From: Haliotis rufescens
Lineage: Eukaryota
Length of the DNA: 64,000 nucleotides
NCBI RefSeq assembly: GCF_023055435.1
Contig: NW_025963891.1
Coordinates: 11,780,001 to 11,844,000, forward strand
Reading direction: 5' to 3'
Part shown: piece after piece, positions 1-64,000 of the stretch
Numbering within the stretch: position 1 is the stretch's first letter
Layout of the letters: the number at the start of each line of letters is the position of its first letter
The notes under the pieces: model-generated
What the model was told of the DNA's origin: nothing
Database searches by the model: none
Seen by the model: only the letters and a program-made list of their open reading frames with translations
Program-made: the position numbers and the translations under genes

Positions 1-150
1 TTAAATATCAGAGACCTATGCTTCCCATCACCATATACCACCCCTTGCATACAAGCAATCTCTCTGGGCAATTGTTGTAAATGAGTAATTTTAAGCATGT
101 TGCATGGAACCATACCGGATGTCTTGTATAGAAGTGTAGAAATGTCTTAC

Positions 151-327
151 CCACTATATCGTCTTTAAATGACTTGGTTGTTTCAATGGCTTTGACTTTG
201 GGTTCCTTAATGTGCTTTGGAAAGCAGCCCAAGGGTACAGCAACAAGGAGGGCTGCACAGCCAAAGATCAGGTACCCGAGCCACCATGCCCCGATCCACT
301 GGGGGCTACGACCATCAAGCTGGGACT
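151..327 (-). CDS. SLCO/OATP transporter copy A, coding exon 3 (gene continues beyond left edge)
   Basis: Encodes ESQLDGRSPQWIGAWWLGYLIFGCAALLVAVPLGCFPK (OATP signature region). AAG acceptor, GTAAG donor, 177 nt, phase 1/1, same length as copy B exon 3. Confidence 0.92.
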
Positions 328-615
328 CTTGAAATCAAAACATACCAGAAATATAATTTTTATTGTATGTGTGGCGTATTGAACAATTATTTATAATATT
401 AAAACTAAGTCTAGTGGATAAAATAGCCTCCATATTTGTTGACATTTGAAACTTTTAAAAGGCATCATTTGTTGGAAGTGTAAAGGCATATAACTTATTC
501 ATTGTAGCTTTCTACGTATTTGATTGTAAATTATTTTTGTGTAAATGTTGTGAAGGGACATTGAATTGGTATAATTTAATTTCTGCTTTCTACATAATGC
601 GAGCACAAAACCCAC

Positions 616-702
616 CGCTGAGATCAACAGGGATGTCGCTAAACCATCCACCAAGACCAAGTGCAACAGCTGGTCCGAGGAACGCCGCTGTCATAATGAT
701 GC
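616..702 (-). CDS. SLCO/OATP copy A, coding exon 2
   Basis: TTGCAG acceptor, GTGGGT donor, 87 nt; encodes GIIMTAAFLGPAVALGLGGWFSDIPVDLS; matches 18650-18736. Confidence 0.92.
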
Positions 703-754
703 CTGCAAGACCATGAACACAAACATCATAGAATCAGTACCTTAGCTAAACTCA

Positions 755-1110
755 TACATTCACTACTTCCTCTACAAGCATTACTACATCCATATGCACA
801 ACTTCGTCAACATGCACAACTTCGTCTACATGCACAACTTCCACTCATGCACAACGTCCTGTACAATCACACCTTACACTACACGCAGTACGTCCTCTAC
901 GTGCACGACTTTACTGCATGTACCTCTTACTCTACACCCAATATATCCTCATAATTTCCTGTACAAACAATACTACCTTTACACACACAACTTCCTCTAC
1001 ACACACAGTTTTGCCCTACATGCATACTTTTCCCTACAATCATTACTTCCTCTATATTCACTATTACCTCTATACTAACTACTTCCTCCTTATGAACTAC
1101 TTCTTATACA
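755..1110. repeat. Degenerate 18-bp minisatellite (ATGCACAACTTCCTCTAC-like) in SLCO-A intron 1
   Basis: 18-nt periodicity is visible; a homologous array lies at 18780-18980. Confidence 0.8.
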
Positions 1111-1179
1111 TTCTTTACAACTGTTTACTTACTTTTATTGATCAATGTGACTTAAAATAGTCAGATGTGATATTGTTGA

Positions 1180-3420
1180 ATTGTTAGAGAGGTTTTTGCA
1201 AATGACAATGTTTTTTCTCCTCACTTAGATGATGAAAATGAACTCAGTTCTAATCAGTTTACAGATATTGATGCATTCATACTAAATTCTACGATAACTG
1301 AACATGAAATTACATCATCAATAAATAAGTTAAAAAAAGGAAAATCCGCCGGGCCCGATCAAGTGCTGATAGAAATGCTTAAATGTTCCCAATTAGATAT
1401 TATGCCATTTCTTCATAAATGTTTCAACAAACTCTTTGATAATCAAATATTTCCAAACAGTTGGTCTTGTTCAGAAATAGTCCCTCTACATAAAAAAGGC
1501 GATCCGAGAAACCCTGACAACTACAGGGGGATCTCATTAATGAGTGTTCTGGGGAAAATTTTTACCTCTGTTTTGAATAACAGGCTTACTAACTGGGCAA
1601 ATATGAGAGATAAGATACCGGAAGTTCAAGCTGGTTTTAGAAAAAATTATTCAACCGTAGATCATATTTTTACATTATATGCTGCAATTCAAAAATGTCT
1701 AACACGTCGTAAACACAAGGTTTACGTTGCTTTTATTGATTTTAAAAAGGCATTTGATACAGTTGATCGTTATAAATTATGGTGTTGTTTAAGAAAAGCT
1801 GGACTACAAGGGAAGATGTTTAATATAATACAATCAATGTATTCAAATATCAAGTCATGTGTACGTAGTGATTATGGTGTTACTGATTTTATCGATTGCC
1901 CATCTGGTTTACGTCAGGGATGTATACTGAGTCCTCTGTTATTTTCGTTTTTCATAAGCGAATTATATTATGAAATCTCAAGTAACGGCAAGCATGGTAT
2001 ACAGATGTATCCTGACATCCTTGAACTTCTTATGCTCCTTTTTGCCGATGATGTTATTTTACTATCTGACACTGTTATTGGTCTACAGAATCAGTTGAAT
2101 GTATTAGATAAATATACTAAGGAATGGAATTTATCTGTAAATTTAGATAAGACAGAAATTATAGTATTCAGAAAAGGGGGTCCTTTAAATTTTAGGGAAA
2201 GATGGTACTTAAATGGACAACAAATTAATGTAGTTAATGGTTATAAGTATCTCGGCATAATGTTTAATTCAACACTAAATATGAACAAATGTGTATCTGA
2301 CTTATCACTGCGAGGGAAACGAGCTTTACTTAATATAATGTCTGTTTCACATAAACTTGGAGTTATTACTCCAAAAGTATTTTTCAAATTATTTGATACT
2401 CAAATACAGCCAATTTTATTGTATGGATCTGAAGTGTGGGGTTACCGAAGATATGAATGTTTAGAAAGAATTCACCTACTGGCATGTAAAAAGTTTCTTC
2501 GCGTTGGAATAGCAACACCAAATAATATGATATATGGAGAATGTGGAAGATACCCACTTTACATTAATTCACAAATAAAGTGTTTAAAATATTGGTTTAA
2601 TATCATCCGTATGCCAGAACATCGGCTTCCGAAAAAAGCTTATAACATGCTCTTTCATTTAGATAGTATCGGTAAGGTTACATGGGTATCGCATATTAGG
2701 ACACTATTATTCTCACATGGATATGGGTATATATGGCTTAACCAATCTGTTGGTGATCAACATTTATTTCTAAATTATTTTCGTAAAATAGCAATAAATA
2801 TGTTCTATCAAGGGTGGCAATGCAACTTGGAAAATAGTTCACGTTATGATTTGTACAGAACATTTAAGACTCTATTAGAGCCAGAAAAATATCTATCAGT
2901 TTTAACAAATAGTCACCTAAGAAATGGATATATTAAATACAGACTTGGCTTGTCAAAACTTATGATTAACTATGGACGGAATATATCACTTGAAAGAATA
3001 CAAAGAATTTGTCCATTCTGTAACTCTGCAATAGAAGACGAAATACATTTTACCTTTGAATGTCCTTATTATGCAGAATTACGTACTAAATATATACCAG
3101 AATGTTTCTTATCTAAGACAAGTAGAATAGCTTTTGTTTCTATTTTGTCATCGAATGATGCCGATGTAATGTTTAAACTGTCTTTATTTGTAAAACATGG
3201 GATGGAACTACGAAATAACATGTTGAGTGGAAATTCATAATTTTAATTACCTCACCCTAGAAAGTCCTCATGATTATCACCGATTGTTAAATGAATGTTA
3301 TATTTATATAATTTTTGTTGTATCTCCCAATCTGTAAATTCTCACCCACTGTATTTATCTGAACTTGTATATGGGCCGATGGCCTTTGATACAATAAACA
3401 TCTTTGACTTTGACTTTGAA
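1180..3420 (+). mobile_element. 5'-truncated non-LTR retrotransposon (LINE, RTE-X-like) with uninterrupted RT plus C-terminal CCHC reading frame
   Basis: Frame is open 1180-3240 with KSAGPD, NYRGISL, QAGFR, FIDFKKAFD, GLRQGCILSP, LFADD, YKYLG, GECGRYPL and CPFC..EDEIHF..EC. The 3' end has AATAAA and a (TTTGAC)n tail. No endonuclease domain. Clade assignment is by motif recall. Confidence 0.93.
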
Positions 3421-3672
3421 TATGATCACACAATTATATAGGCTTCATAATTTGTTAAAGGGCCACACAGCTCGGTTCAGTGGGCACTCCAGTAGCCAAG
3501 TTTTATTAAAGTCACCCAATTCCGTTTTGTTTGTCTGTTAGCTAATCTATCTATATAAATGGCCGCTAGTCTCAACAACGTTGTCTCAGAAAAATGGAAA
3601 TATTTTTACAACGAACCATGAACTTCTCTATTTCATAATGAATTGAAATATTATTCAGACTTGAGACCTTAC

Positions 3673-4282
3673 CTGTCAGTAAACTCGACTGCTGTTTGTC
3701 ACGCGAGTTGTTGTCAACGTACGGTAAACCCAGGGAAAACCGTGGGGATTTACCCATCCCTTGTAACACGAAAAGCACGGCAAGCACATTGTACATCCAA
3801 TATCCGTTGTCAGTCGTTTGGTCCTTCGTAGCTGGACATCGCTCATTGTCCTGCACGGAATCCCGACATAGTCTGACACTTTGTGGAGAGGAATAGTTGG
3901 AGCCGAGGTCCTCTACACGAGGAAGCGATACAGGATTCATGAAGTGTAACAGACCCGACATTAAACTAGCAAGGCCATACACAGCCAGTGCGCAGGACAG
4001 GATCCTAGGTATAAAGCGTCTTCCCCAAAAATGACTGAAGAAAAAAATAGCTGAAAGATAACCGATTTCGCTGCAGCTTAGGAGTAGGCCACTTTTTGTA
4101 CTGCTGAGTCCAAACTGCTTCTCGAGAGAGGTGATCTGGGACACGGTATAGGACTTGACTGCCTCCAGCACCAGGGATGACACACTGAACACGGCAGTGA
4201 ACAAGAGGATGTTGTTGAAACAACGACGCCGAGGTCCTCCAGTTTCAACAATGACGCCGACACTCAGACCGTTCCTCTCCAT
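3673..4282 (-). CDS. SLCO/OATP copy A, coding exon 1
   Basis: ATG at 4282, 610 nt, G|GTAAGG donor; SQITSLEKQFGLSSTKSGLLLS and GLPYVDNN are OATP motifs. Confidence 0.92.
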
Positions 4283-4556
4283 CTTCAAAATCTATAACTG
4301 ATCGACAAAATAAAGGTGACATACATGGATTATTTAATAACTGCAAAGGATTATTTATTCTAAACAGAATGGAAAAAGTGTCACCATTTCACAGCACTGG
4401 ATGTGAGTAGTAGCATTTATATAAAATCTGTTAATCGATCGATAAAGCAATGATCTTTCAGTAGTGATCCGCATTTAGTTGGATCGTTCAATTATGTTGA
4501 TCTTTCAGTTGGACATATTATTTGTCTATGGTTCGCGTTTCTTTTGGAATGAGTGT

Positions 4557-4720
4557 ATACTCTTCACAAAAATTAGGGGATATTCGAAAAAAACCTTTCC
4601 AAACATGTTAAAGATATTAGTTTCTAGTTACAGTCGTATGGTAATATTGAACAAATTTGGAACACATTACAACCGGTAGTGAAGTATGACAGTGTATATT
4701 TACCAAATATTGAGCTACAT
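4557..4720. mobile_element. Terminal fragment of a Tc1-like element related to 7342-7810
   Basis: TA+TACTCTT start and shared sequence (AACACATTACAACCGGTAGT) with the 7342 element. Confidence 0.5.
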
Positions 4721-5960
4721 TGACAGCAATGTAAAAACGGAATAGGCTTGCTGGTTTAACACGGTAAAAATTGATTTTCCCGAACTGGTATAGTGAGATC
4801 ACCGATAATATAACAGTTCTCACTTTTGTAAATATTAATATAAACTGCCAACGCAAGATATCAACCATCCTAGATTTTCGTCAGAATAAGGTTCCATTTA
4901 GCGAATAGAAAGTTATTAGTACTTCCGGTTTGATTCGTAAGTTCAAATAAAGACAGCTTGTGTTTTCCTGAGCCGAAAGTGCTCATGAATAGATTTTGTG
5001 GTTTTAATTGCTACTGCGGAAGGCATCTGGTGTCTTAAACCGGAAGTGATCAGGCGTATTGATGCAGTGCTGAAACTAAAGCTGTTGCGTGTAAAGTGAA
5101 GGTTATCTATATACGCACTACATTATGCACTATAACCCCCCGGTGTGTCATGGAATACAGGCGTTATACAATGTCACAGATCTCTCCCATCACAAATGTA
5201 CATCATGGACTAGAGCTGTACTTTTAGCCCGATTCAAATGTTGTATTTCCTTTTCAAGGCCATTGACCCACATACAAATGCACATAATTTACAATTGGCA
5301 ATAGGCAATAGAAGCACATATCATTAAAATATTGGAATGATATTTTCTAGATATGTGACTTTCTTAATAATCATAATGGTAGTTGACAGAACTTCATTAA
5401 GTTGACTACATGAGGTTCGGCTTTCAAATTCAAAACATGGAATGGTTGGTAAGATCGCAAAGTTATCCAGTAAATGTTTCTTCGTTAAAATATGAGGAAC
5501 ATTAAACATCAAGTGTCTAATGTACGAACTGAGTTACTTCCCCGTCAACATCCCCATTACGAGTATAATGTCTGACACTTACACACAAGTACACCTTTTT
5601 CTCTTCTTCTATAGCATACTATATATAAAACAAGCTCATTGTGATGTTGAAAAGTGTCAAAATTTCGAAATCAAGCACAATTTCACAGTCCTATCTAACC
5701 TTTCACCTGCCCTGGGCCTTGTCTATACCAGATACTTGTACTTTATCAAATACTGCTCTCCCTCCTTGAATAATTCATTTATAACTTTATAATGGCCTGG
5801 TGCTTTCGCTACTTTAAATTTGCCAATTGAATTAATTTGATTAACTCTTTGTGACGTCGTTCATTTCTTCAAACACTATCGTAAATGTATCGTCTTGCTG
5901 CGGAAAACAGAACATCTGCATACGCCAATAATTCTGAAATACGTGTTACCTCCGAGAGAA

Positions 5961-6206
5961 ACCCGTGAAGATCCGGTAAGAATAGGTCTACAGCAAGCCA
6001 TGATTGCGGTTGGAGGCGATTATGCTTGCTATGGGATCGGGTGGTCAGGCTTGGTGACTTCGTTCATGCATGTCATCGTATCCTAGTTGCGTACATCGAG
6101 GCTCATGGTGGCAATCACTGGAATCTCTGGTCCAGACTCGATTATTTTCAGACCGCTTTCATGTAGCTGGAATATTGCTAAATGCGGCGTTAAATACAAA
6201 CAAAAC
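5961..6206 (+). mobile_element. ~260-bp non-tRNA retroposon (family 2), diverged copy
   Basis: ACCCGTGAAGATCCGG head through GGAATATTGCT..GCGGCGTTAAA and an (ACAA)n tail; about 14 copies in the window. Confidence 0.85.
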
Positions 6207-6474
6207 CTCCGAGAGGTGTATAAAAAATGCGGACACGAACGATGAATAATTATGTTGCCATTTTTACATGGACTTGTATATCTAACGATGCTGTTGAACC
6301 CGTTCACAGGGAATTTACGTGGTGATGTGCATCAAACTGAGAAGATCACTTACACTATACCAGCAGATGCAGATAGTATAGCTGTACAGGAGCACTCATT
6401 GACCAACAGTACTACTCACAGATTGATTGAGCTTCACGTTATCCGACCTTAATGCTGCGTATGTGGTGATAACA

Positions 6475-6615
6475 GTATGCAAGTGGTTCTGCAAGTGGTT
6501 CTGCAAAATGTTCTGCAAGTGGTTCTGCAAAAGGTTCTGCATGTGGTTCTGCAAGTGGTTCTGCAAGAGGTTCTGCAAGTGGTTCTGCAAGTGGTTCTGA
6601 AAGAGGTTCTGCATG
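6475..6615. repeat. 12-bp minisatellite (GTGGTTCTGCAA)n
   Basis: About 11 tandem units; explains the low-complexity LQVV/LQNH ORFs. Confidence 0.92.
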
Positions 6616-6943
6616 TAGTTCACCTACATGTACCTCGGCTAACTGTACATGTGCTACAGCACAGTGATATGTATGTTATATGTTGTCTTACTCTAACAAA
6701 CAGCTTGATATCGACGTACCAGGCTCTAGATGAGTTATGCAATCTGTGTAACTCACTTTGTGCTCAAGGTGACTGTTATCCCTGGAGACCTCAATGCTGA
6801 CATGTCAAAGGCTGTGTCATCTCGAGATAAACATTAGTTTTGTGTACACGATTTTTTAGTGAATACAATAGAGTATACACTTACAAGTAAAGACACTTTC
6901 GGTAGATCGACATAGATTATATCCTCATACCGTCTCATTTACA

Positions 6944-7084
6944 AGGGGCGTTGAGTTAGCCTAGTTATTAAAGCGTTCGCTCGCCACGCCGAAGACCCGG
7001 GTTCGGTTCCCCCAAACATTCTGGTGTGATGTTGCTGGACTTTTGCTAAAAGCGGCGTAAACCACTATGCTTACTCACCCACTC
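6944..7084 (+). mobile_element. tRNA-derived SINE (family 1), internally deleted
   Basis: A-box and B-box-like head, GCGGCGTAAA..(ACTC)n tail, flanking direct repeat CATTTACAA. Confidence 0.85.
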
Positions 7085-7341
7085 ATTTACAATGTAAGGT
7101 GGTATTAAAATGTGTATACTACTTAGAAAACCTCTGATCACTTTCCATGTGAGACTATCAACTAATACAGATAGGCCCGTGTACTAAACATATGGCAAAG
7201 GATGTCTGTTTTATTGAACGGAATACAGCTACAAATGGTGAGATAGCATCTACAAAGTCTCCCTTACTAAACTGTTATCTAGTATTGACAATGGCTGAGT
7301 ACTACACAGGACGGCACTGAGACACATGATGGTGGAATGTT

Positions 7342-7810
7342 TACTCTTAAAAATGGGATACAAATTTCCCAAATTGTAAGAGATATGTTTCTAGTAATAA
7401 TTAAATGACAATAATGATCGAATTGGCAACACATTACAACCGGTAGTAAAATTTCAAAATTGACGTTTTTGGACCAATAGTGCATAATATCGCCATGATT
7501 TGTGAAACATTCATTCACTCGACGAGGCATAGTGCGTATGATTCTCCCAATGGCGATTTTAGGGAGTCTGTCCCACTCCCACTGTCTCGTCAAGTTCAAC
7601 CAACGTGGTCGCCGTCCTATGACGCCGACGCACACGTCTCCTGATCATGCCCAAAACGTGTTCACCGGGGTCGACCCCCAACATTTTGGGTTTGATATTA
7701 CCTTGTGATAGTGAACAATTCGAACAATTTAACTTTGTCACCACATCTAAACTAGCTTATATAAAACTAAGTCTTGACTATGACGAATGTAGCACTGGTA
7801 TTTAATGGAC
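7342..7810 (-). mobile_element. Degenerate Tc1-like transposon fragment
   Basis: Minus strand reads EWDRLPKIAIGRIIRTMPRRVNECFTNHGDIMHY, a Tc1 transposase C-terminus. Confidence 0.65.
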
Positions 7811-8384
7811 TGATATTTCTGTATCTAAAGTTGGCTGTTTTATACTAAACGTCCTATGAATATATCACCTGGCCCAGATTTATTCATAACGAATTCATCA
7901 TGAGCATATTTTGGGCCGTGGTGAACTGCTGTTACAAAACTACCGTCATATAGCTGGAATATTGCTGAGTGCGGCGTTAAACAACAAACAAAACCCAAAA
8001 CAAAATAACACACCATTCATAAAGTCAGCATTTCTGCCATTTATATTCAGATTAATCCTAACTTGTATTTTGTATGTGAAAAAAAGGAAATATTAGGAAT
8101 TGGAGTTTAATATTGTTTATGTTTAATTTGTACAATTATTAAATCAGAATTTGGATGTGACAAGCTTCATGCCTTAAAATTTAGATAGACCACAATACTA
8201 GGGACCGTGGGCTCTTACGAATGGAATGTGTCAACACACAAGGAAATAATAAATACGGTTCCTGATCCTGCATGTTACCTTCTAATCAAATATGGGGGTG
8301 GAAATAGATTTAACAACATTATACAGTTATTACATTCATTAATAATACATAAATGCGACAAAGTGTTCTTAAAATAATCTCTCG

Positions 8385-8640
8385 ATTGTGCATGTGTTTA
8401 TGAATCACTATCAAATAGTGATGATACCAAGTGTTCGCGAAAGGTCGACCGTAACCTGCTCCAAGGGTCACCCGTCACAAACACATGCAAAAACAAGTCA
8501 ACTGTTCACCTGAGAAAAAACACACGTACATATGGTTCAGGTCAAAATGAGGAATTGAATCGGATATTTTTTGTCCCTGTGCCAAATTTGGAAATGTCCT
8601 CCACATGTCTACCATAAAACGTTTAGAAATTTTCAGGGAG
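8385..8640 (-). repeat. Interspersed repeat (family 3, possibly Penelope-associated)
   Basis: Reverse-complement similarity to 22900-23160; partial copies near 13785-13850, 16415-16450 and 50145-50200. Confidence 0.6.
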
Positions 8641-9699
8641 GCCTTGAATGTTGTAATCTTCATCTAACAACTACTGAGCTAGAGAACGCATGGCGCTCTT
8701 TGAAATCAGGGTAGAAACAGCATCCTTGATTGTACCTCAAAAGTAAACACCACAGGCCAGAGCTGCAGAAATACTGCTCAACATGAAGAGAAAGTTAACT
8801 ATTGGAAAGTTGAAGTCCCTTCTTTAGTAATGTATCAATGTAGACTCAACTACAGTACTTTGTATGGTTTTGCCAGAATAGATGAACAGATTGAGGAGAC
8901 TAAACTTTGAAGGATCGCGAAAAGCAAAATAAATCATCTTATTATGAACTTTTGAAAATATATAATGTTTGTAATAATATGGTGATTAGGTATATTGTCT
9001 ATCATACATGAAATCCAGTCAGACAGACTTACCAACTCAACATTAGAATCTCACGCTCTGGCTGCACACTGACACCGCCAACTGATCAGCAACGATGGAA
9101 TGCGTCATGTAACATGTCTGTCAGGTCAATGTTATGATATTTCAAACTAGCGTACTCAATGGAGTAACGCACAATGCTGACGTGAGTGTGACCCACCGGA
9201 GCGGCGCAGCAGCCTGTGTTCGCGACGACAAATCAAAATATTTCAGCAATTTCTCGCAAAATGTGTTCAGTCATGAGAGTGGAGTTAGATGAAATTTGAG
9301 GCTTCCCCCAGCCTACCCCTGAAAGTTTTTAAAAAACCCCCGAAAACATAACATCGAAGATGTCCATGAGGACAGATACCAAGTTCTTCAACGGAACTTG
9401 CTTGGCAGTGAATAAGTTGCCCAAGCAGCTCACAATACTAGCACTGTCAACCTTTATTGGACTCTATGAACTCAAACGTTCAACAATTTATTTTCTGACA
9501 TGGTGATTATAGCTGACTACAACAAACAGCACTCGCAGGTGGTTCACACTTGAAGCTTCATCAATACTTCTTCAACAACTTGTTCCATCAATCAAAGATA
9601 TGTATATACAGCAAAATCTGCATTAAATCGATTACGTAGTGACAAATATTTGGTATGAGCTTGGATTTCCAAAAAAATCATCAATCTCAGCAAATGTAA

Positions 9700-9910
9700 A
9701 ATATATCTCTAGCAACGGACATTCAATAGAATATCCCTGGGACAGAGGATCTTTCTGTAGAGATCAAGTTTATGTCCCTCGCGTAAGAATTAATTACTGA
9801 AACGAGTCCCGGGGATATTGTATAGAAAGTACCACTGGCCAAAATTGTGCTATAGAAAGATTCTCTGCCCAAGGGATATTCTATTGAATGTCCCTCGCTA
9901 AAGATTTACT
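9700..9910. repeat. Fold-back palindromic element
   Basis: GGACATTCAATAGAATATCCCTGGG...CCCAAGGGATATTCTATTGAATGTCC inverted arms. Confidence 0.8.
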
Positions 9911-12602
9911 TTATATGTGACCACAATCTACATCTGGAATTGTGCGGAATGATGTAAACTCAAGCTACAAATGTGTTCTTTAAATGTTCTGTAGATCGAA
10001 CTTGCAACCTTATATGGATTCAAAAAAGTGGTAAAAGTTTGAGACCTAGATCGCTTTAGGCTTTCCTCCTCGCGTGGACGTCTACTTTAGCCTTGTTCTG
10101 GTGTGTCGTCCAACTGCTTGTCGTTATACTGAAAGCACATATTGTTATTATCTTTGTAAGGTAATAGGTAAGATTCCAGTTTGAGATATCAGCTGGACAA
10201 GATTTCGGCTGTTAGGATAATATATTGTAGGGTAGGTCTTATTGGCGGCTCTATTTTGGCCATCTTTCTTATTAGTGTTGAAACTTATGATGTTAGGTAC
10301 AGTTAATATTGACAGTGTCCTCTCGTGCACCGCATTGTTTGACATTCCACCCTGCGTTCCAACAAACTTTCCACAGCTCCGGTCGCATCGATACAGTTTT
10401 AATGTAACGGCTTATTGTATCAATGAGTATCTGTAACCTCTTTGTACTGTCTCTAGGCAGACACAATTAATGTATCACAACTTCTTTAGAGTACTGTAAT
10501 AACGACGCTTCAGTATAGATCCTTTTTCCGTTGTCAAGACAGACTGAATAGCGAACATTGTACAAAATATACGGAGCAGGTGGGGGATTAACAATAACAA
10601 CACATTGTTTTCATGAGAGATTAACATGAATAGGTTTAATAGTGACGGGGGATAATATTGTTATAGCATGATAGACAAAGAACACATGACGAGAAAGCCA
10701 ATCAAACAGGAATAAACATGCATGAGTGGGATGATTATTGTTTAATGAGTTCACAGTATCGGATGACATGAATGAATAAAAGAATGAATTCTAAATTTCC
10801 TCCAGAGTTGCATCCGAAGATCATTCATGGGCAAATACATGATTTACAATATATTAGTTACATAACTTGTCAATTGTTGCATCACCAAACTTGTAACTTT
10901 CTTTATTATGAGGTGTCGTGTTTTACAGAATACAATTGGTTTGCTGGCATATTAACGAACTGAATCAAGTGAAGACTGAAAGGGAAGTAGACAAGAGTGT
11001 TGTATCATCGGCCAATAAGACACAGGTTATATCAAATCCATGAATAGCGGTCATTGTTTGCTTTCCTTAATTCGCATATAAGATCATTTATGAAAATGAG
11101 AAAGATATACCTTGCCCAGCACCTTGTTTAATGGGAAATGTATGTCTCCGTTGTATGATATAAAATCCGTATAGCTTTGGAAAAGTAGGTTCCATGATTT
11201 GCCCTTGAAACCAATGTCATGTGACTTGACAAATAAACCGTCATGCTAGATACGATCGAAAGCCTTTTCATAATCTGAAAATGCAGCAAACACTTGCGAT
11301 GATTCTCTTCCTGGATTGAAACACATTCTAAAACGACTAAAACTTCGGGTTATGATTGGAAGTTACTGAGAGTGTATTTCCCCTTCTACGTAAAACGATT
11401 TTCTCCAAGGGTTTAGATAAACATGATGAAAGAGTTATCCTACCGTAATTACGGGGATCACGTTTGTAGTTTATAGACAGGTATAATTATACCTTGTCCG
11501 AAGGCACATGGATAGTACAGGGATGCAAGTATGTGACTGAATAGGTGTATTGAGTGGTACTACAAGTGCCTCTCCTTCAAATATTAAGAGCTCATTTAAG
11601 ACACATTCAGGCCCTGGATATTTTTTTCTTTTAAGGTTGTGTAAATTGATTTGATTTCTGAGATCTGGATCATCCATGGATCATGTTTACCACGTTTTTC
11701 TTCAATAATAAAATGAAGTTTTGATACAATGGTGAATTTAACGTTTTCATCAAATTATTGAGAGTGGTGGGGTTTTGCAAAGACTGAAAAATAGTCACCC
11801 CACAGTTTACATATATCAGCTGAAGAAACAGCACTACATCCTTTGTAAACTAATATTACCAATAGCTGTACTTACGTGCGTCTCAGCTTACAAACATGTT
11901 TACAGAATGTCTTTATATCGGCTTCACCTGTCTTTTCTAGCTCTGTACTTATTTCTTTACATTGTTCACGTTTTGATTTTAGGTGTAAACGTGTAAATAC
12001 CTTTGAGCATTTTTATAGGATTTGTATAAGCTAGAGTTTTCGCCCGATGGCATATTGTCCGCTATCCATTCTTGTCTTGTCTTGGGGTTCACGTAACCTA
12101 TCATATCAGTAGGCGGATGGTCATACCACCCGCTTTTTATGAACTCAATAAACAATCATCCTGATTTCTGAGTTGTGAGTTTCCATAGAAAGCCTTCATC
12201 TCTGTTGAATGATGGCTTGTGGCGGCAAAACTTCAAGCATCAAATCAAACAGTACATCAGCCACCTCGAACCATATCAGCAACTGCTCCATTCACAACAT
12301 TAATTGTGAAAACGTCCAATCCTCTCCAACAACCTACATGACTTCCCTAAAAGAAAACTAGCAGGAGCAGTTAAGATTCGCTGGTACATAGTTCTACACA
12401 GCAAGGGATTACGGTGAACCCAACCAGACCCTTTGAGGGAGATAATGGAACTCATATCGAAACTGATTTTTCATTACAAACACCTCTTTACGTGACATTT
12501 AGAAGTTGGTATGATGAACAAGGGCGATAATCATATGCTTATACAACGTGTTTATTACAATGAATGATGAAAGCGACGTCACCTCGCCTCACAACGAAAA
12601 GC

Positions 12603-12644
12603 ATGTTTGATGACGGTGTTAGTGTCTACACCGAAACGTCGCAT
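12603..12644 (+). ncRNA. Minimal type I hammerhead ribozyme-like motif (Penelope-type) with C3U change
   Basis: ATGT-TTGATGA-C-GGTGT(8-nt loop)ACACC-GAAAC-GTC-GCAT, followed by AATAAA. Confidence 0.62.
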
Positions 12645-12723
12645 TCATTGTAATAAAGAAGTTGCATAACCATAGAACTATCTCCCTTGTCACTATAACT
12701 TTGTCACCTAAACACCACGTTCT

Positions 12724-12989
12724 TCAGTCTACTTCTGCAGCTTCAGGGTGGGTTTGCGATGTGTCTGAATCAGGGTACTCCTTAACGACGCCATATTTTA
12801 GTAAAAGAAAAGCAGCAAAGAAAGCAGCTGACGACAGCAACTGAAGTCCTGTGTCCATCCCCTTCACACGATACCGTAGGTTAGGGAGATCATACAGCGC
12901 GCATGCGCCGACCTCGCCACACGTGGTTTCCCAGAGAGTGCACGTGGTGTCAATGACCATCCCATACACAATAGGTGATGGGAGGAACC
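12724..12989 (-). CDS. SLCO/OATP copy B, coding exon 9 (last, includes stop)
   Basis: CCAG acceptor; GFLPSPIVYGMVIDTTCTLWETTCGEVGACALYD is the OATP TM11/ECL6 motif. Confidence 0.95.
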
Positions 12990-13511
12990 CTGGGGAAGAA
13001 GGATCCAGAATCATAAAGTAACACAAGAATATACACAATCTACATTCATACATTCCATTGTAGAATCAGCAAGCGTGTACTTGTCAATGTAGATCTGCAA
13101 CTTACAGTCATTTCAAACTTTATTTTGAACTTTTGTTTACCTTGTGTTTTTTCAATGCAGATACATATGAATAACGTATAAAGCAAATGAAACTTGTCAC
13201 TGTCCAAAATGAAGCATTTGTTTGGATGTTAACCTCTTGTATGTCAAAATGGAACCACAGTAAAATACTATACAAGTAGAAAGTTGCAGACGAAGCATCA
13301 CCCTAATATTTGTAACACCTTCAGGCTGTTATCCTTGTAATTACTGAAGATGCACATACAATCCTCATGTGTATATATGCAGGAGTATTTCTAGGTATGA
13401 AGTCTCCAACATGTTTCAAGCGCGGGGTTGATAGAATATATCGTCGCTTCGGTTGCGGTCAAATACGAGCAGACTCAATGCACAGTCCCCACATACTGTG
13501 CCTGTACTTAC

Positions 13512-13576
13512 CGACAAAACTATTAAGGAATGACGATAAAGCAACAGCCATGGACTTGTCCCTTGGATGCACTATT
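13512..13576 (-). CDS. SLCO/OATP copy B, coding exon 8
   Basis: 65 nt, phase 2/1, IVHPRDKSMAVALSSFLNSFV, GTAAG donor. Confidence 0.92.
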
Positions 13577-14281
13577 CTTTAAGGGAATGAAAAAATCAAA
13601 TTCAGTCAAAATAATATAGCTAACAATACAAGATAATGAACTAAAAATGACATAAGGGAAACGAAATCACTTAACTGAATTGCGTTGACAACATACCCCG
13701 TCGTAAATCAAAGCTACAACAATAATTTCCATAATCATAGGACATTTCTGTGAGTCCGTTGTACGATTCCGATAAGCATGTGTTCATGAATCAGTACCAA
13801 ATAGTGATGATAACAGGTGTTCGCGAAAAGGTGACAGTACCCTGCCCCATTCTTGACATAAATCATAAATTATGACATGTTGTTGATATAACAATATCCA
13901 TTTATTTGCCATATACGAGATAAATAGCAAGAAACAGCGAGTTTGTATACCTTACCAAACCTTTCAAGGAATCAATGCGGCATAAAAATGGGACGTTTAA
14001 CCAAGTGCTGATAACACCGAAATCTACTCGGAATATCAGTGCTGACGTATGTTTAACTTTGCAATCCAGTACACATCGATAAAAAAAATGAGAATTTATT
14101 TTGTACACAATATATAATCATTCTGTATATACGTGGTGATAGGGTATTCCTAACCCTTTCATAGCAACAATCACTTATGGAACACGAATCTCCTATTAAG
14201 AGTTCGTTCCATAGCTTATTGTTATGGAGCAATCTGCACCTTATATTGGAACAGGTATACTGTCTTTATATATCTTATATT

Positions 14282-14530
14282 GACCCGTGAAGATCCGGGG
14301 TAGAATAGGTTTTCAGCAACCGATAATTGCCGTAAAAGGCGACTATGCTTGTCGTAAGAGGTGACTAACGGGGTCGGGTGGTCAGGATCGCTGACTCGGT
14401 TGATGCATGTCATCGTATCCCAATTGCGTGGATCGATGCTCATGATGTCAATCACTGGATTGTCTGGACCAGACCCGATCATTTATAGACCGCCGTCATA
14501 TACCTGGAATGCGGCGTTAAACAACGAAAA
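14282..14530 (+). mobile_element. Family-2 non-tRNA retroposon, full length
   Basis: GACCCGTGAAGATCCGGGGTAGAATAGG head and GCGGCGTTAAACAAC tail. Confidence 0.9.
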
Positions 14531-14589
14531 TAAATGAAATGAAATGGAGCAAAGCAAAACTATTATGGACATTTGTTAAAAGCACCTAC

Positions 14590-14744
14590 TTCATGATGGT
14601 CATGACGACAGGGACTAAGGAAACTGTTGCCGCCAGGCCGGACGCCAGGTCAACAATGATGTAGGGGTAAAGGTAGGGACACTCTGTCGGACACCTGCCC
14701 GCTGTGCCCTCGTCACCAGGAATCTCACTACATCCCGTGTATGT
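14590..14744 (-). CDS. SLCO/OATP copy B, coding exon 7 (copy 7b, intact splice sites)
   Basis: TTTCAG acceptor, AA|GTAGGT donor, 155 nt, phase 0/2, which fits exons 6 and 8. Confidence 0.9.
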
Positions 14745-14821
14745 CTGAAATGTTCGTAAAATAGTGAGTGAGGTTGGTTTATCGCTGCTTTTATCAATAT
14801 GAAACATTTTATTGAACCTTC

Positions 14822-14976
14822 TTGATGATGGTCATGAGAATAGGAACAATGGAGACAGTCCCCGCCAGGCCGGACGCCAGGTCAACGATGATGTAGGGGT
14901 AAAGGTAGGGACACTCTGTCAGACACCTGCCCGCTGTGCCCTCGTCACCAGGAATCTCACTACATCCCGTGTATGT
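14822..14976 (-). other. Duplicated exon 7 (copy 7a) with donor changed from GTAGGT to GAAGGT
   Basis: 155-nt open copy of exon 7 with an intact CAG acceptor, lying 77 nt upstream of 7b. Confidence 0.85.
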
Positions 14977-15162
14977 CTGATATTAAACTAGTGTACAATA
15001 CATACATAAATACCAATAAATACCATTTGACGATATGCAAGCAGATAACTGTTTTGAAGAAAAGCTAAACAGTAATTACAAATAGTGGCATCAGGGCATT
15101 ACTCGTATTTAACTGTGAATGATCTGGGACACTTATGAAATGGGGTACCTACGAGACATTTT

Positions 15163-15573
15163 CGTGAGATACTTACAGTGTCATTCTGAAACTGACACCC
15201 CGCTATACCAGGACTGGGGTACCCACAGTGCCAATCTGAGACTGGCGTCCTGCCATACAGGGAGCCACACAGGGAGTGAGATACTTACAGTGCCATTCTG
15301 AGACTGACATCCTGCCATACAGGGAGCCACACAGTGAGTGAGATACTTACAGTGCCATTCTGAGACCGGCATCCCGCCATACAGGGAGCCACACAGGGAG
15401 TGAGATACTTACAGTGCCATTCTGAGACTGACATCCTGCCATACAGGGAGCCACACAGTGAGTGAGATACTTACAGTGCCATTCTGAGACTGACATCCTG
15501 CCATACAGGGAGACACACAGGGAGTGAGATACTTACAGTGCCATTCTGAGACTGACATCCTGCCATACAGGGA
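15163..15573. repeat. 62-bp tandem repeat made of the exon 6 3' end plus splice donor
   Basis: ACTTAC (minus-strand GTAAGT) recurs at 15283, 15345, 15407, 15469 and 15531, with a degenerate copy at 15171. Confidence 0.92.
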
Positions 15574-15660
15574 TTGATATATGTCACGCCGTCAACTCCA
15601 CACAGAGGCATGAACTCAGTTGCATCACAGTTGCAAACGGTATCGTTGACCATGGCGTTT
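15537..15660 (-). CDS. SLCO/OATP copy B, coding exon 6 (Kazal-like ECL5)
   Basis: 124 nt, phase 2/0; CNCDATEFMPLCGVDGVTYINPCMAGC. Confidence 0.93.
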
Positions 15661-16071
15661 CTGAAATATATCGGTAATGTAAAAGTCAGTCATACATGGA
15701 AGTGTCTTACGTGAATGATGTCAAGTGTTTCTGTTAGAATAATGAGACGATAATGTACAAACACATCACTCTTATTAATGATTCTTCTATTGTCTTTCAT
15801 GGCATGGCATAAAGGTCCTGGATGATATCAAGTTTTTCTCTATGAATAATGAGTCACGGTGATTACAAAACATCACGACATCACTCGTAAGATTGTCCTA
15901 TTGTTGCTCGTGACCAACTATCTATTGTCGTGTACAATAACGTCCGAATGTAGCATTGATTTCAAAACACCATTGTTGTATTGTGGTATTTACCTTTCCT
16001 AAAATGGGTTTTCAGCATTGTTTGAAACAATGGTCTAATTAATAAATAAAAACGACATAGACATTCTATTA

Positions 16072-16206
16072 AGCCTACGTGGTCTAACGTGGCGGAGCGT
16101 CTGCCTGAAGAGAGAAAGTTTGGGGGTTGGATCCCCGGCCGCGTCATCTCAACAGATGGAACTTGATGACATTAAGGGGCTAAAACAAGGACTGGTCGGC
16201 TCGGAC
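16072..16206 (+). mobile_element. Second tRNA-headed SINE family, degenerate
   Basis: TGGTCTAACGTGG...GGTTGGATCCCCGGCC head and AAGGACTGGTCGGCTCGGA body; a related minus-strand copy lies at 32500-32660. Confidence 0.6.
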
Positions 16207-16861
16207 TTTGATCCTTTCGCTATTTAAAAGTAAACATAAAGTATTTGTTGTGACTGTATTTCTCTATGACAGCAACTATTCAAATAGTTTATTACGTTTG
16301 GTAAAACGGTTTTGTTGTAGATGAGGAGATTTCCAAATTTGACGGATCAGTGATGACGAAAATGATGTCCGATGCAACTCGCTGTGTTGTTTTTACTTGT
16401 ACCATATGTCCTCATGTATCATCACTATTTGATAGTGATTCACAAAAACGTGCTCATCATGATCATAATCGTACAGTCCACTCTACTTTCATCAGAGTAT
16501 TCTTATGAATCAGGAATTATTTTGTCACTTATATTTTATTATTGATATTCATGCCAAGCCACTTACCTCGGTCGTGTTTTCTAAGTGAGATATTTGTTTG
16601 TTTGTAGTTTAACGCCGCACACAACGCTGCATGGAATCGTATCCGAATTGTGTAGATTGATGCTCATGATGCCAATGACTGGATTGTCTGGTCCATTGTC
16701 TGGACTCGATTATTTTCAGACCGCCGTCATTTAACTGGAATATTGCAGCGATAACAAACAAACACTCCTTTGGCTGTAATAAAAGCCATTGACTGTGTCC
16801 TCGACCATTGATGTTCCGTCCGTCACGGCTGACACATCTACTGTCACAATAAGCATCTATG

Positions 16862-17062
16862 TTGTGGTTATAACAACTGACACCTACCTGATGTCACCTG
16901 GACACACTAGTTATGACCACTGTCACTGTCACCTTAACCCTCCCCTGGTTATAACAACCGACACCTACCTGCTGTCACCTGGACACACTGTTTATGACCA
17001 CTGACACTGTCATCTTAACCATCCTCTGGTTGTAAATACTGTCACTTACCTGATGTCACCTA
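16862..17062. repeat. ~81-bp tandem repeat containing the exon 5 3' end and donor
   Basis: About 2.5 units, each with (C/T)TACCTG(A/C)TGTCACCT. Confidence 0.8.
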
Positions 17063-17239
17063 GGCCCTTGATGTTCTGGTTGTCACATCCTAAGACCAAC
17101 GTGACAGAATAGAGGACAGTTCCAATGGTGACCACTATGGTCGTGAGCTTCACACACCCAATGCTGGTCAGTTTGAGTCGGCTGGTGAGGATGCCCCCAA
17201 GTAGAGTGCCCACAACCGCCCATAGCAGCTCCAGTATAC
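17050..17239 (-). CDS. SLCO/OATP copy B, coding exon 5
   Basis: 190 nt, phase 1/2; GILELLWAVVGTLLGGILTSRLKL...LGCDNQNIKG. The acceptor (GTTGAAG) is weak, so the 5' boundary is less certain. Confidence 0.85.
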
Positions 17240-17609
17240 CTTCAACACGTGGCCATATGGAGCTTTGAATTTCGTTGAATACTGAATAATATATTTTTGT
17301 ATCCACTTTCAAACAGGCAGGTTATCCTGTTAATATACATTTACTGCAAAGTCTTTTAAATCTGTCTGCATCACATATGCAGACAATGAATCCGCCTCCA
17401 CTGGAAACAAATTGTGCGATCTCCTGCTTATGAGTAACCTTCAGACGTCTCCACCTTGATTCATTCACAGAGCTCGGGGAGATCATGAGGAGTCATGACA
17501 AGTGAATCTCAATAAACCTGAGTCACTAATGCACGCGATAAAAACATAATGGCAATAAAACCTTGTATATAACGTTTTTCTATGATAAGGTCGCATCATC
17601 GCAACTTAC

Positions 17610-17774
17610 CCAATATGAAGTTAGCTTCAGCTGCTGACGTTGCAAATTGGCTCTCAATGTATTTTGGAGCGAATCCTAAATAGCCTCCAACAAAGAACAG
17701 AGCACTAGCGGATCCAAAAAGGAGACAGTCGACTGCTGGGTTTTTCAATATCCGTAATATCGACCTCGGCATGT
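17610..17774 (-). CDS. SLCO/OATP copy B, coding exon 4
   Basis: 165 nt, phase 1/1; DMPRSILRILKNP...FAPKYIESQFATSAAEANFILG. Confidence 0.93.
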
Positions 17775-18202
17775 CTGCGGGTACAACAACATATCACAAA
17801 TTGGTACAGTCATCAGAACAAGAGAACATGTAGCTACCAACTTCTGGTCGGATATTCATGTATGGCGTTTCCGTTGAAGAAATTATTCAGCGAGTGACTG
17901 ATTGATGCAGACAGATATAGCTTATATCTTGTTGCGTGTGATGTTGTGCCAGCACTTGACGTTGAAGGATGATTGATAATGGAACCAACACTTGGAAAAG
18001 CTTTTCAGCATTGCCATAATGTCCATCAGTTTAATTATCACAGACTTATGTTTCCCATTTTATCACCATATGACACCCCTTGCATACAAGCAATCACCTT
18101 GGGTACTTGTTTCCCAAATGAGTATTTTTTCAAGCATGTTGCATTGTACCATACCGGGTGTATTGTATTTCTCGCACGCAAGAAAGTGAAACAGGGACTT
18201 AC

Positions 18203-18379
18203 CCACAATATCGTTTTTAAGTGACTTGGTCGTTTCAATGGCTTTGACTTTTGGTTTCTTAATGTGCTTTGGAAAGCAGCCCAAGGGTACAGCAACAAGG
18301 AGGGCTGCACATCCAAAGACAAGATACCCGAGCCACCATGCCCCGATCCACTGGGGGTTTCGGCTATCTACCTGGGACT
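18203..18379 (-). CDS. SLCO/OATP copy B, coding exon 3
   Basis: 177 nt; DSRNPQWIGAWWLGYL signature region. Confidence 0.94.
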
Positions 18380-18649
18380 CTTGAAGTAAAGACATACCAG
18401 TAATATATAGATTCTATTTAAAGGTCCGCGTTTGTATGGCTTAATGAACAATGATTTATAATACTATAGGGTATAGGTTTGTTAACTCCATTGGATAAAT
18501 AACCCATAATAATTCATTGTGTCTTTTTGTGTATTTTAATGTAAATTCTGTTTAGGTCATGTGCCATTATTCCCTATCAAATATTTATGTGAAGGAAGAT
18601 TGAATTGAGTTGCTTTTTGTTCACTATTTCCTGCCAGAACAAAACCCAC

Positions 18650-18736
18650 CGCTGAGGTCAACAGGAATGTCGCTGAACCATCCACCAAGACCAAGTGCAA
18701 CAGCTGGTCCGAGGAACGCCGCCGTCATAATGGTGC
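18650..18736 (-). CDS. SLCO/OATP copy B, coding exon 2
   Basis: 87 nt with canonical AG/GT sites. Confidence 0.93.
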
Positions 18737-18779
18737 CTGCAAAACCATGAACGCAAACATCATAGAAGAAGTACCTTAG

Positions 18780-18980
18780 CTACAGAACTTCCTCTACACA
18801 CTCAACTTTCTTTTCTGCATGCACTATTTTCTCCACATGCACAGCTTCCTCTACATGCACTACTTCCTCCACACTCACTACTTCCTCTACATGCACTACT
18901 TCCTCCACACTCACTTCTTCCCCTACATGCACTACTTCCTCCACACTCACTACTTCCTCGACATGCACTACTTCCTCTAT
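18780..18980. repeat. 18-bp minisatellite in SLCO-B intron 1
   Basis: (ATGCACTACTTCCTCYAC)n periodicity. Confidence 0.88.
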
Positions 18981-19491
18981 AGCTGAAGCATATCAAAGTG
19001 ATGTACAATAGAAAAAAATGACATAGTTTTTCAATAATTTTTCATATTACTGTACCTCACCACACATGTATATAAAATATTTATCTAAACTACAGATCCC
19101 CTGGCCTAATAATACATTGTTCTTTTGTGTAAGTTGTGAAAGGGTCCCGAGGCTTTCATTAATCAAACTTGATTCAAGCCACCCGATCCTTTTTTGTATT
19201 TCTGCCAGCTAATTATGTATGATTTATATCATACGAGCATTTAATAATCCAAATTACACAGAGAAATGACTCAAATTGCAGTGTCGACATCTAGGTTCGA
19301 AATGGAAAACTCGGCTCCTCTCGTTCTGATACATAGTGGCTTTGAATAATGACACAGCAACGTTGTCTCAGAACAATCCTAATGATTTTACAAATAACCA
19401 TGAACTTTTCTATTTCATAATGAATTAAAATATAAGTAATTCTCATTTCCGAAGTTTTCCTGTTTTCCACATGAAAGACTTCAGACCCTAC

Positions 19492-20083
19492 CTGTGAGTA
19501 AGCTCGACTGCTGTTTGTCACGGGAGTTATTGTCAACGTACGGTAAACCCAGGGAGAACCGTGGGGATTTACCCATCCCTTGTATCACCATAAGCACGGC
19601 AAGCACATTGTACACCCAATGTCCGTTGTCAGTCGCTTGGTCCTTCGTAGCTGGACATCGCTCATGTTCCTGCACGGAATCCTGACATAGTCTGACATTA
19701 TGAGAGGAATAGTTTGAGCCGAGGTCCTCTACACGAGGAAGCGATACAGGATTCATGAAGTGTAACAGACCCGACATTAAACTAGCAAGGCCATACACAG
19801 CCAGTGCGCAGGACAGGATCCTAGGTATAAAGCGCCTTCCCCCAAAATGACTGAAGAAAAAAATAGTTGAAAGATAACCGATTTCGTTGCAGCTTAGGAG
19901 AAGGCCACTTTTTGTACTGCTGAGTCCAAACTGCTTCTCCAAAGAGGTGATCTGAGACACAGTGTGGTACTTGACTGCCTCCAGCACCAGGGATGACACA
20001 CTGAACACGGCAGTGAACAAGAGGACGTTGTTGAAACACCGACGTCGGCGTCCTCTAGACTCAATCATGCCGCTGTACTCCAT
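19492..20083 (-). CDS. SLCO/OATP copy B, coding exon 1
   Basis: 592 nt. The nine exons sum to 1821 nt (606 aa plus stop) with all phases compatible. Confidence 0.94.
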
Positions 20084-20444
20084 GTTGATAATCTACTGCC
20101 TGATCAACAGATTAAAGGAAATATACGGGTGTTATTTAAAAATTGCAAAGCATTATTTGTTCTAAACAGGGTAAAAAAAATGTCAGCGTTTAATTACACT
20201 GGGTATCATTGTTGTGCGTTGTGAATTCATATGATACAAATTAACCACCTCATGTTCACTTGTTCAGGTATGTTTGATAGATTATGTGACTGTGACTGTT
20301 GAGATATATTGATCTCTCCGTTGTCTAACTTGACAGATAATAACTTAATATCAAGCTATTATAAACCTCCGGTGACGTCATCCTATTGTTCTCCAGTCGG
20401 GTTAAATCTCATAAACAGGGACGTTGTAATGTCCCTGGGATTTT

Positions 20445-20560
20445 ATATAATGTCCCTGGGATTTTATATAATATACCTGGGATTTATATACTTTAGGATA
20501 TTCAAGTCATATTTGCTATATAATGTGTTATAATATCCCAGGGATTTTGTATAATGTCGT
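20445..20560. repeat. ~21-bp minisatellite (AATGTCCCTGGGATTTTATAT)
   Basis: Three adjacent copies plus one nearby. Confidence 0.7.
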
Positions 20561-20854
20561 GTGTATTTTATTAATAAAACTTCCGTTCAGATTGTCACAT
20601 GTAATGAAATGTAAATCAAATGACAAATATTTTCTTTATATTCCCGAGGATCGAACGCGCAACCTTCGTATCTGTAGCCCAGTGAGTGTACCACTAGGTT
20701 AGAGAGGCGTTCATAAGTCGCACTGCTTTTTAGAATGTCCGTACGCCAGCAACAGATATTTTAAGCCCGTTTCTTAATGTTCATGGAAAGTATGTTCGAA
20801 ACATAAAAATGTTGATAAATGTTGTTTAAAGTTTCTCTTTTCGGTTTATAAGTA

Positions 20855-20965
20855 AGATAAAACACTCCCCCTCGGGTTGTTATGATATTTAAATCCCTTT
20901 CCCTCGGAATATTCCTTGGGAAGCGGGATTTAAATATCATAACAACCCTCGGACGTGTTTTATCC
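20855..20965. repeat. Fold-back palindromic element
   Basis: GGGTTGTTATGATATTTAAATCCC / GGGATTTAAATATCATAACAACCC is a perfect 24-bp inverted repeat inside longer arms. Confidence 0.9.
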
Positions 20966-21219
20966 TAATAGTATACATAACGTTGTATGAATCTTCACTG
21001 AAACGTCAATAAATGCAATAAACCAGAAGTTGTTATCCATAAAGTTGTATGTTTTATTATTTGCTCACCAACTTCCAGAAGGTAATTTAAACAGTTATAA
21101 GTGTATGCTGATCCGTCAGTTACACATTAGTCATCCACATTGAGTGGAATCTTTTCAAAAAGGGTGATCTTTCAGTTATACATTAGCATTGTGTGAAACT
21201 AGGGCCACTTTTAAAGTTC

Positions 21220-21365
21220 TTTGTTTGTTGTTTGTTTGTTGTTTAACGCCGCACTCTGCAATAGTCCAGCTATCTGTCGGCGGTTTGTAAATAATCGAGT
21301 CTGGACATGGCATTCCAGTGATTGACATCATGAGCATCGATCCACGCAATTGGGATACGATGAGA
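21220..21365 (-). mobile_element. Family-2 retroposon, 5'-truncated
   Basis: Reverse-complement match to the family 3' half and tail. Confidence 0.85.
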
Positions 21366-23539
21366 GGCATTAACCGCCTGACATGTAAATGTCTGAAAAA
21401 GAGGGCACCATCCTATGTTTCAGAAATGCTCCTCCCATACATCCCAAAAGGATCCCTACGATAAGAAAGCATCCATCTTCTGACAGATTTATTCAGTGTA
21501 GTCAAAGTTCAAAATACATGATACCATAATTATTGACAGAACGATGCAACAGTGCACACTCTGCAACCGACTCACACATGTATGTTTTAAGAACACCGTG
21601 TACATATGTATTAAATATGTACAACAGGTTTTGGTCTGATCCATCTTCCCTTTTCTGACATTTCCTCATTACAAACTCTCTGGACAGAGGTCTTTCAGCG
21701 TCATTCCGCCACAGGAGGTAGAATGGTCCTCCTTTGGAGATCAAGTTAGCTCCATCCTTCTGCTCTGTTAAGTCACAGCTCATCTTGTCCTAATTTTCAA
21801 CCCTTTATACTGCCACGGAGAGCTTTAAGCATGCACCTTGTGGATGGATTCCAGTTCATTTCAAATACATACACGGCTCCAAGTGCACTGTTGTAATCGT
21901 TCAGTTTATTATTAATTTTCGTTGTGTTCATTGAAATTCCTGCATTCTGAGTAGCTGAATTGGTCACGTGTTATTGCATTCATTTCCCAATGAATGTAAA
22001 AAATTAAGCTACTTTTATTACTACGGAAAGTCGAGGAATCCCAATATTACAGTCGAGGGAATTCCCCTCTGCTCACGTGTATCGTCATGCACAGGACATT
22101 AAGCGAAATATATGGATATTCATTGTCCAAAACAACTCTCGGAGGCCGAAGGCCGAGAAGGAATGAAACAGCAAAGGTGCAGGCTCGCTCGCCTGTTTTT
22201 TCCCGCTCGCCTCGTTTCCACAACTTTCATGTCTTCGGGTTTCATTTCGAATTAGCATTTTTCCAATTGTGTCTTCTTGTCCTAAGGAAACAATGTTTGA
22301 ATCTGGTGGTAAATGACCATGTCATTTGAAACAGCCGCCTTCTCCCGAACATATTTGTTCCGGTTCGTTACAGTCTGACTGTTGCAGTTCTTCTGGCCTC
22401 TTGACTTGATTGACAGGTCCTATAAACTTTGTTTTTATCATAGTCCTCGTTGATAGGCTACTGACTTTGTAGGCGTGTCAAGTTATGAGCATAAATTACA
22501 CAATCACCTGATTCATGTCAGGCCACAGTATGTATTCCTACACCCGGAATGTCATTTTTGCCTGCTTTGATATATACAACTGTTTTTGGTTAAATTATTG
22601 TAGATAACACATGTTTTCGTTGTCGAATTTAATTATAAGCATTGACTGTGTAATTTGTTTGGTTCATTGAGGTATGAATCGAAAAACCGATGTTCAAACA
22701 GTTGTAAGAATGTTCAGTTTGAAACACGGATTCTGAATCTCAAATACACAGTTTTTTAGCCACTTGTAACTCAGAAACCAGTGGTCCAATTTGGGCCAAA
22801 TTGTTTATGTGTATATATGTAGATCACTATTGTTGAGATAATTCAGATCAGATAACTCTTGTTCGTCTCCCAAACGGCATGTGACACAGTGAAAATTTGC
22901 AGGATGAATTAAGATCGGATGTTGCACATATCACGCTTCTTTGACAAAATTGACAAAACTATGCCCAATACAATTCCCTATTTTGACTTGCGGTATGTTT
23001 CCGTGTTTTTTTCATGTGAACATTTGACTTTCCTTTGCGTGTGTTTGTGGCGCGGACCGCCGGTAGGACGGAGTGCACTCACCTTTTCGCGAACATCTGG
23101 TGTCGTCACTGTTTGATGGTGTTCATGGTGCGGTCGGATTCGTGCAATCAACTCTGTTTTTGGCAGAGATTTGTGGCTATGGAATGAATTTGTCAGTTTT
23201 TAGTTTTCAAGGGTACATTTACAAAAGTAACAAAACGTCTCATGCAGTTAAGATACTGAAAGAAGCGCCACACAAATATACAATTAACCACCAAACACAA
23301 TCTTTCGATCGACACAAGAGCAACACACTGTCTTCCCACAAAGCTTTACTGCAGTGTGTATTTGATTTTATGAACCAGAAATGACCCGCGACCTCTCTGC
23401 TGTGTTTCAGAGATTCGTTTTCGTATGAAACCTGGATTCTGGCTTGAAATACACCTATAACTCCGATAGACTGGTCTTATATGTGGCATTAATTAATGTG
23501 TCACTTATACCTAGTTCTCATATTTAGATATAGTATTAT

Positions 23540-23830
23540 GAGTCCAAAAAGCTCTCCACGTGATTGCATGACAAGTGGGATGATTTCAGCTTTTCACAAG
23601 TAAACTTTACCTTTATGTCGAGCAACGGTTCAGCAGCTCCAGCCCTTGGTGTGTACATTAACACAACTTTTGAGGTACAATCGAACATGCTCTTTCAACG
23701 ACGATTTCAAAGAGCGTCAAACGACTGTTGCTCAAAAGTTGATTGATCAAGGAACACCATTCAAGGCCTCAGCAAAGCTTTCAAATCGTTTAATGATAGA
23801 CATGTGAAGGACATTTCCAAATTTGAGGCA
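23540..23830 (+). mobile_element. Degenerate Penelope-like (PLE) reverse transcriptase fragment
   Basis: LHDKWDDFSFSQVNFTFMSSN..AAPALGVY resembles the YDKRDDF..VNFP..SSN.P..PAYGVY motif of invertebrate PLE-type RTs (motif recall). Confidence 0.65.
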
Positions 23831-24734
23831 TCAATGACAAACATCATGTCCATTGCATTACTTATGAATATGGAAAGGGTTTGCCACTTTGATTTACATA
23901 TAATGGTTATGTTATATGAGGCCTTGTCATTGGGAACAACTACACACTTTTCATGGAGGGGACAGAATGGGTTTATTCCAATTTTGTTTTATCTTTTTCA
24001 GTTTGTGCATTTTGCCACTGACAACATCACGCACTGAATTAACAAACATATGCTTCGGCAGCACCCATAATGATTTTTGTTGTGATCCCAACTGGCAAGA
24101 GGTTGCTCACGATATTTTGGTCATATTTGAATAACTGACATGGTTGTCATTGTCAACAATAGAGAAGTCACCTATAATTATATGACAACTTGTTGGTAGC
24201 ATCTTTCGTATAGGGAAATTATACTGTTTCTGATTTCTGAAATTTGGAAAAGTGGAACAATTTGGGAAACATTCTTGTCATATAAATTTAAGGCATCAAA
24301 TACCTTGTTGGCAAATATCACATTCAGGAACATGCTGGTCTTTGTCCGATTTAGAGGAGTCTGTTTCATGTCAGTTGATCCCTCAAAGGCATTAAGTGAA
24401 GGTTACGTATATATCTCAGGCGAATCAGGATGAATTTTTCAAATAAATGGGTCATTCAATTGAAGTAATGTTGTTTCCGCAGGCTGGCCGACCACATATC
24501 AAATTGGTGGCTTACTACATACTTTCTCAGAAACAAGAGCGCACCCAATGGAAAGGTGCACATGGCGTACAACTGTTTTCTGATATTAAGGTAATATATA
24601 TGTTACGATTTGCTGAAGTTTAGTTTCTGATACGATTATTGAACCACAAACCCAATTAAATGTATGCTAATCATATGCAGATAAATGGGGTCTCACGGTT
24701 TTGTCCGATTTTGTCAAATTTGTTAAAATATATA

Positions 24735-25085
24735 TACTCTGCTAAAAAAGAAACGCAAATGTCATTTTAGATGTATATTTTATAGATCATATACATAATC
24801 AACAAATGGTAATCGATTGTTCAAATTTGGCACACCTAATTGATCCAGGTTCCTTGTCGCACATATGGAACAGTAGATTTTCAAGATGGAGATCATCTGT
24901 TCTCAATATTTTGTGTGGCCACCATTAGAATCCAAAACTGACTGGCATCGCTGTTCCATTGAAGCAGTCAGATCCCGAATGGCCGGGGAATGTCCACTCA
25001 CTCTGCCTGCAGTGCTTGTGACAACTGTCGGAGGTTCTGTGGTTGTTGCTGACGTACTCGCAGTCGTTGATCCAGAGCACCCCAT
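24735..25085 (-). mobile_element. Tc1-like transposon 3' end fragment
   Basis: TA+TACTCTGCTAAAAAAGAAACGCAAA terminal repeat; IRDLTASMEQRCQSVLDSNGGHTKY C-terminus. Confidence 0.8.
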
Positions 25086-25103
25086 AGAGACAAGGAGGGC
25101 CGT

Positions 25104-25104
<1 letters not shown>

Positions 25105-25154
<50 letters not shown>

Positions 25155-25170
25155 GTGCGTGCGTGTGTGT
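25105..25170. repeat. (GT)n microsatellite
   Basis: Seen directly. Confidence 0.95.
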
Positions 25171-27582
25171 GAAGTAGCTTGCTAGTGGGGGAATTAACTT
25201 GGTAGCTAATTACCGGGCTTTCACCTTAAAACAGCGAGAAGGCTGCTGAGTCTGAAGTCGAGGCTGAAGTCTTTGTTCGTGGCGCAATGTCAAATTACAT
25301 ATATAGAGATAATTCACACAATATTAAGGGTACAAAGTAGATACAGTAAAGACGCATTAATGTCATGATTGACAGAATTTGGATTTTATCCTTGCCCCTC
25401 CATGCTCTGACGGCGTGATTGTGCCATAAAACTCCTGAATAGAGTCATAAAACAATCATTTTACATTTTACGCAGAAATCCGTGGATTGTTTTAAAATCA
25501 ACTGCGTCTGTACTGTTAAAAAATATGTGTTAGTAGATAGTGAGAAAATATCAACATTGTCTTCATAGGTATAATTTGGAATGTGACTGGAAAAATCTCA
25601 GCTCTCTAATATGCCCCCCTCCCTCCCACTTCATTACCCTTAGTTTACGTATGTACCTTTTATCGTTTAGAAACGCATGCGACCCCTATAATGCCCAAGA
25701 TGGGATATTGCTATATCACGAGATAGCGAGAAAGCTAGAAAGCGATAACACGAGACGAGAAAGTGTTATGGCTTTCTCGTCAAGTGTTATCGCTTTCACC
25801 CGGACGTAATTGAGGACGAGAAAGCGATGTCCCCCTTGGCCACCATAGAAATCCAGCACAGTTTCACATTCCTATTTTGCCTTTCACCAGCCCTGGGCTT
25901 TGCGTCTTTAATCACACAAACCTTCCACTCTTAATGTTCCAGTGAAATGAGTGCTATTCATGCACAACCAACACATGTCGATGTGTTTGAATATTAAGTG
26001 TCATCCTTGTCATATGTTCATGACTGCTTTCCTGATAACATTTAAGGACTTGGGCGAGAAAAGGGTTAACAAATAGCGGCATTCTTGCGAGGTCTTTAGG
26101 TGACAAACTAGAGCTGTTATGTAACCCAGGCTGTAAAGTGAAGGTTATTTATATACGCAATACACAATACATTACTAACCCCTCGGCGTGACATGGAATA
26201 CAGGCGGGTTATAAAACGTCACAGATCACTCCCATCACAAATGTAAAACATGGACTAGATCAGTACTTTTAGGTCAATTCATATTATGTATTTTGTATTC
26301 AAGACTATTGGCAAACATACAAAGGTGCATCATTTTACAATTAGCAATAGGCAACAGAAGCACATATTAAAATATTAAAATGATATTGTTAAATACGTGA
26401 TTATTAACAATAATGCTAGTTGATAGAACTTCATTACGCTAACTACATCGGGGGTTCGGCTTTCACATATCAAAATACGAAATGGTTGGTTGGATCTTTA
26501 GTTTAATCAGTAAATATATTTCGTCATAAACATATGAGGAACATCAATATTCAGTGTCTTATGTTCGAATTGAGTTAATTCCCCCGTTAATTCTCTTCGT
26601 GTATAGCAGGCTACAAAACAGGCTCCTTGTGATGTTGAAATGTGGCAACATTTACGTAATCCAACACAGCTTCACATTCCTGTTCCTATCTTACCTTTCA
26701 CCTTTCGCTGCGTCTATGATCACACACACCTTCCCCTCGTTATGTTCCCGTGAAATGACTGCTTTACATACGCAGCCCACATCTGTCTGTGTGTGTGAAT
26801 AGTAACTCTATGCAAGTGTATAAACGTACATTTCTACTCTATAGTGCAACCAATCCATCTAACCAATGGAGATGGGGTTTCTGCCCTGTATAGAGGAACA
26901 TCGCTAGTTCATCGTGGGGGCTGGGTGGGGGTTAGGGGTGGTGTCTATATGTAAACAAGTACATCTCTAGCTTCTGGTAAACAATACTCCATGGTGAGAG
27001 GGGAATCTATACTCTATACAAGTACATCTCTTGGTCAATTTGTACAACTCTAGTCGTTTGTGATATAAGATATGTGCCGTATATCTCTCTAAACGCCGGT
27101 ATTCAAGACGCTGAGGGGTTTATTTCTTAAATGAGATATCAACACTATGAACATCCTCTTTAATGTTAATAAAACAAGCTTGGAAAATATTTACCCAAAT
27201 CTTAATGACGATAACTCCCTGAAAAGAATCCGACCTCGGAAATGTCGGACAAGTCCATGTTACGAACAGGTGGGTTACGTTTTGGATTTTCTGCATATTC
27301 TAACAATCCTCACATTAATTACTTGTACCATACTAGACACTTCCCTCTAAAAGATAACGTCGTCCAAAATATAACATTCAAATCACCAGAAATGGCGTCA
27401 TGATAGAACAATGAAATAAACCATTCTTCATTGTTCTTTGCTATTTATAGCGTAGCCATCTTATATAACGTATTATTTAGCGCGTATGTTGATAACCATT
27501 ACTGTACAACTGGCCACGCCACAGTTCATGAAGACCCCGGCTACTATCGGTTTACTTTTATCTCGCTCAAGTCATCACATAT

Positions 27583-28010
27583 ATACTCTGAACAAAACAA
27601 GGTGAAGGTCATCTATTCTCAATATCTTTTATGGCCACCATTAGAGTCCAAAACTGACTGGTATCATCCCATGGAAGCAATCAGATCCCGAATTGTGGCC
27701 TACGGAATGTTCACCTACTCTGCCTAAATGTAGTGCTTGTGCCAACTATCGGAGGTTCTGTGGTTGTTGTTGACGTGCTCGCAGTCGTTGATCCAGAGAG
27801 CCCATAAATTTTCGATTGGGTTTATACCTGGACCTGGCCAGACCTGGATGTTGTGATTCCTGAGAAAGATAGTTGTCTGTCTTGCCATGCGAGGTCGGGC
27901 GTTGTCTTGTTGGAAAATGACGTTCGCTTGTTGCATAATGGGTGTCGGCAACACTCTCAGATATTTACGATTTTACTGCTTTTGCGTTTCTTTTTTGCAG
28001 AGTTTGTATA
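27583..28010 (-). mobile_element. Internally deleted Tc1 element
   Basis: IFQQDNARP...WP..INPIENLW motifs; ends TACTCTG.. and ..TTTGCGTTTCTTTTTTGCAGAGT. Confidence 0.82.
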
Positions 28011-29716
28011 TATAGCCGCGCATTGTGCACTTGGATGTATGCCATCTGTATCTGGACTGAGGCCTATAAATCAACTTTGAATTGACTTTGACTTAACTAT
28101 ATTGTGATTGTTGATTGCATTCATAAATTTGAGACTCAGCTCTCAAGACTGAAGGGAAACAATTAAAACATACGTAATTGAAGACAAAACAGCTCCTCAA
28201 TCGCTCATCCAATCACCGTCAAACTTTTGACTAAGGTCATAGGTCATGTAGTTTGGCAGCGAGTTTTGATTTAAGTTAACCAGTATGCTTTTTACGTTAT
28301 TTTGTGTATATTCTTCCACAATCTTTTCCTCCGAACGTACCTGTGGAACTTTATATAACTGTTCTATATATGGTCTCCAAACTGTGATCTGACATTGTTC
28401 GTAAATGTCACTTGGTGGCCGCCAAATTGCAATTTACATCGCAAAATTATTCTTAAAATTTGTTAAGACGGTTCTAAATTAAAACAGTGAAATATGGCGT
28501 TGATATATTAATTTCGAATTTTGAACATGTTTTATTCTTGGGTGCGTGTTAAAAGTAACGCCATTTGAAGGTTATATTTGAGTTTCAGTTGTTGTTTACA
28601 TAAAGTTAAGGAGACTGAACAAATCGAGAGAGAAATATACATTACGAATAACCCCTGTTCACTTCCTTTACATCCGTACTAGGGCCATGAACAATTTTGT
28701 GGCCATGGTCTTCTGTAGTAGATATAAAGGATTTTTAAAACTAGAAATGTTGTGTTTTTGCGATTTGTTCCGGGGTCGAAAACGTGTTTTTTACTCAAAT
28801 AGACAGTTTGTTTTTAACCCTCTAGGACTAAAGAGATAGTGGTACGATTTGGTCCATAGACAAGTTAATTCAAAACAACAGAGTTACCTTCCACGGCTAA
28901 AGCTTGTAGATATTGAAAGAAGTGATAGTAACATATGTGAAAACGTTTTTTTTAAATGCCGACTGCAAAAACAGTGAAGCATCAATCAAATATCAGAATT
29001 ATCCCAACTAACGAACATCGAAAGTGACGCAATGACCTTCGGAGGCGTTTTGTTTGAAAGTGTATAATAACTGTAAACGTATGTTTCTTGTTGCTGAAGT
29101 GACAGTTTAAACAATAATCGGAACTAAAATTTATTTTGTAACTTAGTCAGCCACGGAATTTAAGTCCTGCTGTCTATGCTGGGGTGATGGTTTCTGTTTG
29201 TTAGAGCTGTCGACAATGAGCATAAGTTACAGTGTTGAAGCTTCAAATAACAATCACCAAAGTATTTGCTTGACGCCAGTTCCTCCGTCGATGTAAAGGC
29301 AGTTTGTACGGATATATGTTTTTGAGTGAAATATGTGTAACTATAATATGTTAAAAATACCGTTCACAGCAATTTACGGTCTTTTCGGAAGATCGGGAGC
29401 ACAACAAAGAAGCCTGAATAAAAAAAGTGAAATATCCCCACTATTTTAATTTGCTAATGTAGAAGTGACCATTTATGGCATAACGTTAATTACAAGTCAC
29501 TGTTTATGCTATTCAGCTGGGGTCACGGAATTTTCAATGCTGCTGACTGTGTTTAAGGTATGTCTTTGATTTTTATGAAGTTCACAACTTCATAAGTGAT
29601 AAACTTAAAACCGTAAGTATTAAACATTTTGACAAATATTGAGCTGCATCACTGGGACTTTCAGTTAAAAATGTTTAAACAGTTAACCTTCTTGTGACAC
29701 GGGAAATGACATAATC

Positions 29717-29850
29717 GCTTTTAGCAATAGTCCAGCAATATCACGGCGGGGATTTCCATAAATGAGCTTCACACATTGTACCCATGTGGGGAATCGAACC
29801 TGGATCTTCGGCGTGACCAGCGAACGCTTTAACCACGAGGCTAGCTCACC
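29717..29850 (-). mobile_element. tRNA-derived SINE (family 1)
   Basis: Reverse complement of the 37694 copy. Confidence 0.85.
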
Positions 29851-30352
29851 GCTCCCGTCGCTGTGACAACGGTGTTATCACAGTTGATATGTGTACTTGG
29901 GTAAACTGCACATATAGAAATACATCCTTCTGTATGTGCGTGTATGTTTGTATGTATGTGTGTGTGTATGTTTGTATGTATGTATGTGTGTGTGTGTGAT
30001 TGTGGTGTGTGTGTGCGCGCGTGTGTAAGGTAGCTTGCCATTAACTTGGTAGCTAATTACTGGGATATCACCTTTAAGCAGAGAGAAGGCTGCTGATCAT
30101 GAGTCCCTTGAAGTCTTTATTCGTGGCAGATTGTCAAATTACATATTTAGAGATAATTCACACAATATTAACTGTACAAAGTAGATACAGTAAATAACTT
30201 TAACAATAAAATACATGTGTACATTGACAACAGAGCAATATAACTACACACCAACTATATAAATAATAGTGATTTACCTAATTCAAGGTTCTATATATAA
30301 TATGTGTTTAGTAAATAGCACATTCAATAATACACCACTGTTTAGATGACAG

Positions 30353-31376
30353 TGTGGCAGGATGTATATATTTGGGATTATTTTAGAAGTAGTTTAGTAT
30401 AAACTTATCCAAAACATAGATATTTTATTGTATTTATTAAATAAATTAGTTTACTTAGTCCACTAACTCACACCTCAGTAACATAATCTAACATGTGGTG
30501 ATTGATTCTTTGTGCTAAGGCTACTGCGGTCTCAGCCTAGCTTATTGTTCTCTGCCGGTCAGCTTGGCCTGGCTTTGTATTTCCCGCGTCACATGACCAC
30601 CTTGGTCATGTACTTCACACCTTTACTATGTGCACCATTTCTAGTCACAACTCTCACTGGTAAAGGACAGTTCAGTTTGGGGTGAGTTAAATATATTTAT
30701 TATCATTGTACTTAGGTTTCTAGCATATATAATGTATTTTAGTACACTCATATTAAGTCATTTATGTTCCATAAGAACAGTATATCATGTATATGTTATA
30801 AACATGAATTATCAGTATATTCATGTTATTGCAATATATATTTAAATATTGTAAGATGTTACCATTGAGGTATATGCAAAATGAGTGTACTAGATTGAAG
30901 CATGTATTGGTACTATTTTATCATGAAAGTGTAAAATATCAAAACATTATAATTGTTGATTTTATCATACATATGAAATGCCTAAAAATGTTGATTGTTA
31001 TACTGCTAGATGAGTTTCACATGCCATGTATACAATGTATGTGATGTTTACCATACCAGTAAGATTCATGTAGTTATATATCATTTATCAGGTCACGTAA
31101 GATACTGCATGACCAGTTTACCGTACTAAATGTAAAGTAAGCGTTCACATTATATCTTATTGATTGGTATATCAAACACATGTAGTAGATATATAATGGC
31201 AGTATTCTTTTAATGATCTATTGGTTATGATGTTTGCCTACATTTTGTAAATATTGTGTTTTAGGGTTCCTTTATCATCATCATAACCACTGATTGTGGA
31301 CCATCATTGGAATAAATCCAGTTGTAAAAACAGCATGCTTTTGTGTCTCCATTACCCTGCATAAGCCTCTGCGACA
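30353..31376 (+). mobile_element. Solo LTR (Gypsy-like)
   Basis: TGTGGCAG...CTGCGACA termini (7/8 inverted match), 4-bp direct repeat ACAG on both sides, AATAAA at 31311. Confidence 0.78.
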
Positions 31377-32326
31377 ACAGTGCGATAGAACGTGTATTGC
31401 TTGTGATAGATTTGAATAGATAATAATAATTATATTGCTTTTTGGATAACTACGGTAGAAGCAGCTGGCTTGAACGTTTCTGCAGATGATTGTTTTGATA
31501 AATATGGTAATACAATTACAAAAAGCGAATTGTGAATAGTAAACGACTCGGAAGTATTGTATGTTATTCTAGCATTTCATACAGGAACTGTTAACATTTA
31601 CTTGCATGGCATTCTAGCGTTACCGATGTATTTACATGCAAATGTATTTAACATACTGTATAATTTCAATGCCGTAACTGCTTAACTAAATGATAGACGT
31701 AGTAGCATGACCAATATTCGAGTGAAATGTTATTTACGTGAGATTACCCGCGGGTATTTACCACTATGTACTCTTCCTCGTGCCATGCTATGCATGGCTT
31801 TATCTGTCACTTGACATATCAACAGTTAGTGAACTAATCTACTAAGATCTACATAAACACACACACATTCACTTCACATTCATGTTCCTTTGCGGTAGAA
31901 TAAATTAACTTATTGTTAAGGATATCAAACCATGGTTTAAATATAGTGCCGTGCATATGATATGGTATAGGTTTAAGGCAAGAGGAGCTTAACAAGAAAA
32001 TAATGTTATCTTACCTTAAAACAGAGAGAATTCTCCTGAGTCCCTTGAAGTCTTTATTCGTGGCAGAGTGAAGTTCCTAGGGACTCGGGACTTCTGTAGA
32101 ATGCGTTAGGTACCTAATATTGGAGCTAATATCTCAATCTGTTAAATGCCTGGTGTATTTATTACAATAATATTCGTTAGTTACGGAGTGCAATGGCCTC
32201 GTAATATCCTTTGTGTTCCCACCTATCTGTATTGATCGTGCGTCCGGCCACGTGACAGCCTGGGGCACAACCCTAGCGTATTGTCATCGTTCTAAATTCA
32301 CTATATTTAACCCATAATTAAAGTGG

Positions 32327-32489
32327 NNNNNNNNNNNNNNNNNNNNNNNNNNNNNNNNNNNNNNNNNNNNNNNNNNNNNNNNNNNNNNNNNNNNNNNNNN
32401 NNNNNNNNNNNNNNNNNNNNNNNNNNNNNNNNNNNNNNNNNNNNNNNNNNNNNNNNNNNNNNNNNNNNNNNNNNNNNNNNNNNNNNNNN
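32327..32489. other. Assembly gap (163 N)
   Basis: Run of N. Confidence 1.
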
Positions 32490-33257
32490 GCTGATGCCGA
32501 TTTATAGTGTTAGCCGATTGAGATACCATACCGCAGTTTAACATGAATACCCCACTCAGGCACAGTATACTGACTCAGAGCCGATCAGTTCTTGTTTTAG
32601 CCTCTTAATGCCGAGCGCCAGGCAGGATAACAACAAGTATCATCTTTTAACGTCTGTATGTAACACACACACACACAGCTTCAAACAACAACTACCAAGG
32701 TATTTGCTTGACGCCAAGATCCTCCGTCGATGTAAAGGCAGTTAATACGGATATATTTTTGTGTGTGAAAGATGTCTCACTAAAATATGTTAAAAACACC
32801 GTTCACGGCAATTTACAGTCTTTTCGGAAGATCGGGAGCACGACGAGGAAACGTGAACAAAACGTGAAATATCCTTACTATTTAAATTTGAAGTCCAATT
32901 TTGTTAACGTATGTTATTTGTTGCTAACGAAGAAGTGACCATTTAAGGACGCTCTACCACTAGATCACGGAGGCGGTCCATGTGTCTGCTTGCACACAAA
33001 TAACTCTCTTCTCATTTTCTATAGCATGCTACACAACAAGCTCCTTGTGATGTTGTAATGTGTCAAAATGTGACGGAATCTAGCACCATTTCACATTTCT
33101 TGACCCATCTTACGTATCACTTTCCATTGGCGTTGCCTATGCGTCAAGGATCGCACACAATTTCCACTTTAATATTCCAATGTAATGAATGCTATACATA
33201 CACAGCCAAAGCCTGTGTTTGAATATTAAGTTTAATCCTTGTCATATATATATGTTA

Positions 33258-34625
33258 CAGGAAACAAGTATAATCCTCATCCCGAAGGAGCTTTACTTGG
33301 AATCTATTGACCAGTACCACTAAGAAGACACCACACCACTACTACCTCCTGAAGAAGTATGAAGTACTGAAGTGTGGTGACGTTGACAAGTTGATCAAAC
33401 GACGCCAGTCATCAGAGGAAGATCCACTGTATTTCGTGACCATCGAAGATACGTACGACACTATCAAGCGCGCTCACCTGGCAACTGGTCATGGCGGAAG
33501 AGATAAGATGATTCATGAAATAAATAAGAAGTATGCCAACATCACCACTGATTCAATCTCCCTCTTCAAATCCATGTGTACGGAGTGCCAGCGGAAGAGG
33601 AAGCGACCAACCAACAAGGGGACCGTTGTCAAGCCCATTCTTTCCAAGGACTTTAATTCAAGGCTCAAGTGGACCTCATCGACATGCAGTCAATGAGTCA
33701 AGGCCAGTATAAGTGGATCATGGTTTACCAAGATCATCTTACCAAGTTTGTTGTGTTGCGTCCCCTAACGTCTAAACGTGCTTCTGAAGTCGCCTATCAA
33801 CTTTTGGACATATTTCTCCTACTTGGCGCTCCTTGTGTGCTCCAAAGTGACAATGGATCTGAATTTACAGCACAGGTTGTAACTATATTGAAACTTATGT
33901 GGCCCTCATTGGTGATCGTGCACGGAAAGCCTCGACATCCCCAAAGCCAAGGTTCTGTAGAGAGGGCGAACTGTGACATTAAAGACATTCTAGTTGCTTG
34001 GCTTGGAGACAATGACACCAGTGATTGGACTGTAGGACTTAAGTTCGTCCAGTTTCAGAAGAATTCAAGTCTCCACAGTGGTATCAAAACCTCACAATTT
34101 GCAGCTCTCTTCGGATCTGATGCTCGGACTGGCCTTGCATCTTCAACCCTCCCACATGAAGTTCTTCAGCGACTGCAGTCAGAAGATGATCTACTTTCGG
34201 CCATTGAATCTCCTGTTTCCAATGCTGACAAGTCATTAGAAGAGCCCACTCCATCATCCAGTGACGCGTCAGAATTTATCTACTCAAACATCGCCCGCCT
34301 CCCAGGAAGATCAAGTAGCAGCACAACTTAACAGCATCATGCAGAACAGAAAAAGTGCCAGAGAAGCACAAGAAGAACAAGCCCAGCGCATGGTGAAACG
34401 CAGCAAACGTGTTTTTGGGCCTGTAAGTGTTGAAGACATAATTGTTGTAGTTATTGAATGTAGTGATAATGACATGTTCACAATTGCAGTCAAGGGTGGT
34501 GTGCTAAATGGGAAATATTCCCGTAACCAGTTCGATGTATGTGTCACCAAACTGTATAATGCTGACGATTTCAATACCGATCGAACACTCTCTTTGCCTC
34601 AAGCGGTTCAACTTGTCTGTGGTGG
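33258..34625 (+). mobile_element. Frameshifted KRBA2/SCAND3-like (Ginger/GIN-type) DDE integrase relic
   Basis: HLATGHGG..CTEC zinc finger, then VDLIDM, QDHLTKF, LQSDNGSEF and RHPQSQGSVERAN in an adjacent frame; no gag, RT or LTRs. Confidence 0.88.
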
Positions 34626-34929
34626 TCAAGGCAGGGGGTGGTGTCATAAACAACGTACATCTCTGGCGTATAGTGTACATCAATACGCCATGGTGAGTGG
34701 GGAATCTATACTACATACAAGTACATCTCTTGGCCATGGTGTACATCCCCAGTCGTTTGTGATGGGAGGGATCTCTGCCAAAAAATAATACGCAGGTATT
34801 CCACACGCTGAGGGGTATATAATACACGATGTATCGCGGATATTAATAACCTTCACAATACAGTCTTTCTCGGCCACGCCCCAGATCGTGGTTCTATCTG
34901 TTTACTTTTTGCCCGCTCAAGTCATCAGA

Positions 34930-35190
34930 TACTCTGAAAAAAAGAAACACAAAGGTGATTTTAGATGTATATTTTATATATCACATAAATAATCAACAGA
35001 TGGTAATCGAGTGTTCAAAATTAGCAAACGCCGTTGTCATTGACCCTGGTTCCATATGGTACACAGCAAACAGTATATTTTCAAGGTGAAGGTTATCTGT
35101 TCTCAATATTTTTTATGGCCACCATTAGAGTTCAAAACTGACTAGCATCATCGTCCCATGGAAGCAATCAGATCCCGAATTGTAGCCTGA
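34930..35190 (-). mobile_element. Tc1-like 3' end fragment (same family as 24735)
   Basis: Colinear similarity to 24735-24985. Confidence 0.75.
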
Positions 35191-35199
35191 TAATGTTGT

Positions 35200-35610
35200 A
35201 TCAACTTATTATATACAATATGAGATATTTTTGTAGGACTGTTAAAATTCGTAATGTTTGCCAAAAGGAGATTATCCGTTTAAATACTTTAATGTTGAGG
35301 GGTTCCTTGCCAAGGTCCACATAAACCTTAAAAAAAAAATTCAATTGCATTTTCTCCATTATTTCTAAATTTTCAAATTCCCATATTTCGGAACAGTAGA
35401 GAAGGATTGGCAGTACCAGCACATAAAACGCCTTCAATAGACTAATGGTAGGTTAAAATTTATGGCTCTTTTTACGAGGCAGTATATTGCTTTTGTGGCG
35501 TTTGCTGTTAGTGATTTCGTACAAAACACAAATTTTCTATTTCTGTGAAGATTTATACCTAAATATGTATAATTATCAACAATTTCCAGTATCTTTCCCC
35601 TAAATCACTT
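35200..35610 (-). mobile_element. Degenerate LINE RT fragment
   Basis: VLPILLYCSEIW..ENLEIMEK is homologous to the 1363 ORF. Confidence 0.7.
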
Positions 35611-36693
35611 ATGAAGGCATGTTACCACCTTGATCTTTATGGAAGGTTGTATATTATATGTCAGAGAAATAAACCAAACTGATACAATGGTCATTTGGGG
35701 TAATTTACAGGTAAAGAAAACAATAGACATTGGGTTTATGTAGAAATGTTAATTAGCTTTGGTAGTTAAGCTAGCGTCAGCTTGGCCCTGACATGATGGT
35801 TAATGAAAGTGGCATTTCAATATTGTACGGGTGTAGACTGAATTACATGATACATGTGGCTGATGTTAATTAGCTTTAATAACCATCAAATAGCCAATTC
35901 CTTTCCACTGATATGTTCCCGTATAATTAATATCACACATATTTTAGATAGTATCATTTAGCTCGACTAAGGCAGTAAAACATAATTTCACACAACGTAA
36001 TCATTATGTATAAAAATGACATTTATGAGCTACCAAAGTTATTTGTTTGGGTAAAATAATCAGGAACAGATTCGATAATCTTTAATTTTATAATAAATTT
36101 AACAAGCACCTGATAACTGACAAACTATTTATCAGAATAACAATATACCATAGCACATGCATACTAGACTAGTTTCTTTTCAATAATCTTTAAATTTAAC
36201 GCATCTGGCAAATCTGAGTTATCGAACAATATAGTTGTGAAACTCCATCCCTTATTGCAGAAGAAAAACAGTTAGATTTTGCATGATTGAACTTTGAACA
36301 CCACAGCTACAAGTTCAGATATCACCAATAAAACGATCAAATTTGTGCCCATTTGGGTCGTTACAACCACCTCGAAGTTTATGATGAGTGATCTGATCAC
36401 CTCCAGTTCCATATGTTTTCAATATGTGGTGTACATTGCTTGATATGTTTTTATCATCGGCGTTTTTAAATAAAGACAAAGAGTCTTCACATCGTAGAGT
36501 GTCATCCAACATATTCCAATCCCATACACCAGATGGAAAAAGCAATGTTTTACGTTTCTGTGCAACAAAGTGGAATTTGGAGAATGGAGAGTATACCTTG
36601 TAGCGTAAGTGGAACTGTCAGACACATTAACAGGAATTAGATCTGAAAGATAATCGGGCGTTCTTTTTGAACATCTTATTAAAGACACATATT

Positions 36694-37655
36694 TATGGAA
36701 GCGTATCAGTGCGAGTTGATGAAAGTATCACCTACGTTGATGATACTTACATTTACGTAGATGATACTATAATCTACGTAGATGATGCTTTCATCTAGGA
36801 AGATGATAGTTTTGGCTTCGTAGATGATATTACTCACATCTACGTGGAAGATACATCTAGGTAACAATGTTTTCTCGAGTAATCGACACAAGTTCCGGAT
36901 CAGTTATATATAAACTTTGACTTTCTACCTTGACATGTCTTTATTGAGATATTATCTAAACATTGCATAAAGTAAATCTTCATTTCAATGTGTCAAAGTT
37001 ACTGGAGAATGCCACACGCCACACGCTACTCTACAATATAGAGGGGAAGAGCACAACACATTCTCCAATCTACAAGCACACAAAAAACTGTAGGTCATTA
37101 TTCAAAATTTTAGTGAAATTATATGTCAACCATAACATGGTGTAAGCCGGAGAAATCACTCGAATATGTTGATCCTCAGGATGTCTCCATTGCGGAAATG
37201 AGGTTTAAGAGGTAAAACATGAATATGAAGGGTTGAGAATCAGTCAAACTATAAAACTATATGAAACCACTACTCGTCATCATCCTATGAAGCACCGAAG
37301 GTACAAATCTGCAGTTTGTGTTTTTATGTTAGCGCTGATAGTTTGATAAGTTGAAATTAACTCAGTATGTTGTAAAAATACGGAAAAGGCCAAATGAAAA
37401 TAAACAACCAGCATGCTCCCAAACATTGAATTAAATAAACAGAAATAAAGTAATCACATATATCTAAAATATAAATGATTGTATCAACTAGTATCCAACT
37501 TGGGTCGCAACTGCACAAGACAATATCACTGTCTGAGTAACGATACGTGCGATATTAATATCACATATGGAGATGAAAGTATCATCAACGTAGTTGAAAG
37601 TAGTATCTACGGAGGTGATAAAAGATTTAGACTGTGACACTAATACGCTTCCATA
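36694..37655. mobile_element. Non-autonomous TIR element, IS3EU-like
   Basis: TIR TATGGAAGCGTATCAGTG / CACTAATACGCTTCCATA (17/18), 6-bp TSD CATATT, subterminal ~21-bp CTACGTAGATGATA repeats. Confidence 0.8.
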
Positions 37656-37693
37656 CATATTGTATGACTTAAGCGGCGGCTACTTATAGTTGA

Positions 37694-37857
37694 GGGGCGG
37701 TCGGGTAGCCTAGTGGTTAAAGCGTTCGCTCGTTACGCCGAAGACCCGGGTTCGATTCCCGACATGGATACAATGTGTGAAGCCCATTTCTGGTGTCCCC
37801 CTCCCTGATATTGCTGGAATATTGCTAAAAGCGGCGTAGAGCCATACTCACTCACTC
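37694..37857 (+). mobile_element. tRNA-derived SINE (family 1), full length
   Basis: TAGCCTAGTGG A-box, GGTTCGATTCC B-box, (ACTC)n tail. Confidence 0.92.
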
Positions 37858-39252
37858 ATTTAGAGCTGAATAGTCCGTTTCATTATAGAATGAGACACTC
37901 CTCTGACAGATCCTCATATGTTTTCATAATGCATCTAGATGAAGCTGTCCTAATAACATTTCTTGGTACAATTATTCCAGGTGTAATCACTTTAATCAAA
38001 TATCGGTAAGTGAATGAGTTATATACAGTTTGGAGGCTATTCCGTTGAATATTACAAGCTTCTTAAACAGTTGATCATTGCAGAAACTTTGCCAATAATA
38101 CTATTGTTATGCACCTGCCACTGACCATCATGTAGAATTAGTCCAAGATGTTTGTGAATAGATCCGTCATTGTACTTGCTGTTAACTTCCTTGAAAATAA
38201 ACTTCATTATTTTCATCGTCTTATTAGGAAAAACATTAAAAGTTCCAAGTTTTTGCTCATTTTGCTATCAATTCTAAATCAGTATTTAAAGATGTTGTTG
38301 ATAAGTCAGGGTAATCAATAATTACATATAGAGATGTATCGTCAGTCAATTATTTGATGTTGCACTAAATAGTATTTACTATATCATTAATGAATACCAA
38401 AAATAATAATGGCCCTAAGACCGAACTGTGTGGGAATCCTGTGTTTACTGGCTTTATATTGAATTTAAAGCCATTTATAACAGTCAGCTGTTTTATGTTC
38501 GTTAAAAACTTTCAAACCATTTCAAGAGGGAACCATGCATCCCACTATGACGCAATTTACATAAAAGACACTTCTGCCAAACTGGGTGGAATGCTTTACG
38601 TATGTCACAAAATACAGCTCTTACTTCTTCACCATCGTCCTTTGCCTCAGCTATAAAATTATAACTGTAAAGAAGTAATTGGTATATCATCTAAGAAAAG
38701 AAATGACACATGTTTAAACATGCATTGCTCAAACTCTTTTCACAAACAACTTGTAAGGGAGACAGGTAAATAATTAGAAACATCATGAACAGTCTTCTCT
38801 GTATGTACTGGAACCACTGGGGAACATTTCTATATATCTGGAAAATGCGAAGTTGATTAAGAAGAATTAAAGAAATTATATAAATGAACTAATAATTGTT
38901 CTGATAAATACCTTTGAACACGATTACTAATGTTATCTATCCCTGTTGCTTTGGAAATATTGAGAGATAATAAAATTTTCCATACTTCAGATTTGTGGAA
39001 GCTTATACTTTGAAGGCAATAGTCAACGTTTTCAAATGTATCATCATCTGGAATTTCATCATTGGGATTATCAACAGTTGCAATGCCTACAAAGTAGTTT
39101 TTGAATATATTTGCTTTATCAATATCATCTTTTTACCCAACATCATTTTCTTCTATGTGAAAAAAAAATGTTTTCGTTCTATTGTCTGTTGACGATAATA
39201 CTTCTTAATACGCCACCGTGATTTGCCTCATACCAAAATACGTTGAAAGATG

Positions 39253-39253
<1 letters not shown>

Positions 39254-39297
<44 letters not shown>
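39254..39297. repeat. (CA)n microsatellite
   Basis: Seen directly. Confidence 0.95.
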
Positions 39298-39300
<3 letters not shown>

Positions 39301-40379
39301 ATGCACGTCGCTATGTAAGTGCAATAATCTTGAACGCGACGTTGAACCCCATTGCACCTCACCTCTTATCTGTGCCAACTTGTATTTCCTTAACTGAAAT
39401 GAAATATTTTGTATTTTTTTCCCAATCAGCAGGTGGATTTCTACGTTCGGGTTTTAATGAGTAATAGTATCTAGTAAGTTCATTGCAGTTGTATTGATAT
39501 CTCCATCATTTATAATAGAATTCGAACTGTCTTTAAACAAACATGTTTACAATATAAACATAATCTTTCTTCGTACAATATATTTCCCATCGTCCAGACT
39601 CAAATACTAAATCATGATCTCCGCAACGGAATTTACCTAAGAATTTCTTAAATAAAGGACTCTTATTATTCACTGTTCTGGTTGTAGCACATTTTTACTG
39701 TTTTTTTCCTGAAATATAGGAATACGCTTCCTTCATCTAATTTGTAGATTTTAGAGAGATGTTAACTGAACAGTGGTCACAACAAATAGGCGGACAAACA
39801 CCAGAGGAACATACAAGGTCGGGACAGGACACAAAGTTTAGTGTATTAGTGTACTCGAATAACGAGTAAAGCATGTGTTCTGTTTAGTAATTTACATTAA
39901 AATCTCCCAGTACAATAGTGTTGATGTTAGTATCAGTAGCTAATGCAATGGATTGATCAATCAAATCCCAATAATCCGGACTTGTGTATGTGCTATGAAA
40001 TGTACCAACAAGATATGTTGTATTCTTACATGTAATTTGTGCCGACACTGCCCTAGGAAGCTCTATGTCACCCCGATGTTTATCATGAAATGTTTCTTTA
40101 ACTTTAATAAAGACCCCATCGCCCCATGTTTGTCTATCTTTTCTTTCTGGAGGATGAAAACCAGGAATGTGTACTTCATGATCTAAAATACTAGAGTGCA
40201 GCCATGTCTCAGACATGCATATGACATCATATTCGTGTAAATCAGATCAAAACAACTGAATAAAGGAACTATGACGGACATATTATAGAAACTGAATCTG
40301 TTTATAAATATCTCGGTATCCATTTCACACCTACACTGAGTTGGGGAAACTTGTCTACACTTATCACAAGAAGCTAAGA

Positions 40380-41350
40380 AAGCCATATTTTGTCTGTTAA
40401 GGTTTGTTAAACGTTATAAGCTCAATGTAAATACATCAATGTTGTTCTTCGACAGAGTAGTCGGTAGCCTGGTGGTTATAGCGTTCGCTCGTCACGCCGA
40501 AGACCCGGGTTCGATTCCGGACATGGGTACAATGTGTGAAGCCTATTTCTGGTGTCCCCCGCCGTGATATTGCTGGAATATTGCTAAAAGCGGCGTAAAA
40601 CCATACTCACTCACTTCGACAGAATAATCGCACCAATCTTAATCTATGCCTCTGAAGTTTGGGGATCTCAACACTTAACGTGTTTTGAAAGGGTACAGAT
40701 ATATTTTTGTAAATAAATTTTAGGCTTGACGCTGCACTCGGTGAATAGGCAAGGTATCCGTAACATCTACTGTATGTTATGAAATGTATATTCTACTGGA
40801 TAAAATTATTGTCCATGCTATAGGAACCCCAGGATTTGTTATAATATGTTGTTTTCACTGGATAATGACGGAAGGCAAATATGGGTTGGATTTGTTAGGA
40901 ATATTTTGTTTAAACAAGGGTATGGATTAGTTTGGTTAAACCGAGGTGTGGAAGCCCGCAATATTTCTTTTTCTCAAAGATTGAAAGTTGTATCACGTCA
41001 AATTTAAGATTTTGGAAACAGTGTAAATATATGCTACAAACAGAACAGTATCTAATGAATAATACGAGCATAAGTAAATTCCGTTGTGGAAATCACAATT
41101 TACGTATTTGAGTCTGGACGATGGGAAAATATTTTGTACGAAGATTGATTATGATTATATTGTAAACATGTTTGTTAAAAGAAAGTAATCGAAAATGAAG
41201 AATTTTTTTCTGTTGATCTGTGCTTTGTATATATATGAGAATCTGAGTGGTAAGTATTTTTTGCGTTGTGAATTTTAACGTTATCAGTATCATGAAACTT
41301 TGTGACAACCAACATGCATTTAAACTAGGTGCATACATATTTTATGATTT
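40380..41350 (+). mobile_element. Highly degenerate LINE RT/C-terminal fragment
   Basis: IIAPILIYASEVWG and SKFRCGNHNL remnants are homologous to the 1363 ORF; interrupted by a SINE. Confidence 0.6.
40457..40614 (+). mobile_element. tRNA-derived SINE (family 1) with TSD
   Basis: Direct repeat TTCGACAGA on both sides. Confidence 0.92.
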
Positions 41351-41953
41351 CAATGTGAGAAGACAATATCCTCCACAAGTTATTAGAAATAGAAAAGAAC
41401 AACAAACATTTGCATTCTCCTTTAATCCCATCCACCTTGCTTGCAAAAACCTATACTTAAAGAGATCTGTATGTAATCCATACATCAGATTAATGTTCAT
41501 TCATTAAAATATTGACGGGTGTGGGTAATTGTCCCTCTATTGATAGGGAATTGTGGGGAAATGTTTGTGTAGGGAGGTGTCCGACACATTATGAATGACA
41601 AACGCATTGAATTAAAAATAAGGTCGTTTGTTCATTTCATTGAGTAACAAATAGGCGGAAACATAATGAAGTGATAAAGTCTTTGCGTGGGAACGTACCG
41701 GCATTTACGTCATAAAGAAAGAACGGAGGTCTTTCTTTTTACACAAATAATTCAACGCTAACGAAGAGCCAAAGCGCAAATACAACCAACTACACCAGAG
41801 GCGGTTAAATGTGGAGATGGCGTGGGTTCAAACTTGAAGCACATGGTGACCGAATTCATGTTCACATGGTGTTTCAGCTACATGTGTTTGGCTAAAATTG
41901 TTCGTCGTAAACAATAGACTTAATAACAACGGAATTATTTATGGCAGTATATA

Positions 41954-43388
41954 TACTGAACAACAAACGTTCCTGTGACATTAAATAAGATTTAATGCAA
42001 AAGTATGTTTTTTACCAAATCTGAAGCAATTTCGCTTTGAAACAGATAAAAACTGACTTCAGAAAATGCGTGATTTCATAAAAAAAGATGAATATGCCAA
42101 AATGTCATTTTACAAATCAATAGCGTGTGTGTCCACCCCTGGTTGCGATGCAAGCAACATATCTTCGTCTAATGGAATTGACCAGACGTCGCACAAAGTC
42201 CTGTGGGATATCTGTCCATATCTGCTGGAGCATGTTTCGAAGTTCCTGGAGTGTCTGTGGAACACGTGTTTGGCGTCGATCCATCTCATCCCACATGTGC
42301 TCGATTGGTGAGAGATCAGGGGAGCGAGCCGGCCAGGCGATGACATTCACGTTGTTTTGTTGAAGAGAACCCTGAACAAGTTGAGCAATATGAGGCCGGG
42401 CGTTGTCATGTTGAAAGGTAATGCCTGGGCCATGACCACGCAAAATTGGTAGAACAACAGGGCCGATGATCTCGTCGCGGTAGCGCTGTCCATTGAGATT
42501 TACCACTATCAAACGGGTCCCCTGTCTTGCTGTAATCCCAACCCAGACCATACCGCTGCCGCCCCCGAACCGATGTTCTTCCATGACACAATGATTAACG
42601 TAACGTTCATCTCGACGACGGTACACTCGAATCCGTCCATCGCTGTGGCAGAGGTGAAAACGAGACTCGTCAATTAATAGAACTTGTCCCCACTGCATGA
42701 CCGTCAAGCGTAGACGCTGTCTGCACCACTGTAGACGTGCTGGACGGTGGTTTCCTGTCAAAATGGGACGTCTGGCGAGTCTTTTGGCGACAATCCCTGC
42801 ACATCTGAGGCGACGACGTACGGTTTGTGAAGATATTCGCCGAAGGCCAGGGATGCTTCTTGCAGTCACTGTTGCTGGCTGGAATCGATTTCGTAGGTGT
42901 GTTGTTCGAATCCAGTTGTCTTGCCGATTATTGGTGACGCGTGGCCTGCATTCGTCTGTTGCCAACGTTGTCATGAACACCAAATGGCGTCGTTCTGGAC
43001 GTTAAATTGTCTTGCAACATCACGTTGACTCGACCCTGCTTCAAGCATACCAATGGCTCGCATACGCTCATTTTCGGACAGGCGTGGCATTTCGTAATGT
43101 TGAATAATTGCGTAATTTTGTTGTTTTTCTGAGTGGTTGTTGTCAGCACGATGCTACACAATGCATATGAAATCCCGTTAACGCACATGTTATTATACCC
43201 ATTCTTGGGTAGTGAAATGCATGGGGCTTGCATAAAAGTAATCTTTTGCATGGAATGCATGCATTTCTGTAGCAGTTGCGTTTTTGTGACTTGATTCCAT
43301 ACGTGTACTACAATATTGAAAACCAAACTTTACTTGTTTGAAAAATACACTAAAATATTGGTGTCACAGGGACTTTTGTTGTTGAGTA
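41954..43388 (-). mobile_element. Near-complete Tc1 (DD34E) transposon with frameshifted transposase
   Basis: TIRs TACT(G/C)AACAACAAA..CCTGTGACA flanked by TA. ATG at 43090 (MPRLSENERMRAIGML) is in a different frame from 42117-42983, which has IDESRF, HDNARPH and SPDLSPIE (D-34-E). Confidence 0.93.
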
Positions 43389-43410
43389 TATATACTAAAT
43401 ACATAAATAG

Positions 43411-43600
43411 CCCGTGAAGATCTGGGGTACAATATGTCTTCAGCAACCCATACTTGCCGTGAAAGGCGAGTTTGCTTGTCGTAAGAGGCGGGATTGGGTC
43501 ATCGTATCCCATTTGCGTGGATCGATGCTCCAGACTCGACTATTTACAGACCGCAGTCATATAGCTGGAATATTGCTGAGTGCGAAGTTAATAAACATGA
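43411..43600 (+). mobile_element. Family-2 retroposon, internally deleted
   Basis: Head and tail match the family. Confidence 0.8.
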
Positions 43601-43684
43601 AACTGAAACAAATACGTAGATAATTTCCTGACGTTTGTTGTTAATCGGACAAAATCATCAGAGGGAGGCACGCTCTGTTTCATT

Positions 43685-44420
43685 AAGATAAGAATGATTT
43701 CATATTGGTGCAAGCTAACATCATCACAAACTAGCCTTTCTAGTATAGTATATAAACTTATGTTTCAAATGTCCATTGCAAATCCAAATTATCATTTCCC
43801 ACTATTAAAAGAAGTAAAATGCATTCTTCAAAATATAGGCTTTAATTACATTTGGCTGTCTCAAACCTTTATTAGTGCCGCATGGTTGAAACAAAATGTG
43901 AAACATGTTCTCATTGATAATTTTCTGCAAAGATGGCGTGAATCAAAGGAAAATTCATCTAAAGGTTACTATTATAACATGTTTAAAGAGTTACCATCTC
44001 TAGAACCTTATTTACTAGAACTACCAATCACCTTACGCATCTCTCTTGCTCGTTTTAGAACAGCAAATCATAGATTACCCATTGAAACAGGAAGATGGTA
44101 TAATATTGTGAGAGAGGAAAGAAAATGTACATTGTGTAAAAATTTTATATGTGATGAAATGCACTTTTTATTAGAATGTCCAAAACTCTCAGAAATTAGA
44201 AACAAGTTTTTGCCTCAATACTACTGTATGTATCCTTCTGCCGTAAAATTCTCTCATTTGATGTCCATTACTTATAAGCCAACTCTATTAAAACTGGCAA
44301 GTTATATAAGATCATGTATGGAAATGTTCCACTGACATGTTTTCTTCATTGTATCTTATTCCTGTGTCCAATTAAATCTCTGTATCACTGCCGTGATTTA
44401 CGAGAATAAACATCATTCAT
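43685..44420 (+). mobile_element. 3' fragment of an RTE-X-like LINE
   Basis: ORF 43694-44335 with RFRTANHRLPIETGRW..CTLC..DEMHFLLECP; AATAAA plus (CATT)n tail. Confidence 0.88.
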
Positions 44421-46535
44421 TCTAGACCGGTTTTCCTGTCCTAAAGCTCTTGCGCTCCTCGCCTGCAGCCGCTAGGAGGCGAAGGGCAGAGTACCAGACC
44501 AGCTCTGTCCGACCATTTCGCTGCGGTGAAACGTTGACTCATTTACGTGTCGCGGGTCTACAGACCTATTACATAGCGCTACGCTATGTTGACCCGAAAA
44601 TGTAACTGAAATACAATGAAACCAATACTTTGAAAAGATTAATTTTAAAAAAACCATATAAAAAACTTTACCACAATTGATTTCTCAATGTCAACATTAT
44701 CATGTATACCACAATGATTGTGTCAACTTAATATCCTTTATTCCTTGTAAAGTCATTGTTGTGAAAATATATTACTAGTTTTGTTTTCATAATATGTTTG
44801 TTTGCTCATTTATGTTATATAAATATTTCAGCTGAAAGGCGTCATGTTCTCATTTCTGAAGGTACCAAATTCAAGTTACAATTTGTTTTACCTCCTGGGT
44901 TACACGTGTGCGCTTTATGACAGTTTTGGTACTTGTATTAATACCTAGGTATGCTACAAAACATCTGCGATGTGTTGATCCTTCAGATAAATGTTACCTT
45001 GGTCCATAATTGGCAGCAAAAGGCGAGGGGGCGATAATCCCTAGCCGTCTCCACGAGCATCACACGTAACCACGGCTCCTGGTCAAACCTACTCGTTACA
45101 TGAACCAAGAAAGGCACTCGTAGAGGTGGCTAAGAATCGAAGCTACCTCGCCTCCTTACATTTGGACTTGAGTAAGAGTATATATACAACAAAGTATCCG
45201 GAAAACCTACTTAAAGGTGTGCTAAGTTAAGGTAATGCGTTAGATGCACCTTGTATGCGTTTTATCCTGAAAATTTACTAACGTCATACATCAAATTTTA
45301 AAAATATTTATGGTTTTATTAACTGATATTATTATGATTTAATGAAGGAAGTATGTTAAAACTGTCTCAAAGGCAGCTGTAATTTGCTCGTAGTCGGATA
45401 GCTGATACACATCCAGCATGCCTCAAACCACAGTTACCTCCCCTATGTACCAGGAAGGACAATGACAGGATTTTTATAACATCATCATTCGTTTCCGACT
45501 CGTGCACCTCACGAAAGTCGTCACAAGTATAACAATTTTAATATTCAAACCGTATGGGGATTCCCAAGTTGTTTCTGGCAAGACAAGGGAACAAAACCGT
45601 AAAACTGAAATCCTTGCCTTATCTCTCTTTTGTTTACATGATCCCTGTCATCACTCATTAACAATGATCCTTTCTCCCTCAACAGAAGACGACCATGACC
45701 ACCTATGGGCTAACCACTCTCCCCCTCACAATTTATGACGTTTTCAGAGAATAGTCTAGCTCTCTTTTAATATTCAATTATTGCCATGAAATCTATATAA
45801 ATTACTCATTTAGTTATGAAATCTATTTACATTTTATCATACATTATTTACATAACTTCATATAATATTGATTCAACATACAACTAATAAAACCCATTTG
45901 TAACAGAAAATCACCATTATTTGGACATAATGGACGCACACACATATATTGGGCTGGCAATGCAAAAATCAGTGTGCATGTGAACGTTGATCAAATACAA
46001 TATGGTATATCGTTTTGATTCACATGGATTCACAAAAATACATTGACGTACAGCATAAGTATAGTGTCCATATAAACCTTACATCAGGTGTTCATAAATA
46101 GGGTAAGCATGTCCTACTCTACTGGTATCCCTCCTCATACACACAACCTATGTGAATACTCGTAGTTACAGCCAATGACAGGTTTTCATGAACTCATTTT
46201 AAGATGTATGAATATTTAGATTTTGCAGATTAAAGAACAGACTCACATGTATCACGTAACTGGGTTGAAGTCAACTGCCTCTTTTTCCTTCGATCTTTAT
46301 GTGGTGTTATATCCATTTTCCTCTTTGCATTTTTTTCTATAGCACATAATTGGTTAGCAATCATTTGAGATTCTGGCCCAAAGTTGTTCTCTCCTTCACC
46401 AGTTGCTGTATGACAGGAAGGTAGGCAAGTCTGCCTCATGAGCTCCAACAGATTCCAGGTACTCCATCTTGAACTGACCGATCTCAGCAAGTCTTCCCAC
46501 AGCTAATGCAGGGGTTAACTGATTTTCGGGGTTAG

Positions 46536-46796
46536 GTTGGTTGGTTGGTTTGTTGTTTTACGCCGCACTCAGCAATATTGATTATTCCAGTTATATGAGG
46601 GCGGTCTGTAAATAATCAAGTCTGGGCCAGACAATCTAGTGATTAATATCATGAGCATCGATCCACGCAAATGGGGTCGATGACATGCTTCAACCAATTC
46701 AGCGTGCCTGATCACTCGATCCTGTTTGTCGCCTCTTACGACAAGCATAGTCGCCTTTTACGGCAAACATGGGTTGCTGAAGACCTATTCTAACCG
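46536..46796 (-). mobile_element. Family-2 retroposon with TSD CGGGGTTAGG
   Basis: Family match and a direct repeat on both flanks. Confidence 0.88.
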
Positions 46797-47324
46797 CGGG
46801 TTAGGCAATTGCATCTGACCACAAACATTTTCTTCAGGATTTCTCCTTGCTGTCATTGTTATTGTTCTAACTTGCTCAAAAGTTAACTTACTAAGGGTTT
46901 TCTTTTTATGGCAATACAATGTCTTCACCAGATCCTGTTACAAAATTCAGTTGAAACTTTCCAGCTTGGTCTTGGCGTCCCACTGGCTTTCTAAACCTTT
47001 CTGTTCCTAATAACGTCTCTAGCAGTTTGTCATTGGATATGCCATAGAATTGTGGAACAAAATCATTTCCACCGCAACAGAGCATTACTGCAATTTTCAT
47101 TCCAACGTGTCTGTCATTGTATGTCTTCTCCAAGATTTTTAACATTACAGTAATGTTAATGTCATAGATGCGATTTTGATTTTGAAGAATGACATAGACA
47201 GTATTTTTGAAAAGGTTGTTTTCCAAACGAGGCCAATAGAGGGAAACAGCAAAAGGTGCATGTGGATGGGCACTGCATCGATGTCTCCAGATTTTACGAA
47301 ACGGGCAACTGCATCTAAGACTGT

Positions 47325-47593
47325 TTTGTTTGTTTGTTTATTGTTTAACGCCGCACTCAGCAATATTCCAGCTATATGACGGCGGTCTGTAACTAATCGA
47401 GTCTGGACCAGACAATCCAGTGATTAATATCATGAGCATCGATCCACGCAATTGGGATCGATGACATGCATCAACCAAGTCAGCGAGCCTGACCACCCGA
47501 TCCCGTTAGTCGCCTTTTACGACAAGCATAGTCGCCTTTTACGGCAAGCATGGGTTGCTGAAGACCTATTCTACCCCGGAATCTTCACGGGTC
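47325..47593 (-). mobile_element. Family-2 retroposon, full length, 11-bp TSD
   Basis: TCTAAGACTGT at 47314-47324 and 47594-47604. Confidence 0.93.
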
Positions 47594-49371
47594 TCTAAGA
47601 CTGTGATTCACCTGATAGTTCAGTAGCTAGTCAACCTGCGTCTTTGCTGCTTCCCCGTTTCTTTGACGGATACCGATTTGTCTGGTAATGTGAGGAGTGT
47701 CTTTGTCATTCCGAAATTGTCACCATATGGGGGTGGAATGAGTAACACAAGAACATGCTCCAGAAAAAGGACACTTGGACATGTGAAGCTCACTGTCAAT
47801 GTCAACTACAATTAATATTTGCTCCTAGTTGTATTAGCTTAACATTGTCAATCCTTTGCTTATCCACCACTGTGGTACTGAATAGATTGTCTTTACAACT
47901 GAAGTTCTTGACAAGAAATTCTCCAACACATCAAGTATGTCCGATGAGAGTGCTGTTTTGGGATTCGTGTAGGCATTGAAAGGAACAATAGACCATCCAA
48001 AGAAAGTGAACCACAGCGCAAAATAACATCTGTTACAGGTATAATATGCATAATGAATCTGAATCTCTTTTTGATCCATGTCCTGACTTTGTTGTTGACG
48101 TCTTTTCTGTCCATCCTCATGTGTCTGATTGAAGGAATCAGTCAATGCCATTCGGCGAGAGGCCGACTCTATGCTGGATCCAGCTGCCAACCCCTTGATT
48201 TCATCTTTGTGGTCCATTTCACAGGCAAAGTTGACATTACATGTTCCAACTGAAGATGTTTCCTTCATTCTCTGATAAAATGGACCAGCATTGTAATGCT
48301 CTGCAAGCAGTCTTGTGCAGAATGGTGCATACGAGCTGGCTCCATTGATAAATGAAACGACAAGTGATGATTTCACTGCAGCTAAGAGGAGGTCACATCA
48401 ATTCGTTCCACCAAACCGTTCTGATTGACAAACAGCAACAACTTCATGACAATGGGACATCATGTCATAGTGCAGAGAAAATGTTGCATTAGATGATTTT
48501 CTTCTTTGATGATTGAAGTGTCCTATGTTAATCGATAAATTGTAAATATTGTAAATTCTTATTATTGTTATTAATTACACGAACATAACATTCATATTCA
48601 ATATGCTATTGTATTATATCATCATTGTAAATATAATTCATAACTATTGTCTATTTTACTGTAAAAACATTAATATGTCATTGTAAATATTTATCGTTTG
48701 GTATGACTTTCTACAGATTTCGTTCTGTGTATGAATTCGTCATTATGATTTAACAGTTCTTTTACATTTCAGTTGATTGATAACTACATTTTCCTTATGT
48801 ATCTACCTCATTTATCGCTCAGTTCTTACCTTTATTTACAGTTCAGTTTTCTGTAGAATGTATCTTCTTTGCTGTGTTCCATTTCCCGCCATTTTACTCA
48901 CAGTCTGAGTTGACTTTTAGTTTCGTATCTCGCATTTAGGTTATTCAGTAACTTCAACCCAATTTATTATCGTCTTAATATTGGTTTTAATTATTCTTTT
49001 AGAGACTTAGTTCAATTAGGCTTGTATTGCTTTATATTTTGCTATATTTATTGTACCTTGTTTCGAATGAGTTCGTTGATGACGTCACTCATCAAAGGTG
49101 ACAGTTGTAATCAGTTGAAGATTTGTTTTTCATCACGATCAGACGTTGATTTTACGGCTTCAGACACTTACTTATATTTTAGTTTAATTCAAATATGACT
49201 CCCTGTGATTGAGACATGATGTAAGAAAATGAATTGACCCAGTTGAATAAAGTCATACGCTAAGCTCCTGAAGCACAAGCTGTTTATACAGACACACGCA
49301 GTCACAATCTCAAACGTGCTGGAAACCTGATAGCGTGTTTAAATTTAGTGTGGAACGTGGCCCCAGCTAAG

Positions 49372-49515
49372 ATGGCGAACATTCAGTTGTATCACTTCCC
49401 GGGAAGCCCGGCATGTCGTTCTGTCCGCATGACAGCCAAGGCTCTTGGTGTACCTCTGGAATTGAAACAACTCAACTACCACAACAAAGACCATCTTAGC
49501 CCAGAGTTTACAAAG
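49372..49515 (+). CDS. Glutathione S-transferase 1 (Delta/Epsilon/Theta-like), exon 1
   Basis: MANIQLYHFPGSPACRSVRMTAKALGV...HLSPEFTK, then GTTAGT donor; catalytic Ser position present. Confidence 0.95.
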
Positions 49516-49733
49516 GTTAGTTCCCCACAGAGACCCGGGTTGGGTCCCCATCACCCCAGTGCTGGTCGTGAAAAGGAAACTATCAGATTGTGTGGCCACG
49601 CACTCAAAAGTATCAGTCAAGGCTAAAAAAGGACCAGATGACCAGGTGACATGCCTCGATGGCGGACACCGTTGTCCATACTATCAGTCCCTGGTTTTCT
49701 AGTCCAGGCCGTGATTACCTCAAAATATTACTG

Positions 49734-50008
49734 TTGTTGTTGTTGTTGTTGGTTTGTTGTTTAATGCCGCACTCTGCAATATTCCAGCTATATGACGGCG
49801 GTCTGTAAATAATCGAGTCTGGACCAGACAATCCAGTGATTGATATCATGAGCATCGATCCACGCAATTGGGACCGATGACATGCATCACCCAAGTCAGC
49901 GAGCCTGACCACCCGATCCCGTTAGCCGCCTTTTACGACAAGCATAGTCACCTTTTACGGCAAGCATTGGTTACTGAAGACCTATTCTACCCCGGAATCT
50001 TCACGGGT
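49734..50008 (-). mobile_element. Family-2 retroposon, full length, 13-bp TSD
   Basis: CAAAATATTACTG at 49721-49733 and 50009-50021. Confidence 0.93.
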
Positions 50009-50211
50009 CAAAATATTACTGATTGCGGCTGTAACCAATATTCAGTTTATCACTTCAGTGACATATTGCGCCTCAACCGCTGAACTTACCAACTGCTATT
50101 GCTATATTTGCTTACTTAAGTTTCCTTTGCATGTCTTTGTGTCGAAGGCCACCGGAGGGGCAGGATACGCTCACCTTTTCGCCTACTCCAGGTATCATTG
50201 CTATTTGATAG

Positions 50212-50470
50212 TTTTGTTTGTTTATTTGTTGTTTGACGCCGCAGTCAGCACTATCACAGCTATATGGCGGCGGTTTGTAAATAATCTGAGTCTTGACCAG
50301 ACAATCCAGTGATTGACATCATGAACATCGATCCACGCAATTCGGATATGATGACATGCATCAACCAAGTCAGCGAGTCTGACCACTCGATCCCGTCAGT
50401 CGCCTCTTACGACAAGCATAGTCGCCTAATACGATAAGCATGGATTGCCGAAGACCTATTCTGCCCCGGT
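50212..50470 (-). mobile_element. Family-2 retroposon
   Basis: Family match. Confidence 0.88.
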
Positions 50471-51138
50471 AGTTAGAAGTGATTCACATAAGGAAGAGAA
50501 TATATGGATGTCAACTTCTTTATTATGAGGATCACAACGTTTCACACTTGAGTAATCATAGTTAAGTAATAGGTAAAGGACAATGGGCAAATGGGGTTGG
50601 TGGTAATTAGCACTGATAGATGTAAGCATGGACATAGCCTATTCTTACACCAATCAGTGCTAATACTATATATTCTCTTCCTTATCAGATATTGTGTTCA
50701 GTGCCAATTATAACAACATAACGTTGCACATGTACTTCGAATTTGATTCGTGTAATAAATATATCCCGGACAAATGGATATTTGTCCACTTTTGTGTAAA
50801 TGTACTCAAGTGAGCAAACATCCCACTTTGCTGTCACGCGATGACTGGATGTCTGCAGAGATCCAGCAATGTGATATTAGTAAACACTGTGACATAACAT
50901 GAGAAAACGTTCACTACCATTTGTATGTCAAGTATTATTTATTTTGTGCAAATATCCTTTTGCATGACCGCGTTTGTTCATGCAAACTTATTTCAGGAGC
51001 CTCTATTAAACACATATACAAATGGAAACTATGTACGAAGTTCCCTGTCAAATAATAATTCTAGTTGTACATTTCTAACGTATGTTTATGACATACTGTG
51101 AGTGAGATGAGCTCTGCTTGAACAGCATTGTATGTAAA

Positions 51139-53247
51139 CCACAATGTCTAAGCTTACCCCTGAATTAAATTCCCACAATGTCTAAGCTTACCCCGAATTA
51201 AATTCCCACAATGTCTAAGCTTACCCCTGAATTAAATTCCCACAATGTCTAAGCTTACCCCTGAATTGAATTCCCACAATGTCTAAGCTTACCCCTGAAT
51301 TAAATTCCCACAATGTCTAAGCTTACCCCTGAATTAAATTCCCACAATGTCTAAGCTTACCCCTGAATTAAATTCCCACAATGTCTAAGCTTACCCCTGA
51401 ATTGAATTCCCACAATGTCTAAACTTACCCCTGAATTGAATTCCCACAATGTCTAAGCTTACCCCTGAATTGAATTCCCACAATGTCTAAGCTTACCCCT
51501 GAATTAAATTCCCACAATGTCTAAGCTTACCCCTGAATTAAATTCCCACAATGTCTAAGCTTACCCCTGAATTAAATTCCCACAATGTCTAAGCTTACCC
51601 CTGAATTAAATTCCCACAATGTCTAAGCTTACCCCTGAATTAAATTCCCACAATGTCTAAGCTTACCCCTGAATTAAATTCCCACAATGTCTAAGCTTAC
51701 CCCTGAATTAAATTCCCACAATGTCTAAGCTTACCCCTGAATTAAATTCCCACAATGTCTAAGCTTACCCCTGAATTAAATTCCCACAATGTCTAAGCTT
51801 ACCCCTGAATTAAATTCCCACAATGTCTAAGCTTACCCCTGAATTAAATTCCCACAATGTCTAAGCTTACCCGTGAATTGAATTCCCACAATGTCTAAGC
51901 TTACCCCTGAATTAAATTCCCACAATGTCTAAGCTTACCCCTGAATTAAATTCCCACAATGTCTAAGCTTACCCCTGAATTGAATTCCCACAATGTCTAA
52001 GCTTACCCCTGAATTGAATTCCCACAATGTCTAAGCTTACCCCTGAATTAAATTCCCACAATGTCTAAGCTTACCCCTGAATTAAATTCCCACAATGTCT
52101 AAGCTTACCCCTGAATTAAATTCCCACAATGTCTAAGCTTACCCCTGAATTAAATTCCCACAATGTCTAAGCTTACCCCTGAATTAAATTCCCACAATGT
52201 CTAAGCTTACCCCTGAATTAAATTCCCACAATGTCTAAGCTTACCCCTGAATTAAATTCCCACAATGTCTAAGCTTACCCCTGAATTAAATTCCCACAAT
52301 GTCTAAGCTTACCCCTGAATTAAATTCCCACAATGTCTAAGCTTACCCGTGAATTGAATTCCCACAATGTCTAAGCTTACCCCTGAATTAAATTCCCACA
52401 ATGTCTAAGCTTACCCCTGAATTAAATTCCCACAATGTCTAAGCTTACCCCTGAATTGAATTCCCACAATGTCTAAGCTTACCCCTGAATTAAATTCCCA
52501 CAATGTCTAAGCTTACCCCTGAATTAAATTCCCACAATGTCTAAGCTTACCCCTGAATTAAATTCCCACAATGTCTAAGCTTACCCCTGAATTAAATTCC
52601 CACAATGTCTAAGCTTACCCCTGAATTAAATTCCCACAATGTCTAAGCTTACCCCTGAATTAAATTCCCACAATGTCTAAGCTTACCCGTGAATTGAATT
52701 CCCACAATGTCTAAGCTTACCCCTGAATTAAATTCCCACAATGTCTAAGCTTACCCCTGAATTAAATTCCCACAATGTCTAAGCTTACCCCTGAATTGAA
52801 TTCCCACAATGTCTAAGCTTACCCCTGAATTGAATTCCCACAATGTCTAAGCTTACCCCTGAATTAAATTCCCACAATGTCTAAGCTTACCCCTGAATTA
52901 AATTCCCACAATGTCTAAGCTTACCCCTGAATTAAATTCCCACAATGTCTAAGCTTACCCCTGAATTAAATTCCCACAATGTCTAAGCTTACCCCTGAAT
53001 TAAATTCCCACAATGTCTAAGCTTACCCCTGAATTAAATTCCCACAATGTCTAAGCTTACCCCTGAATTAAATTCCCACAATGTCTAAGCTTACCCCTGA
53101 ATTAAATTCCCACAATGTCTAAGCTTACCCCTGAATTAAATTCCCACAATGTCTAAGCTTACCCCTGAATTGAATTCCCACAATGTCTAAGCTTACCCCT
53201 GAATTGAATTCCCACAATGTCTAAGCTTACCCCTGAATTGAATTCCC
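51139..53247. repeat. 34-bp satellite, about 62 copies, in GST1 intron 1
   Basis: Unit CACAATGTCTAAGCTTACCCCTGAATT(A/G)AATTCC; 1020 bp equals 30 units. Confidence 0.98.
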
Positions 53248-53994
53248 ATGGGCGAGAATATTTTCCTTTTGCACAAAACTCATGCTTTTGTTTTGCAAAT
53301 ACATAACGGTGTGTCTACAAGTATCATGACACATAACTCAATACATTTTAACTTAATTCGACAAATATTTGGCGTGAGTCAAATATTTCGTCCGCAAATT
53401 AGTTGAATTAACAATTGCAAAACAAAAAACAAGAGTTTTGAGCAAAGGAAATCATTCGGGGCAGGCCCAGGGGCGACATAAATGTTTGAAAGTTAAAGTT
53501 TTTGAAACGTTTTTTTCTTATTTAATCTTCCTTGGTATATAACCATGAAGACAGCACATTTTTGTAAATACCTTTTACCGAGATCGGCCACAGAATTCGG
53601 AGGTTGTGGACAAATGGGATTCCAGAATTAATATGGGACGTGTTAAAGAAACCTATGATTTGTCAAACCTTATGCAGACAAGGCTTCAACAGTTCGGTGG
53701 TAGGGCGTAGGGTATAAGGCACAGCAATTCGTGTGTAGAATGGCCTTCCTTGCTAGTATTCGGTTAGTGGAGGGTTCGAATACTAGATTCAGTGTCGTTG
53801 TGCTCGCTGGTTTAGTCAGAAGCATACTCGCGAATGTGGTTTTCAAGAAAAGATAAACGGCTGCGGTTTTGCGTTACTTTTGGTCACCCACAACACCCAA
53901 CTTCCCACCTCATTCATTAGCCAGATGCGCTGTGGGGAAACCAAACTTCTGTAAAGCCCAATTCCCTCACTAGTTATATTGTGACATATTTCAG

Positions 53995-54053
53995 ATAAAC
54001 CCAGATCAAACCAACCCAACAATTATAGATGGACACTTCACGCTGTGGGAAAG
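53995..54053 (+). CDS. GST1 exon 2
   Basis: 59 nt; INPDQTNPTIIDGHFTLWES; TTTCAG acceptor and GTAAGG donor. Confidence 0.95.
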
Positions 54054-54370
54054 GTAAGGCGCACAACAGTGGACCGCCCAACCTTTCACCTGTACAAGTA
54101 TCCACTCTAGTGGTAATGGTAACTCATAAAGCAGCCTTCGTGCTAAAGCTATTGCAAGTATTGTCTGTGGTATTATGACATTCGTAACTCTAAGATTGGT
54201 TTGTCGAGTTGACTCTGTGCTCCGAGGATGCATACTGAAATACTCCGTACAATGACTAATCTACAGTAATGTACTTTAGCTTACAAGTAGTCCTTCATTC
54301 ATTACTATATACATTATGGTTTTTTTTACGATATTGTAACTCTCATCACTTGACACAATTGTATCCACAG

Positions 54371-54515
54371 CCGCGCCATCATGCGCTACCTGGTGGGGAA
54401 GTTTGGGGGTGAGGACAACAGCCTGTACCCCCGGGACCTTCAGAAGAGGGCAGAGGTGGATCGACTCCTGGACTATGATCTGGGGGTCTTCCGCAGAGCC
54501 ATGTGGGACAATTTG
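54371..54515 (+). CDS. GST1 exon 3
   Basis: 145 nt; RAIMRYLVGKFGGEDNSLYPRDLQKRAEVDRLLDYDLG. Confidence 0.95.
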
Positions 54516-54738
54516 GTAAATTATGTGTAATTTTGCAATCACTTTATCATTTCACATTCCCTTACTTATCAACCCCCCTCACCATACTGAGAGACACTTA
54601 TAGTCCATCACATCGGGATTACGGAGAATAACCCATACGAAGTCGGGTCACTGTGGAACAGAAGACCATGTACTCAAACAAAAGAACACGTCCTTTATAC
54701 ATGGGAACTCTGTCATGTAATTACCTTTCTCATTTCAG

Positions 54739-55053
54739 ATGCTTCCCTTAAGAAGCAGAACAAGCCTTAAGACGACCAAACAACAAGACGAGAATGTCAT
54801 GAAGGCTTTTGGGCGTATTGATACACTGGTCAAGGATAAGAAGTTCCTCACCGGAAATACCCTCACCATTGCCGACTTTGCGGTGGTAGTTGGGTTTGCA
54901 GCTGAAGTCATCTATCCAGGGGATATGTCGAAGCACCCCAATGCCATGGCTTGGTACAAAAGAATGCAGGAATTACCATACTACCAAGAAGTGAATCAGC
55001 CGTTTTATGACTTAGTGGAAAAAATGAAGAATTCAGTGGCTGAAAATTCCTAG
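54739..55053 (+). CDS. GST1 exon 4 (total 220 aa)
   Basis: FLTGNTLTIADF N-capping box and HPNAMAWYKRM; TAG stop. Confidence 0.95.
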   Translation: MLPLRSRTSLKTTKQQDENVMKAFGRIDTLVKDKKFLTGNTLTIADFAVVVGFAAEVIYPGDMSKHPNAMAWYKRMQELPYYQEVNQPFYDLVEKMKNSVAENS

Positions 55054-56581
55054 CATGTTAATGGTACAGTATTATGTGCAAATCCATTGAAGTTTACTGA
55101 TGATGACATAAGATAATGATTAACAATACAGTAGAAGAATTACATCTTGTGTCAGTAATTAAATCATTCATCTACATAAAGCAAGGATGTGCTCTCAGTA
55201 TCTGCTCTATCCAATGTTAGTGGCCCAACTGCTCATAAACCAACAGTAATCTTCGGAGTAAATACTGGATGACAGGTCAAGCAAACGCGTCCCCTGATAT
55301 ATATGTTCCCGTTATCTTCCAAGCAGTATATATTTCAGAGACATTGTGTAATATCTTTATTCCTATGTATACACTACTGTTTATTAGCAAGACTACCATA
55401 AAATCACAGCCTTACATGCATGTCATATTTCTGCTTACTATATATTTCCATGTAATATAGGCATTATTTACATATCATTCTATTTTTGTCATAAAACTCA
55501 TTTTCCGGAAAGGTTCGTTTCGCAGCCCATTCTTTAAAGAATTTAGTCAGTAGCCTCATTTTGGCTATTTCCGGTTATGCAAGTAAATGGCGACAGTTTT
55601 TCGCATTGCAATCATAAATTATATCATCTTTTCTCTAAATTGTCCGACGTGTAACGATGTCGAACAACATTGATTTTGTATAAAATGAGATTTATAGTAA
55701 TCATTGGAATTATACTGCATTAAGAAGCCATCGTTTAACTCAGACTGTCAACTTGCAGAAGCCTCAAACGTAACAACAAATGTCAGAACTGTTGCTATTT
55801 TAAATATAAAACGACAAAGACAGAGAATAACCAGTTTCGATTATCTGATTCTAATTGGGGTGAAAGGCAAAAAAGAAAACAAAAACAGGGTTGTAAATTG
55901 TTTGGATGAATCTGATACAAATTACTGAATTTTTCTGTTATGACTTATATCAACAAAAATGCACAGAGTTGCGTCGCTTACGTGTTGAAGAAATCAAGAA
56001 CAGCGTGTTCGAATTCCTGCTCGTCCGCATTATGATTTATCAGAACCATACCCATGCTCGCGGGTTTTGCCAAAGCGGTAAATATCTGTAGCTAAGACCT
56101 ACTAACATAGAGTTGTCTCATTAAGCAGGCCGTGATAAAGCTGAAATAATGACTGTCCAAACTCACCCAATGTGTCGAGCACAGTTTGGATGAGATCACA
56201 GAGGTTATTTCACCTATATATTGACTCTTTACAATAATGTAAGTTTCTTTTTTATGTAGAGACATGGCGTGATACTATGCATTGACCCACTGAATAGAGC
56301 TATATATAAGACGTTTATTGCTAATAAATGTTAACGATTAGATATTTCGCTTGAGTGAGACGAGAGACAGTATCGTCTGCTCGCGAGCTGGGCCGTAGGA
56401 GTTATAACGTGCACAAAACAAGGCCAAATAGCATTGAAATTCATCGATTAAAGTCTTGACTGATATGCAATGCTCACCTCGCCCGACCTGTTTGCACAGC
56501 CGATAACCCGGGTGTTGACACATCGCTTTCACAATCCCGAACGTTCTCATAAATAGACAGCGTGTTTAGCGTGGAGCTAAG

Positions 56582-56725
56582 ATGGCGAACATTCAGTTAT
56601 ATCACTTTCCGGGAAGCCCGCCATGCCGTTCTGTCCTCATGACAGCCAAGGCCCTTGGTGTACCACTCGAGCTGAAACCACTCAGCTCCCTCAACAAAGA
56701 TCATCTTAGCCCCGAGTTTTTAAAG
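56582..56725 (+). CDS. Glutathione S-transferase 2, exon 1
   Basis: MANIQLYHFPGSPPCRSVLMTAKALGV...EFLK, then GTGAGT donor. Confidence 0.95.
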
Positions 56726-57897
56726 GTGAGTACCCCACAGACACCCGGATTAGAATAGGTCCCCTGTACCCGTCTGCTGGTCGTTAGAAAAAACTAAATG
56801 GGATGGGGCGGTCACGCTCTCAATCAAATTATCAGTCCTTGTTCGTAACAGTCTTGGGAATCATTCATGCCATACAGTCCCTTTCCTTGCATTGTCACAC
56901 TACATGTATTCCAAGGAAGAACGGGTCCCCAATGTACCATGACGTACTGACACAGGACCAAGTGGCCAGATGTCATGCCCCGATGGCGTCAATCGTTCAT
57001 GTTTTCAGTCGCTGGTTTGTCTGACCATCCCGTGATACAGCTGAAATGATACTGCGGCGGTAGACAACATTACCTTTTTTACTTCAGTCACACCGATGAG
57101 TGTAAACTGATCTAACCCTATAGGAATATATTGCGAGAGAAGCTGCTGAAAATACCTTACTGAACTTTCTTATTCAAGAAGTTCTATTAAGCATGCATCT
57201 ATAGAATGGGTCTGCTACTAACACGCCCCATCACTACGCCTTCCTCAAATTAAATATATTTTGCATGGAGCATAAAATACGTTGATAAAGTGAAAATTTT
57301 CTGTCCTGGTATCATCACGATTTGATAAAAAACCCAAAACAACCCACATGCTTATGATAAAGTCGGAATCGTACGTACACAATCGCTTTTGGTAGAGATT
57401 TCTAATGAGTATTGAAAGGCTTTTATCGCTTGTATTAAGGTCCTGGGTGCAATTTGACATTTGCATGCATGTTAAATCTTGCGAATATCAGTTCGTCAAC
57501 AGTCATCGTGAACAGCATACTTCTTTTTCCAAAGAGGCAAAGGGAATATTCAATACTACTTGTGTACAGGTCTTGAAAATAGAATATGGATGGGGGACAG
57601 ATCTCGTCATTAGTGGAAACTTTCGTCAAACGAAATGTCTAAAGGAACTTTTCTATGTGAAGGACTTAGTCCCCCGTTGCCGTCACTCGATGTGGATATC
57701 TATAGAGATGATGCAATAATGTGATATTTGTGGACTTGATGACATCTGGCACATAAGCAAACATTCATCCTGTTTGCACTACCATATTTGTAAAACAAGA
57801 CCAGTAATACTTTTACATGACCTCTAAGTAAATTAATTCGTGATTATAATTACCCACATGCGTAAAAGTCTGAATGTGAATAAGGTTTTAAGTTTGG

Positions 57898-58050
57898 ATG
57901 AGTGAGTGAGTTTCATTTTACGCGCTTTTAGCAATATTCCAGCAATATCACGGCGGGGATCACCAGAAATTGGCTTTACACATTGTACCCAGGTCGGGAA
58001 TCGAACCCGGGTCTTCGGCGTGAAGAGTGAACGCTTTAATTACTGGGCGA
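57898..58050 (-). mobile_element. tRNA-derived SINE (family 1)
   Basis: Reverse-complement family match. Confidence 0.87.
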
Positions 58051-59139
58051 GTATCAATGGACTATTTTGTAAAACCAATAAAACTTCGTCAACTCGAACT
58101 CTATGCTCTGGGAATACGTATGAAGACGATGTTTGTGATGACCTCGGGACGCTTATCATTGGCAGAAAGTCTACTGGCGGCACCCTGTTAGTCTCCAACT
58201 ATTGGTAACACGTTTAACACACGCCCCAGGCGGGGCATTCGAACTGACGCCCCACGTTCCACTGCAATTCGAAATCATCCTACCATTCAATCAGTATGTC
58301 GACTGCAATTAAAGATTTGATCGTCATTTTATATATCTTTGAACATGGTCTTTTACAGGATATATTCCAGGGTAATGACACATATAGAGGTGTTGCGACA
58401 GCGAAGTCGAATACTGTCGAGTCACACGTTGACTTTTTTGTGGCAAATAGCAACGGTAGCGATAACCCAGATATTGGGTCGGGGGTGAGTTTAGTCTTGT
58501 CCTTGCTTACATAAAACTGTGAAAAGATAACGGGTTTGACACATAACAACCGTGCTAACCTCCCGTAGCCCCTTTGTCAGCACTCGGTGGACTTTGATAC
58601 ACGTTCTTGTTAGGTTATAGCTTAAGACTATGCTTGTGATGTATGATCTGTATTTCATATTGTATTCAATAACTGCACGAGGGTAGAAGCATCTAGCATC
58701 AGTAACAGTCAAAATAACTGTCCTTGTTATCAACGGCAGTGAAACCATTCATGTCACACCACAGTAATGTTCACACATACATAGGTAAAATGCTATCTGC
58801 AGTAACGAACTTTCAAAGGATTGTGACCTGGCAACACGATAATAGTAATCAACAAGTTGATGATTAGGCCGCAGTCAATACGAAAGCTTGTAAATACTCT
58901 ACTCCTCGACAGGCAAACCAGAGGCTAACAGCATGAGCACGCTGTCCGCATATGATGACAGACACAAACGCCATATCATTCATTGTCACCATCTAGTCAT
59001 CAGTTTAGTTGGCTATAAGGACGTGTATGGCTAGATTGGGACCTATTCTGACTAGATTCCTTACTGGGTCGGTATTCATTCAACTCTCCTATACAGTGTG
59101 TCCAGTAGTACATTTCCAAATTATCTTACATTGTAAATG

Positions 59140-59370
59140 GGTAGAGTAGGTCTTCAGCAACACATGCTTGCCGTAAAAGGGGACTAAAGGGGTCGGGTGG
59201 TCAGACTCGCTGACTTGGTTGATGCATGTCATCGTATCCCAATTGCATGGATCGATGTTCATGATGTGTCACTGGATTGTCTGGTCCAGACCGCCTTCAT
59301 ATAGGTGGAACATTGCTGAGTGCGGCGTTTAACAACAAATAAACAAATAAACAAACAAACAAACAAACAA
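59140..59370 (+). mobile_element. Family-2 retroposon
   Basis: Family match with (AAAC)n tail. Confidence 0.87.
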
Positions 59371-59597
59371 AGTTAATGGTATACAATGAGTGAGTGTAAC
59401 GCTGCTTTAACATAATTTCAGTCAAATGACGTTTTAGCTAAATGTGGCAGTGACTGACATACTAGAATGTCTACTCCTGAATTTAGTTCCAGGTGTTACT
59501 ATCAAAAGCCATTTATGTGTTATCTGACTGATAGTTTGAAGCATACGTATCATTGGTCAAACAACTTTTTTTGTCAGAACCATGTCCGTAAATGTGG

Positions 59598-59743
59598 GGG
59601 GGCGGTCGGGTAGCCTAGTGGTTAAAGCGTTCGCTTCCCGACATGGGTACAATGTGTGATGCCCATTTCTGGTGTCCCCCGCCGTGATATTGCTGGAATA
59701 TTGCTAAAAGCGGCGTAAAACCATACTCACTCACTCACTCACT
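59598..59743 (+). mobile_element. tRNA-derived SINE (family 1), B-box deleted, TSD TAAATGTGG
   Basis: Family match and flanking direct repeat. Confidence 0.88.
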
Positions 59744-59858
59744 TAAATGTGGTTTTAACAAAGGGTTGAGCGTCCGTGTCCTGCGCCTCTTTAGGCTTTC
59801 CTCAACATTGAATGTGGCGTGCTGTGATGTAACCAAAATACTGTCATATTTATTTCAG

Positions 59859-59917
59859 ATAAACCCGGATCACACTACCCCAACAATTGTAGATGGAGAC
59901 TTCACCCTGTGGGAGAG
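59859..59917 (+). CDS. GST2 exon 2
   Basis: 59 nt; INPDHTTPTIVDGDFTLWES. Confidence 0.95.
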
Positions 59918-60739
59918 GTGAGGTCACAAAACTGTGTATTTCCTAAGTCAAGGCAAAGCAGATTTTCCGTCCATCCCTCTTCTGTAACAATCATCCACTG
60001 ATTGAAATGGACCGCAATAATTTACAATGACTGGAACACTCGGTCTATCTTCGGCACACTTAACGACGACTGAAACACTATTTACATCCTACCACTAGAA
60101 CCTATTCTTGCATTGATCTGTCACGTGAAGATTTAAATGGTTGGCATGCAAAAAATCATAAATGTAAATCATGGTCTGATATCGACTGCAACAACTCAAT
60201 CTTCATAACGCAGTTATGATCCTGAGGGTTCTAAAACTATTTTTTCTTTCTGAATTAAAAAATAACCTTGGAAAGCTCATGTCACTGCAACATTGTTCAT
60301 CATTATTCATAGCTGAAATCATATTTAGAAACAATTTATAACATTGTTGATGACGTAATGCCATCTGTTATGTAAAGGAGAATGTCGGAAATCTATTTTC
60401 GCACGTGAAGTTTGTTCGAGGCCGTTAGGCGAAAATAATCGCGGGATTGAGGACTTTCTCCTGCTTAAAACAAAGTTCGATCAAGTTAATGTCCCAAACT
60501 AATCTTCAAGTGATGTTCACTATACTATGCTATACTATGGGAGGGTGACCGCTCTTGTTTAACTATGGGAGGGGAACCTTTCAAGGAAAACCATGGGACG
60601 ATTTAGTACCCATACTCAAACTATTGGAGTGTTAGCAAAATCTATCCAACTGTCATTAAAGTTCACGTAACTTTGTTTCAACCCTATATCAAATCATGTG
60701 ATCATGATCTTGTGAAAACTGTCATATGTCACTGACTAG

Positions 60740-61095
60740 CTACTTGGTTCATGCATGTCCCATTTGCGAAGATCGTTGCCCATGATGTCAATCAGAGAAT
60801 TGTCTGGTACAGACTAGGTTATTTAAAGACATCCGTCATGTAGCTGGAATATGTAGTGCAGCGACAACCAACAAGGTTTACAGCAACCCACGCTTGTCGT
60901 AAAATGCGAATATTCTTGTCGTAAGAGGAGACTAACAGGATCGGGTGGTCAGGCTCGCTGACTTAGTTGATGCATGTCATCGTATCCCAAATAGGTAGAT
61001 CGATGCTCATGATGTCTGTCCAGACTCGATTATTTGCAGACCGCCGCCATATAGCTGGAATATTGCTGAGTGCGGCGTTAAACAACAAACAGACA
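60740..61095 (+). mobile_element. Two adjacent truncated family-2 retroposons
   Basis: An old copy (60740-60875) followed by a younger copy (60880-61095). Confidence 0.8.
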
Positions 61096-61703
61096 GAAAA
61101 CCCAAAAAACTTTCGAGCCGTGTTTGTAAAATCATGGAATGCATGGGCAAAAGACAATTAGATTGATACTTGGAAAGCTATAACCTCAGTAGGATCACTA
61201 CAGTCTTCGTGTGTAGTACGGCACAATGTGTAGACCTAGACTTGTAAATGGACCTCCACGGTATCGGGGTCTTTATACTCAATGTACTTCTCCACATTCA
61301 TTCTGGAAAATTGGTCCCAGGGCTATGTGTGCGGGATCTCACAGTGTATCACATCGCTTACTAGCTGTTGGGACTTGGAAAGCAATAATCTAAGTAGTAA
61401 CACGGATACTCACTGTCTCTGTGTGAAGCGGAACAAAATGGAGTAGACATCTGTGTAGACATTCCACCTACACACCATCATCCTAGTGGACTTAGTGGCA
61501 CCCATGTACTCCATGTAGTTATATATATATAATAGGAATATTTGAATTACTGATAAAGACTCTTATTGTTAACAACAGAGACATCACCTGTTATTATATT
61601 TCCAACAGGGTGGTGGCACTACGATGAGTCTTGGAAGCCAAATGTAGTGCAAGTACACGTCCATGCATTCCACGTTCTGCAACATGTTCCCGTGAACAAC
61701 TTG

Positions 61704-61850
61704 GAGTGAGTGAGTGAGTGAGGTTATACGCCGCTTTTAGTAATATACCAGCAATATCACGGCGGGGGACACTTCAAATGGGCTTCACACATTGTACTCA
61801 TGTCGGGAATCTAACCAGGGTCTTCGGCGTGACGAGCTACGCGACCACCC
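61704..61850 (-). mobile_element. tRNA-derived SINE (family 1)
   Basis: Reverse-complement family match. Confidence 0.85.
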
Positions 61851-62277
61851 TGAACACCTTGGATGAATTGATGTTCGTATGGGAACTGTTAGTGCTTCCT
61901 GTTAGTGGTTCCTGAAATTTTATAAATTGTTGGGCATTTAGGGAAAATGATTTTTGTCTGAGATTGTTTGTGTGAGAAATTTACAGCATCGGTGTCCTTA
62001 TTGGCAAATTGCATATCTAGGTATCAGTGTATAATAGTCTTACGACTGCCACAGACTTGTTACGCAAATCATAGTTGGACAAAAGTGTATGGTGTATGGT
62101 ATTCAGGAGAGTCTCAAGGCCTCAAGGACGGTTTTTGAGTTGACCCTGTGGAAGAGGAGTTCTAACTCTGTGCAATGACTATTCTGCATTAATGAACTGC
62201 AGATGTGTCTTTTATTCCATTTTCATTATATTCGGTATGATGTTGTAACTAACCACTTGACGAAATTGTATCCTCAG

Positions 62278-62422
62278 CCGCGCCATCATGCGCTACCTGG
62301 TGGGGAAGTTTGGGGGTGAGGACAACAGCCTGTACTCCCGAGACCTTCAGAAGAGGGCAGAGGTGGACCGACTCCTGGACTACGATCTGGGGGTCTTCTA
62401 CAGAACCATGTTGGAGACTCTG
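62278..62422 (+). CDS. GST2 exon 3
   Basis: 145 nt; CTCAG acceptor and GTCAGT donor. Confidence 0.94.
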
Positions 62423-62704
62423 GTCAGTACAATGTAATATTGCAAGTTTTGGTAAATCACATGCAGTTCATTACTCTATCAACAAAGACTCTTATTGCAT
62501 GGTGGATCCCGTCCTGTAGAGCGTGTGAGAATTGAATTCTGTACCTTTAGGTAACAGCAGCCCAACACGCAGGCAGTCCTCTGTCAAGTAGTCTGCAGTA
62601 GATTTATCAGGATGGAAGTGTATAATGCGTAATCAAATGATCAATTAGTACCCCGTGTACTAACTCGTGAAAATCCGTATCATATGAGCACTTCCCCATT
62701 TCAG

Positions 62705-63013
62705 ATGCTGCCATTAAGAAACAAAACTAAGACGACAAAAGAACAAGATGAGAAGGTCATCAAGGCCTTCGAGCGGATTGATACACAGGTCAAAGATAAG
62801 AAGTTCCTCACCGGAAATACCCTCACCATTGCCGACTTTGCGGTGGTAGTTGGGTTTGCAGCTGAAGTCCTCTATCCAGGGGATATGTCCAAGTACCCAA
62901 ATGCCATGGCTTGGTACAAAAGAATGCAGGCATTACCATACTACAAAGAAGTGAATCAGCCATTTTTTGATTTAGTGGAAAACTTGAAGAAGCAAAGAGC
63001 TGAAACGTCGTAA
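62705..63013 (+). CDS. GST2 exon 4 (total 218 aa)
   Basis: Paralogous to 54739-55053; TAA stop. Confidence 0.95.
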   Translation: MLPLRNKTKTTKEQDEKVIKAFERIDTQVKDKKFLTGNTLTIADFAVVVGFAAEVLYPGDMSKYPNAMAWYKRMQALPYYKEVNQPFFDLVENLKKQRAETS

Positions 63014-63405
63014 GAAAATAACATAAAACATGAATATAAGCAAATCCATTTAAGTCTACTGCTTGAAACCAAAGAGACCCACAACAATAAGTCAGTAGGA
63101 GAGTTTAATATTATTATTATATATTTTCTGTATCTTCCCATCAGTATATATTTCAGAAACATTGTGAGATATCTGATATGCCGTGGAATATATTCAGTTT
63201 TACATTTTCAAGTCGACTATAAAATTATGAAACAAAAGGTAATGGCAACTGCATAGACTAAAAGCTTTATTGTTATTTGTCTTTTGTTGTGGTTTATGTT
63301 TTAAGGGATCCGCACTTGAGATACACCAGCCCCAATAATGGTCAACACGTGCCCGATAGGGTGCAAGTCGTTGATGGTACCGCTTCAGTGATTACATACA
63401 TGGCA

Positions 63406-63625
63406 CCCGTGAGAATTCCGGGGTAGAATAGGTCTTCAGCAACCCATGCATGCCGTAAAAGGCGACTATGCTTGTCTTAAAAGGCGACTAACGGGATCAG
63501 GTGGTCAGGCTCGCTGATTTGGTTGATGCATGTCATCGATCCCAAATGCGTGGATCGATGTTCCTGGTGTCAATCACTGGATTGTCTGGTCAGACTCGAT
63601 TATTTCCAGACCGCCGTCATATAAA
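63406..63625 (+). mobile_element. Family-2 retroposon
   Basis: Head ACCCGTGAGAATTCCGGGGTAGAATAGG; 3' tail lost. Confidence 0.87.
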
Positions 63626-64000
63626 ACGACCATAAAATTACGCCCTAATATCATAAATACAACCAACAATAAAGTTAATTACAGCTTACCGTATATTTAT
63701 ATATGACATAGGCATAATCAATACTGAACCGCAGAAGACACGTCACCATGGATAGATTTATGAGAAGCCTTATTTGTCCAAACACTGTTAACATACAGAG
63801 ACATATTAAAAAGATGAAACTTGGCAAAATTCATCATCAAGGTTAAAATTAAAGTGTCAAATGTAAAAGTGAAACACAACACTAGTCTCTGAGAAAATGG
63901 CATCACAAGACAGTATCTCGTGTGTCAGCCATGTGCATTGATGACTGCCGTGCAACGTCGATACATGGAATGGATGAGGCGGTTGATGAAGGCCATAGGC

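Follow-up and report, generated by a model that had tools for sequence, protein, structure and literature searches.

The head of an abundant abalone retroposon is apparently an unclassified functional RNA, whose function is predicted here from sequence comparison. In the 64,000-nt stretch of Haliotis rufescens DNA that was analysed (the window), a full-length copy of this element opens with a pseudoknot domain and a hairpin domain. The preliminary description had suspected a real, uncharacterised structured RNA at this place, which is borne out by a covarying fold that a covariance model recovers. We lean, with limited confidence, towards the view that this fold is exchanged among animal retrotransposons, RNA viruses and a large DNA virus, and would give SINEs a third route to a defined 5′ end besides a pol III promoter or a known ribozyme, either via exonuclease trimming or as a new ribozyme class. 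The SINE family is probably known; what appears to be new is the conserved RNA head, its covariation, its sharing with viruses and its position behind an HDV-like ribozyme. The element, its relatives and a second SINE lie in the window as follows:

47594..47604, no strand: target-site duplication, 5′ side, 11 bp, abutting the first base of the element (G1)
47325..47593, minus strand: full-length copy of the ~255-bp non-autonomous retroposon, likely of the Haliotis LP-SINE family, with G1 at 47593
47502..47593, minus strand: structured RNA head, pseudoknot domain plus hairpin domain (match of covariance model R1 at 47517-47595, E 8.6e-11)
47386..47501, minus strand: body of unknown origin, with a chance-level B-box-like 9-mer
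47339..47385, minus strand: LINE-related tail, common to the window's tRNA-headed SINE and resembling the 3′ end of the genome's I-group LINEs
47325..47345, minus strand: (ACAA)n terminal repeat
47314..47324, no strand: target-site duplication, 3′ side, 11 bp
49734..50009, minus strand: full-length retroposon copy with a 12-bp duplication
46537..46795, minus strand: copy without the first ~17 nt, 8-bp duplication
50213..50469, minus strand: copy without the first ~14 nt
63405..63623, plus strand: copy with complete head, tail absent
14282..14524, plus strand: copy with complete head
5961..6204, plus strand: old copy (80% identity), 5′ end complete, 11-bp duplication
43411..43612, plus strand: old copy with an internal deletion, 5′ end complete
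59139..59351, plus strand: 5′-truncated copy with a single hairpin
60874..61095, plus strand: 5′-truncated copy
37695-37860, 40500-40625, 59600-59745, 57890-58100, 61700-61900 and 29690-29900: tRNA-headed SINE with an (ACTC)n end

Much of what had been noticed about the element by inspection held up. Thirteen copies that retain 60 nt of body or more turn up when the window is searched by BLAST with the 47325..47593 copy, close to the 14 or so that had been counted; six window copies begin at positions 1-3, in line with the six said to have a common start, and the (ACAA)n tail is present on the query copy as described. Target-site duplications of 10-13 bp had been claimed for three copies, and they are exact at the 47325 copy (11 bp) and the 49734 copy (12 bp, 49722-49733/50010-50021), whereas at the 46536 copy the exact match is 8 bp. 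The reported lack of pol III A and B boxes was also confirmed: an A-box match is absent, the sole B-box-like 9-mer, at +150, is at chance level (expected in 6% of shuffles), and ARAGORN finds 0 tRNA genes in the retroposon. The A plus B boxes of a SINE with a tRNA or 5S head are thus missing here, unlike in the window's tRNA-headed SINE, which scores both. The element fits its earlier reading as a non-autonomous, LINE-dependent retroposon without a pol III head, having a LINE-derived 5′ end in its place. The tail of the tRNA-headed SINE, in turn, is of the type found on the LP element and on the LINEs. A body-only query found 90 copies in 600 kb taken from arbitrary places within the 1.33-Gb genome, which extrapolates to ~200,000 copies. 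The 5′ end is fixed to within a few bases: the start falls at positions 1-4 in 37 of 86 scored random genome copies, and a target-site duplication was identified for 12 of 35 full-length ones, seven of these duplications abutting G1 and five reading 1-4 bases into the retroposon.

The retroposon most likely belongs to the abalone LP-SINE family, as judged by length, layout and head homology rather than by letter-by-letter comparison, a kinship that the preliminary description did not recognise. The Haliotis LP-SINEs Hdi_LP and Hmi_LP are reported to have a 255-bp consensus, duplications and a non-tRNA head of ~70 bp (Matetovici et al. 2016, PMC4758252); the retroposon likewise combines a length of ~255 bp, variable target-site duplications and a terminal tandem repeat with a ~70-bp non-tRNA head homologous to LINE 5′ ends, 19 of 20 LINEs matching the model. 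A published Haliotis LP-SINE consensus sequence was not found in the searched part of the PMC4758252 supplement. According to the same paper, the LP head is common to the 5′ ends of Nimb and RTE LINEs, is carried at the 5′ end by three Repbase LINEs and was proposed to be a LINE-derived promoter, with L1Tc given as an analogy. Its figure S2 includes a scallop LP head whose hairpin has the identical sequence and in which, on inspection by eye, the pseudoknot recurs with different bases. The text consulted puts forward the promoter proposal without structure, covariation or viral occurrence. The bipartite LINE derivatives of Kojima 2018 (PMC5786205), as far as the consulted part of that paper describes them, also join a LINE 5′ part to a LINE-like tail and have no small-RNA head; in contrast to these, the head, body and tail of the retroposon are not traced to one identified LINE. 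Between the retroposon head and the genome's own LINEs, identity is ~80% over 50 nt only.

The fold begins with P1 (3-6 bp) and its 8-9 nt loop, continues through a linker of 0-17 nt or more and the AGAAU(A) motif to the pseudoknot strand, and ends in a P3 domain, in which P3 is followed by the GUCG/CGAC hairpin (P4) with a 7-nt loop, by UAA and by P3′. In the window copy these parts are, in 5′ to 3′ order of the RNA:

47588..47591, minus strand: P1 5′ strand (CCCG); the retroposon begins 2 nt before P1 and 6 nt before the loop
47580..47587, minus strand: P1 loop, which is the 5′ strand of the pseudoknot helix
47575..47578, minus strand: P1 3′ strand (CGGG)
47567..47572, minus strand: near-invariant AGAAUA linker, always directly 5′ of the pseudoknot 3′ strand
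47559..47566, minus strand: pseudoknot 3′ strand
47552..47554, minus strand: P3 5′ strand (CCC), weak in the window copy, 4-6 bp in many relatives
47531..47545, minus strand: first, imperfect copy of the P4 hairpin, a lineage-specific duplication
47509..47523, minus strand: P4 hairpin GUCG/CGAC with a 7-nt purine-rich loop and an invariant stem
47502..47504, minus strand: P3 3′ strand (GGG), after UAA

The CCCG/CGGG stem and the pairing of its loop had been seen before, and the pseudoknot is in fact longer than was stated, with eight pairs, six of them Watson-Crick. Other elements of the first reading needed revision. The tandem hairpin is present in the window copy but is lineage-specific, all 17 outside sequences having one hairpin, and six of 35 full-length genome copies are shorter. 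For the hairpin itself, GUCG/CGAC with a 7-nt loop fits better than the TTGYC/GGCGA originally drawn, whose outermost pair occurs in five of 18 sequences; once it is re-read in this way, the C of CUAA falls in a pair. The CGGG after CTAA can pair with the 5′ CCCG, as had been suggested, in three of 18 sequences including the window copy, but the segment just before the hairpin is the more frequent partner, the strand after CUAA forming at least four Watson-Crick pairs with it in eight of 18. The AGAAT linker is invariant in 17 of 17 outside sequences, most of which had been selected on linker or hairpin. A metagenome repeat family (L090, L108, L134, L142) has an insertion of 55-80 nt between P1 and the AGAAU linker with the pseudoknot strands kept, which indicates that the linker tolerates length. 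The minimum-energy fold of the head is a pseudoknot-free rod, which we rejected because it conflicts with the covariation.

Support for the fold comes from model R1, a covariance model for which 17 sequences from outside this genome were used and the pseudoknot pairs were left out. It finds the 47325..47593 copy at E 8.6e-11 (rough calibration) and seven further window sites at E < 0.01. Every pair of P1 and of P3 has two-sided changes in the model alignment of 28 rows; the P4 stem is invariant and so lends no covariation support. The pseudoknot has 69.7% of its cells paired in these 28 rows, which include two chance matches, against 54.6 +/- 2.4 when shuffled (0/500 as high), with 38 two-sided changes, and slid registers score lower (34-57%). 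In 18 independently parsed rows, one of which the automatic descriptor mis-parsed and which was kept in the count, 110 of 144 pairs form against a maximum of 104 in 100,000 permutations; for viral pseudoknots alone, where three of 16 rows of the test set were mis-parsed and likewise kept, 35 of 56 pairs are Watson-Crick against 22.9 expected (27/50,000 permutations). Relatedness is ignored by these permutation controls, though divergence among the viral rows is high. Several of the rows represent single, decayed copies, and the descriptor failed on or mis-parsed many decayed copies. That the pseudoknot pairs are absent from the model and yet covary argues that the constraint acts on the RNA.

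Pattern searches extend the motif well beyond abalone. A 17-base hairpin pattern matches five viral contigs and at least 120 metagenome stretches, and the hairpin pattern together with the linker is found in three bacterial symbiont assemblies (L217, L218, L219/L339). All five viral hairpin matches have the upstream pseudoknot, even though the search used the hairpin only; loose viral patterns, which matched mostly by chance, serve as controls: a hairpin-only pattern gave 22 of 29 matches without a pseudoknot, a second loose pattern four of nine, and a pseudoknot-half pattern gave 0 of 80 matches below E 0.02. At gathering level Rfam reports tRNA only over the whole window, and with E up to 10 the head and five viral loci gave chance snoRNA and lncRNA matches and no ribozyme. 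The viral motif region has no match in a phage collection. Within the text of the open literature that was searched, we found no description of the head structure, its covariation, its viral presence or its position behind an HDV-like ribozyme; the structure is likewise not described in the parts of PMC11481361, 10.1101/2024.10.03.616574 and PMC4908430 that this search covered. One of the symbiont assemblies holds a complete two-ORF LINE, which is most likely host DNA, and a target-site duplication for the bivalve-type LINE in L339 was not found.

The full motif occurs in eight viral contigs, seven of them distinct: four encode an RdRP, one has a tetravirus-type capsid only, one an S-domain coat without an RdRP match, and one is a 212-kb DNA virus. 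RdRP_3 was found in tombus-like contigs that bear the motif in the 3′ UTR. Throughout the six RNA-virus-like contigs it lies on the coding strand behind the final ORF, no more than ~120 nt from where the contig ends, the linker being 25-119 nt past the last stop in five distinct contigs and in the 3′ UTR of the sixth. Two viral contigs carry tandem copies, whose pseudoknot strands differ yet stay complementary. The first base of the viral motifs varies and no bases are conserved at their 5′ edge. Since RNA viruses have no DNA stage, their invariant bases are presumably kept for a function of the RNA. In the DNA virus the motif (L208:9980-10056) sits between genes, ~150 nt before a 1046-aa ORF, and in its pseudoknot strands it comes close to the abalone-type SINE. 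This copy had been suspected to be a published HDV-like ribozyme, and a literature search with a paper check found nothing of the kind.

A further setting is provided by LINEs of the genome. Using as query the endonuclease of a motif-headed LINE, we scored 113 relatives and took 20 that span different ORF2 lengths; 19 of these carry the motif upstream of ORF1, ~400-450 nt before it. Both ORF2s scanned have endonuclease, RT and RNase H domains, and with two ORFs, an AP endonuclease, RT, RNase H and a SINE-like tail these candidate partners have what an I-group LINE partner should have; the tail alignment shows similarity to the SINE tail. All 19 motif LINEs start 55 nt before the model start, at the G that opens a minimal HDV-like ribozyme, matched by RF02682 at E 0.0042, which is under the gathering score:

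L253:2607-2663, with the same place in L249-L265 and L267-L298: HDV-like ribozyme of the I-group LINE (RF02682, E 0.0042)

Duplications of 12-14 bp flank 17 of the 19, and 15 end exactly at the HDV-like G. With a query downstream of the motif, 30 of 30 LINE copies, the best 30 of 1752 candidates and partly overlapping the set of 19, reach the same G (29 by script, one by eye), and no copy among the 19 and 30 examined starts at the motif. This young, abundant I-group superfamily thus opens with a minimal HDV-like ribozyme of ~57 nt, with duplications abutting its G1. The LINE motif-hairpin pattern has 839 exact matches. An 8-base word is common to the first 12 bases of the SINE (window 47582-47589) and to the HDV module of the LINE (L253:2613-2620); although it lies at a similar distance from the two 5′ ends, this may be chance.

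Our best explanation of the head, held tentatively and with less than even confidence, is that it may be an xrRNA-like barrier to 5′-3′ exoribonucleases, of a new class. The retroposon would be transcribed inside host read-through transcripts, and decay of the Xrn1/Xrn2 type would shorten these as far as a point 6 nt ahead of the P1 loop. The reverse transcriptase of an I-group LINE would then capture the protected RNA via its tail and insert it through target-primed reverse transcription. A short 3′ RNA would be what the fold protects in viruses, and in HDV-headed LINEs it would serve as a second barrier. Four repeat families with different sequences all start exactly 6 nt before the loop, a fifth being less clear; this start is a distance set by the structure, and its first base is a purine in all four. 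Xrn1 needs a 5′ monophosphate and a 5′-OH ribozyme product is no Xrn substrate; that no examined copy of an HDV-headed LINE starts at the motif is what a barrier would predict. The viral 3′ UTR position is also that of the flavivirus and ST9a xrRNAs, as given in the consulted part of PMC11702639, and so fits a barrier, a single function that would explain where the SINE starts, where the motif sits in viruses and why tandem copies occur.

The known structures to set beside it are the class 3 xrRNAs (ST9a, SCNMV, PLRV), which according to the sections of PMC11702639 available to us share a compact 5′ stem-loop whose loop enters a long pseudoknot with a downstream strand, a conserved AG-containing linker before the pseudoknot strand and a place in the 3′ UTRs of tombus-related viruses; the ST9a xrRNA works through a loop-to-3′ pseudoknot of 8-9 bp. 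The head has the apical loop paired with a 3′ strand, but the stacked P1/P2, the J1/2 bulge and the L2B hairpin in the loop are absent from it: compared with that description, P1 is a single helix of 3-6 bp without a P2, and the 8-9 nt loop is wholly used by the pseudoknot. It further differs in its extra conserved P3/P4 domain and its occurrence in host retroelements, and its resistance is a prediction.

Several observations count against a barrier. The purine start and the viral variation are better accounted for by a start of transcription or by a preference in cleavage than by a stalled exonuclease, and a barrier role leaves the near-invariant hairpin domain unexplained. The motif stays intact in HDV-headed LINEs, which do not start there, so it must give them another benefit. 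Nor is a P1 of 3-5 bp within a simple H-type pseudoknot known to form a ring around a 5′ end. The purine start, the invariant hairpin and the retention in HDV-headed LINEs favour a role in factor binding or translation.

Such a role, which taken as a whole we regard as rather unlikely, would have the fold bind the ribosome or an initiation factor and enhance cap-independent translation, from the 3′ UTR in viruses and in LINE RNA that lacks a cap; the SINE would use it to stay near the nascent ORF2 protein, as Alu does through SRP9/14, and would owe its fixed 5′ end to an overlapping internal promoter. The tombus-like group is known for 3′ translation enhancers, and the 3′ UTR position in the tombus-like contigs agrees with this, as does the motif's retention in 19 of 20 LINEs, since HDV cleavage is predicted to leave their RNA without a cap. 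The invariant nucleotides of the loop hint at a conserved partner, a purine at +1 fits a transcription start, and promoter and ribozyme functions are both reported for the 77-nt L1Tc head (PMC3383444, in the part consulted). However, the 5′ end then calls for a second function, promoter boxes were not found, and translation as such would do nothing for a SINE that encodes no protein. The layout of the fold is also not known to match any 3′ enhancer class.

The lead offered initially was a self-cleaving ribozyme with an HDV-like CNRA. As a new class, cutting 6 nt before the P1 loop and freeing the retroposon from read-through transcripts, it seems to us quite unlikely, and in its HDV-like form it is not supported: the nested double pseudoknot P1-P2-P3-P1.1-P4 of HDV cannot be fitted, as after P3a there is only a hairpin, with no P3, L3 or P1 3′ strand. 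The C of CUAA, the proposed catalytic base, is invariant, can pair with an invariant G in P4 and is followed by U or C (C in 32 of 55 LINE copies). The sharp 5′ end, with seven of 12 duplications abutting G1, the purine at +1 in four of four families and the many invariant nucleotides, as in catalytic cores, would suit a ribozyme. P1, the pseudoknot and the A-rich linker after P1 recall the 5′ half of pistol. A P1 loop that forms a pseudoknot is indeed common to both, but by comparison with the consulted part of the published description (PMC4604425) the head is not a pistol ribozyme. With the HDV-like ribozymes of R2, RTE and L1Tc (PMC6765202, in the part available) the head has in common a structured 5′ module at a fixed retroelement end; it differs in topology, and in LINEs a separate minimal HDV-like ribozyme precedes it. 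There, efficient self-cleavage at the 5′ side should leave LINE copies without their HDV module, and yet no examined copy starts at the motif, although the predicted cut site lies within the P2 helix of the HDV module and might be masked. Weak ribozymes do occur in linear RNA viruses, but those reported in the consulted part of PMC13725137 sit in 5′ UTRs or before ORFs, and a virus cut in its 3′ UTR would lose the end of its genome. The absence of conserved bases at the 5′ edge of the viral motifs and of any Rfam ribozyme match weighs in the same direction.

That the head is a DNA-level internal promoter from a LINE and nothing more, with the viral copies as inert captures, is very improbable: the purine start and the 5′-end position in SINEs and three Repbase LINEs (PMC4758252, in the part consulted) would agree with it, but RNA viruses without a DNA stage keep the invariant bases and show full compensatory change, which an internal promoter, the other option raised in the preliminary description, cannot explain alone, and the LINEs studied here start 55 nt upstream at the HDV-like G1, so that the viral covariation largely refutes a promoter as sole function.

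How SINEs without a pol III head obtain a fixed start is a question left open by the LP-SINE paper, and an ~80-nt covarying RNA, conserved from mollusc retroposons to RNA viruses, makes it directly testable. If the exonuclease block is true, the head would found a class of xrRNA of its own, which in the literature searched would be the first reported from mobile elements of a host; cleavage would make it a new ribozyme class; and recruitment of ribosomes would make it a translation element common to LINEs and viruses. Any of these outcomes would mean a new functional RNA family and point to the exchange of RNA modules between retroelements and viruses.

Some further observations concern the wider distribution of the motif. 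A decayed motif head (E 0.029) lies at window 56730-56808, plus strand, a few bases into the intron behind a GST N-terminal exon, and a paralogous GST exon at 49372-49515 has a similar intron start, by eye near 49530-49600, which suggests an old insertion that predates the gene duplication. The motif LINEs form clusters in which one has often inserted into a related copy, close to where ORF1 meets ORF2 (L255, L258, L260, L267). Small-RNA reads on the LINE head are mostly antisense and come from one run; 21 antisense reads of ~30 nt from a single run have a common start on the LINE motif (L253:2670-2699) and look piRNA-like. At the SINE head, reads from a related species are sparse (6, 61 and 4). 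Finally, short pieces of the SINE head make up a long satellite at L047:~950-2600.
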